From NCBI GenBank assembly GCA_963822945.1, contig CAWGJO010000027.1:64001-128000 (forward strand): a DNA stretch of 64,000 bases, read 5' to 3'. Made by a program: the position numbers and the translations under genes. Shown here piece by piece: positions 1-64,000 of the stretch (position 1 is the stretch's first letter; every line of letters begins with the position of its first letter). The DNA is from an uncultured Gemmatimonadaceae bacterium. Its GTDB lineage: Bacteria; Gemmatimonadota; Gemmatimonadetes; Gemmatimonadales; Gemmatimonadaceae. The notes under the pieces are model-generated. The model searched no databases. It had not been told where the DNA came from and saw only the letters and a list, made by a program, of their open reading frames with translations.

Positions 1-533
1 ATCAATGGATTCCGGCTGTACCGGTAATACATCCGGGTCACGAACGGCGGGTGCGTGTACTTGCGGCCCCGGAAGTTGAGCCACACCTGCCGCAGGCCGA
101 ACAGATCGAAGTGGTCGATCATGAAGGTGCCGGTGAGCAGGAACAGCCACCCGAACGCGAACAGGACCCACAGCACGTCGCGTCCCGCCGCCGACTGCAC
201 GTTCCACACGGTGCCGGGAATCGGACGCCACTGCCAGAACAGGAGATCGAGCAGCAGGCTGGCGATCAGCACATAGGTTGATCGCTCGGCGGCCACCGGA
301 ACGATCTTCGTCCACCACTGTTTGAACCACCGCCGGGCCATGATGCTGTGCTGCACGGCGAAGGCGGCGAGCAGCAGAGCGTCGATGACGAGCGCCTGGG
401 CCAGCGGCGTCGTGGCCGCGCCGTCCACGCATTTGGGCACACCGACGCACCCGACGAAGCCGATGGCATAGAGGAAGGTGAGGAAGAACACGGCGTACGC
501 GAGCGTTCCGTACAACAAGAGAACGGATCCCAT
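1..533 (-). CDS. mddA: Methanethiol S-methyltransferase (MddA / ICMT-like membrane methyltransferase), 3' end runs off window
   Basis: Not in ORF track. Manual translation from ATG at 533 gives MGSVLLLYGTLAYAVFFLTFLYAIGFVG...FAVQHSIMARRWFKQWWTKIVPVAAERSTYVLIASLLL...WQWRPIPGTVW...TFMIDHFDLFGLRQVW...YRYSRNPL, matching MddA motifs (QHSxMAR, ERSTYV, WQWRP, HFxLFGLRQV). Confidence 0.82.
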   Translation of the reverse strand, partial: MGSVLLLYGTLAYAVFFLTFLYAIGFVGCVGVPKCVDGAATTPLAQALVIDALLLAAFAVQHSIMARRWFKQWWTKIVPVAAERSTYVLIASLLLDLLFWQWRPIPGTVWNVQSAAGRDVLWVLFAFGWLFLLTGTFMIDHFDLFGLRQVWLNFRGRKYTHPPFVTRMYYRYSRNPL

Positions 534-584
534 CGGGGCCTCCCGGTGTCTGGGTTCACTGCATCTATTCGAAACGCGCGAAGG

Positions 585-1178
585 TCAGCGTTTCGCTTCG
601 AGCAGGAGGCGGTCGAGCGCGTGTCGCGCCCGCCGCTCCGCCTTGGGATCGTGGAACAGCCGATCGGCGTGGTTGTAGCCGAGGGTAATCGCGTGGAAGT
701 CGTGCGCGAACTGCTCGCAGTCGAGGTGCTTGCGGAAATCGCCGTCGGCAACCGCCCGCCTGGCGGCGTCTTCGATGATCGCATACCACTGTCGATACGC
801 GGCGACGAGTTCGTCGCGCACCGGCCCCGGCCGATCGTCGAACTCCACCGCCGCCGTGACGAACAGGCATCCGCCGTCGAGCTTGTCGTGCGACCAGCGA
901 ACCCATCCCCGAAAAAGCGCGCGCAACACGTCGACCCCGCGCCGGCGGCGCTGCGCGTCGGCGACGACGACCTCGCTGAAGGTGCGGATGCCCCGGCGGA
1001 GGATGGCTATCTGGAGCGCTTCCTTCGAACCGAAATGCGCGTAGAGCCCGCTCTTCGAGAGTTGCATGCGCTCGGCGAGATCGCCGATCGAGAGGGCGTC
1101 GAGCCCGACCACGCTGGCCATCTGGATGGCCTGTTCGAGGATCAGTCCGCGGGTGCGGTCACCTTTGGCGAGTTTCAC
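585..1178 (-). CDS. TetR/AcrR family transcriptional regulator
   Basis: N-terminal HTH (GLDALSIGDLAERMQLSKSGLYAHFGSKEAL) and GGCLF C-domain motif; GTG start at 1178 chosen from promoter position (ORF track extends to 1214). Confidence 0.92.
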   Translation of the reverse strand: MKLAKGDRTRGLILEQAIQMASVVGLDALSIGDLAERMQLSKSGLYAHFGSKEALQIAILRRGIRTFSEVVVADAQRRRRGVDVLRALFRGWVRWSHDKLDGGCLFVTAAVEFDDRPGPVRDELVAAYRQWYAIIEDAARRAVADGDFRKHLDCEQFAHDFHAITLGYNHADRLFHDPKAERRARHALDRLLLEAKR

Positions 1179-1185
1179 GACGCCA

Positions 1186-1214
1186 GAAATAGCACGAACG
1201 ATCGTTTTTGTCAA
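1186..1214 (-). promoter_or_regulatory. sigma70-type promoter with embedded palindromic operator for the TetR gene
   Basis: Minus strand TTGACA-17nt-TATTTC with TG extension; perfect palindrome AACGATCGTT (1197-1206) in the spacer; GTG start 7 nt after the -10. Confidence 0.65.
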
Positions 1215-1242
1215 ACACGCACGCGGGCCCGTCGACGCCGGC

Positions 1243-1479
1243 TCACCCCGCGCCCGGCTCGCCGGGCGTCCACGCCGCCAGTTCTTCCGGCGCCGCGAGA
1301 TCGCTGCGGCTGTCCCACGCGGCCCAGCCGGTGCGGCGCTCCCGAACCGTCTCCGCGGCGGCCGCGGGAGAGTGAAAAGTCGCGAGAGGCGTGCCGTCGA
1401 TTCCCAACCGCACCCGATCCGGAAATTCGGCGTGCGGCCGAATCCAGAACGTGCCCACCGTGGTCTTGAAGTAGAACAT
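1243..1479 (-). CDS. Small hypothetical protein (78 aa)
   Basis: ATG preceded by GCGGAGG RBS; MFYFKTTVGTFWIRPH...AAWD...WTPG has globular composition. Confidence 0.6.
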   Translation of the reverse strand: MFYFKTTVGTFWIRPHAEFPDRVRLGIDGTPLATFHSPAAAAETVRERRTGWAAWDSRSDLAAPEELAAWTPGEPGAG

Positions 1480-1755
1480 CCTCCGCTTCCCCTCCACCTT
1501 GGATCGGTCTTCGTCTGGTCGCGTCACCGTGCGGGGACCTCGACATGCGCCCGGGCCGGCATCAAGCCCTATTATCGCGGTGAACTCTCGGCGCCCGCAA
1601 GCACGCGCCGCACGCGGCCCCCGATCGGCGACCGGTCCGACGGCAATGCGCCCGGCGCGAGCGCCGCTCGGGGGCTGGCCAAGCGGACGTTCCGGCGCGA
1701 TTCTGTGAACGCGTCAATCACCCGCCCATGCCCAACCGCTTCCGGAGAATCACTG

Positions 1756-3614
1756 TGAGCAATCCCGAAGATCTCCTCGAACAGACACAGGCCGACCTCG
1801 AAGCCACCGACTTCGACGAGGAGGCGTTCGGCATCGACCGCCGGCATTTCGTCTTCCTCTCCCTCGCCGCCGCGGCCGCCTCCACGCTCGGCGCCCCCGC
1901 CGCCGCCCTCGCCCAGGGTCGCGGACGCGCCGGCGCCGCCGCCACGGGACGGCAGGCACTCCAGCAACAGGAGCCGCCGGCGCCCCTCGGCAACGGCGAA
2001 CCGCCGGCCCTCCAGTTCCAGCCGTATCCGGGCGGCACCGGCGCGCTGATGGAGAAGCTCGTCCGCGAGCGCGGTGCCACGGCATTCGATCGCGGCCACT
2101 ACGAACCGGAACCGTGGACGGGCGCCGTCCCGTCGTCGGACGAGGAGATCGCCTTTCTCCCCGCGCACCGGCTGTCCGCCATGCTCAAGGCGCGCCGCAT
2201 CACCTCGGCGCGGCTCACCGACATCTACCTCGCGCGCCTCAAGCGCCTGAACCCCACACTGCTCTGCGCCGTGACGATCATGGAGGCGCAGGCGCGCGCC
2301 GAAGCGGCGCAGGCCGACCGGGAGATCGCGGCGGGCAACTATCGTGGCCCGCTGCACGGCCTGCCCTACGGCGTCAAGGACCTGTTCGCCACCAAGGGCG
2401 TGCCGACCACGTGGGGCGCCAAGGACTTCGAGCACCGCATCATCGACGAGGACGCCGAGGTCGTGGTTCGCCTGCGCAACGCCGGCGCCGTGCTCATCGC
2501 CAAGCTCGCCACCGGCCTCTTCGCGCAGAACGACCAGTGGTTCCGCGGACGCACCAACAACCCGTGGAATCTCTCGCAGGGGTCGAGCGGGTCGTCGGCC
2601 GGCCCGGCGTCGGCCACGGCGGCCGGGTGCGTGGCGTTCGGGATCGGCACGGAGACGTCGGGCTCGATCGTCTCGCCCACCATCCGCTGCGGCCTGAGCG
2701 CGCTGCGTCCCACGTTCGGCAGCGTGAGCCGGTACGGCGGCATGGTGCTCGCCTGGTCGCAGGACCGCGTGGGGCCCATCGTCCGCACCAGCGAGGACGC
2801 GGCGATGGTGTTCAACGTCATCCACGGCGTGGACGAGAAGGATCCCTCCACGGTGACCATGCCCTTCCAGTTCAACCGCAACATCGATCTCGCCACGCTG
2901 CGCATCGGCGTGGACGACCAGGCCCCGCCCGAGTTGGTGAACAAACTCAAGGAGCTGGGCATGAAGCCGGTGACCATCGGCGCGCGTCCCACCGTGCCCG
3001 GCATCAGCGGCACCTCGGGGGGACTCAACACGGAGTATGCCTCCGCCTTCGACACGTACGTGCAGCGGAAGGCGAAAGAGATCGGACTCGACCTCAACGA
3101 TCTGCCGGCGGTTCCCCCGCGCCCGGCGTCGGGACGAGGGATGCTGCCGTACGGTACGCCGAATGGCAGCCCACCGCCCACCGACCCCCAGGCGCCGGCC
3201 GACTGGAATCCGCGCTTCGTGTACGGGCGGACGATTCCAGGATACGAGTTCCTGAACACCGAGCGCCGGCGCTACATCCTGATCAGCAAGTGGGCCGAGT
3301 ACCTCAAGGACGTGGACATGTACATCGGCAGCCCGTTCGCCGACGTCGGCGAGTGCGCGCAGACCGGCTATCCGAGTGCGGTGCTGCCGTTCAAGTTCGG
3401 CGTCCCATCGGTGTTCGGTCGTGGCCGCGGCCGGGGCCGGGGCGGCCGGGGTGGCGCCGCGGAATCGGCGGCCGCCGCGCCCGAACCGAAGCTCAACCCG
3501 CAACCGATCTGCGGGCAGATCATCGGCACGCTGTACAACGACGACCTCATCCTGTCGGTGGCGCACAAGTTCCAGACGCACGACGACACGGTGAACAAGC
3601 ACCCGGCGCTCTAG
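1756..3614 (+). CDS. Amidase signature family protein, probable Tat export
   Basis: GVKD, GSSGSSAG, GTETSGSIVSP (Lys-cisSer-Ser triad); RRHFV twin-arginine-like signal; start uncertain (1728 or 1756). Confidence 0.9.
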
Positions 3615-3630
3615 CGCGCGCGACCGGCAA

Positions 3631-3664
3631 GCCCCGGCCGCGGCGGAATCTTGCCGCGCCGGGG
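3631..3664. terminator. GC-rich hairpin between convergent genes
   Basis: CCCCGG-CCGCGGCGG...TTGCCGCG-CCGGGG inverted repeat between amidase and permease stops. Confidence 0.45.
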
Positions 3665-6055
3665 TTACTCGCGGCTCAGCACTTCCATTGGCGCCACGCC
3701 ACTCGCCTGCCGCGCCGGCAGATAGCTGGCCACCAGCGCCACCACGACCAGGAGCGCGGGCACGGCGGCGAACGTGGCGGCGTCGGTGGGCTGCACCTGG
3801 AACAGCAAGCCGCGCATGAGGTGGCCGGCACCCCACCCACCGGCCAGACCGAATACGACGCCGATAGTGGCCAGTCGCATCGCACCACCCACGAATGCAC
3901 GGACGATGCTGCCGGGCGCCGCGCCCATTGCCATGCGAATGCCGATCTCACGCCGGCGCTGCGCCACGTTGAACGCCATCACCGCCGAGATCCCACTGGC
4001 GGCGAGCAGCAGCGCCAGCGCCGCGAAGCTGGCCATCAACAGCAGGTTGAATCGGGGCGCGGCCATCGCGTCGCGCCGGTTGCGCGCCAGGGGATGGACG
4101 TCGGCCACCGGAAGCACCGGATCGAGCGTGTGGATGGCTCCGCGCACGGAGGCCGCGAGCAAGGCGGGATCTCCGCCCGCGCTGCGCACCACCAGCGTCA
4201 TGGCCGACATCGGCACCTGATTGTACGGGACGTACAACATGGGCTCCGCGTCGGTTTGCGGCGCCACGTCCCGCACGTCGCCCACGACGCCGATCACGGT
4301 GCGGGGCGTGCCGCTGGTGCCGCCCCAGAACAGCTGCTTGCCGACGGCGTTTTGCCCCGGCCACAGCCGGGCCGCCAGGCTCCGCGAGATGACGACGATC
4401 GGCGGTCCGTTCGACGCATCCGACGAGGTGAACACGCGTCCGCGCGTGACCGGGATGCCCATGGCCGCGAAGAACTCCGGCGTCACGCTGCGCCACCCGG
4501 CCTGCATGAATCCGCTGGAGGGCGCCGAAGCCGCGCGGTCCTGCGGCGTCACGTCGTTCACGTAGTTCCACCCGCTGAACGGGTCGACGGCGCTCGCCCC
4601 GGCGGCACGGACGCCCGGCAGTCCGCGCAGATGAGCCGTTAGCCGGCTGAAGAAGATGGCGCGCGCCTCGTCGTCGTAGCGCTGGGGCGGGAGATTCAGA
4701 TTCACGGCGAGCACGTGCTGGGCGTCGAAGCCGGTGTCCACCGCGCTCAACCGTCCGAAGCTGCGCAGCATGAGGCCGGCACCGGTGAGCAGCACGATGG
4801 AAAGTGCCACCTGAAACACCACGAGCACATCGCGCTGGCGCCGATGACTCCGGGATATGCCTCCGCGCGCCCCCTCGCCCAGCACGGCCGCCGGATCCAC
4901 GCGCGACGCGCGCAACGCCGGCAGCAGGCCACACGCGAACGTGGTCAGCACACTGAGCAACAGCGCCACACCGATGGCGCGGCCGTCCACGCCCACCTCT
5001 TCCAGCCGCGGAATGCGACCGGCGCCGAACGTGCGCGCCGCGGTCATTCCCCATGTGGCCGCGATCACGCCGGCTACCGTGGCGCCTCCGGCCAGCAGGC
5101 CGCTCTCGACCAACATCTGCCGCACGAGCCGAGACCTGGTGCCCCCCAGGGCGGTCCGCACGCCCATCTCCACCTGGCGCGTGCTGGCCCTGGCGAGCAA
5201 GAGATTGGCCACGTTGGCGCAGGCGAGAATGAGCAGCAATCCGGTGGCGGCGAGCAGCACCCACCCGGCACGACGGAAGTTGTCGTCGACGAGCGCGTGC
5301 GACAGGGGCTCGAGGCGTGTTCCCCATCCCTTGCTCGTCGGGTAGATCGCATCGATTCCGGCGGTGATGCGATCGAAGTCCGCCTGCGACTGCTCGAGCG
5401 TCACACCGGGTTTGAGCCGGCCCACCAGCGACAACCAGTGATCGTCGCGATCCGAGCGCGCGTTCGCGTGCAACGGTACGTAGACGTCCGCTTCGGGAAA
5501 GTGTGCCGCCGCCGGCATCACTCCCACCACCGTGTAGGACCGGGTGTTGAGCGTCACCGTGCTTCCCAAGATGGACGTGTCGGAGCCGAATCGGCCGCTC
5601 CAGAGCGCGTGGCTCAGAATCACGACGCGCGCGGAATCGCCGGCGGCATCTTCGTCCGGGCGGAAGGTGCGGCCCAACGCGGGCTGCACACCGAGCACCG
5701 CGAACAGCGTGTGGCTGGTCGCCATGCCGTGCAATTGCTGGGGATCGCCGGTGCCCGTGAGCGCCAGGTCGGCCCGCTTGTACGCCGCCAGGCCCGTCAG
5801 CGAGTGGTTCTGGGTGCTGAAGTCGAGAAAGTCGGGATCCGAAGCAACGAAGTCGGCGCCCTGCGGCGAGGTCTCCCAGACCTGTACCAACCGGTCGGGT
5901 GCCGCGAACGGAAGAGGCCGGATGATGACGGCGTCGACCACACCGAAGATCGTCGTCGTCGCCCCGATGGCGAGGGCAAGCGTGAGGACGGCCGCGACCG
6001 TGAATCCGGGGCGTGTGCGTAGCGTGCGGATCGCATGTCGGACTTCCTGGAGCAT
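3665..6055 (-). CDS. ABC transporter permease, duplicated MacB/FtsX (ADOP-type)
   Basis: RPGFTVAAVLTLALAIGATTTIF, LACANVANLLLAR, RRREIGIRMAMGA, ASYLPARQAS; two FtsX-like halves, no adjacent ATPase. Confidence 0.93.
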   Translation of the reverse strand: MLQEVRHAIRTLRTRPGFTVAAVLTLALAIGATTTIFGVVDAVIIRPLPFAAPDRLVQVWETSPQGADFVASDPDFLDFSTQNHSLTGLAAYKRADLALTGTGDPQQLHGMATSHTLFAVLGVQPALGRTFRPDEDAAGDSARVVILSHALWSGRFGSDTSILGSTVTLNTRSYTVVGVMPAAAHFPEADVYVPLHANARSDRDDHWLSLVGRLKPGVTLEQSQADFDRITAGIDAIYPTSKGWGTRLEPLSHALVDDNFRRAGWVLLAATGLLLILACANVANLLLARASTRQVEMGVRTALGGTRSRLVRQMLVESGLLAGGATVAGVIAATWGMTAARTFGAGRIPRLEEVGVDGRAIGVALLLSVLTTFACGLLPALRASRVDPAAVLGEGARGGISRSHRRQRDVLVVFQVALSIVLLTGAGLMLRSFGRLSAVDTGFDAQHVLAVNLNLPPQRYDDEARAIFFSRLTAHLRGLPGVRAAGASAVDPFSGWNYVNDVTPQDRAASAPSSGFMQAGWRSVTPEFFAAMGIPVTRGRVFTSSDASNGPPIVVISRSLAARLWPGQNAVGKQLFWGGTSGTPRTVIGVVGDVRDVAPQTDAEPMLYVPYNQVPMSAMTLVVRSAGGDPALLAASVRGAIHTLDPVLPVADVHPLARNRRDAMAAPRFNLLLMASFAALALLLAASGISAVMAFNVAQRRREIGIRMAMGAAPGSIVRAFVGGAMRLATIGVVFGLAGGWGAGHLMRGLLFQVQPTDAATFAAVPALLVVVALVASYLPARQASGVAPMEVLSRE

Positions 6056-6250
6056 CACCCGAACCTCACGAAGAGTGGAGCGGACGGAACCGTCGACGCA
6101 AAGCATCCGTCACGCTCCAACCGGGCAATACCCGTGCCACCACGCGCCGGGGCTACGCCACGGGAAATCAACGAGTTGGCGTCGGCTGCCGGCAGCCGGA
6201 TGTGTTCGCAAATGGGACGGAGTGTCCGGGGCCGGACACTCCGTCCCTCC

Positions 6251-7915
6251 TCAGAACCGGTAGCTCACCGACATGAAGTTCTGCGAGTTGTGGAATGCGC
6301 CGCCCATCTCGCGATACACCGACAGCATCAGGTACACGTTCCGCCCCACGGCCCAGTCGGCGTCGAAGCTGCTCCAGGTGGTGCGCGTCGAACCCAGTCC
6401 CATGCCGAGCATCGTGGCGTTGGACGTCCGGAGCCCGCCGGTGGCCTCGAGGTGCACGAGATTGAACGGGTTGATCTCAAGCGAGGCCGACTGCAGGTCG
6501 CCGCTGGAGAGCTGGCCGGTGTAGTGCGTGTCGCGGAGATGGGCGCCGAGGTCGATGGCGGTGAGCCGCATGAGGCTCACGGAGCCGGTGTACGACTGGG
6601 CGGTGCCGGCCGGGCCGCCGCTCGTGGTGCGCGCCTCGCCACTCAGCCGGAAGCGTCCCCGCAGGTTGAGGGTCGCGCCGCCCCACATGCCCTGCCGGAA
6701 GCTGTTGTCGAACACCGTCTCGGGATTCACGAAGTCGCGGTACAGGAGCACGTTCCGCCGGTTGTCGACCCCGCCGTTGAGACTGAGCGCGTCGGTGATC
6801 GTGAACTGGAAGTTGGCGAACGTCGACGTGGGCGTGGCCGCGGCGTGTTCCTGCGCCGCCTTCCACCCGCGATTGATGTCCAGTTCCTGCGTGACGTACG
6901 CCGTGAACCGCGACGATATCACCATCGCCGTGGCGTACGTGAATTCGCGGTCGATCTGGCCCAGAGTGTACGCGCCGACCCCGCCCACGGTGAACGACCA
7001 CACGGGCAGGTGCATCGACACGTTGTGCCACTGCACGTATGCCCCGTACTCGCGCGTGGAGTCGGTGAACCCGAAGTTGTACCAGCTCGGCTGCAGTCCG
7101 CCGAATGCGCCGACGCTCCAGCGCGGGTGGGCGACGTCGACCGCCACGCCGTCGAACAGCCCCACCGAACTGCTGGTGGTGGAGAACTGGCGGCCGATGG
7201 TGACCGTCGTCGCGCTCCCCAGGGGATTCCACTGCAGCGCCGCCTTGTACACCCGCGTCACGTTGAGCGGGTAGGTGGGAGCAGGATGGAGGCTGTCCGG
7301 CGGCTGCATGATCGAGCGCTGGGCGCGGACGTCGACCGCGATCCCCACCGGCGAGTCGCCCAGGTGCGTGCCGTCGAGGCGCAGGTCGAGCGCCGGCTGC
7401 GTGACCACGCCGGCCGGCCCGGTGCCGGGATCGACCATCAGGTAGCGGACCCCGAGGCGGCCGCGAAGCCGGTTGGCCGGTCGTCGGGTGAGGCCGGCGC
7501 TCGAGCGCTCGGGAAGCGTCGCCGTCGGCGTGGCCGCGACGGCCTCCACCACCGGCGCGAAGCGGGCCGAGTCGCCGGTGGCGACGGTGAGCGACGACGC
7601 GCGCACGATCGTGCACGCGGCACTGCTCGACGAGATGTACTGGACGGCCAGCTCGGCGACGAACGTCGTGTCGCGCAGCACCGTCAGATGCGCGCCCTGT
7701 TTGAGGCCGGCGCGCGTACCGGCGTCGAGGTACACCGTCGGGCCGCTGATGTAGGTCACGTGCGCCCAGGCGGTGGTCGAGTCGGCCCCGGGCGCCGCCG
7801 CCGGCGTCCGCGCGGCCGCTGGCCCGGTGACCGCCTTCTGGGCAGCCGCGGGAACACTCGCGCTGACGATGGCGAATGCCATCACAGCCAGCGGTACTCG
7901 GCGCATGGTCATCAT
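6251..7915 (-). CDS. Outer-membrane beta-barrel protein (putative porin of a porin-cytochrome complex)
   Basis: Signal peptide (MMTMRRVPLAVMAFAIVSASVPAAA-Q), alternating amphipathic strands rich in Y/F/W/G/T/S, C-terminal MSVSYRF; ATGA overlap with the upstream cytochrome. Confidence 0.8.
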   Translation of the reverse strand: MMTMRRVPLAVMAFAIVSASVPAAAQKAVTGPAAARTPAAAPGADSTTAWAHVTYISGPTVYLDAGTRAGLKQGAHLTVLRDTTFVAELAVQYISSSSAACTIVRASSLTVATGDSARFAPVVEAVAATPTATLPERSSAGLTRRPANRLRGRLGVRYLMVDPGTGPAGVVTQPALDLRLDGTHLGDSPVGIAVDVRAQRSIMQPPDSLHPAPTYPLNVTRVYKAALQWNPLGSATTVTIGRQFSTTSSSVGLFDGVAVDVAHPRWSVGAFGGLQPSWYNFGFTDSTREYGAYVQWHNVSMHLPVWSFTVGGVGAYTLGQIDREFTYATAMVISSRFTAYVTQELDINRGWKAAQEHAAATPTSTFANFQFTITDALSLNGGVDNRRNVLLYRDFVNPETVFDNSFRQGMWGGATLNLRGRFRLSGEARTTSGGPAGTAQSYTGSVSLMRLTAIDLGAHLRDTHYTGQLSSGDLQSASLEINPFNLVHLEATGGLRTSNATMLGMGLGSTRTTWSSFDADWAVGRNVYLMLSVYREMGGAFHNSQNFMSVSYRF

Positions 7916-9618
7916 CCCGACCTCCCTCTCGGGTGGCACGAATAGCAGTGGGCCGCATCGTACACGTAGCCGGACACGCCGCCATGATGCGAGTCGGTCG
8001 TGCTCTTGCCGTGGCAGCCGCCGCTCATGCAGGTGAACGCCGCGTAGTTCGACGGCGAGGTGTGGCAATCGGAGCACTGGTTCCAACGACCCTTGTGGGT
8101 GCCGGAGTAGATCGGGAAGAAGCTGTTGTCGTGGTCGAAGGTGGCTCCTGCCCAGGTGGTCGTCGTATGGCACTGTTCGCACGTCTGTCCGAATCCGGCG
8201 GCGGCGTGCGCCGGATTGTTCGTGCCGTTGTAGTCGGCCAGGTGGCAGGACACGCAGGTAGTCGGCTTGCCCTTGTACACGCCGTCACCGTGGCAGGCGG
8301 CGCAGGCAACGCTCACATGCGCGCCCGTGAGCGGGAACGCCGTGTTGTTGTGGTTGAACGTCGCGCTCGTCCAGTTCGTCGTGCTGTGGCACGTTTCGCA
8401 CGTGGTCGGGAAACCGGCCGCCACGTGGCCCGGGTTGGTCGTGGCGTTGTACTCGGTCTGATGGCACGATACGCAGAGCGTGGACTTGCCCTTGTACACG
8501 CCGTCGCCGTGGCAGGCGTTGCAGGCCACGGCCTGGTGCGCCCCGGTGAGCGGGAAGCTGGTCGTGCTGTGGTTGAACGTCGCGCTCGTCCAGTTGGTCG
8601 TGCTATGGCAGGTCTCGCAGGTGGTGGCGAAGCCGGCTGCCGCGTGGGGCGGGTCGTTGGTGTTGTTGAAGTCGGTCTGGTGGCACGACACGCAGAGCGT
8701 GGACTTGCCCTTGTACACGCCGTCGCCGTGGCAACTCTGACAGCTCGTGGTCGCGTGCACGCCGGTGAGCGGAAAGTTCGTGGCGTTGTGATCGAACGTC
8801 GCGCTCGTCCAGTTGGTCGTGCTGTGGCAGGTCTCGCACGTGGTCGGGAATCCCGAGGCGGCGTGCGGCGGGTTCGTGGTCCCGTTGTACTCCGGCTGGT
8901 GGCACGACACGCACAACTTCGACTTGCCCTTGTAGACGCCGTCGCCGTGGCAGGCGGCGCACGCGGTGGCCAGGTGGGCTCCGGTGAGCGGGAACCCGGT
9001 CAGGTTGTGATCGAAGCTCGCCCCGTGCCAGTTGGTCTCGCTGTGGCACTCGGTGCACACCTGCGGAAAGCCGCCGCCCACGTGGTCGGGGTTCTTCGCG
9101 TTCCGATAGTCGGTGGCGTGGCACCCGAAGCACATCGTTGGGCGGTTGGCGTACTGCGTCTGGCCGGGCGCCGACGGCAGATGGCAGTCCTCGCATGCGG
9201 CAATGGCGTGCGCACCGCGCAGTGGGAAGCGGGTGAGGTCGTGCATCCGGCGCATCGCGGCCGGGTCGACGAAGCTGCGTGTCGTGTGGCAGCGCGAGCA
9301 CTGGTTGCCGAACTCGCCGTGGTGCACGTCGGTGTGGCACGACGCGCAGGCCGTGGACGTGTTGGCGAAGTCGAGCGTGCGATGGCACGACGTGCACGGC
9401 GCCTTCTGATGCGCTCCCTCGAGCGGGAACACCCCCGGCGCGTGGCGGAAGTCCTTGCTGATCGCCACGGGCTTCCAGCCGTCGGCCCGGTGGCACATGC
9501 TGCAGGCGCCGATCGTGGGGCCGTGCGGGTTGTCGCCGCTCTGGGCGGCGGCGGCCGGCGCGGAGAGCGCCAACACGGCCAGCGCCAGCAGCCAGCGGGA
9601 AGCAGGGGGGAGCTTCAT
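7912..9618 (-). CDS. Secreted multiheme cytochrome c (21 CxxCH + 1 CX4CH)
   Basis: Motifs counted manually; Sec signal ending AAAA-Q; 73-aa triheme tandem repeats. Confidence 0.95.
   Translation of the reverse strand: MKLPPASRWLLALAVLALSAPAAAAQSGDNPHGPTIGACSMCHRADGWKPVAISKDFRHAPGVFPLEGAHQKAPCTSCHRTLDFANTSTACASCHTDVHHGEFGNQCSRCHTTRSFVDPAAMRRMHDLTRFPLRGAHAIAACEDCHLPSAPGQTQYANRPTMCFGCHATDYRNAKNPDHVGGGFPQVCTECHSETNWHGASFDHNLTGFPLTGAHLATACAACHGDGVYKGKSKLCVSCHQPEYNGTTNPPHAASGFPTTCETCHSTTNWTSATFDHNATNFPLTGVHATTSCQSCHGDGVYKGKSTLCVSCHQTDFNNTNDPPHAAAGFATTCETCHSTTNWTSATFNHSTTSFPLTGAHQAVACNACHGDGVYKGKSTLCVSCHQTEYNATTNPGHVAAGFPTTCETCHSTTNWTSATFNHNNTAFPLTGAHVSVACAACHGDGVYKGKPTTCVSCHLADYNGTNNPAHAAAGFGQTCEQCHTTTTWAGATFDHDNSFFPIYSGTHKGRWNQCSDCHTSPSNYAAFTCMSGGCHGKSTTDSHHGGVSGYVYDAAHCYSCHPRGRSG
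8120..9000 (-). repeat. Intragenic 219-bp tandem repeat, about 4 copies (triheme module)
   Basis: TCGCGCTCGTCCAGTT recurs at 8361, 8580, 8799 (219-nt period); protein repeat FPLTGAH..CxxCHGDGVYKGK..CVSCH..H..CETCHSTTNWTSATF.H; boundaries approximate. Confidence 0.9.
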
Positions 9619-11621
9619 GGGATTCTCCTCGGCGTGGTACCGCCATGACAGCTGGCGCAGGCGGCGGACAGCGGCCGGTAGATGACGCGGGTCTTGCCGT
9701 TGGCGACGGTCTGCGTCTTATGGCATGCCGCGCAAGCGACCTTGGCGTGGGCGCCCTTGAGCGGGAACGAGGTATCGCGGTCGTGATCGAACTTCGAGGC
9801 CGGCGTGAACGACGCGACGCCGTGGCAGGTGCCGCAGGCGTCCCCTCCCTTGCGGCCGGCGAATTGATCGCCGTGGGGATCGTCCGCCTTGTGGCACGAC
9901 TCGCAGTCGGTGGCGCGTTTCTGCGTGAACGGCAGCTTGGCCACGCCCTTCGGCGCTGCGATGAGCGTCGAGGCGGCGGCGGGACCGCGCATCTCCTCGT
10001 GACAGGCCACGCACGGCGTGGCCCGGTGGGCGCCGTCGAGCGCGAAGCTGAACTGCGCGTGCCGATCGACGTCCACCGTGGACGGGCGGAACGCGCGGGC
10101 GTTGTGGCAGGCGCCGCAGCCATCCTTCATCGGCATCGCCCCGCCCTTGAGGTAGCGCCCGCCGTGGGGATCCACGTGGCAGTCCTGGCACGCGGTCTCC
10201 GGCACCTGCAGCACCACCTTCGCCGGGCCGTACGACGCGGCGCGCTTTGGCAGCGCGGGCAGGCCGGGCCGCGTGAGCCCGTGGCATGCGGCGCACTTGA
10301 TCTTCGCGTGGCGGCCGTCGAGCGGCAGCCGCAGCTTGGCGTGCGCGGCCAGGGAGAAGGTGCTGGGCGTCCAGCCGGCATCGGTGTGGCAGGCCTCGCA
10401 GCTCCCCTTGTCGGGGCGCGACGCGAGCTGGCCGCCGTGCTGGTCGGCATGGCAGTCGGCGCACTTGGCGAACGGCATGGTCAGGCGCGTCACCGTGCCG
10501 GTGGTGGTGTGGCACGAGGCGCATTTCACGCTCGCGTGCTTGCCGGTGAGCGGATACCGGGTGGCGGCGTGCTGCGCGAGCGTGAACGTGGAGGGCGCGA
10601 ATCCCTGCACGCGGTGACAGGCGGCGCAGTCGGCGGGCTTGCCGTTGAGCACGGCCTGCCCGGCGTGCGGGTCCTTGTGGCACGACGCGCAGGTCGCGAA
10701 CGGCGGATCCTTGATCTTGAGGTTCGGTCCGTGGCAGGCGTCGCACTTCACGGTCGCGTGCTTGCCGACCAGCGGATAGCGCGTGGCCGAGTGGTCGAAG
10801 TGCGTCTGCTCGATCACGTGCCAGCCGCGCGTGGTATGGCAGTCGCTGCAGCGGCCGGCCATCCGCGTGCCGTGCGGATTGGCGTGACAGTCGGTGCAGA
10901 GCTTGAACGGCAGCGGCTTGAAGCGGGGGATCAGCTTGCCCTTGGCGTCGGGAACGATGCCGAGCGACTTCGCGAGGTGACACTCGTCGCACTTCACATC
11001 CACGTGCTTGCCGGTGAGCGGGAAGGCGCTGCTGTCGTGCACGAACTTCGGCGCCGGCTTCCACCCCTTCGAGTCGTGGCAGCGGTCGCAACTCTCGCCC
11101 AGCGAACCCTTGTGCACGTCGTCGGCGCGGTGGCAGGAGACGCACGTCGTCTCGAGCCCCACCCACCCGGCGGAACCCGTGCGCTTGGACAGCGCGGCAG
11201 CCTGACCCGTGCGGAACTTCAGCGTATGACAGTCCTCACACTTCGCCTCCGCATGCTTGCCTTCCAGCGCCCATCCGGCGAGCTGATGGTCGAACTTGTC
11301 GCGCGACCCGCCCGGCCAGGCGATGAGCTTGAAGTCCGTGCCCGCGTGGTCCGGATGGCAGCTCGCGCAGTCCTTCTTCTCCACCGTCACGACGCGCGCG
11401 TGATAGCCCCGGTTCTGGTTCAGGAGCCAGCCGATCTCCTTGTGACAGGCGAGGCACATCTGGTTCATCGGCTCGCGGTGCAGGCCGTGGCATTGGGCGC
11501 AGTTCGTCGGCCCTTCCAGGTCGTGATGCGCTCGCGCCAGCGGCCCGGGCGAGATCTGAGCACGCGCTCGCGCCGGCAGGGCCAACAGCAGCAGTCCGCA
11601 CATGAGGAGACATTTCCGCAT
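9615..11621 (-). CDS. Secreted multiheme cytochrome c (23 CxxCH)
   Basis: 23 CxxCH counted; signal peptide ending ARA-Q; diverged FPLxGxH triheme modules. Confidence 0.95.
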   Translation of the reverse strand: MRKCLLMCGLLLLALPARARAQISPGPLARAHHDLEGPTNCAQCHGLHREPMNQMCLACHKEIGWLLNQNRGYHARVVTVEKKDCASCHPDHAGTDFKLIAWPGGSRDKFDHQLAGWALEGKHAEAKCEDCHTLKFRTGQAAALSKRTGSAGWVGLETTCVSCHRADDVHKGSLGESCDRCHDSKGWKPAPKFVHDSSAFPLTGKHVDVKCDECHLAKSLGIVPDAKGKLIPRFKPLPFKLCTDCHANPHGTRMAGRCSDCHTTRGWHVIEQTHFDHSATRYPLVGKHATVKCDACHGPNLKIKDPPFATCASCHKDPHAGQAVLNGKPADCAACHRVQGFAPSTFTLAQHAATRYPLTGKHASVKCASCHTTTGTVTRLTMPFAKCADCHADQHGGQLASRPDKGSCEACHTDAGWTPSTFSLAAHAKLRLPLDGRHAKIKCAACHGLTRPGLPALPKRAASYGPAKVVLQVPETACQDCHVDPHGGRYLKGGAMPMKDGCGACHNARAFRPSTVDVDRHAQFSFALDGAHRATPCVACHEEMRGPAAASTLIAAPKGVAKLPFTQKRATDCESCHKADDPHGDQFAGRKGGDACGTCHGVASFTPASKFDHDRDTSFPLKGAHAKVACAACHKTQTVANGKTRVIYRPLSAACASCHGGTTPRRIP

Positions 11622-13050
11622 TCACCCCGCCCGCGCCTGCGATTGGGGAATCGGCACGTCCTTCTCGACGATGCGGATGCCAAGGCGTTCGAGGAACGCG
11701 TAGGGCGCCTCACCGCCGATGCGAACCACCACATAGTCGGCCGGCAGGATGCGCGACTGCCCCTCGTGCGTGAGCACCGCGACGTCGTCGCGGATCTCCT
11801 GGATCTGGCTCTTGAAGTACGGCGTCACCTTCCCGGACGCGATCGCCCGCTCGATCTTCTCGCGGTTCCGCTCGGCGATGCGCTGGAACGCGTCGCCGCG
11901 GTAGGAGAGCGCCACCGTCGTGCCTTTCTGGTTGGCGAGTCCCAGCGCCGACTCCACGGCGCTGTCGCCCCCGCCCACCACCACCATGCGCTTCCCGGCG
12001 AACGCTTCCATCTCCACGATGTCGTAGAACACGTGGTCCTTTCCCTCACCGGGCACCCCGAGCCGTCGCGGGCTGCCACGCCGCCCCATGGCGAGCACCA
12101 CGCGGCGCGCCAGATACGCGCTGTTCGCCGTCTCCACCCGGAACACGAGCCCCTCGCGCTTCACCTGCTGCACCTTCTCGCCGGTGCGCACGTCGAGGCC
12201 CGTGTCGGCGACGATGGTCTCCCACACCTGGAGCAGCGTTTCCTTGGAGCCGTCGGCCACCCACAGGTCGCCGTACATCGGGATGCGCACCGGCTCGGCC
12301 AGCAGCAGCTTGTGCCGCGGATACTTGCGCACGGTGTCGGACAGCGACCCCTGCTCCAGCACCACGTAGCTGAGGCCGGCGCGCAGCGCTTCGAGCCCGG
12401 CGCTCAGCCCCGCCGGGCCGGAACCGACGATCACCACGTCCACCGCGGCGGCCACCCCGTCGGCGCGCCGGCTCCCGGGCCGCAGCGATCGGGCCACGTG
12501 CTCCATGGCCATCTTGCCTTCGTTGACCGCGTTCTTGATCAGCCCGCGGCCGCCGAGTTCGCCCACGATGTACAGGCCCGGCACGTTGGTCTGGAAGTTC
12601 TCGTCGAGCAACGGCACGGTCACGCGGTTGACCGCGGCGCCGCGTGTCACGAGGATCGCCCCCACCGGGCATCCGCGCACGCACTCCCCATGTCCCTTGC
12701 ACAGCGCGTCGTCCACCACGGCCAGCTTGCCGCGCAGCGTGATGGCGCCCGGTTCCGGACAGGCGCCCACGCAGGTGCCGCATCCCACGCACATGTCGGC
12801 GCGCACGAGCGCCTTGGGGTCGCCGGTCGCCTCCGCCGCCGCTTTCGCCACGGGCGCCCGCACCATCTCGAACACCTGCATCGGCGCGCCGCACTTGGGA
12901 CAGGAGGCCGCGTCGGCGAGAACGGGGGCCCGGCAGCGCGGGCAGGGCACGCGGCCGCGGCTTGGCCGACGCCGGCGGCTTGGTCGCCCGCAGGTGCCAG
13001 AGAATGGCCAGCAGCGTGATGCCGAAAAAGGCGATCGTGGTCGTCGACAT
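11622..13050 (-). CDS. Membrane-anchored FAD/NAD(P)H oxidoreductase with Zn-ribbon and 2x[4Fe-4S] ferredoxin domain (apparent 1-nt frameshift near 12950-12990)
   Basis: TM segment MSTTTIAFFGITLLAILWHL starts at 13050 in a different frame from the body (11622-12950), which has CPRC..CPKC, CVGCGTCVGACP, CKGHGECVRGCP, VVIVGSGPAG and VVVGGGDSA. Confidence 0.85.
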
Positions 13051-13055
13051 GCGCG

Positions 13056-13943
13056 CTATCGGAACCAGGTGGCGCCCACGGCGACCACGACCACGACGTG
13101 GATCACCACCGCGACCAACGCGGTCAGGGCAAAGGGACGGTGGGCCACGTGCCAGTAGCGGAACACGCGGTGCGTGGCGTTGAGCATGCGCGACTGCTGC
13201 TCGAGCTTGAGTTCGAGCGTGGCCAGCCGCAGTGCTTCACGAAGCTGCTTCTCGTCGAGGCGGTGGTTACGGGGAGTCAGCGCCACCCAGCGCGCCCGCA
13301 GCTGCCGCATCCGGCGCCACCGGAAGAGATCGGCCGCGACGAGCTGCGCCAACACCCGCAGGGGATTGCCGTCGGCGTCCGAAGTCTGTCCGCCATGCAG
13401 CGTGCTCTCGAGCACCTGGGGTGTGAGCCCGGTGGCCGCCGCCAGCTTCTGGATCAGTTCGCGACGCTGGCCCGCCACCTCGTCGCGCGTCAGCTCGATG
13501 CCGCTCCGCGCGCGGGGGATGCGGGTGTAGAGATAGCGGCCCACGATGCCGCTGGCGATCACGATCATCATGGCCAGCAGGCCGAGGCCGATCACGCCGT
13601 CGGAGCGCCAGGCCGCGTGAATGGCGAGCAGCAGAGGGAGTGCGAGCGCCGTGGTCACGTGCACATCCAGCCACTTGCCGATGGATCCGGTCCACCGCAA
13701 CGCCTTCCACTTCTTCCGGAGCGGATACAGCCAGAGGAAGACGAAGATCACGAACGCGGCGATGCCGGCGGACTGACCGATGTACCCCGACGGTTGGAGC
13801 CAAGCGCGCCACGGATGGCGGGCCCGGACTTCGAGCGGTGCCGTGTAGAACGGCGCGCCGACGATGTTGATGGCGAGCAACGGCAGGCAGATCACGATCA
13901 GCGCGATCGTGCTCTTCCGAAGTCCCGAACTGGCGTCTTTCAT
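13056..13943 (-). CDS. Integral membrane protein, predicted di-heme b (ferric-reductase/cytochrome b-like)
   Basis: About 5 hydrophobic helices; two His pairs each 14 residues apart (WLDVH...LLAIH; VAH...VVIH); ATG at 13943. Confidence 0.75.
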   Translation of the reverse strand: MKDASSGLRKSTIALIVICLPLLAINIVGAPFYTAPLEVRARHPWRAWLQPSGYIGQSAGIAAFVIFVFLWLYPLRKKWKALRWTGSIGKWLDVHVTTALALPLLLAIHAAWRSDGVIGLGLLAMMIVIASGIVGRYLYTRIPRARSGIELTRDEVAGQRRELIQKLAAATGLTPQVLESTLHGGQTSDADGNPLRVLAQLVAADLFRWRRMRQLRARWVALTPRNHRLDEKQLREALRLATLELKLEQQSRMLNATHRVFRYWHVAHRPFALTALVAVVIHVVVVVAVGATWFR

Positions 13944-14126
13944 TTGCCCGGCTGGTGGGAGCGCCGGGCGAGGAGTGCGGAGGGCATGCCTCGGGCTTGC
14001 TTTGGGGGGAGTTGGCGTGCTTTGCAAAGCGGCGGCTTCGCAGCTTCGAGAATTCAGTACACGCGTCAACCGTTCTTGCTCCAAACGCGCGAACAATCGC
14101 GCTCGCAACACCGAACAAACGCCTCA

Positions 14127-14145
14127 TGTGACGCGCATCGTCACA
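14127..14145. promoter_or_regulatory. Inverted repeat TGTGACG-N5-CGTCACA, candidate operator
   Basis: Perfect 7-bp arms in the divergent intergenic region upstream of the cytochrome operon. Confidence 0.45.
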
Positions 14146-14373
14146 CTGGCGGTGCGAAGCGTCACGCGGCGGCGGGCGACAGCGCCGGCGGCCTGTGCGT
14201 GTCGGGTGACTCCCGACGCGCCGGCGGTGCGCAGGCCGGTGGCGATGCAACAGTCGATGCCGGTTTTGACAACCCTCCGCCTCCGCCGTTGATTCGACTC
14301 CGGCGCTGGCGCATCCCCCACGATCCCGCATGGCCGCGACATCGCGGAGCTTCAACACCTGTCCGGTGCATCC

Positions 14374-17300
14374 GTGCTGCTCATTCTCGCCTCCGCCTTC
14401 GTCCTGTCCGGCGCCGCCGGCCTCATCTACGAAACCATCTGGACGCGGTACCTGAGCCTGTTCGTCGGCCATGCCGCCTACGCCCAGATCATCGTCCTCA
14501 TCATCTTCCTGGGCGGCATGTCGCTCGGGGCGTTCGCGGTCGGGAAGCGGTCGTCCCGTCTGCGACAACCGCTGCTCTGGTATGCCGGTGTCGAGTTCGC
14601 GGTGGGCGCCATCGCGTTCCTGTTCCACGGCATCTTCGTGGGCACCACCAACTTCGCGTACGCCCACCTCTTTCCCCACCTGGCCGGCGGCGTCGGCAGC
14701 GTCGGCGTCATGGCGGTGCAGTGGTCGCTGGCCGCGCTGCTCATCCTCCCGCAGTCGGTGCTGCTCGGCGCCACCTTTCCACTCATGAGCGCCGGCGCCG
14801 TGCGCCTCGTCCGCGCCGAACCGGGACGGGTGCTGGGCCTGCTCTACTTCACGAACAGCATCGGCGCGGCAGCCGGCGCCCTGATCGCCGGCTTCTACCT
14901 CATCGGCGCCTTCGGGCTGCCGGGCACGCTGCTGGCCGCGGGAACGCTCAACTTCCTCGTTGCCGCCGGGGTCACGGTCGCCTCACGCGCCTTCTACGCG
15001 GCCGGCGACCCGGACGCCGAACCGCTCCCGCCTCCGCTCGAACAGAGCGACACCCGGCCTGCCGGAGTGGCGGATCCTCCTCGTCGTCAGCTTCGGCACC
15101 GCGCTCGCGTCGTTCGTCTACGAGATCGCCTGGATTCGCATGCTGTCGCTGGTGCTGGGGTCCGCCACGCACTCCTTCGAACTCATGCTTTCGGCGTTCG
15201 TGCTCGGCATCGCGCTCGGGGCCTACTGGATCCGCGGGCGCGCCGACGCGATGGAACGGCCGATGTACGCACTGGGGATGGTGCAATGGATCATGGGCGC
15301 GCTGGCCGTCGCTACCCTGCCGCTGTACATGATGTCGTTCGAATGGATGGCCGCCCTGCTCCACATGTTCGGCCGCACCGACGCCGGCTACGACGGGTTC
15401 GTGGTGTCGCGCTACCTCATCTGCCTGGCGATCATGCTCCCGGCCACCTTCTGCGCCGGGATCACGCTTCCCCTCATCACCAAGGTCCTGATCCGGCGCG
15501 GCGCCGGCGAACGCGCCATCGGTGTGGTCTACGGGGTCAACACGCTCGGCTCGATTGCCGGGGTGATCGTCGCCGGCCTGATCCTGATGCCGGTGCTGGG
15601 ACTCAAGCTGCTGCTGATGAGCGGTGCGGTGGTCGACATCGCGCTCGGCGTGATGCTGCTCCACCCGAACGTGCTCGGCGACGACCAGGGGGCGCGGCGC
15701 CGGTTCGGCTACCTCTTCGCCACCGTCGCCCTGCTGCTGTTCAACGGGATCTTCGTGCGCTTCGACCGGTGGAAGCTCTCCAGCGGCGTGTTCCGGGTGG
15801 GCCTGCTGCCCACGGCCGACATGTTCTCATTCCCCTTCTATAAGGATGGGCGCACGGCCACGGTGAGCGTGCGCCGCGACCGGTCGAACGGGTACCTCAC
15901 GCTGGCCACCAACGGCAAGCCCGACGCGTCGATGGATCCGTTCTGGGAAGACTCCACGATCGACCCCGGCGGGCTCCATGCCCTGGCCGGGGATCAGGCC
16001 ACGCAGGTGCTGCTCCCGCTCATCGGCCTGGCCCACGCGCCCGACGCGCGCGAGGTCGCGGTCATCGGGCAGGGCTCGGGAATGACGTCCAACGTCCTGC
16101 TTGGCAGTCCCCACGTGAAGCAGGTGGTGACGGTGGAGATCGAGCCGCAGATGGTGAACGCCTCGCGCGCCTTCCGCCCCGCCAACCACCGCGTGTTCGA
16201 CGACCCGCGCTCGCGCATCGTGATCGACGACGCCAAAGCGTACTTCGCGTCCTCCGGCCGCAAGTTCGACCTCATCATCTCCGAGCCGTCCAACCCGTGG
16301 GTGAGCGGGGTGTCGGGACTGTTCACCACGGAGTTCTACCACCGGGTGCGAAACAGTCTCACCGCCAACGGCGTGCTCGGCCAGTGGCTGCACCTGTACG
16401 AGATCAACGATTCGCTGGTCACATCGGTGCTCGCCGCCATCGATCGGAATTTCCGGTCGTACCAGGTGTTCTTCACCTCGAACAGCGACATCCTGATTCT
16501 CGCCACCAACCGGTCGGCGCCGCTCGTGCCCGATTGGAACGTGGTGCACTACCCGGGCGTGGCGCACGACGTACGGCGCGCGCCGCCGTTGACGCCCGAA
16601 GCGCTGAACGGCATGCGTCTGGCGGGCCGGAGCCTCCTGCATCCGTACCTGCTGGAGCACGCCCGGGTGAACTCCGACTACTTCCCGGTGCTCGACCTCG
16701 GGGCGGAACGCACGCGGTTCATGCATTCGAATGCCGTGGGGTTGGAGAATCTGGGCAAGGGCACGTTCAACGTGGTGGCCGCGACTGGCGGGGCGGCGCC
16801 AGGAGCTTCGGCACCGAGCCGCTGGCGGTGGCGCCGGAGATTCCCCGCGTGTACGACCTGGCGCTGCAGGTGCGCCTGCGCCGCGTGCTGGCCATGACGC
16901 CGGCCCAGCGCGCCGGCGTGCCGCGCGATACGGCGCTCTCCCACGCCGTGTACCGGGTGTCGCGATTCTACCAGTTGATGGCCGACGGAAAGCCGCCCAC
17001 CAGCTGGCACCGGTGGATGGCGTCGTTCACCGACGCCGAGGGACTGCTGCACGCCGGATCGGCGGGCGTGGCCGACACCGGGTTCTTCCACGCGGTGTAC
17101 GCCTACCTCGACCGGGCGCACGCGCCGTCGGACGCGCGCGCCGCCGTGGATTTCACACACGGGCTGGCCGCGTGGAACTTTCCCCAGGTCTCGCAGGCGG
17201 CCGACACGTTGATCGGCGAGTTCCTGCGCGATTCGCTGCCCTGGATCGGGATCAACGACCTCCGCAACGGCACCGTGGTCGCCCGTTTGAAACTCGGCGA

Positions 17301-17433
17301 CCTGAACGGGGCGCAACGCGCCTTCAAGGCGTTGGCTCCCGCGACGGCCCGGTCCGACTTCACCGCGCAGCTGCTGGCGGCCGACCTGGTCATGCGCCGG
17401 ATCGCCCCTGCCGACACGCTGCCGCCGCCCTGA
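14374..17433 (+). CDS. Fused membrane/spermidine synthase-like SAM-dependent transferase (apparent frameshifts near 15050 and 16790)
   Basis: SGAAGLIYETIWTRYL, LLGATFPL, LYFTNSIGA in frame 1; YEIAWIRML, IGQGSG, VEIEP, FDLIISEPSNPWVSG, LFTTEFY in frame 2; C-terminal extension in frame 3. Confidence 0.85.
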
Positions 17434-20202
17434 TCAGTTGATCGGTTTGCCGGCCGCCGGAAGCTTCGACTCGTCTCCCGCCCAGACCACGAACATCCGC
17501 GAGGGATCGATGTACTTGCGGAACGCGGCGTTCACCTGGTCGAGCGTCGCCGCCTCGATGCGGGCGTCCTCGTCGGCCTGGAACCGGAAGGTGCGGCCGA
17601 GCAGCATGTCGGCCACCAACTGCTGGGCCAGCACCGCGTCCTGCGATCGGGTGAGGCGGTTGAGCTCCAGCAGCCCCGTCTTGGCCTTGGCCAGTTCGTC
17701 GGTCGTGAATCCGTCGGCGCGCGTACTGTCGATCACGCTGAAGAAGTCGTCGCGCACCTTGTTGCCGTTCTGCGGCGCGTGGATGGCGAGCCCGATGAAC
17801 TGCGCGGCCGGCACCCTGGCGTCGGCTCCGAACACCGACTGCGTGGCGTAGCTGAGCCCGTCCTTCACGCGGATCCGCTGGGTGAGTCGCGACGTGAGCG
17901 TGCCGCCGCCGAGCATGTAGTTGGCCAACTGCATCGCCGCGTAATCGGGGTCGTGATCGCTGAGCGGGAAGGTCGTGCCGGCGATGAAGAGGGCGTTCGC
18001 CTTGTCGGGCGTGTTGATCTTCTCCTGCGCCGCCTGCACCGGAAACAGCCGGGTCACCATCGGCGTGTACGGCGACTTCGACCGCCATCCGGCGAACATC
18101 GTGTCGAGCTGCGCCCGCACGCGCGTGGTATCGAAGTCGCCGACCACCGCGATCTCACCGGCGCCGGCGCCGAAGAAGTCGCCGTACGCCTTGCGCACGT
18201 CGGCCAGCGAGAGCGCCTTCAACTCGGCCTCCGTCTCGGCGATCGTGCCCACGTGCCGCGGGTCACCCTTGGGATAGCGCAGGAACTGCCGCTGCACGGC
18301 CAGAATGCCGAGCGCCGTGGGCTCCTTGGACACCGCCTCGGCCTGGGACAGCTGGGCATCGATCAGCGACGAGAACTCGGTGGAGTCGAACGCCGGGTGT
18401 CGCAACACCTCGTCGGCGAGCGAGAGCACCGCGGGGAGCGCATCGTGCGTGGTCTGGATGCTCACCGTCACGAACGGCCCGGTGCCGCTCGCCGTCATCC
18501 GCGACTTGAGCGCATTGAGGGTATCGGTGAGCTGCTGCCGCGTGTGGCGCGTGGTGCCGCGCATCAGCATCGACGCCGCCATGCTCAGCGCCTCGCCCTG
18601 TCCCTGGAGCGTCCGCTCGTTGCCGAACCGCAGCGTGATCACCGCGTGGACGCTGGCGTTCCGCGTCTTCTTGGCCAGGAACGCGGTGCGGAGCCCGGCC
18701 CGGGTCGTGAACTGCGTCGTGTGCGCCAGGATGTTGGCGGGCGACGGATCGAAAGCCTCGCCCGCGTCGGCCACCGTCTGCCCGTGGTAGCCGGCCACCA
18801 GCTTCGCGATGTCGGGCGCCGGCGGGATCTCGGCCCGATCGGGGTGCTCGGTGGGCACGAAGAAGCCGAGCGTCTGGTTCGACGTCTTGAGGTAGGCTGC
18901 GGCCACCCGTTGCACGTCGGCCGGGGTGACGCGCTTCACCTCGTCGCGATGGAGGAAGAACAGCCGCCAGTCGCCCACCCCCATCCAGTCCGACAGCGTC
19001 AGGCCGACGTTGGCCGTGTTGTCGAGGGCCAGCGCGTACTGGCTGGCGATGGCGCTCTTGGCGCGCTCCACTTCCTGCGCCGTTGGCGGTTCGCTGGTCG
19101 CGATCGCGTGGATGGCGTCGAGCATCGCCACGCGCGCGGCAGCCAGCGAATCGGTGGGCTTGAGCGACGCGACCAGCAGGATGCCGCCCGGATCGTGCAG
19201 CTGCAGCGGGAGGTCGCTCACCGACGCCGCCTTCTTCGTGGTCACGAGCGCCTTGTAGAGGCGGCCCGAAGGCGCGTCCACGAGCACGTGTTCGAGGACG
19301 TCCACGGCGGCATCGTCCGGATTCGACGCCGCGGGGGTGTGGTAGAACGCCACCACGTCCTGCTGGGCGCCAACGCGCCGCACCCACACCTCGCGCTCCC
19401 CGTCCTGCGTGGGCTCCACCGTGTAGCTCGGCACCAGCACGCGGGTCGGCCTGGGAACGGCGCCGAAGTACTTCGCCACCAGCGCGAGCGCTTTGTCCGT
19501 GTCGAATTTGCCGGCGATCATCAGCACGGCGTTGTCGGGTTGGTAGTAGCGATGGTAGAACGCCTGCAACCGGTCGATGGGCACGTTCTCGATGTCGGAG
19601 CGGGAGCCGATGGGCAGCCGCCCGTAGGCATGGAACAGGTAGGCGCTGCCGAGCACACGCTTGATCGTGACGAGGGTGGGGTTGTTCTCGCCGTTCTCGA
19701 ACTCGTTGCGAACGACCGTCATCTCCTTGTCCAGATCCGTCTTGGCGATGCGGCTGTTCACCATGCGGTCGGCTTCCATGTCCAGCGCCCAGTCGAGCAT
19801 CGAGTCGGACGCCGAGAACACCTCGAAATAGTTCGTGCGGTCGAACGACGTGCTGGCGTTGTACTGCGCGCCGCGGTCCTCGAGCTCCTTGGCGATGTCG
19901 GGATGCCGGATGGTGCCCTTGATCATCATGTGCTCGAGCAGGTGCGCCATGCCCGTCTCGCCGTAGCCTTCCTCTCGCGACCCGACCAGGTAGGTGACGT
20001 TGACCAGGGTCTGCGGCTTGGTGGCGTCGGGGTACAGCAGCACGCGCAGCCCGTTGGACGGCAACCGGTACTCGGTGATTCCCTCCACCGACGCGTCGCG
20101 CACGAGCCCGGAGGACTTGCCCTGCTGCGCGGCAGCGGGGACGGCGATCGCGAGCATCGCGATCGCGGCCAACAGCGGCCGGCGTGAATGGCGTAGCGAC
20201 AT
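17434..20202 (-). CDS. M16 family zinc metallopeptidase (pitrilysin/PqqL-like), secreted
   Basis: GMAHLLEHM inverted zincin HxxEH, NASTSFDRTNY, RIRVKDGLSY; signal peptide from ATG 20202. Confidence 0.93.
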   Translation of the reverse strand: MSLRHSRRPLLAAIAMLAIAVPAAAQQGKSSGLVRDASVEGITEYRLPSNGLRVLLYPDATKPQTLVNVTYLVGSREEGYGETGMAHLLEHMMIKGTIRHPDIAKELEDRGAQYNASTSFDRTNYFEVFSASDSMLDWALDMEADRMVNSRIAKTDLDKEMTVVRNEFENGENNPTLVTIKRVLGSAYLFHAYGRLPIGSRSDIENVPIDRLQAFYHRYYQPDNAVLMIAGKFDTDKALALVAKYFGAVPRPTRVLVPSYTVEPTQDGEREVWVRRVGAQQDVVAFYHTPAASNPDDAAVDVLEHVLVDAPSGRLYKALVTTKKAASVSDLPLQLHDPGGILLVASLKPTDSLAAARVAMLDAIHAIATSEPPTAQEVERAKSAIASQYALALDNTANVGLTLSDWMGVGDWRLFFLHRDEVKRVTPADVQRVAAAYLKTSNQTLGFFVPTEHPDRAEIPPAPDIAKLVAGYHGQTVADAGEAFDPSPANILAHTTQFTTRAGLRTAFLAKKTRNASVHAVITLRFGNERTLQGQGEALSMAASMLMRGTTRHTRQQLTDTLNALKSRMTASGTGPFVTVSIQTTHDALPAVLSLADEVLRHPAFDSTEFSSLIDAQLSQAEAVSKEPTALGILAVQRQFLRYPKGDPRHVGTIAETEAELKALSLADVRKAYGDFFGAGAGEIAVVGDFDTTRVRAQLDTMFAGWRSKSPYTPMVTRLFPVQAAQEKINTPDKANALFIAGTTFPLSDHDPDYAAMQLANYMLGGGTLTSRLTQRIRVKDGLSYATQSVFGADARVPAAQFIGLAIHAPQNGNKVRDDFFSVIDSTRADGFTTDELAKAKTGLLELNRLTRSQDAVLAQQLVADMLLGRTFRFQADEDARIEAATLDQVNAAFRKYIDPSRMFVVWAGDESKLPAAGKPIN

Positions 20203-20427
20203 CTGAAGAACTCCCGGAAGGGACGGAGGGAACGAAGCGCGGCGTTCGCCGGTTTCGCCGACGGATGCGTCCGCGGCCCTCGTCCAACTATATGAATTCT
20301 CAACCGCGGGGCCAGTCCGCCGCCGGGTGCGGGCCGGATCTTCCCGGTTGAGGATCGGGACGTGGACCCTTGAAGCCCGAATCGCAACCGTCGAGGTTGC
20401 GGAGACCGCCTCGCATAGGAGCAGCAG

Positions 20428-21009
20428 ATGCCGGAACTCACGCTCGACCCCGCCACCACGGCGCTGGTGGTCGTCGATCTCCAACGGGGGATCGCGATGA
20501 CGAACACCGTGCCGCACGCGGCGGCCGACGTCATCGCCCGCGCCGCGCAGTTGGCCCGGCGCTTCCGTGAAATCGGAGCCACGGTCGTCCTCGTGCGGGT
20601 CGACCCCGGCCCCCACTGGGAGCTGTTCCCGCGCGTCACCGCCGACCGCCCGCGCCCGATGCCCTCCGGGGCCCTGCCCGACGACTGGACCGCCATCGTC
20701 CCGAAACTCGGGCCGGAGCCGGGCGACGTGCTGGTCACCAAGCATCAACCGGGCGCGTTCTTCGGTACCGATCTCGACGTGCAGCTTCGCCGCCGAGGCA
20801 TTCGCACCATCGTGCTGGCGGGCATCTCCACCAACGTCGGCGTCGAAGCGACGGCTCGCGTGGCGTTCGAGGCGGGCTACGAGCAGGTGTTCGTGGAAGA
20901 TGCGATGGCGGCCCGGGAGGAAGACCTGCATACCCACACCGTGACTCGGCTCTTCCCGACGATCGGCCGGGTGCGCACCACCGCCGCCGTGCTCGCGGCC
21001 CTCGCCTGA
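20428..21009 (+). CDS. Isochorismatase/cysteine hydrolase family protein (YecD-like)
   Basis: TALVVVDLQ, TKHQPGAFFGTDLD, GISTNVGVEATAR; AGGAG RBS. Confidence 0.92.
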   Translation: MPELTLDPATTALVVVDLQRGIAMTNTVPHAAADVIARAAQLARRFREIGATVVLVRVDPGPHWELFPRVTADRPRPMPSGALPDDWTAIVPKLGPEPGDVLVTKHQPGAFFGTDLDVQLRRRGIRTIVLAGISTNVGVEATARVAFEAGYEQVFVEDAMAAREEDLHTHTVTRLFPTIGRVRTTAAVLAALA

Positions 21010-21025
21010 TCCGCACCGCGTCCGA

Positions 21026-21060
21026 CCGCCCCCGCCCCCGCCCCCGCCCCCGTCCCCGCC
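21026..21060. repeat. (GCCCCC)x4-GTCCCC hexamer tract
   Basis: Directly visible between hydrolase and MFS genes. Confidence 0.85.
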
Positions 21061-21070
21061 GCACGCGCCG

Positions 21071-22360
21071 ATGACGCCCCGACGCCTTCCGGTCATCGCC
21101 CGCGCGCTGGCCCACCGCAACTACCGGCTGTTCTTCGGTGGCCAGAGCGTTTCGCTCGTCGGCACGTGGATCACGCGCGTGGCCACGAGCTGGCTGGTGT
21201 ATCGGCTCACCGGCTCGGCCCTGCTGCTGGGGGTGGTCGGCTTCTCGGGCCAGATCCCCATGCTCGTCATGGCGCCGGTCACCGGCGTGCTCGATCGACC
21301 GGTGGGACCGCCATCGCGTGCTGGTGATCACGCAGGTGGCATCGATGCTGCAGTCGGCGGCCCTGGCCGTGCTGGCGCTCTCGGGGATCATCACGGTCGG
21401 CGAGATCATCGCGCTCCAGGTGATGCAGGGCATGATCAACGCCTTCGACACGCCGGCGCGGCAGGCGTTCGTGGTGAAGATGGTGGACGACCGCAACGAC
21501 CTGCCCAACGCCATCGCCCTCAATTCGCTGATGGTCAACGGCAGCCGCATCATCGGCCCGTCCGTCGGGGGCGTGCTCATTGCGGCGTTCGGCGAGGGTT
21601 GGTGTTTCGCAATCGACGCCGTGTCGTACGTCGCCGTGATCGCGTCGCTGTTCGCCATGCGGGTGGCCCGCGAACGGCCGATCCGCGCCGACACGCACAT
21701 TCTCGAGGAACTGCGCGAGGGGTTCCGCTACGTGTCCGGTTTCTGCCGGTGCGCGCGGTGTTGCTGCTGCTGGCCCTCACCAGCATCATGGGCATGCCAT
21801 ACAGCGTGCTGATGCCGGCCGTCGCCCGCGAGATTCTGCACGGCGGCCCGCACACCTACGGCATTCTGCTCACCGCATCCGGCATCGGCGCGATGGGCGG
21901 TGCGCTCTATCTCGCGTCGCGTGCCTCGGTGGTGGGGCTGGAGCGTGCCATCGCGTTTGCGGCGTGCACCTTCGGCGCCGGGCTCATCGCGTTCTCGCAA
22001 TCGCGGGCGCTGTGGTTGTCGCTCCTTCTGCTCCCGATCGCCGGCGCCGGCATGATGGTGGCGATGGCGTCCACCAACACCTTCGTGCAGACCGTGGTCG
22101 AGGAGCGGCTCCGCGGACGCGTGATGGCGTTCTACGCGATGGCGTTCCTGGGCGCCGCGCCCATCGGAAGCCTGCTCGCCGGCGTCGTGGCCGACCGCAT
22201 CGGGGTGCCCGCGACGATCCTCATCGGAGGATCGGTGTGCATCGCGGGTGGCAGCGCGTTCGCCCTCTGGCTCCCGCGGTTCCGGGCGCTCGTGCAGCCC
22301 ATTTACATCGCCCGCGGCATCGTTCCAGACCCCGCCCAGGACGCCGTCGCAGGGCACTAA
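21071..22360 (+). CDS. MFS transporter (MFS_3/DHA3-like) with two compensating apparent frameshifts (near 21294 and 21744)
   Basis: ALAHRNYRLFFGGQSVSLVGTW and RLRGRVMAFY in one frame; DRWDRHRVL..AFDTPARQAFV..NAIALNS in the +1 frame between the two shifts. Confidence 0.88.
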   Translation: MTPRRLPVIARALAHRNYRLFFGGQSVSLVGTWITRVATSWLVYRLTGSALLLGVVGFSGQIPMLVMAPVTGVLDRPVGPPSRAGDHAGGIDAAVGGPGRAGALGDHHGRRDHRAPGDAGHDQRLRHAGAAGVRGEDGGRPQRPAQRHRPQFADGQRQPHHRPVRRGRAHCGVRRGLVFRNRRRVVRRRDRVAVRHAGGPRTADPRRHAHSRGTARGVPLRVRFLPVRAVLLLLALTSIMGMPYSVLMPAVAREILHGGPHTYGILLTASGIGAMGGALYLASRASVVGLERAIAFAACTFGAGLIAFSQSRALWLSLLLLPIAGAGMMVAMASTNTFVQTVVEERLRGRVMAFYAMAFLGAAPIGSLLAGVVADRIGVPATILIGGSVCIAGGSAFALWLPRFRALVQPIYIARGIVPDPAQDAVAGH

Positions 22361-22547
22361 GAAAGTGTGAGAAAACAACTTGGCTAATTTCGCTGTGACG
22401 AATCCCGGCTATACTGGGGTCTGTTGCTGTGAAGGACCGGAACACTGGTCCGAGCAGCAAACAGAACCAACAGCCTAGTCGTACTGAGCAAGTGTAGGAC
22501 AACCCGGATCCGGCGAGCGCGGGGTCAGCGTACTTTCAGGTGCGTGT

Positions 22548-23216
22548 TTGGGGGGGATTCCCGCCCGTCCGGGTCCGCGGTTCTTGCTCTGGAGCAGTGG
22601 GACGCATACGGCTAAGGCAATTCGCGGCGACGGCGATGAGTACTTCTCGCGCGATCGTCAGCAGATCGAACTCCACGAAGAACGCCAGTGGCTGACACGG
22701 ATCCGTCAAGGAGACCGTGAAGCGTACGGCTTGCTCGTGACGCGCCACCTCGACCGAGCGTTGGCGCTTGCCGTCAGGCTGCTCCATCATCGCGAAGATG
22801 CCGAAGACCTGGTGCAGGACGCGTTCCTCGCCGCTCTCGAGCATATCGACGCGTTCGACGAATCCCGACCCTTCTGGCCCTGGTTTTCGCGCATCCTCGT
22901 GAACCGCGGGCTCGACCTCGCGGCCGCCCGCGCCGTACGCGTCACCGAGCCGCTGCCCGACGAGGTATTCGACCGCCACCAGGATCCGGCCGGCGCCGCC
23001 GAGCGCGCCGAGATCTTCACGCGGTTCCGCCACGAGCTCGCCCTGCTTCCACCCCGCCGCAAGCTGATCATGCAGCTATTCGAACTCGACGGGTACTCGG
23101 TGGCCGAGATCTCGGCGCTGCTGGAGTCATCGCCGGCCACCGTCCGCTGGCACCTGCACGCCGCACGGCGCCAACTGCGCCAGTCCCTTTCTCCGTTGCG
23201 GGGAGACGGCCCATGA
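22548..23216 (+). CDS. ECF sigma-70 factor
   Basis: DAEDLVQDAFL, FWPWFSRILVN (region 2), GYSVAEIS..PATVRWHLHAARRQLR (region 4); start codon uncertain. Confidence 0.9.
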   Translation: MGGIPARPGPRFLLWSSGTHTAKAIRGDGDEYFSRDRQQIELHEERQWLTRIRQGDREAYGLLVTRHLDRALALAVRLLHHREDAEDLVQDAFLAALEHIDAFDESRPFWPWFSRILVNRGLDLAAARAVRVTEPLPDEVFDRHQDPAGAAERAEIFTRFRHELALLPPRRKLIMQLFELDGYSVAEISALLESSPATVRWHLHAARRQLRQSLSPLRGDGP

Positions 23217-23605
23217 GACGCGACGATCTGCGACCCGACCACGAACTGCGCGACCTCCTGCGGCGCTTCGACTCGCCCGACGTGGCGACCGACGCCCAAC
23301 GACACGCCCTGGCGCGGCGAATTCTCATCGGTGCCGAGCCGCTGCTCGATGCGCGCCGCGGAGCACCGCCCGCCTGGTGGGAGTTCACCGCCACCTGGGC
23401 GCGCACGCTCATTCCGATCGGCGTGGCCACGGCGCTTGCGGCCGCGGCCCTCATCGTCTGGACGTCGCGTCCGGCGCGTCGCGCCGTGCTCCCCACCGTT
23501 ACGACCCAGGACTCACTGGTCGGTGCGGTGCGGCGCGATCCCACGTCGCGGCATCTGCTCGACCTGCTGGTGACACCCTCGCCGGCGCCGAGGACGGAGC
23601 GTTGA
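23213..23605 (+). CDS. Single-TM protein, putative anti-sigma factor
   Basis: ATGA overlap with ECF sigma; one TM helix (LIPIGVATALAAAALIVW). Confidence 0.65.
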   Translation: MRRDDLRPDHELRDLLRRFDSPDVATDAQRHALARRILIGAEPLLDARRGAPPAWWEFTATWARTLIPIGVATALAAAALIVWTSRPARRAVLPTVTTQDSLVGAVRRDPTSRHLLDLLVTPSPAPRTER

Positions 23606-24048
23606 CGCGCCGCCGCCGTGGCGCGGTGCGGATGCCGCCGCGCGCGCTGGCCATCGTCGTGCTGTGCGCGCTCGCCCTCGGCAGCGCTCTGGCCGGCGTG
23701 GCCGTAGACCGCATGCTCCTGCGGCCGACGCAACCGGCGGTCGCGTTTCCCGACACGTCGTTCCACCCCATCGAGTCCATTCTCCGTTCGCCAACCGACG
23801 CCGACCGCCGCGCCATCCGGCGCGAACTTACGCAACAGTTGAACCTCACCCTCGCACAGGCGGACTCCATCGACAGCATCATGAACCGCCGGTCGGGCGA
23901 ATTCCGCGCCCTGCGCGCCGAGCTCCGGCCGCGCGTGCAGGGCCTGGTGGACTCCGTCCACGAGAGCATCGAACAGGTGCTCACGCCGGCGCAGCGCGAG
24001 CTGTTCCGCCGCCTGCAGCCCACTCGCGACTCGAGCACCACACCGTGA
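23602..24048 (+). CDS. Small exported helical protein, Spy/CpxP-like
   Basis: N-terminal hydrophobic segment; LNLTLAQ and VLTPAQ (LTxxQ) motifs; start TTG 23602 or ATG 23632. Confidence 0.7.
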   Translation: MTRRRRGAVRMPPRALAIVVLCALALGSALAGVAVDRMLLRPTQPAVAFPDTSFHPIESILRSPTDADRRAIRRELTQQLNLTLAQADSIDSIMNRRSGEFRALRAELRPRVQGLVDSVHESIEQVLTPAQRELFRRLQPTRDSSTTP

Positions 24049-25535
24049 AATCCCGTGCAATCATAGGAAGCATCACTGCCCTCGCGCTCGCCGGATGCGT
24101 CAGCGCGCCACCCGCGATCGACGGCGTGGCCGCGGCACCGCCGCGGCCGAACAGCTACTGGAAACCGCCCGCGTCGGTCACGGCCCCGCCCGCACCGAAG
24201 CCCGCCCCCGCGGCGCGCACGGCGGCGGACACCGCTGCCGGCCCGCTCTCCGCACAGACGCTGCGACACCTCAGCCTGGCCGACGCCGTGGACATCGCGC
24301 TGCGCAACAACCCCGCCACACGGCTGTCGTGGGCGCAGGCGCGCGCCGCCGCCGACGTCTACGGCGCCAGTCGTGGCTCGCTGTTTCCCACGATCATCGG
24401 CAGCGCCAGCGTCACGCGCTCGCGTTCGATCGCCGTGCCCGGGCGCCTGGCCGGCGAGCGCACCCAGTACGGCCCGTCGGTCAATCTCTCGTACCTCGTA
24501 TTCGATTTCGGCGGGCGGGCGGGCGGCATCGAGGCGGCACGGCAGACTGCCATCGCCGCCGACCTGGCGCACAACGCGGCCGTCCAGAACACCGTACTCC
24601 AGGTGGAAACCTCGGTGTTCTCGTATCTCGGCACCCGGGCGCTGCGCGACGCCCAGCGCGCAACGTTCGACGAAGCGACGGCGAATCTGTCCGCCGCTAC
24701 CGACCGGCACAACGTGGGGCTCGCCACCATCGCCGACGTGCTGCAGGCCCGCACCGCCCGCTCGCAGGCCCAACTCGACCTCGAGACCCTCGACGGCCAG
24801 CTCAACGTGACGCGCGGCGCGCTTGCCGTGGCCATGGGGCTGCCGGCCAACACGAGCGTCGACCTGCCCGACGAGGCCTCGCCCGACACCTCGGCCGTCG
24901 ACGCCGTCACCGCGTCGGTGGATTCGCTCATCGAGACGGCGACCCGCAACCGCCCCGACCTGCTCCAGGCCCGGGCGCAGGCGAAGGTGGCCGAAGCGCA
25001 GCTCGCGCAGGCGCGCGCCGCGTGGCTGCCCTCACTCAACCTCACCGCGACCGGCGGTCACACGCAATCGAATCTCAGCGGATTCGCCGGCAACAGCTAC
25101 ACACTCAACCTCGGTCTTTCCGTCCCGCTGTTCACCGGGTTCAGCCGCCTGTACGACCAGCGCGCCGCCAGCGAACAGGTCACGGCCGCCAACGCGCGCA
25201 CCGAGCTCACCCGGCAGCAGATTGCCCTGCAGGTGTTCACGTCCTTCTATGCCATGCGCACGGCCGGACAGCGCGTGCGCACCTCGGCCGACCTGCTGGC
25301 CAGCGCCGACCAGTCGGAGCAGGTGGCACGCGGCCGCTACACCGAAGGCGTGGGCAGCATCATCGATCTGCTCGTCGCGCAGAGCGCGCTGGCCAGCGCC
25401 CGCGCGCAGGCGGTACAGGCGCGCTGGCAGTGGCGCACCGCGCTCGCCCAACTGGCGCACGACGCCGGCGTTCTCGGCATTCACGGAGAAGCCCTGGCGC
25501 CGCTCACGACTACCTCCTCCGGCATCAACCGATGA
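24045..25535 (+). CDS. TolC family outer-membrane efflux protein (lipoprotein)
   Basis: Lipobox LAGC; LSLADAVDIALRNNP; two OEP repeats (GLATIADVLQA, GVGSIIDLLVAQ). Confidence 0.92.
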   Translation: MKSRAIIGSITALALAGCVSAPPAIDGVAAAPPRPNSYWKPPASVTAPPAPKPAPAARTAADTAAGPLSAQTLRHLSLADAVDIALRNNPATRLSWAQARAAADVYGASRGSLFPTIIGSASVTRSRSIAVPGRLAGERTQYGPSVNLSYLVFDFGGRAGGIEAARQTAIAADLAHNAAVQNTVLQVETSVFSYLGTRALRDAQRATFDEATANLSAATDRHNVGLATIADVLQARTARSQAQLDLETLDGQLNVTRGALAVAMGLPANTSVDLPDEASPDTSAVDAVTASVDSLIETATRNRPDLLQARAQAKVAEAQLAQARAAWLPSLNLTATGGHTQSNLSGFAGNSYTLNLGLSVPLFTGFSRLYDQRAASEQVTAANARTELTRQQIALQVFTSFYAMRTAGQRVRTSADLLASADQSEQVARGRYTEGVGSIIDLLVAQSALASARAQAVQARWQWRTALAQLAHDAGVLGIHGEALAPLTTTSSGINR

Positions 25536-26674
25536 TCCACGCGGCTCCCATGCTCCGCGCGCGTACCGCCGCGCTGCTCGCGCTTCCGCTCCTGTTCGCC
25601 GCCGCCTGCGGCAAGCCCGCCGCCGAGCGCCAACCGACGGTACCGGTCCGCGTGGCGTCGGTGCGCGCCATCGCCGCCCCGTACACGATCACGGCGAACG
25701 GCGTCGTCGAACCGCTGCAGACGGTGACCGTCGAGGCACAGGTGGGCGGCATCCTCGACGCAGTCACCTTCCAGGAGGGCGACGAGGTGAAGGCGGGGCA
25801 GGTGTTGTTCCGCATCGACCCGCGCCCCTTCCAGGCCGTGCTGCGCCAGGCACAGGCAGCCCTGGCCCGCGACGCGGCTCAGGCAGAGAATGCCCGCCGC
25901 GACGCCGACCGGTACCGCGCCCTCGTGGCCAAGGACTACGTCACCAAGTCGCAGGCCGATCAGGCCGAAGCCTCGGCGCGCGCCCTCGGCGCCACGCTGC
26001 AAGCCGACAGCGCCGCCGTCGAGACGGCGCGGCTGAACCTCGCGTACTCCGTGATCCGCGCCCCGATCGACGGCCGCACCGGCAGTCTGCTCGTGCGGCG
26101 CGGCAATCTCGTGAAGGCCAACGCGCAGCCGCTGGTCGTGATCAACCAGATCCATCCCATCCTCGTGCGCTTCCCGGTCACGCAACCCGAGTTCCTGACC
26201 CTCGAGCGCCGGTCGGCGCAGGGCTCGCCGGTGCCGGTGCGCGTGGCCACGGCCGACAGTCTGCCGCTGGACGAGTCGGGAACGCTGACCTTCATCGACA
26301 ACGCCGTGGATTCGCTCACCGGCACCGTCACGGCCAAGGCGCGATTCGCCAATGCGACGCGCGTGCTCTGGCCCGGTGAATTCGTGCGCGTCACCGTGCA
26401 GCTCGGCGTGCAGCAGAACGCGCTGGCGGTACCGTCCGCCGCGGTGGTCTCCGGCCAGGACGGGAACTACGTGTTCGTGATCGATCAGCAGCACAGCGCA
26501 CAGGTCCGTCCCGTGGTGGCGGGACGCGCCGTCGGCGCATTGACCGTGATCGACAGCGGCCTCGTGGCGGGCGAGCAGGTGGTGACCGACGGGCAGTCCC
26601 GGCTGGTGGCGGGCGCCAAGGTGGACGCGCGTCCCGCCACCGTGGAGGCCGACGGGCCGGGAGCCGGATCATGA
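25532..26674 (+). CDS. RND periplasmic adaptor subunit (MdtA-like)
   Basis: Lipobox AAAC; FQEGDEVKAGQVLFRIDPRPF; IRAPIDGRTG; IDNAVDSLTGTV. Confidence 0.93.
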   Translation: MIHAAPMLRARTAALLALPLLFAAACGKPAAERQPTVPVRVASVRAIAAPYTITANGVVEPLQTVTVEAQVGGILDAVTFQEGDEVKAGQVLFRIDPRPFQAVLRQAQAALARDAAQAENARRDADRYRALVAKDYVTKSQADQAEASARALGATLQADSAAVETARLNLAYSVIRAPIDGRTGSLLVRRGNLVKANAQPLVVINQIHPILVRFPVTQPEFLTLERRSAQGSPVPVRVATADSLPLDESGTLTFIDNAVDSLTGTVTAKARFANATRVLWPGEFVRVTVQLGVQQNALAVPSAAVVSGQDGNYVFVIDQQHSAQVRPVVAGRAVGALTVIDSGLVAGEQVVTDGQSRLVAGAKVDARPATVEADGPGAGS

Positions 26675-29600
26675 ACCTCTCGGCCCTGTTCGTGCGCCGC
26701 CCGGTCATGACGGTGCTCGTCATGATCGGCATCGTCGTGTTCGGGATCAGCGCCTACCGGCGCCTGCCGGTAAGCGACCTGCCGACGGTGGACTACCCGA
26801 CGATCTCGGTGAGCGCCAGCCTGCCCGGCGCCAGTCCCGAGACGATGGCCGCAGCGGTGGCCACGCCGCTGGAGAAGCAGTTCTCCACGATCGCCGGCAT
26901 CGACAACATGACGTCCACCAGTGCGCTCGGCTCCACGTCGATCACGCTCCAGTTCTCACTGGACCGCGACATCGACGGTGCCGCGCAGGACGTGCAATCG
27001 GCCATCGGCGCCGTGCTCCGCCGGCTGCCCCCGGGCATCATCCCGCCGTCGTACCGCAAGGTGAACCCCGCCGACCAGGCGATCATCTACTTCGCGCTCA
27101 CGTCCAAACTGCTGCCCCTGTCCAAACTCGACGACTACGCCGAGACGGTCATGGCGCAGCGCATCTCGATGGTGAACGGCGTGGCGCAGGTGCAGGTGTA
27201 CGGCGCGCAGAAGTACGCCGTGCGCGTGCAACTCGATCCCAACGCGCTCGCCTATCGCAAGATCGGCATCGACGAGGTGGCAAGCGCGATCAGCGCACAG
27301 AACGTCAACCTGCCCACCGGCATCCTGTGGGGGCCCAACCGGGCCTACACCGTGCAGGCCAACGGCCAGCTCCAGAACGCGGCGTCGTTCGCGCGCCTGG
27401 TGGTCACCTACCGCAACGGCGCGCCCGTGCGGCTGGGCGACCTGGGCCACGTGCTCGACGACGTGCAGGACAACAAGACCGCGAGCTGGTACTCCGGCAC
27501 GCGATCGGTGGTGCTCGCCATCCAGCGCCAGCCCGGCACCAACACCGTGGCCGTGGCGACGGCGGTGAAGGACCTGATGGAGCAGATGCGCCGGACCATC
27601 CCCGGCACGGTGGAGATCCACACCCTCTACGACCGGTCGCTGTCCATTCAGCAGTCGGTGCACGAAGTGAAGGTCACGCTGATGATCACGCTCGGGCTCG
27701 TGATCCTGGTGATCTTCCTCTTCCTCCGCAATCTGTCGGCCACCGTCATTCCGAGCCTGGCGCTGCCGATCTCGGTGATCGGCACGTTCGCCGTCATGTA
27801 CCTGTTGGGGTACAGTCTCGACAACCTGTCGTTGATGGCCCTCACGCTCGCGGTGGGGTTCGTGGTCGACGACGCCATCGTGATGCTCGAGAACATCGTG
27901 CGCCACATGGAGATGGGAAAGCCGCCGATGACGGCCGCCTTCGACGGGGCCCGCGAGGTGGGATTCACGATCCTGTCGATGACGCTCTCGCTCACCGCGG
28001 TGTTCATCCCGATCCTCTTCCTGGGGGGCATCGTCGGCCGTCTGTTCCACGAATTCGCCGTCACGATCGCGGTGGCGATCCTGGTATCGGGATTCGTCTC
28101 GCTCACGCTCACGCCCATGCTGTCGAGCCGGTTCCTGCGCCCGCACGGCGAGGAGCGCCACGGCCGGTTGTTCAACGCCACCGAGCGCGTCTGGCTCCGG
28201 GTGATCGGCGCCTACGAGGGTTCGCTGCACGTGGTGATGCGCCACCGCCGCGCGATGGTGGTGCTGTCGGTGCTCGTGCTGTTCGGCACGGCCGCCCTGT
28301 TCGTGCTCGTGCCCAAGGGCTTCCTCCCCGATGAGGACACGGGCCAGGTCCGCGTCACCACCGAAGCGGCGCAGGGCGTGTCGTTCGCCGACATGGTGAA
28401 GCACCAGCAGGAACTGGCGGCCATCGTCCAACGCGATACGAACGTGGCCGGCTTCATGTCGGCCGTCGGCGGCGGGGGCTTCTCGTCGTCGTCCAACCAG
28501 GGGCGGATGTTCATCAGCCTCAAGCCGCTCGGCCACCGGCTGAGCGCCGACGATTTCATCGCGGAGATGCGCCGCAAGCTGTCGCAGGTGCCAGGCATGA
28601 AGGTGTACATGTCCAATCCCCCCGCCATCCAGATCGGCGGACGCGTGGCGAAGGGACAGTACCAGTTCACCCTCACGAGTGCGGACATCCAGTCCCTCTA
28701 TCCCGCCGCCCAGCAACTTCTCGATTCGGTGAACACGCTGCCGCAGGTGCAGGACGTATCGAGCGACCTGCAGCTGGGTAACCCGCAGGCGAGCATCGAG
28801 ATCGACCGCGAGCGGGCGGCGTCGCTGGGCGTCACCGCCTCGCAGGTGGAGACGGCGTTGTACGACGCCTACGGATCACGGCAGGTGTCCACCATCTACA
28901 CGCCGAACAACGAATACTGGGTGGTGATGGAGCTCGAGCCGCAGTACCAGACCGACCTGTCGGCGCTGTCGCTGCTCTACGTGCGCTCCAATACCGGCAC
29001 GTTGGTGCCGCTGAGTGCGGTGTCCACGGTCTCCAAGACCACCGGCCCCCTCACCGTGAATCACGCCGGACAGCTGCCGGCCGTGACGGTGTCGTTCAAC
29101 CTGGCGCCGGGCTTTGCCCTCGGCGACGCGACGACGGCCGTGCAGCGCATCGCCAACGCCGTGGTGCCGTCCACCATCAGTACGGCGTTCGCCGGCACCG
29201 CGCAGGCGTTCCAGGCGGCGCAGAGCGGACTGCTGGCCTTGCTGGCCTTGGCGATCTTCGTGATCTACGTGGTGCTCGGCATACTATATGAAAGCTTCAT
29301 CCACCCGCTGACCATTCTCTCCGGGCTGCCCTTCGCCGCGTTCGGGGCGCTGCTCACCCTGCTCGTGTTCCGGGTGGATCTCAGCGTGTACGCGTTCGTG
29401 GGCATCATTCTGCTGGTGGGGCTCGTGAAGAAGAACGCGATCATGATGATCGACTTCGCCATCGACGCTGAGCGCACGCAGCACCTGCCGGCCGAGGACG
29501 CGATCATCCAGGCCTGCGTGATCCGCTTCCGTCCGATCATGATGACCACGATGGCGGCGTTGTTCGGGACGCTGCCCATCGCCCTGTCGGTGGGCTCCGG

Positions 29601-29781
29601 CGCCGAAGCGCGCCGGCCGCTGGGCATCGCGGTCGTGGGCGGCCTGTTCTTCTCGCAGTTCATCACGCTCTACATCACGCCGGTGGCCTACACCTACCTC
29701 GACGCCGTGAGCCGGCGGGCCGGCGCGCGCTTCGCCCGCCGCCGCGCGGCGCGCGGCCTGGCCCCCGTGCCGGCGGACTGA
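26671..29781 (+). CDS. RND efflux permease (MdtB/MdtC-like)
   Basis: FVRRPVMT, GFVVDDAIVMLENI, GLVKKNAIMMIDFA, RFRPIMMTT; 1036 aa. Confidence 0.95.
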   Translation: MNLSALFVRRPVMTVLVMIGIVVFGISAYRRLPVSDLPTVDYPTISVSASLPGASPETMAAAVATPLEKQFSTIAGIDNMTSTSALGSTSITLQFSLDRDIDGAAQDVQSAIGAVLRRLPPGIIPPSYRKVNPADQAIIYFALTSKLLPLSKLDDYAETVMAQRISMVNGVAQVQVYGAQKYAVRVQLDPNALAYRKIGIDEVASAISAQNVNLPTGILWGPNRAYTVQANGQLQNAASFARLVVTYRNGAPVRLGDLGHVLDDVQDNKTASWYSGTRSVVLAIQRQPGTNTVAVATAVKDLMEQMRRTIPGTVEIHTLYDRSLSIQQSVHEVKVTLMITLGLVILVIFLFLRNLSATVIPSLALPISVIGTFAVMYLLGYSLDNLSLMALTLAVGFVVDDAIVMLENIVRHMEMGKPPMTAAFDGAREVGFTILSMTLSLTAVFIPILFLGGIVGRLFHEFAVTIAVAILVSGFVSLTLTPMLSSRFLRPHGEERHGRLFNATERVWLRVIGAYEGSLHVVMRHRRAMVVLSVLVLFGTAALFVLVPKGFLPDEDTGQVRVTTEAAQGVSFADMVKHQQELAAIVQRDTNVAGFMSAVGGGGFSSSSNQGRMFISLKPLGHRLSADDFIAEMRRKLSQVPGMKVYMSNPPAIQIGGRVAKGQYQFTLTSADIQSLYPAAQQLLDSVNTLPQVQDVSSDLQLGNPQASIEIDRERAASLGVTASQVETALYDAYGSRQVSTIYTPNNEYWVVMELEPQYQTDLSALSLLYVRSNTGTLVPLSAVSTVSKTTGPLTVNHAGQLPAVTVSFNLAPGFALGDATTAVQRIANAVVPSTISTAFAGTAQAFQAAQSGLLALLALAIFVIYVVLGILYESFIHPLTILSGLPFAAFGALLTLLVFRVDLSVYAFVGIILLVGLVKKNAIMMIDFAIDAERTQHLPAEDAIIQACVIRFRPIMMTTMAALFGTLPIALSVGSGAEARRPLGIAVVGGLFFSQFITLYITPVAYTYLDAVSRRAGARFARRRAARGLAPVPAD

Positions 29782-29792
29782 GCGCGAGCCAG

Positions 29793-29981
29793 GCATCAGG
29801 AACGCAGGTTGTTGAAGAGATGATTCAGGATGACCCGGATGAGACGGATGAGCTCTGACGGGACTTGAGGGTGAGATCAGGCCCGGCCGCCGGCGCGACC
29901 TCGACGCGAAGGCCCATCAAGGGATTCGGCCGTTTCCGTCTCGTCCTGAATCATCGTGTTCACATGCTCCGATCCTGATGC
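29793..29981. repeat. ~190-bp palindromic MITE/REP-like element, copy 1
   Basis: Ends GCATCAGGA/TCCTGATGC; inner perfect arms GATGATTCAGGA (29819-29830) and TCCTGAATCATC (29944-29955); last 55 nt match copy 2 at 47/55. Confidence 0.75.
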
Positions 29982-30061
29982 CCGATCGGTGCACCGAGGC
30001 CCTCCATTCCTGAAGCCCCCAACGGCTCGCTGCCGGCCCAGCCGGCCCCCCACCCCTTGTG

Positions 30062-30090
30062 TATCGCCATATGACCAACTAGTTATATAT
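30062..30090 (+). promoter_or_regulatory. AT-rich promoter/operator, candidate ArsR-family site
   Basis: TATCGCCATATGACCAACT matches 36960-36978 at 15/19; overlaps imperfect palindrome ATATGAC-N6-GTTATAT. Confidence 0.5.
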
Positions 30091-30153
30091 CGTCTCTGCG
30101 GTGGCCGGCCGGACGGCTTGCCGCCGCACTCCGCACCGATGAATGAGGCTGCC

Positions 30154-30621
30154 ATGACCCAGACCACGAATTCCCCAGCTACCCACGACCAGCAGGCGCT
30201 CGGCGTCGTGCGCTGCCCCTTCTGCGGCGCGCTCACCAGCGCCGACCTTAACGCCGGTAACCCGAACTGCTCGGGATGCGGCAAACCCGTGCTCGCCGAC
30301 CGGCCGATGCCCGTCACCGACGCCGACTTCCACCGGATCGTCGCCGACAGCAAGCTGCCGGTGCTCGTCGATTTCTACGCCGACTGGTGCGGCCCCTGCC
30401 GCATGATGGCGCCGGTGCTCGACGACATGGCTCGCGAGTTCAAGGGCCGCCTCCAGATTCTCAAGCTCGATACCGACCGGTACCCCGAAGTGTCCGCCGG
30501 CCTCGGCATTCGCGGCATCCCGACGATGATCGCGTTCAAGAACGGCAAGGAAGCCGCCCGCGTCGTGGGCGCCGCCCCGAAGCCGATGCTGCTCGATCAG
30601 CTCAAGTCGGTGCTGGGATAG
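30154..30621 (+). CDS. trxC: Thioredoxin 2 (Zn-finger thioredoxin)
   Basis: CPFC..CSGC N-terminal Zn finger plus DFYADWCGPC. Confidence 0.9.
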   Translation: MTQTTNSPATHDQQALGVVRCPFCGALTSADLNAGNPNCSGCGKPVLADRPMPVTDADFHRIVADSKLPVLVDFYADWCGPCRMMAPVLDDMAREFKGRLQILKLDTDRYPEVSAGLGIRGIPTMIAFKNGKEAARVVGAAPKPMLLDQLKSVLG

Positions 30622-30630
30622 CGCAAGACG

Positions 30631-30685
30631 GTCGGCAATCGGCAGTGCGCCGTCCGCCGCGCGCTGCCGGCTCCCGACTGCCGAC
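30631..30685. repeat. Heptamer-based inverted repeat hairpin
   Basis: GTCGGCAATCGG...CCGACTGCCGAC (1 mismatch) between trxC and the TolC gene. Confidence 0.55.
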
Positions 30686-30734
30686 TCCCGGATCCAATAA
30701 TTCACTGTCCGTTCATATTCTCATTCCGCAATTC

Positions 30735-32117
30735 ATGAAATTCGGTACCCTCGCGCTCGCGACCCTGACGATGTTCGCCACCGCCGCCGCGCCGGCGCGC
30801 GCCCAGGCCCCGATCGATCTCCAGCACGCCCTCGCGCGCGCCGACTCGCTCGCCTACGCCAACCGCATGGCCCGCGGGTCCGCCGACGCCCGACACGCGC
30901 AGGCGATCGCGCCCCTGAAGGGCATTCTGCCGTCGCTCAGCGTCGACGGCGGCTATACGCAGACCACCGATCCTATCGGCGCCTTCGGCACCACGCTCCG
31001 GCAACGCAGCGCCACGCAGGCGTCGTTCGACCCGCACGCGCTCAACTTTCCAACACCGGCCCGCGACTACGCCGGCGGCGTGGAACTGCAGCAGCCGTTG
31101 TTCAACGCCGACGCCTGGGTCGGTCGCCGCGCCGCGACGCTCGCCGCGCAGTCTGCCGACGCCAGCGCGCAGTGGACCCGCTACACCGTTCGGGCCGACG
31201 TCGTCCGGGCCTACTACGGCGCCGCCGTGGCCGACGCCCAGGTCGTCGCCCTCGACTCCGCCGCGGCCGCCGCCCACGCGCACGTGCGCGCCGCCGAGTC
31301 GATGGAACGCAACGGGATGGTCACGCGATCCGACATGCTGCTCGCCTCGGTGCGCGCCAACGAGCTCGATGCCCAACTCGCCGCCGCCACCGGCAACGCA
31401 CGCATGGCCCGGCGCCAACTGGCCACGCTCATCGCCATGCCCGGCCAGACCGTGGACATCGAAGCGCGGATTCCGAGCGCCGCCGAATTGAGGGCCGAAG
31501 CGACGCCCGATACCGCCGTTGCCGGTCCCGCCGCACGCGCCGACCTCCGGGCCGCCACGCTCGGCGCCCGCGCAGCCGGCGTCGACGTGAATCGCGCGCG
31601 CGCCGCGTATCTGCCGCGGCTCAACGCCTTCGGACGGTACGATTGGCACTCGCTCTCCCGCCCGTACGGCGGACTGCCGAGTTGGACGGCCGGCGTCATG
31701 CTCTCGTGGTCGCCCTTTGCCGGCGGCTCCCAGCTCTCCGACACCCGCCGCGCGCAGGCCCAGCGCGCCTCGGCCGACGCCGCGGCCGACGGCGCCAGCG
31801 CCCAGGCCCAGCTCGACGAGGCGCAGACACGCACCAACCTCGTCGTCGCGCTGCAGCAGATGACCCTGGCCGAGCTGTCGGCGGCGCAGGCCGTCGAAGC
31901 GCATCGCATCGTCACCCGCAAGTACGAAGGCGGCCTTGCCACGATCGTCGAATTGCTCGACGCGGCGGCCGCCGAGGCTCGCACCGCCGTGGAACTCTCC
32001 GCGGCGCGCTACGCCGTCATCACCGCCGACGCGGCACGCCGTCAGGCGCTGGGACGCGATCCCGGGTCGCTGGCCGATCTCGACCGCTCCCGTCCCGCAC
32101 CGTCCACGACCCGCTGA
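30735..32117 (+). CDS. TolC family outer-membrane efflux protein
   Basis: Signal peptide ARA-Q; LQQPLFN, GMVTRSDML, YEGGLATIVELLDA. Confidence 0.9.
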   Translation: MKFGTLALATLTMFATAAAPARAQAPIDLQHALARADSLAYANRMARGSADARHAQAIAPLKGILPSLSVDGGYTQTTDPIGAFGTTLRQRSATQASFDPHALNFPTPARDYAGGVELQQPLFNADAWVGRRAATLAAQSADASAQWTRYTVRADVVRAYYGAAVADAQVVALDSAAAAAHAHVRAAESMERNGMVTRSDMLLASVRANELDAQLAAATGNARMARRQLATLIAMPGQTVDIEARIPSAAELRAEATPDTAVAGPAARADLRAATLGARAAGVDVNRARAAYLPRLNAFGRYDWHSLSRPYGGLPSWTAGVMLSWSPFAGGSQLSDTRRAQAQRASADAAADGASAQAQLDEAQTRTNLVVALQQMTLAELSAAQAVEAHRIVTRKYEGGLATIVELLDAAAAEARTAVELSAARYAVITADAARRQALGRDPGSLADLDRSRPAPSTTR

Positions 32118-32135
32118 CTCCAGAGGAATTCCGTA

Positions 32136-33185
32136 ATGCAGATCCACTTCGTTCGGGCCATCACGATCGGCGGCATGCTCTTCGCCGCGGCCTGTTCCGG
32201 CTCCAAACCCGAGCAGTCCGCGACCCGGGCTGCCCCTGCGCCGGGCACCACGTACCTGGTGGCCGACTCGACCATCGAGGCGACGCTCGACGCCGCCGGC
32301 ACCGCGCAGCCGATTGCCGAGGCGACGCTGTCCACCAAGCTCATGGGCACCGTGACCGCCGTGCTCGTGCACGAGGGAGACCACGTGTCCGCCGGCCAGC
32401 CGCTGGTGCACATCGACGCCCGTGACCTCGTGGCGCGGGACTCGCAGGTACAGGCGTCGATCGCGGGCGCCAAGGCCATGCAACTCGAGGCGCAGACACA
32501 GGCCCGACGCATCCGCGCGCTCTACGCCGACAGCGCCGCCACGCGTGCCCAGCTCGACGCCGTGGAGACGGCGCTCGCGCGCGCGAACGCCGGCGTGCAG
32601 GCGGCCGAGGCGGGCGCCAGTGAACTCGCCGCCACCCGCGCCTACGCCGACGTGCGCGCACCCTTTGCCGGCATCGTCACCCACCGGTTCGTCGACCCGG
32701 GCGCCTTCGCGGCGCCGGGCGCGCCGCTGGTCACCGTACAGAACGTGTCGCGGCTGCGCGTGAGCGTGAACGCGGCCCCCGAGGACGTGCGGGGCCTCAA
32801 GCGGGGCGCGCACGTGATGGCCACCATCGAAGACACCATCGTGCGCGCGACCGTCGAGGGCGTGGTGCCCTCGGGCAGCAACGTCTACACGGTGAACGCC
32901 ATCGTGGAGAACCCGCGCGGCGCGCTCATGGCCAACGGCGCGGCGTCGATCGCCATTCCGCGGGGCCGCCGCCAGGCGGTGCTCGTCCCGCTGGCCGCGA
33001 TCAGGCGCGAGGGCGACCTCACGGGCGTCATCATCCGCGACGCTTCGGGTGAAGACGTCCGATGGGTGCGACTGGGCGAGACCCGCGGATCGTGGGTCGA
33101 GGTGACGAGCGGGCTCGCCGCCGGCGCCACGATCGTGGTGCCTCCCACCACGGCCGGCGCCCAGGCGCTGGTCGGGGAGAAGTAA
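32136..33185 (+). CDS. RND periplasmic adaptor subunit
   Basis: Lipobox AAAC; VHEGDHVSAGQPLVHID; VRAPFAGIVT. Confidence 0.92.
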   Translation: MQIHFVRAITIGGMLFAAACSGSKPEQSATRAAPAPGTTYLVADSTIEATLDAAGTAQPIAEATLSTKLMGTVTAVLVHEGDHVSAGQPLVHIDARDLVARDSQVQASIAGAKAMQLEAQTQARRIRALYADSAATRAQLDAVETALARANAGVQAAEAGASELAATRAYADVRAPFAGIVTHRFVDPGAFAAPGAPLVTVQNVSRLRVSVNAAPEDVRGLKRGAHVMATIEDTIVRATVEGVVPSGSNVYTVNAIVENPRGALMANGAASIAIPRGRRQAVLVPLAAIRREGDLTGVIIRDASGEDVRWVRLGETRGSWVEVTSGLAAGATIVVPPTTAGAQALVGEK

Positions 33186-33186
33186 G

Positions 33187-36356
<3,170 letters not shown>

Positions 36357-36357
<1 letters not shown>

Positions 36358-36647
36358 TGAAGACGATTTTCATCATTCACGCGGGGGCCGACGAGCACCG
36401 CGTCCCCCGGTTGCTCGAGAAGCACGGAGCCAGGGGCTACACGCAGATCGGCCAGGGCACGGGGGCCGGCAGTTCGGGGCGGCTCGAGGGCACCCGGGCC
36501 TGGCCCGGCCATGCCACGCTCTGGCTCACGATCATTCGCGACGAGGAGGCCGACGTACTCGTGAAAGCCCTCCGCGAGGTCAAGGAACATCTCGAGCCGG
36601 GGGAGCATCTGCACGCCTCGGTGATGCAGACCGACGATTTCATCTGA
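36357..36647 (+). CDS. P-II-like (GlnB/SbtB fold) small protein
   Basis: MKTIFIIH..LLEKHGARGYT....GTGAGSSG..EG...WPG pattern; TGATG coupling to the RND gene. Confidence 0.7.
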
Positions 36648-36711
36648 CCGGCGGCCCGCCCCGACCGCCGGGGCGGGCACCGGTCGAATCAACCGATGGG
36701 GAGATTCGATT

Positions 36712-36912
36712 ATGTGTGACGACAAGGTGATCCGCCGGATCGCCGGAGTATTCGTGATGGCCTCGGTGGCCCTCGCCTGGTGGGTGTCGCCCTGGTGGCT
36801 GTTGTTCACGGCCTTCGTGGGCTTCAATCTGTTCCAGTCCAGTCTGACCAACATCTGCCCGCTGGAGCGCGTCCTCGGGCGGTTCGGACTGGCCGGCTGC
36901 AAGCCGCGTTGA
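36712..36912 (+). CDS. DUF2892 / YgaP-like membrane protein
   Basis: IRRIAG..WWLLFTAFVGFNLFQSSLTNICPLE; GGAG RBS. Confidence 0.88.
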   Translation: MCDDKVIRRIAGVFVMASVALAWWVSPWWLLFTAFVGFNLFQSSLTNICPLERVLGRFGLAGCKPR

Positions 36913-37001
36913 GCGCGGTGGGGTTGATCGTGGCCCGGCTTCCGGTGCATGATCAACCATATCGCCAGATGGTCAATTCACACCGGCCAGAGTGTCCTCG
37001 C

Positions 37002-37334
37002 ATGAGCAACGCCAAGATGACCCCGGAACTGCTTTCGCTGATCGCCGACCGCTTCAAGGTGTTGGCGGAACCGGCGCGGCTGCAGATCCTTCAGGCCCTA
37101 CGCGCCGGCGAACGCTCGGTGAGCGACCTGGCCCATGACACGGGACTGGGACAGGCGAACCTGTCCAAGCACCTGCGCGGTCTGTACGACGGCGGCTTCG
37201 TGGAGCGCCATCGGGAAGGATTGTTCGTGATCTACCGGCTGGCGGACAAGGACGTCTTCCGCATCTGCGACCTGATGTGCGGCCGGCTGGAAGAACTCAG
37301 CACGAAACGAAGGAAACTGTTGGCCACGCGGTAG
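37002..37334 (+). CDS. ArsR/SmtB family regulator with C-terminal Cx3C
   Basis: FKVLAEPARLQIL, QANLSKHL, REGLFVIYRL, RICDLMC. Confidence 0.92.
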   Translation: MSNAKMTPELLSLIADRFKVLAEPARLQILQALRAGERSVSDLAHDTGLGQANLSKHLRGLYDGGFVERHREGLFVIYRLADKDVFRICDLMCGRLEELSTKRRKLLATR

Positions 37335-37337
37335 CGC

Positions 37338-39059
37338 ATGGAAAACGCGGAGATCGCCCGGCTCTTCCGCGAGATGGCGGAACTGCTCGAAGTCGAGGGG
37401 GCGAATACGTTCCGCATCCGGGCGTACCGCAACGCGGCCCGCGTGGTCGAGGAGCACACCGAGCCGATTGCGGAGTTGCTCCAGCACGACGGAACGAAGC
37501 TGCAGGAACTGCCGGGCATCGGCGCCGACCTGGCCGGAAAGATCGAGGAGATCGTCCGCACCGGATCGCTCGGGGCGCTGAAGCAGGCACGGCGCGCGGC
37601 GCCCAGGGGTGCCGTGGAACTGATGCGCGTGCCGGGCATCGGGCCCATCCGCGCGCGCACGCTGGCCGAGAAGCTCGGCATCCGGTCGGTGGCAGGTCTC
37701 GAGAGGGCCGCCAAGGCGGGGAAGATTCGCCGGCTCCCCGGGTTCGGCGCGGCCAGCGAGCAGAAGATCCTCACCGAACTCGCGGCGCGCTCCGGGGGCG
37801 AGCACCGCATTGCCCGGGCGACCGCCGCGCAGTACGGCGAGTCGATGCTCGCCTACCTTCGCGCATTTCCGGGGGTGAAGCGGGCCGACATTGCCGGGAG
37901 CTTCCGCCGGGGACGCGAGACGGTGGGCGACCTCGACATCCTGGTCGAATGCGCCGATGGGCAGGCCGTGTCGGATCACTTCGTGGCCTATCCCGAGGTC
38001 CGCGAGGTGTTGGCGCACGGATCGACCAAGGCGTCCGTGGTCCTGCGATCCGGCCTGCAGATCGACCTGCGCGTGCTCGACGCGAAGTCCTATGGCGCGG
38101 GTCTCTACTACTTCACCGGGTCCAAGGCGCACAACATCGCGGTGCGGCGTCTGGGGCAGAAGCGCGGGCTCAAGATCAACGAGTACGGCGTCTTCCGCGG
38201 AGCGAAGCAGCTCGGCGGCCGGAACGAGTTGGACGTCTTCAGGTCGGTGGGACTGCCCTTCATCCCTCCGGAATTGCGCGAGGACCGCGGCGAAATAGAG
38301 GCGGCGCGGCAGAAGCGGCTCCCGTCGCTGGTGACGCTCGACGACATCCGTGGCGACCTCCAGATGCACAGCACCGACAGCGACGGGCGGGTGTCACTCC
38401 AGGAGATGGCCGAGACCGCCGAGTCCATGGGATACGAGTACATCGCGATCACCGACCATGGGCCGATGATGCGCATGGTCCAGGGGCTCGACGACGCGGG
38501 TTTCAGACGCCAGCGGAAGAAGATCGACAAGCTCAACGCGAAGCTGCGGAAGCTCACCGTGCTTGCCGGTGCCGAGGTGGACATCCATCCCGACGGAACG
38601 CTCGACCTCAAGGACGACACGCTGGCCGCGCTCGACATCGTGTTCGTGGCGCTGCACGTCAAGCTCGATCTCGAGCCGGCGAAACAGACGGAGCGCGTGC
38701 TGAAAGCGCTCTCCCATCCGAACGTGGATGTCTTCGCGCACCCCACGGGCCGGTTGATCAACGGCCGTCGCGGGGCGCGGTTCGATTTCGACCGCATGGT
38801 GAAGGCGGCGGTGGATCACGGCGTGCTGCTGGAGGTCGATGCGCAACCGGAGCGGCTGGACCTCGACGACGTGTCGGTGCGCGCCGCGATCGGCGCCGGC
38901 GCGCGGATCGTCATCGACACCGATGCGCATTCGCCCGCCGAGCTGCGGTTCATGCGTTGGGGCGTGGACCAGGCCCGGCGCGGCTGGGCCGAAAAGGCGG
39001 ACGTGGCGAATACGCGGCCCTTGTCGCGGTTCGTGAAGCTCCTCCATACGCACCGCTGA
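37338..39059 (+). CDS. polX: DNA polymerase X / PHP 3'-5' exonuclease
   Basis: FRIRAYRNAA, HhH LPGIG, AGSFRR..TVGDLDIL, QIDLR, YFTGSKAHN, PPELRE; PHP motifs ITDH, AHPTGR, DTDAH. Confidence 0.96.
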   Translation: MENAEIARLFREMAELLEVEGANTFRIRAYRNAARVVEEHTEPIAELLQHDGTKLQELPGIGADLAGKIEEIVRTGSLGALKQARRAAPRGAVELMRVPGIGPIRARTLAEKLGIRSVAGLERAAKAGKIRRLPGFGAASEQKILTELAARSGGEHRIARATAAQYGESMLAYLRAFPGVKRADIAGSFRRGRETVGDLDILVECADGQAVSDHFVAYPEVREVLAHGSTKASVVLRSGLQIDLRVLDAKSYGAGLYYFTGSKAHNIAVRRLGQKRGLKINEYGVFRGAKQLGGRNELDVFRSVGLPFIPPELREDRGEIEAARQKRLPSLVTLDDIRGDLQMHSTDSDGRVSLQEMAETAESMGYEYIAITDHGPMMRMVQGLDDAGFRRQRKKIDKLNAKLRKLTVLAGAEVDIHPDGTLDLKDDTLAALDIVFVALHVKLDLEPAKQTERVLKALSHPNVDVFAHPTGRLINGRRGARFDFDRMVKAAVDHGVLLEVDAQPERLDLDDVSVRAAIGAGARIVIDTDAHSPAELRFMRWGVDQARRGWAEKADVANTRPLSRFVKLLHTHR

Positions 39060-39066
39060 GCGAGAG

Positions 39067-39257
39067 GAGCATCAAGAACGGAGAGTCCGAACCAGAAACT
39101 GCCGGATCGATGCGGACGAGGCTGACCTTATTGGTGGGCTCGTGGAGAGATCACCATGGCCGGCCACCGCGATCTCAACCCCGACCCCTCCTGAGAAATC
39201 CGGCCGTTTCCGAATCATCCTGAATCATCTCGTCCACACGCTCCGTTCCTGATGCTC
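39067..39257. repeat. ~190-bp palindromic MITE/REP-like element, copy 2
   Basis: 17-bp terminal inverted repeat GAGCATCAAGAACGGAG / CTCCGTTCCTGATGCTC (1 mismatch); lies between convergent polX and ligA. Confidence 0.75.
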
Positions 39258-39271
39258 GGACGCCACGCCGA

Positions 39272-41492
<2,221 letters not shown>

Positions 41493-41556
41493 TCAAGGTT
41501 CGGACCTCTGCCGTCGCGTCCCGTCTTCGGAGGTTTCTTTTCGGGAGGACACCACC

Positions 41557-41826
41557 ATGAACACCCCCACTACGAGCGGTCTCGTTGAAGACCTGTTCCG
41601 CCAGGCCGGCCGCGAACGGCGCCGTGTGCGCGCCACCTTCCGGTTTCACGGAGAGGCGGGCATGAAGGAAGTCGAGCGACACTGGGAACCGTACGCGATT
41701 CGCGATGGCCACGCGTTCGTGTTCTCCTACTTCCGGAACGAGTTCCGGACGGTTCCGCTGAAGCACATCGTGAACATCGAGATTCACGAACGCGAATTCG
41801 AGCCGCGACGGCCGATCGAGCTGTAA
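41557..41826 (+). CDS. Standalone WYL-like domain protein (89 aa)
   Basis: GGAGG RBS; A..ERRRV....G..ER..EPY.I....RNEFRTVPLKHIVNIEI....FEPR follows the WYL domain pattern. Confidence 0.65.
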   Translation: MNTPTTSGLVEDLFRQAGRERRRVRATFRFHGEAGMKEVERHWEPYAIRDGHAFVFSYFRNEFRTVPLKHIVNIEIHEREFEPRRPIEL

Positions 41827-42023
41827 TCGCACAACCGCTGCGCATGCTCCTGTCGGGCATCACCGGGCAGTGAATCGGTGAGACGCCCGGCAGTCGAGAG
41901 CGCTGCCCCCTCACAACCTTACCGCAGTCTCGCAATGCAGGCGTTCCCGATTGGGGAACGCCTGCGATCCTGGTGCACGTGCATCGCGGCGCGCACCCGG
42001 CTACGCGTCGCGCGGAGGCGCCG

Positions 42024-44747
42024 ATGCGCACCGACCGGCCGCCTGACGGCGGCACCCCATGGAGTACCGCGGCCGCCGTAGGTACGGCGGCCGCCGGCCC
42101 TCCCTGGCACACGCGCAGCATCGACGACGTGGAGCGAGCCCTGGCGTCCGGCCGCGAGGGCCTCGGCGCGGCCGCCGCCGCGGAGCGCCTCGCCGCCTAC
42201 GGGCCGAACGCCATCGAAGGCGAGCCCGAAGCACCGTGGTGGCGTCTGTTGCTCGGCCAGCTCCGCGATCCGCTCATCTACATCCTGCTCGCCGCCGCCG
42301 GCGTGAGCGCGGTGCTTCGCGACTACAACGACACCACCGTGATCCTCGCCGTGGTCGCGCTCAACTCGGCCATCGGATTCGTTCAGGAATCCCGGGCCCG
42401 CAAGGCCATGCGCGCGCTGGTACGGTTGGCCTCCCCGCTGGCCGTCGTCGTGCGCGCCGGACAGCAGCTGGCGGTGCCGAGCGCGGAACTCGTGATCGGC
42501 GACCTCGTGGTGCTTTCGTCGGGAACGCGCGTGCCCGCCGACCTGCGTCTCGTGGCCACGCGCCACCTGGCAATCGATGAATCGCTGCTCACGGGCGAAT
42601 CGGTGCCGGTGGAGAAGATCACCGACCCGCTCGACGACATGACGTTGATGGCCGGCGATCAGATCAACATGGCGTTCGCCGGCACGGCGGTGGCCCACGG
42701 CCGGGGACGGGGCATGGTGGTGCGCACCGGCGCCGATACCCAGTTGGGACGCCTGGCCGAAGCGGTGCGCGCGGCGCGTCACGAGACCACCCCGCTGCAG
42801 GAGTCCTTCGCCCGGTTCGGTCGCCGGGTGGGACTGGCCATCGTGGCGCTGGCCGCGCTGGTCATGGTGATCGGACTGGCGCGCGAGATGGCCCCCACCG
42901 ACGTCTTCCTGACCGCCGTGGCGATGGCCGTGTCGGCCATTCCGGAGGGTCTGCCCGTGGTGCTCACGGTGACCTTTGCCATCGGCGCGCGCCGCATGGT
43001 GCGCCGGCGGGCCATCGTGCGCGCCCTGCCCGCGGTGGAGACGCTCGGCAGCACGACGGTCATCGGTTCGGACAAGACCGGCACGCTCACCAGGAACGAG
43101 ATGACGGTTCGTTCCATCTGGGCCGGCGGATGCCGCTACGACGTGCCCGCCGCCGGCGGCGCCGATGCGCCGCTCGTGGGACCCGACGGCCCGGTGGATT
43201 GCGCCGACCAACCGGCCCTGCTGGCCACGCTCCGCGTGGGCGTCCTGGCCAGTGAGGCCGAGGCCGGCGGCGTGAGCGCCGATCCCATGGAACGGGCGTT
43301 GCTGGCCGTGGCCGAGCACCACGGGCAATCGCCCGCCGCGCTCCAGGAGCAGCACCCGGAGCGCGATGTGCTGCCCTTCGAATCGGAGCGGCGGTTCATG
43401 GTGTCGCTGCGCCAAACGGAGGCCGGGCTGCTCGAACAGCTCAAGGGCGCTCCCGAGGTGGTGCTGGCCCGGTGTGCGCAGCAACGCGGCCCGTCGGGCG
43501 AGGAACCCCTGGACCGCGCCGCTGCCGAGGCAGCCGCGCACCGGTTGGCCGCCGAGGGCCTGCGCGTGCTCGCCATGGCCTACCGGCGTACCACCGACGC
43601 GCGCATCTCGGCGGAATCGCTGCTGGAAGGGTTCGTGTTCGCGGGCCTCGTGGGATTCGAGGACCCCCTGCGGCCCGAAGCCGCTGCGGCGGTACGGAGC
43701 GCCCGTCAAGCGGGCATCCGCGTGCTCATGATCACCGGCGACCACGCCGACACGGCGCGTGCGATTGGCCGGCAATTGGGATTGGGCGACGAGGTGTTGA
43801 GCGGTCGCGAGTTGGACGGGATGACCGACGACGAACTGACACGCGCCCTGCGGCAAGTGAACGTGTATGCGCGCGTGGCGCCGGAGCACAAACTCCGCAT
43901 CGTCGAGCGCCTCAAGGCCGACGGCGAGGTGGTGGCCGTGACGGGGGACGGCGCCAACGATGCCCCCGCCCTGCGCGCCGCGCACCTCGGCATCGCGATG
44001 GGCGCGAGTGGCTCGGATGTGGCGCGTGAAGCCGCCGACATGGTGCTCGCCGACGACAACTTCGCGACCATCACGGCAGCTATCGAGCAGGGGCGCGTGG
44101 TGTTCGCGAACATCCGCAAGGCGACCTTCTTCCTGCTCTCGACGGCCGTCGCCGAGATCGCCGTGATCCTCGGCGCGCTGATCGCCGGCTGGCCGCTGCC
44201 CCTGCTCGCGGCGCAGATCCTCTGGATCAACCTCGTGACGGACAGCCTCGAGGTGATGGCGTTGGCCTTCGAGCGGGGTGAGCCCGACCTGCTCACCGAG
44301 CCGCCGCGCCGGCGCGACGAGGGCGCGCTCACCGGCGCGTTGTACCTGCGGCTGGGTGGAGTGGGGCTGGTGCTCACGGTGGGCACCTTCGTGATGTTCT
44401 GGTGGACGCTGCGCGCCACCGGCGACCTGGCGCTCGCGCGCACCGTCGCGCTCACCCAGATGGTGGTGTTCCAGTTCTATCACGTGTTCAACTGCCGGTC
44501 CCTGCATCGCTCGGTGTTTCGCATGCCGCTATGGACCAACCCGTTCCTGCTCGTGAGCACGGCGGCCGTGACGGCCGCCCATGTGGCCGCCATCTACACG
44601 CCGATGCTGCAGCGCATGCTGCGAACCACCCCGCTCTCGGCCTCGCAGTGGGGCACCATCCTCCTCGTCGGGCTGGCCGTGATCGTGGGCGGCGAGGCCG
44701 ACAAGGCGATGCAGCGGCTGCGGGCGCGCCGCGGAACCGCCACATGA
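42024..44747 (+). CDS. P2A-type cation (Ca2+) transporting P-type ATPase
   Basis: LTGES, AIPEGLP, DKTGTLT, KGAPE, TGDH, TGDGANDAP, QILWINLVTD; start approximate. Confidence 0.95.
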   Translation: MRTDRPPDGGTPWSTAAAVGTAAAGPPWHTRSIDDVERALASGREGLGAAAAAERLAAYGPNAIEGEPEAPWWRLLLGQLRDPLIYILLAAAGVSAVLRDYNDTTVILAVVALNSAIGFVQESRARKAMRALVRLASPLAVVVRAGQQLAVPSAELVIGDLVVLSSGTRVPADLRLVATRHLAIDESLLTGESVPVEKITDPLDDMTLMAGDQINMAFAGTAVAHGRGRGMVVRTGADTQLGRLAEAVRAARHETTPLQESFARFGRRVGLAIVALAALVMVIGLAREMAPTDVFLTAVAMAVSAIPEGLPVVLTVTFAIGARRMVRRRAIVRALPAVETLGSTTVIGSDKTGTLTRNEMTVRSIWAGGCRYDVPAAGGADAPLVGPDGPVDCADQPALLATLRVGVLASEAEAGGVSADPMERALLAVAEHHGQSPAALQEQHPERDVLPFESERRFMVSLRQTEAGLLEQLKGAPEVVLARCAQQRGPSGEEPLDRAAAEAAAHRLAAEGLRVLAMAYRRTTDARISAESLLEGFVFAGLVGFEDPLRPEAAAAVRSARQAGIRVLMITGDHADTARAIGRQLGLGDEVLSGRELDGMTDDELTRALRQVNVYARVAPEHKLRIVERLKADGEVVAVTGDGANDAPALRAAHLGIAMGASGSDVAREAADMVLADDNFATITAAIEQGRVVFANIRKATFFLLSTAVAEIAVILGALIAGWPLPLLAAQILWINLVTDSLEVMALAFERGEPDLLTEPPRRRDEGALTGALYLRLGGVGLVLTVGTFVMFWWTLRATGDLALARTVALTQMVVFQFYHVFNCRSLHRSVFRMPLWTNPFLLVSTAAVTAAHVAAIYTPMLQRMLRTTPLSASQWGTILLVGLAVIVGGEADKAMQRLRARRGTAT

Positions 44748-45805
44748 CTCCGATCACGAGCATGGTGATGACGGCGCTGCTCTCGGCGCTGCTGATCGCC
44801 GCGGCCGGGACGGTGCTCGCGCGGAGCGGCGACGCGATTGCTGCGCGCACGAACCTGGGCGGCGTGTGGATCGGCTCGGTGTTCCTGGCCATGGCGACGT
44901 CGCTGCCCGAGATCAGCACCAACATCGCGGCCGTGCGCATCAACGCGCCCGACCTCGCGGTGGGCGACGCCTTCGGCAGCAGCATGGCCAACATGCTGAT
45001 CCTGGCGATCATCAACCTCCTCCCGACCGGCAGCGGGTTGTTCCGCAAGGCGACGCTCGACCATGCGCTGTACGCGTCGCTTGCCATCATTCTCACCTGC
45101 ATCGCGGCGATCGTGATTCTCGTGCACCCCACGCACGCCTACTTCGGCTTCGGCCCGGGATCGCTCCTGCTGCTGGCCGTTTATCTGGCTGGGTCGCGGG
45201 CGGTGTTCCGGCGAAGCGCCCTGGCTCGCCGCGCCGCGATGACCGAGGAGATGTCGGGACCCGTGTCCGCCGAGGCGAAGGAAGAGGCAGAGTCGGGAGA
45301 GGCAGACGGTTCGACCGCGAAAGCCCATCCACCGCAGACCCTGCGCCGCGCCATCGTGTTGTTCGCGGCCGGCTCGGCCGTCATGCTGCTTGCCGCACCG
45401 CGATTCGCCCGTTCGGCCGAAGAGATTGCCGTGGTCACCGGCGTCGGCGCCACCTTCGTGGGCACGTGGCTGGTGGGACTGGCGACGTCGCTGCCCGAGC
45501 TGGTGACGTCGCTCGCCGCAGTGCGCATGCGCGCCTACGATCTGGCGGTGGGCAACTTGTTCGGCAGCAATGCGTTCAACATGACCATCTTCGTGATCCT
45601 CGACGCTGTGCACGCGGGCCCGCCGATTCTCGGAGTCGTGAGCCCGATGCATGCCATCTCGGCACTAGCCGCCGTGGCGCTCATGGCCATCGGCACGGCG
45701 GCGCTCGTGTACCGCAGCCAGGGCCGGCTGGCGCTTCTCGAACCGAGCAGCATGCTGATCATCATCGGGTACGTGGTGGCGTTGGCGCTGTTGCTGAGGG
45801 GGTGA
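44744..45805 (+). CDS. CaCA family Na+(H+)/Ca2+ antiporter (YrbG-like)
   Basis: Two alpha-repeats ATSLPE...G..FGS.xxN; ATGA overlap with the ATPase. Confidence 0.9.
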   Translation: MTPITSMVMTALLSALLIAAAGTVLARSGDAIAARTNLGGVWIGSVFLAMATSLPEISTNIAAVRINAPDLAVGDAFGSSMANMLILAIINLLPTGSGLFRKATLDHALYASLAIILTCIAAIVILVHPTHAYFGFGPGSLLLLAVYLAGSRAVFRRSALARRAAMTEEMSGPVSAEAKEEAESGEADGSTAKAHPPQTLRRAIVLFAAGSAVMLLAAPRFARSAEEIAVVTGVGATFVGTWLVGLATSLPELVTSLAAVRMRAYDLAVGNLFGSNAFNMTIFVILDAVHAGPPILGVVSPMHAISALAAVALMAIGTAALVYRSQGRLALLEPSSMLIIIGYVVALALLLRG

Positions 45806-45820
45806 AGCCGTCGTTCCCCC

Positions 45821-47974
45821 TCAGGGCATCCTGAATTGCCTGCCGAAGAACTCCGCCGCCGCCGAGTCGACCCGCACCCAGTCGTGCCCGCCCAGCATGT
45901 GGTGCGTGTCGTCGGGAATCACGAACTCCTCGAACGGCACGTGCGCCAGCCGGAGACGCTGGATCAGATCGACCATCTGGCTGAAGCGCACGTTGCGGTC
46001 GTCGTCGCCCTGGATCACCAGCACCGGCGACTTCCAGGTGGCGATCGCCGAGACGGGCGAGGACGCCCACGCGATCCGCAGCGCCCGCGCGGCGTCGGGC
46101 GCCTTCTCGTAGCGGTCGTTGGCCAGCAGCCCGCGGGCACGCTCGGCCGTCCAGTCGTGCACGCCGCTGATGTCGACACCTGCGGCGAAGAGATCGGAGT
46201 TGTGTGACAATGCCATCGCGGTCAGGAAGCCGCCGTACGAGCCCCCGTACACGCCGATGCGCGACGCATCCACCTGCGGCAGCGTACGCAGATAGAGCGC
46301 CGCCGCCTTCACGTCCTGGTACTCGGACGCGCCCTGCGGCCCCGCGTGTGCCGGATGCTGGAATTCCCGCCCGTAGCCGATGCCGAGCCGGTAGTTCACG
46401 GACAGCACGATGTAGCCGCGGCTGGCCAGGTACTGATTGAGGGCGTAGCCGTTGGAGTAGTAGTCGCTGTAGTGCCAGCCCAGCAGCATCTGCCGCGGCG
46501 GTCCGCCGTGGAGAAAGACGATGGCCGGCCGGCGGCCGTGGCGGGCGCCGACGTCACTGCCATCGTCGAACAATTGCCCGTGAATCCGGAAGCCGCCGGT
46601 TGACGCGAAGACCACCTTCTTCGGGATCACCAGTTGCGCCGTGGGGAAGTCGGCGGGAATGCGATCGGCGCCCACGAGCTGCGGCGGACCGCCCGCAGCG
46701 GACATCACGGCCGGCACCGGTGGGCGCTGCGCCGTGGCGGAGAGGAACGCGATGGTCGAGCCGTCTCCGGTCACGACCGGCGTCCACTCCAGGCCCGTGC
46801 CCGGGGTGAGCACTTCGGGCGCCGCCCGATCCACCGGTACTTTCACGATGTGGCGCCGGTCATCGTCGTTCGGGTCGGGGCCGTCGTTCGCGCAGAACAC
46901 GAGATAGCGCCGGTCGGGACTCATCGTGATGTACTCGGCCATCCACCGGCCGGGGGTGAGCAACATCGGCTTGCCGCCGGCGGCCCCCACCGAGTAGAGG
47001 TGCGGCCATCCGTCCAGCTCGGCGAGAAACACGATCCGATCGCCCGCCGCCCAGTGCAGATTCGTGCCGCCCTGGGTGCGGGGCGGCGACCCGCGCAGCG
47101 TGTGCGGGGCGGTCCAGAGCGCGTGGCCCTGCCCCGTACTCGCGTCGGCGATCCAGATCGCCCACGGTTGGGGATGCGGCACGAGGACCGCCTCCGGCGG
47201 TCCGCCGGCCCCGGGCCGCCGTACGAAGGCGAGGCGTGTTCCGTCCGGCGACCACACTGGACCGGCGTCCCGGTCGGTGGACGGCGCCATCCACCGGATG
47301 GACGTGGAGTCGTTGGTGAAGACGCCCACGAGCGCGTGATCGCCGCGGCTGGAGACGAACGCGAGCCGAGCGCCATCGGGCGACCAGGTGGGATCGGAGG
47401 CGCCCGAGTTGACGCTGAACATCTGCCGAGCCGGGGCGGATCCATCGAGCGGCGCGGTCCAGATCTGGTGGTTGCGCTCGAAGGCAATCACGCCGTCCGC
47501 CGGAGAGATCACCGGCCGGTCGCCCTCGGCGACGAGCTTGGGTGTCCCGCCCTCGAACGGAACCGTCCAGATCTGAATCTTGTGGGCCTCGGGATCGGAC
47601 AACGGGTTCGGCGACGCGCCGGTCCAGTTGCCGCCGTGATCGCCGCCGCGCACGTACACCACATAGCGCCCATCGGGGGAGATCGACAGGCTCGTCAGTT
47701 CCTGCCCGTCGTCACGGTCGTAGTGGGTCAGTTGTCGTGCCGTGAACGCGGGCCCTTCGGCCACGAACACGTTCCGGAGCCCCTGCTCGTCCAGTGCCCA
47801 CGCGATGCGCGCACCGGTGGGCGAGGCGGTCAACTGCGTCGGGAAGGGGTAGCTCTTGACCTGCCGGAGAGTGAAGCCGCCCGTCGTAGTCTGCGCCCGA
47901 GCGGTGGACACGGCAGCAACGAGGAAGGGGGCGATGACCAGCGTGCGCCACGGACGGGACGGAAGGGCGAGCAT
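45821..47974 (-). CDS. S9 family prolyl oligopeptidase with beta-propeller, secreted
   Basis: WSPDG repeats, HGGP, GGSYGG nucleophile, GDDDRNV, DDTHH. Confidence 0.94.
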   Translation of the reverse strand: MLALPSRPWRTLVIAPFLVAAVSTARAQTTTGGFTLRQVKSYPFPTQLTASPTGARIAWALDEQGLRNVFVAEGPAFTARQLTHYDRDDGQELTSLSISPDGRYVVYVRGGDHGGNWTGASPNPLSDPEAHKIQIWTVPFEGGTPKLVAEGDRPVISPADGVIAFERNHQIWTAPLDGSAPARQMFSVNSGASDPTWSPDGARLAFVSSRGDHALVGVFTNDSTSIRWMAPSTDRDAGPVWSPDGTRLAFVRRPGAGGPPEAVLVPHPQPWAIWIADASTGQGHALWTAPHTLRGSPPRTQGGTNLHWAAGDRIVFLAELDGWPHLYSVGAAGGKPMLLTPGRWMAEYITMSPDRRYLVFCANDGPDPNDDDRRHIVKVPVDRAAPEVLTPGTGLEWTPVVTGDGSTIAFLSATAQRPPVPAVMSAAGGPPQLVGADRIPADFPTAQLVIPKKVVFASTGGFRIHGQLFDDGSDVGARHGRRPAIVFLHGGPPRQMLLGWHYSDYYSNGYALNQYLASRGYIVLSVNYRLGIGYGREFQHPAHAGPQGASEYQDVKAAALYLRTLPQVDASRIGVYGGSYGGFLTAMALSHNSDLFAAGVDISGVHDWTAERARGLLANDRYEKAPDAARALRIAWASSPVSAIATWKSPVLVIQGDDDRNVRFSQMVDLIQRLRLAHVPFEEFVIPDDTHHMLGGHDWVRVDSAAAEFFGRQFRMP

Positions 47975-48083
47975 CGCGGATACTCCGGGAGCGGTGGGGG
48001 AACGCAGGCGTCGGCGCCGGCAGCCAATCGTGGCCGCTCGCACTCACCAACGCAACCGCAACGGCCGGTGCCGCTGCCGGCGG

Positions 48084-49019
48084 TCAGGCCGGCCGGGCCG
48101 ACCCCAGTTCCGACAGGCGGTCGAGCACGCGGACGCCCGCCGGTTCGAGATCCCTGGCCAATCCCGCGGCCCCCGAACCGCCCACCACGAGGTCGACGCC
48201 GGCCGGGAGCCCGCCGCGGATCGATTCGAGTTCTCGTAAGATCTGCCGGCGGTCGGCGGGCGCCACCACGCTCAGCGCCACTACCTTCGCGCCGACGGCC
48301 CGCGCGGCCTCGGCGATGTCGGCGGCCGGGAGATCGGCGCCGAGGTAGGTCACGGCCCAACCGTGGGCCGTGGCAACCGCCGCCACGAACAGTGCGCCCA
48401 CTTCGTGGCGCTCCCCGGCCAGGGTGGCCACCACCATTCTTGGCGCGTCACCGGGCGCCGTCCCCACGGCCATGGCGCCGATGATCACGCGCCGCACCGT
48501 GGATGTGGCCAGGTGCTCCTGTCCCACCGAGACCCGGCCCGCGTGCCACTCGTCGCCCACGCGGCGCAGCAGCGGAGCCCCGACCGCGGCGATGAAGTTC
48601 ACCAGCCCCATCTCCGCGAGCACCCGCCCCAGCAACCACTCGAGCCCGGCCGCGTCGAAGGCACGCACGAGGGCAAGTGCGCGAGCGATCGACTCGCTAC
48701 CCGATCCCGTATCGGCGGGTGCGGCCGCATCCACGCGCGACCGTGCGCTGGCATCCTCCTCCACCAGTTGCGCCAATTCGCCGACGGACAGCCCCACCAC
48801 CTGTGAGATGCCCCGTCCGGGGATGGTGGCCAGCCGGAGCAGCCGGAGGCGTTCGATGTCGTCATCGGAGTAGAGGCGTTGACGCCCCTCGGAGCGGTCT
48901 GGCGAGACTGCGCGGTAGCGCCGCTCCCAAACCCGGAGCACGTCGGGGGTGAGACCGGTACGCTCGGCGGCTACCCCGATGGGGTGCTTGGGAATCGACG
49001 ACTGTCTGGAATCCGGCAT
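48084..49019 (-). CDS. carH: MerR family cobalamin-binding regulator (CarH/LitR type)
   Basis: MerR HTH (LRVWERRY, RLYSDDDI); W-x9-EH (WHAGRVSVGQEH); ERHEVG and YLGADLP B12-binding motifs; start 49019 or 49037. Confidence 0.85.
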   Translation of the reverse strand: MPDSRQSSIPKHPIGVAAERTGLTPDVLRVWERRYRAVSPDRSEGRQRLYSDDDIERLRLLRLATIPGRGISQVVGLSVGELAQLVEEDASARSRVDAAAPADTGSGSESIARALALVRAFDAAGLEWLLGRVLAEMGLVNFIAAVGAPLLRRVGDEWHAGRVSVGQEHLATSTVRRVIIGAMAVGTAPGDAPRMVVATLAGERHEVGALFVAAVATAHGWAVTYLGADLPAADIAEAARAVGAKVVALSVVAPADRRQILRELESIRGGLPAGVDLVVGGSGAAGLARDLEPAGVRVLDRLSELGSARPA

Positions 49020-49037
49020 GGGCCAATTCTGGCGCAT

Positions 49038-49123
49038 TGTCCATATAATGTCAATAGATATATATGGACATATGATTGACACACGATTTGCGTCTGCCTA
49101 GCTTCCTGGACAGTTGCTGGACA
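49038..49123. promoter_or_regulatory. Divergent promoter with CarH-type TnGACA repeats
   Basis: TGGACA/TTGACA pairs 11 bp apart (49065/49076, 49107/49118, and 49038/49049 on minus); 10-bp inverted repeat TGTCCATATA..TATATGGACA; TTGACA-17-TAGCTT (49076-49104). Confidence 0.75.
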
Positions 49124-49185
49124 GTGGGCGACCACGAACGTGTCGTCCGGCCCTTCACATCGATCAACGACTCAACTCTCGTCTC

Positions 49186-49587
49186 ATGAGCACCGCCATC
49201 CATGCCGGCAGTCTGAGAACCTTCGTGGGCGCGCTGAAATCGGCCGACCTCGTGAACACGCTCGAGGGGAAGGGACCGTTCACCGTGTTCGCGCCCACGG
49301 ACGCCGCATTCGACGCTCTGAGTGATGGCCCGCTGGCCTCGTTGATGTCCGATCGCAGCCAGCTCACCGACGTGATCACCCGACACCTGGTGCCGGGAAC
49401 GCTGCTGGCGGCTGATCTGCTGGACCGGGGCTCCACCGACGCGACGACCGTGAACGGGACGACCCTCCGCATCGTGACCCGTAACGGCAGGGTGCTGGTG
49501 AGCGGCGCCGAGGTGCTGGAGGCGGACATTCAGGGTTCGAACGGAGTAATTCACGTCATCGACAGAGTCCTTGTGCCTGAGGGGTAG
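49186..49587 (+). CDS. Fasciclin (FAS1) domain protein, no evident signal peptide
   Basis: GPFTVFAPTDAAF (H1) and NGVIHVIDRVL (H2). Confidence 0.93.
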   Translation: MSTAIHAGSLRTFVGALKSADLVNTLEGKGPFTVFAPTDAAFDALSDGPLASLMSDRSQLTDVITRHLVPGTLLAADLLDRGSTDATTVNGTTLRIVTRNGRVLVSGAEVLEADIQGSNGVIHVIDRVLVPEG

Positions 49588-49614
49588 GGCCCGGGGCAGG
49601 CGTTCTATAGACTT

Positions 49615-49664
49615 CGGGGGTGGTTGTTCCGTCAGTTTGCGGAGCGGCCACCCCCGTTGCTTTT
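49615..49664 (+). terminator. Intrinsic terminator after the fasciclin gene
   Basis: 17-bp stem CGGGGGTGGTTGTTCCG / CGGAGCGGCCACCCCCG (with G-U pairs) followed by TTGCTTTT. Confidence 0.7.
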
Positions 49665-49770
49665 GTCAGTGTTTCCCCGACACGGACTCGGGCGGTTGCC
49701 GATGGCGACGCGGAATGCCGAGTCTTAGCATCAGCTTGTCGTTGCGGGGCTTTCCACACATCCCGGACCA

Positions 49771-50499
49771 ATGGTGACTGCAAAATCTGAGTTGGCGATC
49801 GAGGCCCAGGGTGTAGCGCGCCGCTTCGGCGCACGGTGGGTGCTCCGGGGAGTGTCGATCGAGCTTGGTCCCGGAGAGATCGTCGGACTGCTCGGCGCCA
49901 ACGGCAGCGGCAAGACCACGCTGCTCCGGATATTCGGCACGCTGCTCAAGCCGACCGCGGGCACGGCCCGCATCTACGGTCATGACGTGGCCCGTGAGAC
50001 CGATGCCGTGCGATCGGAGCTCGGGTTCATGGCGCACACCCCCGGGCTCTACGACGACCTCACGGCGCGCGAGAATCTGCGGTTCGGCGCGATGATGCTG
50101 GGCCTGCCGGTGGGGAACAACCTGGACGCGGCGCTGGAGCGCGTTGGCCTGGGTCACGTGATCAACGAGCGGGTGCGCGGATTCTCGGCCGGCATGCAGC
50201 GCCGCCTGGCCATGGCGCGCCTGCTGCTGCGCCATGCCCGCGTGCTGCTGCTCGACGAGCCTTACAGCAATCTCGACACGGCGGGCATCAAGCTGATGAA
50301 CGAGATCATCACCGAAGCCGGCGCGGCCGGTGGCGCGGCGCTGGTGGTGCTGCACGAGTTGGCGCCCGCGGCGGGTGTGCTCGACCGTACCATCACGATC
50401 GTGAACGGACGCGTGGCGGAGTCGAAGCCGGCGCCCATTCCTCGCGTGCGCCTCGTCCCGAGCGAGCGTGCCGCGGCCACGGCGGGAGGGAACGGCTGA
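49771..50499 (+). CDS. ccmA: Heme ABC exporter ATP-binding subunit
   Basis: GANGSGKT, FSAGMQRR, LLLDEPY; first gene of the ccm operon. Confidence 0.92.
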   Translation: MVTAKSELAIEAQGVARRFGARWVLRGVSIELGPGEIVGLLGANGSGKTTLLRIFGTLLKPTAGTARIYGHDVARETDAVRSELGFMAHTPGLYDDLTARENLRFGAMMLGLPVGNNLDAALERVGLGHVINERVRGFSAGMQRRLAMARLLLRHARVLLLDEPYSNLDTAGIKLMNEIITEAGAAGGAALVVLHELAPAAGVLDRTITIVNGRVAESKPAPIPRVRLVPSERAAATAGGNG

Positions 50500-51185
50500 T
50501 GGCGTTCCGCGACGACGTGCGCCGGATTCGCGCGATCGCCTGGAAGGATCTGACCACGGAGCGCCGCTCCAAGGCCGGATTCAACAGTGTGGCGGCGCTC
50601 GGGATCACCATTCTCGTGCTGTTCGGATTTGCGCTGGGCCCCGACGCACAGGCGCTGCGCGACGCGGCCGCCGGTGCGCTCTGGCTCTCGGCGCTGTTCG
50701 CGGGAGTGCTCGCGTTCAATCGCAGCTACCAGGTGGAGCTGGAGAGCGGCGCCCTGGATCAGTTGCTGCAGTATCCGGGCCCGCGCTGGGTGATCTACGT
50801 GGGCAAGTTGATTGCCAACTCGCTGTTCGTGGGGCTGATGCTGGTGATCGTGGTGGCCGTGGGGATCGCGCTCTTCCAGGTGAAGATCCCGGCGGCGTGG
50901 CCGTCGCTCATCGGCGTGTTCGCGCTGGGCGCGGTGGGGCTGGTCGTGCTGGGCACGTTCTACGCGGCCATGGCGAGCCGCAGCCGGGCCCGCGAGGTCT
51001 TGCTCCCGCTGCTGCTCTTTCCGATGCTGGTGCCGGTGCTGCTGGCCGCCATTTCGGCCACCAAGGCGCTGCTGGTGGGTGACATCATGCACGAAGCGGG
51101 GGCGTGGATCAAACTGCTCGCCGCCTACGACCTGATCTTCCTCGTCGCCACTCTCTGGGCATTCGAATATGTCATCGAAGTCTGA
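50499..51185 (+). CDS. ccmB: Heme exporter permease
   Basis: WKDLTTERR, LFGFAL, LLPLLLFPMLVP. Confidence 0.92.
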   Translation: MAFRDDVRRIRAIAWKDLTTERRSKAGFNSVAALGITILVLFGFALGPDAQALRDAAAGALWLSALFAGVLAFNRSYQVELESGALDQLLQYPGPRWVIYVGKLIANSLFVGLMLVIVVAVGIALFQVKIPAAWPSLIGVFALGAVGLVVLGTFYAAMASRSRAREVLLPLLLFPMLVPVLLAAISATKALLVGDIMHEAGAWIKLLAAYDLIFLVATLWAFEYVIEV

Positions 51186-51195
51186 GGCCCTTTCC

Positions 51196-51906
51196 ATGAC
51201 CAATGACGTGCAAACGATACAGGTACCCCGTTCGGCCGGCTGGACGACGTTCGGTGTGGTGAGCATCGCGGCGTTGATCGCCACGCAGGTGTTCGCGTTT
51301 CTCACCTCGCCGCCGGACGTCAACATGGGGCAGTTGGAGAAGATCCTGTACGTCCACGTACCGGCGGCCTGGGTAATGTTCATCTGTTTCGCCGTCGTGC
51401 TGGTCTACAGTCTCCGCTTCCTTTGGAAGGGGCGTGAAGAGGACGACCTGCTGGCGGCGGCCGCTGCCGAAGTGGGCGCTATCTTCAATGGGCTCACGCT
51501 GATCCTGGGCATGATCTGGGGCAAGCCGGCGTGGGGCGTGTGGTGGGTGTGGGACGCGCGACTGACGTCCACGCTGGTGCTCTTTCTCGTCTTCGTGGGG
51601 TATCTGGCCCTGCGGGCGTTCGTGGAGGATCCCCAGCGGCGCGGGCAGTGGAGCGCGGCCGTGGGGATTCTCGGCGCGCTGAACGTGCCGATCGTCTGGA
51701 TGTCGGTAACCTGGTGGCGAACGCTTCATCAGATGCCGTCGAGCATGCAGTCGATGGCCAAGATCTACTGGGTGGGCATGTTCTTGAATTTCGGCGCCAT
51801 GCTGTTGGTCATGGTGTACTTCATCCGGCGCCGGTACGAGGCGACGGCCATCGTGCGCGCGGCGGAGCACGCCGCGCAGGCGGTGGCGTTGGGAGGGGAC
51901 GAGTAA
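51196..51906 (+). CDS. ccmC: Heme exporter / WWD protein
   Basis: YVHVPAAW, WGKPAWGVWWVWDARLT, WWRTLHQ. Confidence 0.95.
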   Translation: MTNDVQTIQVPRSAGWTTFGVVSIAALIATQVFAFLTSPPDVNMGQLEKILYVHVPAAWVMFICFAVVLVYSLRFLWKGREEDDLLAAAAAEVGAIFNGLTLILGMIWGKPAWGVWWVWDARLTSTLVLFLVFVGYLALRAFVEDPQRRGQWSAAVGILGALNVPIVWMSVTWWRTLHQMPSSMQSMAKIYWVGMFLNFGAMLLVMVYFIRRRYEATAIVRAAEHAAQAVALGGDE

Positions 51907-52064
51907 TGGAAGCATCCAACTGGGGGTTCGTCACGGCGGCCTACGCGATCACGTGGGCGCTGATCGTGGGATATCTGGTGTACGGACAGCGGGCGTTGAA
52001 CCGCGCTCGCGCCGAATACGAGCGAGTCACGGGCCACAAGCCCGGTGAAGGAGATGCAGCATGA
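51906..52064 (+). CDS. ccmD: Heme exporter protein D
   Basis: 52 aa, MEASNWGFVTAAYAITWALIVGY then charged tail, between ccmC and ccmE. Confidence 0.8.
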   Translation: MEASNWGFVTAAYAITWALIVGYLVYGQRALNRARAEYERVTGHKPGEGDAA

Positions 52065-52504
52065 GCAAGCGCAACTGGGCGATTCTCGTCGCGGTGGTAC
52101 TGGTCGCGACCTTCGGATGGCTGCTGTACGGCGGCCTCAACAAGAACGTGGTGTTCTTCCTCACGCCCAAGGAGCTGCTGGCCAAGGGCACGGACGGCTA
52201 CGACGTGCCGGTGCGGCTGGGCGGCATGGTGGTGCCGGGCACCGTCCAGTGGGACGAGAAGACGCTCCACCTGCAGTTCAAGGTGACCGACGACTCGGGC
52301 ACGGTGCTCGTGCACGAAGTGGGCGCGCCGCCGCAGATGTTCCAGCCGGGAATGGGCGTGGTGGTCGAGGGAAAGTTCGGCCGCGACAACGTATTCCAGG
52401 CCACCAACCTGATGGTGAAGCACTCCAACGAGTATCACCCGCCCAAACCGGGTGAGAAGCCGGAGGAGATTTACAAGACGCTGATCAAGGGATCCACACC
52501 ATGA
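52061..52504 (+). CDS. ccmE: Heme chaperone
   Basis: VRLGGMVVPG, GVVVEG, KHSNEY (HxxxY). Confidence 0.95.
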   Translation: MSKRNWAILVAVVLVATFGWLLYGGLNKNVVFFLTPKELLAKGTDGYDVPVRLGGMVVPGTVQWDEKTLHLQFKVTDDSGTVLVHEVGAPPQMFQPGMGVVVEGKFGRDNVFQATNLMVKHSNEYHPPKPGEKPEEIYKTLIKGSTP

Positions 52505-54528
52505 CGGGCATGTTCGCACACGACGCGCTGATCATCTCGCTGGTCGCGGTTCTGTTCGGCGCCATCGTCGGTACGCTCGGCATCCGCGGGAACCGGCAGG
52601 ACTGGGTGCAGCTCGCCTTCGGCACGATCTACGCCAACTTCGCGCTCGTCACGATCGCGACGCTGGCCATGATCTACGCGCTCGTCACGCACGACTATTC
52701 GGTGTCGTACGTGGCGCAGGTGGGCAGCAACGAGACGCCGCTCTTCTACACCGTGATCTCGCTGTGGGGCGCGCTCGAGGGCTCCATTCTGTTCTGGGCG
52801 TGGGTCCTGGGTGCCTACTCCACCGCCGTCGTCTGGATCAACCGCAAGCGCCCGGGCAATCTCGTACCCTGGGCCGCGGTGACGCTCCTCGTGGTGGCGC
52901 TGTTCTTCGCCATCCTCCTCGTGGGACCCGCGAACCCGTTCCATTCGGTGTTCCCGGTGCCCACCGATGGTCCGGGCCCGAATCCGCTGCTGCAGAACCA
53001 CATCCTGATGGCGGTGCACCCGCCGCTGCTGTACCTCGGCTACGTGGGCATGTCGGTGCCGTTCGCGTTCGCGGCGGGCGCCATGTTCTCCGGCGAGGTG
53101 GCCTCGGACGACTGGATCAAGATCTCGCGCACCTGGACGATGATCGCCTGGGGCTTCCTGTCGGCGGCGATCATCGCCGGCATGTGGTGGTCGTACGAGG
53201 TGCTCGGATGGGGCGGCTACTGGGCGTGGGATCCCGTGGAGAATGCATCGTTCCTTCCCTGGCTCACCGCGACGGCGTTCCTGCATTCGGTGATGGTCCA
53301 GGAGCGGCGCGGCATGCTGAAGCTCTGGAACCTGAACCTCATGGTCGGGACGTTCGTGCTGACCATCCTGGGGACCTTCCTCACGCGGTCGGGGATCCTG
53401 AGCTCGGTGCACGCGTTCACCACGGGCACCATCGGCTACTACTTCCTGGCCTTCATTGCGGTCGTGCTGGTGTGGGCGCTGGCGATGGTGGGCGGCGTGT
53501 CGGAGAAACTGCGCACCAAGGGGCACCTGGAATCGGCGACTTCGCGCGAGACGGTCTTCCTGCTCAACAACCTGTTCCTGACCGCGTTCTGCTTCACGGT
53601 GCTGGTGGGGACGCTGTTCCCGCTGGTGGCCGAGGCGGTGCGTGGCATCAAGGTCACGGTGGGCGAGCCGTTCTTCAACAAGATGACGCTGCCGCTGATC
53701 ACGGCGCTGATCTTCCTGGTAGGCGTGGGACCGGCGTTGCCCTGGGGCGCGGCGTCGCGTGACGTGCTCAAGCGCAAGCTGCTGCCGCCGATCGCCGGCG
53801 CGGTGGTAATGGGCGCTGTCGCGCTGGTATGGGGCGCGCGCAATCCGTATGCGGTCCTGATCTTTGCCTTCGTGGGCTATTCGGCGTTCGCCAATCTGCG
53901 GGAGTACTGGATCGGCATGAACGCGCGCCACAGAGCCCATGGTGAGAACTGGGGGCTGGCGCTCACGCGGCTGGTGGGCGGCAACCGGCGCCGGTACGGC
54001 GGCTACGTGGCCCACCTGGGCGTGCTGGTGGTGGCGCTGGGCATCGCGGCGTCGCAGAGTTTCCGCAGCGAGCGCGAGGCGACGCTCGAGCCGGGACAGA
54101 CGCTGACGGTGGCGGGCCACACCGCGCGCCTCAAGGAAGTGTGGGGCCGCCAGGAGCCGCAGCGCGCGGTGATCGGCGCCACGATGGAAGTGGTGAAGGA
54201 CGGCAAGGTGGTGGCGACCGCGGATCCGCGGATGAACTTCTATCCGACGCAGTCGGCGCCCGTGCCGACCCCGCAGGTGATCAGCTCGATCAGCGGCGAC
54301 CTGTATTTCAACCTGATGGCGTTCGACCAGAACGGCGCGCACGCGACGGTGAAGCTCATCGTGCAGCCGCTCGTGCCGTGGATCTGGTTCGGCGGAGGCA
54401 TCGTGGTGCTGGGCGCGATCATCGGGGTGTTCCCGAAGCGCAAGCGCCGCGCGGTGCTCGCCGAGGCGCGACAGCCGGTACCGGCAGTGCCGCTGCCGCT
54501 GCCGACCACTGGAGGAGGCGAAGCATGA
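52501..54528 (+). CDS. ccmF: Cytochrome c synthetase / heme lyase subunit
   Basis: HPPLLYLGY, WGGYWAWDPVENASFLPWL, SVHAF. Confidence 0.97.
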   Translation: MTGMFAHDALIISLVAVLFGAIVGTLGIRGNRQDWVQLAFGTIYANFALVTIATLAMIYALVTHDYSVSYVAQVGSNETPLFYTVISLWGALEGSILFWAWVLGAYSTAVVWINRKRPGNLVPWAAVTLLVVALFFAILLVGPANPFHSVFPVPTDGPGPNPLLQNHILMAVHPPLLYLGYVGMSVPFAFAAGAMFSGEVASDDWIKISRTWTMIAWGFLSAAIIAGMWWSYEVLGWGGYWAWDPVENASFLPWLTATAFLHSVMVQERRGMLKLWNLNLMVGTFVLTILGTFLTRSGILSSVHAFTTGTIGYYFLAFIAVVLVWALAMVGGVSEKLRTKGHLESATSRETVFLLNNLFLTAFCFTVLVGTLFPLVAEAVRGIKVTVGEPFFNKMTLPLITALIFLVGVGPALPWGAASRDVLKRKLLPPIAGAVVMGAVALVWGARNPYAVLIFAFVGYSAFANLREYWIGMNARHRAHGENWGLALTRLVGGNRRRYGGYVAHLGVLVVALGIAASQSFRSEREATLEPGQTLTVAGHTARLKEVWGRQEPQRAVIGATMEVVKDGKVVATADPRMNFYPTQSAPVPTPQVISSISGDLYFNLMAFDQNGAHATVKLIVQPLVPWIWFGGGIVVLGAIIGVFPKRKRRAVLAEARQPVPAVPLPLPTTGGGEA

Positions 54529-55178
54529 ACTGGAAACGTGCGACGATCGCGTCGCTGTTCGCGGTGCCGCTGATCCTGCTGTTCGCGTGGGGGTTCACCA
54601 AGGACCCCAACAACATTCCGTCGCCCCTGCCGGGCCGCATGGCGCCCGACTTCCGGCTGCCGGTGTTCTCGCCCGGCGAGCCGCCGACCACGCTGCCCGT
54701 GGGCGACACGGTGCACCTGGCGAGTCTGCGCGGCGAGGTGGTGGTGCTCAACTTCTGGGCATCGTGGTGCCTGTCGTGCCGCGACGAACACCGTGAACTG
54801 AGCGCGTTCGCCCGGCGCTACGCCGACAAGCCGGTGCACTTCCTGGGCGTGCTCTACAACGACTTCCCGAAGCCGGCCATCAACTGGATCAAGGAGATGG
54901 GCGGGCAGCAGTATCCGTCGGTGGACGACGGCAACGCGCACACGTCCATCGACTACGGCCTCTACGGCGTGCCGGAGACGTATTTCATCGACGGGTCGGG
55001 ACACGTGGCGTACAAGCAGACGGGCCCGGTCACCGACGCCATCCTGACGCGGATCGTCGATTCACTGATCGCCGCCCTGCCCCCATCGGCCAAGACGGCG
55101 GCGCCTGGCGACACGGCAGCCCACGTGCTGACGCCGGCGGCGCGCCCGAGCCCCAAGGGCACGGGAACGACTCCATGA
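54525..55178 (+). CDS. ccmG: Thiol-disulfide oxidoreductase (DsbE/TlpA-type)
   Basis: N-terminal TM, PSPLPG, NFWASWCLSC, YGVPETYFID. Confidence 0.9.
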   Translation: MNWKRATIASLFAVPLILLFAWGFTKDPNNIPSPLPGRMAPDFRLPVFSPGEPPTTLPVGDTVHLASLRGEVVVLNFWASWCLSCRDEHRELSAFARRYADKPVHFLGVLYNDFPKPAINWIKEMGGQQYPSVDDGNAHTSIDYGLYGVPETYFIDGSGHVAYKQTGPVTDAILTRIVDSLIAALPPSAKTAAPGDTAAHVLTPAARPSPKGTGTTP

Positions 55179-55654
55179 CGCGGTTCACCAAACTCGCGCT
55201 GGGCATGGTCGTGGCGGCCTGTGCCGTGATGCCGGTAGCCGCGGCAGCGCAGCAGGCGCCGACGGGCACGACGAGCACCGCCGCCCCACTGCCCTCATCC
55301 GCCGACTCGGCGCTCGACGCGAAGACCACCGCCGTCGCCTCCCAACTCCGGTGCCCGGTGTGCCAGGGCGAATCGATCCAGGATTCGCCGTCGGAGTTGG
55401 CGCACGAGATGCGGGAGCTGGTCAAGTCGCAGCTCGCCGAGGGCAAGACACCGGCCGAGGTGAAGGCGTACTTCGTGTCGAAGTACGGCGAGTGGATTCT
55501 GCTGGATCCCAAGGCGCACGGGTTCAACCTGGTGCTCTATGCGGCGCCGTATCTGCTGCTGGTGGCCGGGTTCGGGGTGATCGTGGTGGCGGTGAAGAAG
55601 TGGACACGAGGAAGCGGAGAAACGGCGGAACCGCAGAACGGCGCAGGGCAATAA
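55175..55654 (+). CDS. ccmH: Cytochrome c biogenesis protein
   Basis: LRCPVCQ, YGEWILLDP, C-terminal TM. Confidence 0.94.
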   Translation: MTRFTKLALGMVVAACAVMPVAAAAQQAPTGTTSTAAPLPSSADSALDAKTTAVASQLRCPVCQGESIQDSPSELAHEMRELVKSQLAEGKTPAEVKAYFVSKYGEWILLDPKAHGFNLVLYAAPYLLLVAGFGVIVVAVKKWTRGSGETAEPQNGAGQ

Positions 55655-55737
55655 CGGCGACACCGCGAAACGGCGCAGGGCCGGTACTACGCAGGGCCGA
55701 TAGCACGCAGGGCCGATACAGCGCAGGGCCGATACGG
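55621..55737. repeat. Degenerate 16-bp period tandem repeat
   Basis: AACGGCG at 55621/55637/55653/55669; CGCAGGGC at 55642/55674/55690/55706/55722. Confidence 0.8.
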
Positions 55738-55811
55738 CGGGGAAAGGGAAGTGGGTAAACAGCGAATGGGGCGGGGCGATCGCATGCGATCGCCCCGCCC
55801 CCTTCCGCATT

Positions 55812-55883
55812 CTGACTGTCTGACTGTCCGACTGTCCGACTGTCCGACTGTCCGACCTACCAACCCACCGACCTACCGACCTA
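55812..55883. repeat. Octamer tandem repeat, 9 units (CYGACTGT then CCGACCTA)
   Basis: Directly visible; overlaps the hemH stop codon. Confidence 0.85.
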
Positions 55884-56784
55884 CCACGTTGCCCAGCACC
55901 TCGATGAACTCGGGCTTCGCGTTGGGCAGTTCGGTGCGGTGCAGCGTCATGCCCAGTTCCCTGGCCTTGTCCTTGGCTTCGATGTCGATGTCGAACAGCA
56001 CTTCCAGGTGATCGCTGACGAATCCGATGGGCACCTGGAGTACGTTCTTCACCCCTTCCGCCTTCAGCGTGTCGAGATAGTCGAGAATGTCGGGCCCGAT
56101 CCAGGGCTCGCCGGTGCCGCCGGCGCTCTGCCAGGCTCGGCGGAAGCCGGGGAGACCGGCGGCCTTGGCCACCAGCTCGGCGCTCTCCTGGAGCTGTGAT
56201 TCGTACGGGTCGTTCCACGTACGGATGCGTTCGGGGAGGCTGTGGGCAGTGAACACGACCGTCACCGATCCGCGATCCTTCTCGGGGAACTGCGTGAGCC
56301 CCTGCTTCACCGTATCGGCCATGAACCGCACGAAATCCGGCCGCTCGTACCAGTGGTCCACGAAGGTGAACTCGAACGGATTGCCCAACTCGGCCTGCTT
56401 CTCGTCGATGGCATGGCGGTACTGGCCGATGCTCATCTTCGAGTAGTGCGGCGCGAGCACGAACGCCGTGAACTTGCGGATCCCGTCGTCGTACATGGTC
56501 TGGAGCGCTTCGGCGATGTACGGATGCCAGTGCTTCATCCCCATGTACACCTTCCGCGTGTCGCCCGACGCCGAGAGCTTCGCCGCGAGGGCGTCGCGGA
56601 CATCCTCGGTGAGCTTGAGCAGCGGCGTGGAACCGCCCACGCGCTCGTAGCGCGCCTTCAGGTTGGCCACCGCCGCGGGCGGCGGGGTGCGCCCGTGGCG
56701 GATGTGGGTGAAGTACGCCTCGACGTCGTCGAGGGTACCGGGGGTGCCGTACGCGAGCACCAGAACTGCGTTGTCGTTCTCCAT
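55873..56784 (-). CDS. hemH: Ferrochelatase, Firmicute-like (probable coproporphyrin ferrochelatase CpfC)
   Basis: LAYGTP, YFTHIRHGR, VLAPHYS, FTAHSLP, GFVSDHLEVLFDID. Confidence 0.94.
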   Translation of the reverse strand: MENDNAVLVLAYGTPGTLDDVEAYFTHIRHGRTPPPAAVANLKARYERVGGSTPLLKLTEDVRDALAAKLSASGDTRKVYMGMKHWHPYIAEALQTMYDDGIRKFTAFVLAPHYSKMSIGQYRHAIDEKQAELGNPFEFTFVDHWYERPDFVRFMADTVKQGLTQFPEKDRGSVTVVFTAHSLPERIRTWNDPYESQLQESAELVAKAAGLPGFRRAWQSAGGTGEPWIGPDILDYLDTLKAEGVKNVLQVPIGFVSDHLEVLFDIDIEAKDKARELGMTLHRTELPNAKPEFIEVLGNVVGR

Positions 56785-57891
56785 CTAGCGGCCTCCGGCC
56801 GTTGCGGGTGATGCCCCGGGGTCGGAGGAGGTGGGGGCGGGGGTGCCGCCGCCGGCGCGCCGCGTCCGGGCGCGCACCGTAGCGATGGCGTGTTCGATGT
56901 TGGCGACGGGGGTGTCGGGCAGCAGTCCGTGGCCCAGGTTGAAGATGTGCCCGGGCCGGTCGGCGGCGCGGTCCAGGACGTCGTTCACTTCACGCGCGAT
57001 GACATCCGGGGTACCAAGCAGCACGGCGGGGTCCAGGTTCCCCTGAATGCCCTTTTCGTGGCCGATGATGTCCCAGGCGCGATCGAGCGGAATGCGCCAG
57101 TCGGCGCCGAGAATGGTGCCTCCGTCGGTGGCCATCGCGTCGAGCAGGGTGGCGGTGTTCACGCCGAAGTGGATGAGCGGCGCGCCCAGCGGCGCGAGCG
57201 CGGCGAAGATGCGGCGCGCGTAGGGCTGCACGTAGCGTACATAGTCGTTGCGCGACAGCGCGCCCACCCAGCTGTCGAACAGCTGCAGCGCGTCGGCGCC
57301 CGCCGCCCGCTGGGCGCTCAGGAATGCGATCACCATGTCGCTGAGCCGGGTCATCAGCTCGTGCCAGGTGTCCGGCGCCGCGTACATCATGGTCTTGGTG
57401 CGCAGGAAATCGCGCGACGCGCGACCCTCGATCAGGTAGGCGGCGAGCGTGAACGGCGCGCCGGTGAACCCGATGAGCGGCGTGCGGTCGCCCAGTTCGG
57501 CCTTGAGCATCCGGATCGTGTCGAGCACGTACGGCAGACCGGCCTCGGGATCGAGCGGACGCAGCGCGCGCACGTCGGCGTCGGTGCGCACCGGCGATTC
57601 GATCACCGGCCCCACGCCGTCCACGATATCCAGCGGCACGCCGGCGCCGATGAGCGGATGCATGATGTCGGCAAAGAGAATCGCCGCATCCACGCCCAGG
57701 CGCCGCACGGGCTGGAGCGTCACCTCGGTGCACACCTCGGGACGCTTGGTGATTTCGATGAGCGAATACTGCTCGCGGATGGCGCGGTATTCGGGGAGCA
57801 CGCGCCCCGCCTGCCGCATGAACCAGACCGGCGTGCGCTCCACCGGCTGGTGCCGGGCGGCGCGCATGAACACCGTGGAGTCGATCGTCAA
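56785..57891 (-). CDS. hemE: Uroporphyrinogen decarboxylase
   Basis: PVWFMRQAGR, DAAILFADI, QGNLDP, HIFNLGHG. Confidence 0.97.
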   Translation of the reverse strand: MTIDSTVFMRAARHQPVERTPVWFMRQAGRVLPEYRAIREQYSLIEITKRPEVCTEVTLQPVRRLGVDAAILFADIMHPLIGAGVPLDIVDGVGPVIESPVRTDADVRALRPLDPEAGLPYVLDTIRMLKAELGDRTPLIGFTGAPFTLAAYLIEGRASRDFLRTKTMMYAAPDTWHELMTRLSDMVIAFLSAQRAAGADALQLFDSWVGALSRNDYVRYVQPYARRIFAALAPLGAPLIHFGVNTATLLDAMATDGGTILGADWRIPLDRAWDIIGHEKGIQGNLDPAVLLGTPDVIAREVNDVLDRAADRPGHIFNLGHGLLPDTPVANIEHAIATVRARTRRAGGGTPAPTSSDPGASPATAGGR

Positions 57892-59399
57892 TTCGTAGTC
57901 CCCAATTCAGTTGGATGCCGCCGGCTCAACAGTTCGAGCACCTGGTCGGCCGCCGCCACACCCGACCGCACGCAGTCGGGAATGCCGACGCCACCGAAGG
58001 CAGCGCCCGCCACCGCCAGGCCAGGATTCCGGGCTGCCTGCGCCCGGATGCCGGCCACGCGGTCCAGATGTCCCACGTGATACTGCGGCATCGCCCGGTC
58101 GTAGCGATTGACGCGCATCAACTCCGGATCGGCGGTGATGCCCATGACTTCGCGCATCTCCGTGCGCACCACGTCGAGCAGTTCGTCGTCCGTGCGCTCC
58201 ACGAACGAGCCGCGACCGGCGCCGCCGAGGAACAGGCGAAAGAGCGAGTGGCCGGCGGGCGACCTGCCCTCGAATTTACTCGAAACCCAGGTGCAGGCGA
58301 GCACCGGCCGCTGCTGGATACGGGGAACCACGTAGCCGGTGGCGTCGAGGGCACGGGGAACGGCCGACTCGGGATAGGCCACCGAGATGGTGACGGTGGA
58401 GGCGTATTCGATGCCCCGCAGCGCCGACGCCAGCTCCTCGTCCACCGATCGAATGATCGACGCCGAGTGATAGGCCGGGGCGGCCAGGATCACCGCATCC
58501 ACGGTGAGCACCTCGCCGTTGGCGAGCGTGATCACGAACTCCGGCGCCGTGTCGTGACCGGTGCCTACGCGTTCCACCCGCTCGGCGCGGGCACCGGTGC
58601 GGATGACGGCGTTCCGCCCCGCGGGGTCGCGGCGCCGGACTTCGCGCTGGATCCCGTCGATCAACTCTTCGAGCCCACCGGGCAGCGAGATGAATCCGAA
58701 GGCCGGTTGGCGCGGCGGCTGGCCGGGCGCGGCGGCGCCGGGCGTGGCACCGGCCACCTTCCTCGCTTCGCGCTGCCTGCGCTTGGTGGCCAGCATCCCC
58801 TTCACCAGTCCGCCGTGCTCGCGTTCGTAGGCGCGCAACTGGGGGAACATCGCCTCCATGCTCAGCTTGGCGCCGTCGCCGGCCGAGATGCCGCTGAGCA
58901 GGGGCTCCACCAGGCGCTCGTACATCTCGCGTCCCAGCCGCCGGGTCACGAAGCTCTCGATGGATTCGTCGGGCGCGTTCCGGCGCGGCGGGATGAAGTA
59001 CTCCATTCCCACCCGCAGCTTGCCCAGCGGCGACACGAGCGGCGTGGTGGCGAAGGGCGTGAAGCGCGAGGGCACTAGGCCGGTGAGCCCGTCGGGCATC
59101 GGGAAGAGCCGCTTGCCGCTGAGGATATACGAACCCTTGACCGACGGGTTGGTGCCGTGCAGGCGCTCGCCGAGCCCCACGCGCTTGGCGAGTTCCACGG
59201 CGGCAGGCTTCGCGGCAAGGATCACGTCGGGACCCGCTTCCATGAGGAAGCCGCCCGAACGTTCGGTGCGGATGTGGCCGCCCAGCCGGGGCGCCGCTTC
59301 GAGGAGCGTGACCTGCACCGACGGGGCCACCCGTGTGAGTTGCTCCAGCGCCGTCAGCCCACTGATTCCGCCGCCGATGATGGCGACGCGAGCGGTCAT
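57888..59399 (-). CDS. hemY: Flavin-dependent proto/coproporphyrinogen oxidase (HemY/CgoX type)
   Basis: IIGGGISGL, RLGG, MEAGPD, MPQYHVGH, GVGIPDC. Confidence 0.93.
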   Translation of the reverse strand: MTARVAIIGGGISGLTALEQLTRVAPSVQVTLLEAAPRLGGHIRTERSGGFLMEAGPDVILAAKPAAVELAKRVGLGERLHGTNPSVKGSYILSGKRLFPMPDGLTGLVPSRFTPFATTPLVSPLGKLRVGMEYFIPPRRNAPDESIESFVTRRLGREMYERLVEPLLSGISAGDGAKLSMEAMFPQLRAYEREHGGLVKGMLATKRRQREARKVAGATPGAAAPGQPPRQPAFGFISLPGGLEELIDGIQREVRRRDPAGRNAVIRTGARAERVERVGTGHDTAPEFVITLANGEVLTVDAVILAAPAYHSASIIRSVDEELASALRGIEYASTVTISVAYPESAVPRALDATGYVVPRIQQRPVLACTWVSSKFEGRSPAGHSLFRLFLGGAGRGSFVERTDDELLDVVRTEMREVMGITADPELMRVNRYDRAMPQYHVGHLDRVAGIRAQAARNPGLAVAGAAFGGVGIPDCVRSGVAAADQVLELLSRRHPTELGTTN

Positions 59400-60793
59400 T
59401 GCTTCAATCCGAAGAGGTGCCGGACGGCCATCGCATAGCCGGCCACCTGTCCGTTGCGCGCCTCCTGGCGCAGCCGCTGCATGGGCTCATGGAACAGCCG
59501 GTTCACCAACGACTCGGAGAACGCTTCGATGTGCCGGCGGTCGTCGTCGCCGAGGTGCGCGAACTGCCGGCGCGCGCGGTCGAGCGCGGCCCGGCGCACG
59601 GCGTCGGTGTGGCCGCGCAGGTCGGCGATGAGCGGCTGCACGTCGAGCTGCTGCAGGGCGGCGATGCACTGCCTGGCCTCCTCCTCCACCACAGCCTCCA
59701 CGCGCGGCACCTCGGCTTCACGCTCGTGCAATCCTTCCTCGATGCGCTGCTCGAGTACATCGAGGTCGGTGTACGTCACGTTGGGCACCGTGCGCACTTC
59801 GGGATCGATGTCGCGCGGCACGGCGATGTCGATGAGGAGCATCGGCCGGTCGGGACGGAGCGACATCGACGTGGAGATCATGTCGCGCGTGATCACGTGG
59901 TGCGGGGCGGACGTGGAACTGATCACCACGTCGGCGCCGTCGAGGGCGTCCTGCAGACGTTCGAGCGGAACCGGGCGTCCGCCGACATGCGCGCTGAGGC
60001 GGTCGGCGTGCTCACGGGTGCGGCTCACGACGGAGATGTCATTCACTCCCCGGTAGTGTAGCGCGGACACGGCCAATTCCGCCATCTCACCGGCACCCAC
60101 CACCACCACCGACGCGGACTGGAGATCGGCGAGCGCCGCGCCGGCCAGCTTGACCGCCACCGAACTCACGGTGGTGGGGTTGCGGCTGATACCGGTTTCC
60201 GAGCGCGCCCGGCGGCCCGCCCGGATGGCGCCGCGGAAGAGCGTGGACATCATGTGGCCGGCGGCGCCGTGCGCGGATGCCGTGGCGAACGCCTCGGACA
60301 CCTGCCCCAGGATCTGCGGCTCGCCGATGACCATCGATTCGAGGCCGGCGGTGGTGCGGCACAGATGCCGGACCGCGTCGTCGCCCGCGAGCACGTAGGC
60401 CACGGGCTCCAACTCGGCCCGCGATACCCCGGTGGTCTCCTCGATGAGGGCGAACACCGCCTGCCCCGCCTGCTTGCCACCGGCGGCGTACAGCTCCAGC
60501 CGGTTGCAGGTGGAGAGCACGACCATCTCGCTGATGGCGGATGGGCGCGCCGCGTCGCCGCATCCGAAGCGCGAGAGCGCGGTCTCGATGGCGGATTCGG
60601 GGACGGCCAGCCGCTCGCGCAGCGCCAGCGGCGCGGTGCGGAAGGAGATCCCCACACACAGGAGTCCGCCCTCGGACGGGTGGGCGCGCGGAGCGCCCGC
60701 CGGGTGCTCGCCGGATTCGACGAGCGCCAGCGGGCGGGCGGTCTCTGCAGATTCGTGGGGGAGTTCGGTTTCGTGAAGAGCGGTGGCGCTCAT
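59396..60793 (-). CDS. hemA: Glutamyl-tRNA reductase
   Basis: LSTCNRLELY, GLESMVIGEPQILGQV, GAGEM, IDIAVPRDI. Confidence 0.97.
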   Translation of the reverse strand: MSATALHETELPHESAETARPLALVESGEHPAGAPRAHPSEGGLLCVGISFRTAPLALRERLAVPESAIETALSRFGCGDAARPSAISEMVVLSTCNRLELYAAGGKQAGQAVFALIEETTGVSRAELEPVAYVLAGDDAVRHLCRTTAGLESMVIGEPQILGQVSEAFATASAHGAAGHMMSTLFRGAIRAGRRARSETGISRNPTTVSSVAVKLAGAALADLQSASVVVVGAGEMAELAVSALHYRGVNDISVVSRTREHADRLSAHVGGRPVPLERLQDALDGADVVISSTSAPHHVITRDMISTSMSLRPDRPMLLIDIAVPRDIDPEVRTVPNVTYTDLDVLEQRIEEGLHEREAEVPRVEAVVEEEARQCIAALQQLDVQPLIADLRGHTDAVRRAALDRARRQFAHLGDDDRRHIEAFSESLVNRLFHEPMQRLRQEARNGQVAGYAMAVRHLFGLKQ

Positions 60794-62067
60794 GCGGCGC
60801 TCCCGTTCACGAATGCCTCCACGTCGGCCACCGGGAGATTCCGGCGGTAGCGTGCTTCGAAATATTCAGTCACCGGTTCCGCCTCCCCGCGCTCCACCAT
60901 CGCCGCGTACTTCCGCGGGATGTGCGCGCAGAACGGTTCGGATTCCATGAAATCACCCGTCATCCCGTAGGCACGAGCGCGGCTGCCCCCGCAGACCTTG
61001 AGATACTCGCACACACCGCACTTGCCCTTGATGTCCTCACGGTGACGGAGCTGGGTGAAGATGGGAGATTCGCGATACACCTGCACCAGATCGTCGTTCC
61101 GGATGTTGCCGGCCACGAGGGGCAGGAAGCCCGACGGCATGATCTCGCCCGTGTGGCTGATGAACATGAAGCCGTCGCCGTCGTTCACGCTGCGCGCGCG
61201 GCCGATGCCGTCGGAGAGCGAGAACATCACGCCGCCCGTCATCACGTCGGGCTTCTCCTCGCGCGACCCGGCGCGGCGCTCGGCCACCTGGCGCTCCATG
61301 ATCACGCGCGAGTACTGCGGCGCGGCGGTGGCCTTGATGTCGAAGGGCGCCGTCTTGGACAGGTCGTACATCTTGTTGAAGATCTTCTCGTACTCCTCGG
61401 CGCTCGCCACATCGCCCGGCTTGGCGCGGCCCGTGGGGACGAGGAAGAAGACCTCCCAGAACACGATCCCCAGCCGCTCCATGAGCGCCGCCAGGTTGTC
61501 GAAGTCGTCGATGTTGTGACGCGCGATGACCGTGTTCACCTGCGTGGAGAGCCCGATGCGCCGCGACTCTTCAAGAATGCGCATGCCCCAATCGAACGAG
61601 CCGTCCACTCGGCGAAACGCGTCGTGGATTTCAGGGGTGGAGCCGTCGAGGCTCACGGCAAGCCGGGAGAGGCCTGCGTTCTTGAAGTTCTGGATCGCTT
61701 CGGGGGTTGCCAGAGGCGTGGTGGCCGGCGTGACGCCCATGCGCAGGCCCAGCTTGAAGCCGTAGTCCACGAGATCGAACACGTCGGGACGCTTGAGACA
61801 GTCGCCACCGCTCATCACGAACACCACGTTGCCGAATTCGCGGATCTTGCGGAGCATCGCCTTGGCTTCGTCGGTGCTGAGCTCGGCGGGGTTCCGGTAG
61901 GGCACGGCCTCGGCGCGACAGTGGCGGCAAGCCAGGTCGCAGGCGCGGGTCGTTTCCCAGATCACCACGAAGGGTGACTTGTTGAAGTCGAAGTCGGCGA
62001 TGCCGGCGCGCCCCTTTCCGGCGGGATGCCCGTTGCCATGGCCCTGATGTGGGTGCATCTGACCCAT
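60790..62067 (-). CDS. Radical SAM/SPASM protein (NirJ/AhbD-related, TIGR04053-like)
   Basis: WETTRACDLACRHCRA, VSLDG, FFLVPTGR, CGVCEYLKVCGGSRARAY..EPFC; ATGA overlap with hemA. Confidence 0.88.
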   Translation of the reverse strand: MGQMHPHQGHGNGHPAGKGRAGIADFDFNKSPFVVIWETTRACDLACRHCRAEAVPYRNPAELSTDEAKAMLRKIREFGNVVFVMSGGDCLKRPDVFDLVDYGFKLGLRMGVTPATTPLATPEAIQNFKNAGLSRLAVSLDGSTPEIHDAFRRVDGSFDWGMRILEESRRIGLSTQVNTVIARHNIDDFDNLAALMERLGIVFWEVFFLVPTGRAKPGDVASAEEYEKIFNKMYDLSKTAPFDIKATAAPQYSRVIMERQVAERRAGSREEKPDVMTGGVMFSLSDGIGRARSVNDGDGFMFISHTGEIMPSGFLPLVAGNIRNDDLVQVYRESPIFTQLRHREDIKGKCGVCEYLKVCGGSRARAYGMTGDFMESEPFCAHIPRKYAAMVERGEAEPVTEYFEARYRRNLPVADVEAFVNGSAA

Positions 62068-62436
62068 CTCCTCGGTGAATAACCCGATGTCCGACAGCGT
62101 GTTGCCGCCGGACGGGGACAGAATGCCAAAGGGGGGGCCCGGACGGTGTCGGGGGATGGAGGAAACGGTTGGTGGGGACGACTACGGAGGTGTAGGGAAA
62201 TCCCCGACGCTGGCAGATTTGCGGTAGATGGCCGGCTTTTCCGGTCCTGCGGCCTGATGCGTTGCGCAAGCCGCCCCCTATTCCTGCGGCCGCGTGATCT
62301 CCTGGGGCACTTCGATGTCCGCCGCGGCCTGCTCACAACCGGAGCGTTCCGGGCGGATGGGATCGTCGAGCGAAGCCGTGAGAATCTCAACCCCCTCCAC
62401 CCGGAACGCCGCGGCCGGATCGGGCCTCAGACCGGC

Positions 62437-62886
62437 TCATGCCAGAACGAACACCTCCCCGCACCGATTGCACATGAATGACTGCTCCCAGCGAGCGTAG
62501 AGCCCGGGCCACTCCTCCTTGTTCCACTGAAAGCCCTTGAGCGCGAAGCGCCCGGCCAGCACCGTGGCGCCCAGCAACAACAGGCTGCCCAGGGAAATGG
62601 GAAAGAAGCTGGAGAGCGTCCAGATTCCCATGATGACGGCCGCGATGCTCCACAGGATCGCGTGCTTCTTGCCTGGAGGCGACGCTTCTTTCGAGAGCGC
62701 GGTCTGCTGCTTGCCGGTCGTGGTCGCCGACCCGCGGCCGGACCCGAAGGCCACCCCACCACCGCCCACCGCCATCCCCGATCCTGCGGACTGCGTCCTG
62801 GTCGTGATGATGGAAAGACCTTCCTTGTAGATCATCGACAGCTTCCGCACCTCACCCGAGGTGCACTTTGGACATGCGAGTTCCAT
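62437..62886 (-). CDS. Hypothetical membrane protein with N- and C-terminal CxxC
   Basis: MELACPKC...two TM helices...FMCNRCGEVF; GAGGGAGG RBS. Confidence 0.7.
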   Translation of the reverse strand: MELACPKCTSGEVRKLSMIYKEGLSIITTRTQSAGSGMAVGGGGVAFGSGRGSATTTGKQQTALSKEASPPGKKHAILWSIAAVIMGIWTLSSFFPISLGSLLLLGATVLAGRFALKGFQWNKEEWPGLYARWEQSFMCNRCGEVFVLA

Positions 62887-62897
62887 GGGAGCCTCCC

Positions 62898-63371
62898 TCA
62901 GTAAGTGACGTCGATCTTGCCGTTGGTGACGACCTTCGTGGTCGTGGGCACGGGAGAACCCGTGAACCCGGGCGCGCTGAAGCTGAACGTGCCCACGATG
63001 TGATTCGCCGTGCGGGACGTGATGATCACGGAGCCACTGCCCTGGATTGCGCTGGCCGCCCAGCTCTCCGAGCCGTTCAGCGAAAGGGTGAAGTTGGTGA
63101 TGAGCTGCTGCTGGGATATGGCGTACGTGCCGGGTCCCTGGTCGGGGAACGCCATGCCGATGGTCAGACCAGAGGCATCGGCTGCGCCGATCGAGAGGAC
63201 TCCGTTGGCGGACCTGACGGTGCTGGCTACCGCCGTCCAGTGGGCGCCGTCGATATCCGCGCTCAGCCCCCCGTTGCCGCCGCCGGACGGGCTGGTGGTG
63301 CTGCTGCCGCCGCACGCGGCGAGCAGGAAAAGTCCGGCTGATACCGTCAGCCGGATGAGGTTGCGCTGCAT
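62898..63371 (-). CDS. Hypothetical lipoprotein (beta-rich)
   Basis: Lipobox LAAC then G/S/T linker; GGAGG RBS; ends VTNGKIDVTY. Confidence 0.75.
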   Translation of the reverse strand: MQRNLIRLTVSAGLFLLAACGGSSTTSPSGGGNGGLSADIDGAHWTAVASTVRSANGVLSIGAADASGLTIGMAFPDQGPGTYAISQQQLITNFTLSLNGSESWAASAIQGSGSVIITSRTANHIVGTFSFSAPGFTGSPVPTTTKVVTNGKIDVTY

Positions 63372-63524
63372 GGACTTGCCCTCCGAAAGGGGTGGTGAGG
63401 AGCCGTGGCCCGTAGCGGTTCCGCTTGGCGGGCGCGGGACGGGGGCGCATCTTGGGGGCACACCGCTCCAACTCAGGTGGTGGTGAATCACTCCGCATTG
63501 CGCGGAAACCCCGGAAAAACCGTC

Positions 63525-64000
63525 ATGCCATCTGCGGCCAAGTCCCATCCGGGAGAAGATCCGCCTCCGTTGCCCGTCGAAGGCCGAGAGGGGCTCGACC
63601 GGCTCTTCAGCGCGACCTACGAAGAGTTGCGACGCCTGGCCGCGCGGGTTCGCTCCGGCGATCCCGGCGCCACGTTCACTCCCACCACGCTGGTCAACGA
63701 AGCGTGGCTCAAGTTGGCAGCGAGCCCCAACGTCGGTTTCGAGTCGCGGCTGCATTTCCGCCGCATTGCCGCTCGCGCCATGCGCCAGGTCCTGGTGGAG
63801 GCCGCGCGCCGCCGACATTCCCAGAAGCGGGGAGCGGGTTCGGTCGTGGTGACGTTCGATGAATCCCTGGACGCTCCCGCCAGCACCGCGCGCGACGTTC
63901 TGGGTCTCGACGCCGCGCTCGACACGTTGGCCCAGATCAGCCCGCGGCAGGCCGCCATCGTCGAGCAGCGCTTCTTCGGCGGGCTGAGCGTGGCGGAAAC
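63525..64000 (+). CDS. ECF sigma factor, TIGR02999-like, truncated by window end
   Basis: Not in ORF track. Manual translation gives LDRLFSATYEELRRLA..TPTTLVNEAWLKL..HFRRIAARAMRQVLVEAARRR..KRG..IVEQRFFGGLSVAE. Confidence 0.9.
   Translation, partial: MPSAAKSHPGEDPPPLPVEGREGLDRLFSATYEELRRLAARVRSGDPGATFTPTTLVNEAWLKLAASPNVGFESRLHFRRIAARAMRQVLVEAARRRHSQKRGAGSVVVTFDESLDAPASTARDVLGLDAALDTLAQISPRQAAIVEQRFFGGLSVAE

What the first reader, a model, noticed from the sequence alone, without database searches (positions are those of the whole stretch)
6251..13943. Five-gene operon that could form a complete cytoplasm-to-surface electron conduit
Seen: five co-directional genes with junctions of 5 nt, 0 nt and two ATGA overlaps. 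In order they encode a His-pair membrane protein, a membrane-anchored FeS/FAD/NAD(P)H oxidoreductase, a 23-heme cytochrome, a 21(+1)-heme cytochrome and an OM beta-barrel. Known: porin-cytochrome conduits (MtrCAB, Geobacter Pcc, PCC3-type clusters) move electrons across the outer membrane, and the characterised ones are fed from the quinone pool (e.g. CymA, ImcH, CbcL). Inference: this operon instead carries its own NAD(P)H-FAD-[4Fe-4S]-heme b input, resembling a split NADPH-oxidase/ferric-reductase module wired to about 45 c-hemes and a porin. That would couple cytoplasmic NAD(P)H directly to extracellular acceptors or donors. I do not know of a characterised system with this architecture. 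Direction and substrate cannot be read from sequence.
Basis: partly seen in the sequence, partly recalled or inferred. Interest (0 to 1): 0.92.

Follow-up and report, generated by a model that had tools for sequence, protein, structure and literature searches.

The report
NADPH-fed PCC3 cytochrome wire operon
These five genes most likely build a wire of about 45 haems that carries electrons from cytoplasmic NADPH to the cell surface; four match the predicted but untested "PCC3" system, and the fifth, a flavin/iron-sulfur enzyme, looks like an overlooked core part of PCC3 that suggests the wire exports electrons rather than taking them up from iron.

Summary
The operon is real: junctions, haem counts (23; 21+1) and a 22-strand barrel check out. 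Gene 2 carries an unreported one-base frameshift (12951), most likely an assembly error. Four genes are homologues of PCC3 (He et al. 2017; predicted, untested): the membrane protein has the exact signature, and cytochrome 1 and the barrel align with PCC3-type proteobacterial counterparts. The flavoprotein (anchored, circularly permuted YpdA/TrxR-like, two Fe-S motifs, NADPH-type) is not a local add-on. It co-occurs with the membrane protein in 65 of 67 genomes of this phylum (Gemmatimonadota by homologue names) and 42 of 46 PCC3-type genomes of a proteobacterial class, whatever the gene order. A look-alike, Slit_0866, lies beside the published Sideroxydans PCC3 cluster; no searched paper names it. 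Best reading (0.55): a split NOX/MsrQ-like input exports NADPH electrons through two b haems and the c-haem wire. By my energetic argument the membrane potential favours that direction, so it would be an electron sink or surface reductase, not an Fe(II) oxidase. Binding, cofactors, direction and acceptor are inferred only. This scan found the same module before on at least eight other genomes.

The parts
13056..13943 (-). PCC3-type inner-membrane protein (IMP), 295 aa, five membrane helices, two W-x3-H-x13-H motifs (H95/H109, H268/H282), SGxxG, and a basic helical domain of about 115 residues between helices 4 and 5; predicted di-haem b
   Evidence: Four His invariant in 89 homologues at 23-79% identity; both motifs in 84 of 89, SGxxG in 88 of 89; signature as defined in PMC5566968; model pLDDT 80; weak sub-cut-off Ferric_reduct hits in 21 of 89 and Ni_hydr_CYTB in 20 of 89 members
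12952..13050 (-). N-terminal membrane anchor of the flavoprotein (out of frame with the body in this assembly)
   Evidence: Translation; in frame with the body in G012, G001, G009 and others
12951..12951 (.). One extra base causing a frameshift in gene 2; most likely assembly error
11622..12950 (-). Flavoprotein body, 442 aa: zinc ribbon, two [4Fe-4S]-type motifs (second with His in place of Cys2), circularly permuted YpdA/TrxR-like FAD/NAD(P)H fold without a redox CxxC
   Evidence: Pfam Pyr_redox_3 E 9e-46, Fer4, Zn ribbon; TIGR04018 YpdA 176 bits, below cut-off 340; residues 170-430 match YpdA 4-272 and 112-134 its C-terminal part; motif counts
9615..11621 (-). Cytochrome 1, 23 CxxCH, Sec-type signal by eye, basic (86 K+R, 57 D+E); homologue of the PCC3 periplasmic cytochrome
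   Evidence: 33% identity over 675 columns, E 3e-82, to the 24-haem cytochrome beside the IMP in L170, including the non-repeat N-terminus; 23 haems in 68 of 114 ORFs of this class in L015-L148, counts including fragments
7912..9618 (-). Cytochrome 2, 21 CxxCH + 1 Cx4CH, built of 73-residue three-haem repeats, T/S/A/G-rich (41%); counterpart of the PCC3 'extracellular' cytochrome, likely the barrel partner
   Evidence: haem number ranges from 7 to 84 among relatives; repeated or moved together with the barrel gene in L045, L053, L063, L070, L076, L126
6251..7915 (-). Outer-membrane protein, 554 aa: small N-terminal beta domain (about 49-119), linker, 22-strand beta-barrel ending YRF; distant homologue of PCC3-type porins
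   Evidence: AlphaFold2 model pLDDT 83; fold matches only OM barrels; family profile versus 15 PCC3-type porins: probability 97.96%, E 2.9e-13, 389 columns, reversed control 0.37%

Best explanation
A five-subunit PCC3 conduit that exports electrons from cytoplasmic NADPH to the cell surface. (1) The anchored flavoprotein sits on the cytoplasmic face, takes a hydride from NADPH on FAD and passes single electrons to its two Fe-S clusters, like a TrxR-type ferredoxin-NADP reductase fused to its ferredoxin (domains shown; cofactors and chemistry inferred). (2) An Fe-S cluster, plausibly the His-ligated one, reduces the inner haem b of the IMP, docking on the IMP's basic cytoplasmic domain; two b haems carry the electron across the membrane as in NOX, ferric reductases and MsrQ (His pairs shown; haems, topology and docking inferred). 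(3) The fixed-length 23-haem cytochrome spans the periplasm; the variable-length cytochrome 2 sits in or beyond the 22-strand barrel and reaches outside (barrel modelled; locations inferred). (4) Moving electrons outward is helped by the membrane potential and spends it, so the system is a redox sink or surface reductase for Fe(III), humic quinones, other cells or O2, not an energy-conserving chain (inferred from recalled potentials). In this assembly gene 2 is frameshifted, most likely by error.
For: Co-occurrence of IMP and flavoprotein in the same 301 genomes of the phylum: both 65, IMP only 2, flavoprotein only 4, neither 230; in 400 genomes of the class of G325 (a Thiogranum record): both 42, PCC3-type IMP only 4, flavoprotein only 3. 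Flavoprotein within the region in 40 of 40 IMP-anchored regions, IMP in 47 of 48 full-flank flavoprotein-anchored loci, with gene order shuffled. Same five genes, same order, on an Emticicia (Bacteroidota) plasmid. PCC4-type IMP loci carry an unpermuted TrxR-cNMP-FeS version (6 of 10 regions), and some IMPs are fused to Fe-S domains. Anchor upstream of the Fe-S motifs in 144 of 151, Tat-like motif in 0 of 151; NADPH-type Tyr-Arg loop in 144 of 154; His in motif 2 in 143 of 143 parsed. Positive-inside charges put IMP loop 2 and the large domain inside. In Sideroxydans ES-1 both PCC3 clusters are lower on Fe(II) than on thiosulfate (PMC8788666), and flavoprotein Slit_0525 is within about twofold of IMP Slit_1446 and porin Slit_1449 in iBAQ. 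Precedent: MsrQ is fed by a cytosolic NADH oxidoreductase, and its ubiquinone is not the donor (PMC12525009 abstract).
Against: No biochemistry exists; co-occurrence shows a shared pathway, not direct electron transfer. No true IMP-flavoprotein fusion was found: P0144 and P0269 contain out-of-frame stretches. Fold searches do not single out NOX or cytochrome b: SpNOX Z 8.2 and CybB Z 8.1 tie with unrelated helical bundles, and PDB sequence search was empty. The published model has the IMP exchanging electrons with quinones. The second ES-1 cluster has no flavoprotein next to it (Slit_1445 HD hydrolase, Slit_1450 aldolase), and G622, G534, G561 and G724 have a PCC3-type IMP without a permuted flavoprotein found with this query. 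The IMP gene of PCC3 copy 2 rose in Sideroxydans CL21 cells able to oxidise iron, and Slit_0525 rose in late cultures on two of three magnetites, which fits uptake as well as export. Kin are not independent in the counts. The export route of cytochrome 2 is unknown (no lipobox by eye).
Confidence: 0.55

Rival explanations
1. Quinone-linked conduit (He et al. model): the IMP exchanges electrons with the quinone pool, and the flavoprotein is a side branch (an NADPH:quinone feeder, a reductive activator, or a redox sensor) that does not hand electrons straight to the wire.
For: Published hypothesis based on likeness to cytochrome b (PMC5566968); weak Ni_hydr_CYTB hits in 20 of 89 members; FdnI and CybB among the tied fold matches; MsrQ binds ubiquinone too; a few PCC3-type genomes lack the permuted flavoprotein.
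Against: A quinone-fed wire needs no dedicated cytoplasmic NADPH enzyme, yet the two genes travel together in 65 of 67 and 42 of 46 genomes, and PCC4-type clusters carry a differently built version. G000 has other quinol-type multihaem modules (NapC/NirT-like, cytochrome b).
Confidence: 0.22
2. Inward conduit: electrons from an outside donor (Fe(II) minerals, cathodes, reduced humics, partner cells) run down the wire and reduce NADP+ or ferredoxin through the flavoprotein.
For: PCC3 is common in iron oxidisers (PMC9900912); IMP copy 2 rose in iron-oxidising CL21 cells; Slit_0525 higher in late cultures on two of three magnetites than on Fe-citrate; TrxR-type FNRs are reversible (recalled).
Against: Inward transfer works against the membrane potential and towards a -320 mV acceptor, so the donor would need about -450 mV or lower, below usual Fe(II) couples (recalled values; no coupling pump is encoded in the cluster). 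ES-1 PCC3 genes fall on Fe(II). Hosts include lineages not known for lithotrophy.
Confidence: 0.1
3. Export stops short of a mineral: the cytochromes store charge or supply reductant in the periplasm or at the surface (repair, assimilatory metal reduction, or NOX-like superoxide production), and the barrel is a secretion or anchoring pore for cytochrome 2.
For: NOX/MsrQ-like input; hosts with haem-copper oxidases (G000); extreme variation in cytochrome 2 length; a few loci with IMP, flavoprotein and cytochrome 1 but no barrel or cytochrome 2 within 10 kb (L096, L127, L133); the barrel is no closer to MtrB (Z 14.8) than to TonB-dependent receptors (Z 18.1).
Against: Barrel and cytochrome 2 are kept in 38 of 40 IMP-anchored regions and are duplicated as a pair; a 45-haem wire is costly for a periplasmic service.
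Confidence: 0.1
4. In this particular strain the frameshift is real, so the flavoprotein is made without its anchor (from the GTG at 12950) or not at all, and the operon is decaying or altered.
Against: Absent from four relatives and a near-identical contig; part of a run of five lone insertions in 4 kb that also break the next gene; a second haem-copper oxidase gene in G000 is also in pieces.
Confidence: 0.08

Closest known systems
PCC3 porin-cytochrome cluster (He et al. 2017, PMC5566968; Sideroxydans ES-1 Slit_0867-0870 and Slit_1446-1449), predicted and untested
   Same: IMP of about 300 aa with two W-x3-H-x13-H motifs and SGxxG; a 21-24-haem-class cytochrome next to it; a repeat-built T/S/A/G-rich cytochrome of variable length; a homologous barrel; order IMP, cytochrome, cytochrome, porin.
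   Different: Described as four genes fed from quinones, in Proteobacteria. Here the flavoprotein lies inside the operon; the barrel protein is shorter (554 aa against about 690-1000 aa frames, with a small beta domain instead of the SPOR/TPR region); the host phylum is different. The flavoprotein is also beside most proteobacterial clusters, usually divergent, which the searched papers do not mention.
PCC4 cluster (He et al. 2017)
   Same: Related IMP signature; porin and multihaem cytochromes; accompanied by 'other redox-active proteins', which in loci fetched here are TrxR-like flavoproteins fused to cNMP and Fe-S domains.
   Different: 4-, 5- and 10-haem cytochromes; soluble 800-aa unpermuted flavoprotein with two cNMP domains; no anchor seen in L182.
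MsrPQ with its cytosolic flavin reductase; bacterial NOX (SpNOX); ferric reductases (FRD superfamily)
   Same: Cytosolic NAD(P)H flavoenzyme feeding a His-pair haem b membrane protein that delivers electrons to the outside face.
   Different: No Fe-S relay, TrxR-type fold, multihaem wire or barrel in those systems; MsrQ uses FMN; the IMP reaches no FRD cut-off and has a 115-residue insert.
YpdA/Bdr bacillithiol disulfide reductase and TrxR-type ferredoxin-NADP reductase (PDB 7A76, 7A7B, 3AB1, 2ZBW)
   Same: Best sequence matches of the flavin domain (E 1e-28 to 3e-18); no redox CxxC.
   Different: Circularly permuted, membrane-anchored, fused to two Fe-S motifs and (in 12 of 154) a zinc ribbon; below the NCBIfam cut-off.
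MtrCAB and Geobacter Pcc conduits
   Same: Barrel plus periplasmic and outer multihaem cytochromes.
   Different: No sequence membership (DmsE and MtrC models far below cut-off; no family hit for the barrel); fed from quinol by CymA, ImcH or CbcL (recalled).

Membership tests
PCC3 | Conserved IMP of about 300 aa, five helices, two W-x3-H-x13-H motifs, SGxxG | tested here: met
   295 aa; motifs at W91/H95/H109, S131, W264/H268/H282; five membrane helices in the model; the family profile finds proteobacterial IMPs at E to 1e-55
PCC3 | Periplasmic multihaem cytochrome (median 21 haems, 22-39 aa per haem) | tested here: met
   23 haems, 29 aa per haem; end-to-end homology with the IMP-adjacent 24-haem cytochrome of L170. 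Location itself judged from the signal peptide by eye
PCC3 | Second large cytochrome, repeat-built and rich in T/S/A/G | tested here: met
   73-aa repeats, 41% T+S+A+G, 27 aa per haem; 25-31% identity to the large cytochromes of PCC3-type loci, repeats inflate such matches
PCC3 | That second cytochrome is extracellular | not testable with these tools
   No localisation predictor or experiment; Sec signal, no lipobox by eye
PCC3 | Outer-membrane beta-barrel porin with many strands, homologous to PCC3 porins | tested here: met
   22-strand model; profile-profile probability 97.96%, 389 columns, against porins of PCC3-type loci; 14 such porins outrank every other ORF of G000 among 7709. Window-family alignment alone gave only 54%
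PCC3 | Gene order IMP, periplasmic cytochrome, extracellular cytochrome, porin | tested here: met
   Same order as Slit_1446-1449, with the flavoprotein between genes 1 and 2
PCC3 | Direct comparison with the named reference proteins (Slit_0867-0870, Slit_1446-1449) | not tested
   Full sequences were not held; the comparison used unnamed proteobacterial loci that fit the published definition, and peptides listed in a supplement
PCC4 | Three cytochromes with 4, 5 and 10 haems | tested here: not met
   23 and 21+1 haems
FRD/NOX superfamily | Ferric_reduct domain (PF01794) above cut-off or a distinct fold match | tested here: inconclusive
   No hit for the window protein; weak hits in 21 of 89 homologues, best E 1.5e-4; SpNOX Z 8.2, rmsd 3.5, 118 aligned, tied with unrelated bundles
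FRD/NOX superfamily | FNR-type (ferredoxin reductase superfamily) FAD/NADPH dehydrogenase domain | tested here: not met
   The partner is a TrxR/YpdA-type flavoprotein with Fe-S motifs
YpdA/Bdr | TIGR04018 cut-off and unpermuted soluble architecture | tested here: not met
   175.6 bits against 339.9; permuted order in 151 of 154 family ORFs, 3 unparsed
MtrCAB / DmsEF | Decahaem MtrA/DmsE and MtrB-family porin | tested here: not met
   TIGR03508 63 and 29 bits against 192; no NCBIfam or Pfam hit for the barrel

The most novel reading that the evidence does not exclude
PCC3, now treated as a candidate iron oxidase, is really a five-subunit bacterial 'trans-envelope NADPH oxidase': a quinone-independent wire that uses the membrane potential to push low-potential NADPH electrons across both membranes to minerals, humics, partner cells or O2. 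It would be a third class of extracellular electron transfer input, present in about a fifth of the Gemmatimonadota genomes sampled and in soil Acidobacteriota, Bacteroidota, Calditrichota, Ignavibacteria and Proteobacteria.
Probability: 0.4. Interest if true: 0.88.

Novelty: new variant of a known kind. Interest (0 to 1): 0.64.

Why it matters
Characterised Gram-negative conduits draw on the quinone pool (recalled). A conduit wired to NADPH would let many soil and sediment bacteria dump or deliver strongly reducing electrons outside the cell without respiring, and would change how PCC3 genes are read in metagenomes: as reduction or redox-balance markers instead of iron-oxidation markers. It would explain why PCC3 is not induced by Fe(II) in Sideroxydans ES-1. 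It is directly testable in cultured strains (ES-1; Emticicia oligotrophica DSM 17448, where the cluster is on a plasmid beside a cytochrome c maturation gene).

Tried and rejected
Complex prediction of barrel with cytochrome 2, using the same-genus pair of G005: no verdict (runs 0.52, 0.29, 0.26; mark 0.32); not used either way. A structural prediction of the IMP with the flavoprotein was not obtained, so that contact stays open. Fold searches of the IMP model: Foldseek no match at E 0.001; VIA-align ties among helical bundles; PDB profile search nothing below E 0.86. ESM Atlas: IMP hits only unnamed clusters; barrel N-domain best 0.87, FlgT_C 0.76, leads only. Search for true IMP-flavoprotein fusions among longer proteins: 9 hits; the flavoprotein-containing one looks like a frameshift artefact, five are IMP-FeS fusions. 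Expression: two RNA runs laid (X16, X17) gave only 158-182-nt contig pieces, no evidence of transcription or habitat. Promoter/terminator scan: nothing above shuffles. First related-locus scan with the wide IMP alignment could not be run for lack of conserved words. All-against-all neighbour clustering timed out and was read from partial output, 143 query loci. IMP and flavoprotein distances correlate (r 0.72, 136 loci) but shared ancestry explains this; not counted. ES-1 protein co-variation (flavoprotein with porin r 0.95, with IMP 0.82, with one control 0.71) has one control and hand-copied numbers; only the abundance match is used. Ten literature searches found no paper describing the flavoprotein with PCC3; Slit_0866 and Slit_0525 had 0 full-text hits. 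Rejected: 'categorically new' (four genes are PCC3 homologues); 'true pseudogene' as main reading; YpdA thiol reductase as function.
Full report
OBSERVATION. The five genes are on the minus strand at 13943-13056, 13050-11622, 11621-9615, 9618-7912 and 7915-6251, with junctions of 5 nt, 0 nt, ATGA and ATGA. Cytochrome 1 has 23 CxxCH; cytochrome 2 has 21 plus one Cx4CH. The window has one extra base at 12951 relative to G012, G001 and G009 (two of the five relatives were given in the wrong orientation there and are uninformative), G006 and a near-identical contig of run X2. Against G012 (94.8% over 20 kb) there are five lone one-base insertions from 12951 to 16804; three break the adjacent gene that is a single 1042-aa frame in G012. 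Assembly error is the likely cause. Homologue names point to Gemmatimonadota.

THE PARTS. Membrane protein (IMP): no family above cut-off. Four His are invariant in 89 homologues at 23-79% identity, arranged as two W-x3-H-x13-H motifs (84 of 89) with SGxxG (88 of 89). This is the signature He et al. give for the PCC3/PCC4 IMP, which they read as a di-haem b protein like the ferric reductase domain (PMC5566968). The model (pLDDT 80) has five membrane helices and a helical insert. Mean K+R and D+E of 5.8 and 0.1 in loop 2, against 1.1 and 0.1 in loop 3, place loop 2 and the insert inside, so each His pair would span the membrane (inference). Fold searches were inconclusive. Flavoprotein: zinc ribbon, two ferredoxin-type motifs, and a Pyr_redox_3 domain closest to YpdA/Bdr and TrxR-type ferredoxin-NADP reductases. 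The segment that is C-terminal in YpdA lies before the first Rossmann motif, so the fold is circularly permuted (151 of 154 family ORFs). His replaces the second Cys of motif 2 in 143 of 143 parsed ORFs (11 of 154 unparsed), and an Arg-bearing loop typical of NADPH binding (motif meaning recalled) is in 144 of 154. A hydrophobic segment precedes the Fe-S motifs in 144 of 151 and no Tat-like motif was seen. These ORFs include kin and three genomes fetched twice. Cytochrome 1 is basic and nearly fixed in size (17, 20 or 23 haems); cytochrome 2 is built of 73-residue repeats and ranges from 7 to 84 haems. Barrel: model pLDDT 83 with a small N-terminal beta domain and 22 strands; matches are OM barrels, MtrB among them but not first.

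DISTRIBUTION. In 301 genomes of the phylum the IMP profile hit 67 and the flavoprotein 69; 65 have both. I fetched 40 of the 80 IMP places, chosen for contig room: all 40 have the flavoprotein and both cytochrome types, 38 the barrel, and the two without are at contig ends. A scan of GTDB with the flavoprotein found at least 589 places and returned the best 80: mostly Acidobacteriota and Gemmatimonadota records, also Calditrichota, Ignavibacteriales, Bacteroidetes and Pseudomonadota. IMP in 74 of 80, and in 47 of 48 with both 10-kb flanks; all five in 37 of 48, most misses being cytochrome 1 beyond the flank. Gene order is shuffled in at least four ways, and cytochrome 2 moves or duplicates with the barrel while cytochrome 1 stays with IMP and flavoprotein. 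An Emticicia oligotrophica plasmid has all five in the window's order beside ccsA.

RELATION TO PCC3. In 400 genomes of the class of G325 (a Thiogranum record) the IMP profile hit 65; the flavoprotein hit 59 of 401. These two tallies include G364, an unpublished genome; no other claim rests on it. I fetched 40 of the 78 IMP places. Thirty are PCC3-type: IMP, a 21- or 24-haem-class cytochrome, usually a larger variable cytochrome, and where the region reaches it a large porin. This is the order of Slit_1446-1449. Twenty-five of the 30 have the same permuted flavoprotein within the region (one truncated, one split), mostly divergent from the IMP; four of the other five have it elsewhere in the genome, two on the same contig 11 and 18 kb away. 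By genome: 42 both, 4 IMP only, 3 flavoprotein only. Cytochrome 1 aligns end to end with the IMP-adjacent cytochrome. The barrel family matches those porins at probability 97.96% over 389 columns, reversed control 0.37%; the narrower alignment gave only 54%. The other ten places are PCC4-like or smaller clusters; six have an unpermuted 800-aa TrxR-cNMP-FeS protein. [quoted passage not shown] Their listed peptides match family motifs by eye against L170; full sequences were not seen. Slit_0866 and its cluster are scarce; Slit_0525 is about twice as abundant as IMP Slit_1446 and porin Slit_1449. So the operon is a PCC3 cluster, and the flavoprotein looks like a fifth core gene of PCC3.

MECHANISM. 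Shown: domains, motifs, barrel model, genetic linkage. Inferred: NADPH to FAD to two Fe-S clusters to two b haems to cytochrome 1 to cytochrome 2 in or beyond the barrel. The nearest working precedent is MsrQ, where a cytosolic NADH oxidoreductase feeds the haem and ubiquinone is not the donor (PMC12525009, abstract). On direction, from recalled values (NADP+/NADPH -320 mV; membrane potential roughly 120-180 mV, negative inside): outward transfer is downhill and potential-assisted but spends proton-motive force; inward transfer to NADP+ needs a donor near -450 mV or lower. Export is therefore favoured, as a sink or surface reductase. In line with this, both ES-1 PCC3 clusters were lower on Fe(II) than on thiosulfate and after an Fe(II) spike (PMC8788666). 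Against it: CL21 raised its IMP copy 2 when able to oxidise iron, Slit_0525 rose late on two of three magnetites, no true IMP-flavoprotein fusion was found, and four genomes have a PCC3-type IMP without the permuted flavoprotein with this query. G000 encodes cytochrome c maturation, a haem-copper oxidase, PntB transhydrogenase (a possible NADPH source), a NiFe hydrogenase and other multihaem clusters with quinol-type inputs, so it reads as a facultative organism with several electron routes. The acceptor cannot be read from sequence.

WHAT IS IN PRINT. PMC5566968: passages, sections 15 and 16 whole, supplement files Image1 (Figure S1 text only), Table 4 (legend only) and Table 6. It defines PCC3 as four genes; for PCC4 and porin-less clusters it lists 'other redox proteins' without an NAD(P)H reading in what I saw. 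Its Supplementary Figure 4 was not in the text held, Table 4 is a picture, and Tables 3 and 5 were not opened; they may bear on novelty. Passages only: PMC9900912, PMC7399161, PMC11429942, 10.1101/2025.02.27.639646 (supplements not seen), PMC8788666 (supplement rows 78), PMC13386937, PMC13013709, PMC6344600, PMC5615132. Supplement rows only: PMC12016527. Abstract only: PMC12525009. The 2025 CL21 paper calls PCC3 a functionally unverified four-gene cluster. Ten searches found no description of the flavoprotein with PCC3; the library lacks most subscription papers.

EARLIER SCAN NOTES. My reading was recorded, before any note was seen. One search listed eight notes on other genomes with the same reading; they are not independent support. 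What I tested beyond their summaries is that PCC3-type proteobacterial clusters, and apparently the ES-1 reference cluster, carry the flavoprotein too, and that the barrel is homologous to PCC3-type porins.

VERDICT. Real feature; PCC3 member in a variant layout; the unreported part is the conserved NADPH-type input and what it implies for direction. Interest 0.64.

Noticed in passing
window 14374-17433 (+): Membrane protein fused to a spermidine-synthase-like domain, split into three frames by one-base insertions at 15061, 16785 and 16804; one 1042-aa frame in G012. Likely assembly errors.
   Followed up: partly
G000:C22:75755-86200 (L192): Second multihaem cluster: 11-haem protein with cytochrome b561-type partner, 14-haem protein, a 584-aa gene between them, 21-haem NapC/NirT-like protein, cytochrome b fused to 9 haems (split in the assembly), probable Rieske piece; looks like a quinol-oxidising Cbc-like module.
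   Followed up: partly
G000:C26:12861-24000 (L193): Two octahaem probable lipoprotein cytochromes and a 518-aa protein without family hit (possible porin) between hydrogenase maturation and NiFe hydrogenase genes; the 16 CxxCH counted downstream were not resolved as a gene.
   Followed up: partly
L160:5929-7992 (-) and 26 other proteobacterial loci: A Sel1 plus ankyrin-repeat protein of about 690 aa is conserved beside PCC3-type clusters (27 loci in partial clustering); possible sixth accessory gene.
   Followed up: partly
L085:609-1493 (+) and about 50 mostly Acidobacteriota loci: A conserved 295-aa, probably secreted protein without Pfam or NCBIfam hit lies between barrel and IMP genes.
   Followed up: partly
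L182:10472-12901 (-), L181, L183, L185, L188, L190: PCC4-type and 9-10-haem IMP clusters carry a TrxR-like flavoprotein fused to two cyclic-nucleotide-binding domains and Fe-S motifs, hinting at nucleotide control of electron input.
   Followed up: partly
P0410, P0411, P0412, P0414, P0415: Natural fusions of an Fe-S (and cNMP) domain to an IMP-family membrane domain.
   Followed up: partly
L137, L171, L156, L107: Cytochrome 2 homologues with 84, at least 85, 69 and 69 CxxCH motifs in one frame.
   Followed up: no
L038-L040, L042, L052, L055, L069: In family f2 genomes a further cluster of 16-, 18- and 8-haem cytochromes with ccmE lies next to the five-gene module.
   Followed up: no
L028:8866-21450 (Emticicia plasmid NC_018749.1): The module sits on a 100-kb plasmid with its own ccsA and an ECF sigma factor, so it can move; cytochrome 2 has 40 haems.
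   Followed up: partly
G000:C21:266000-284000 and 320000-332000 (L194, L195): Lower GC3 and Myxococcota-looking genes around 13- and 10-haem proteins (impression only); C21 may be foreign to the bin.
   Followed up: no
PMC13013709: A Lentimicrobium MAG with adjacent 61- and 20-haem cytochromes and a porin, said to lack synteny to known modules, enriched on conductive carbon; may be this family, not tested.
   Followed up: no
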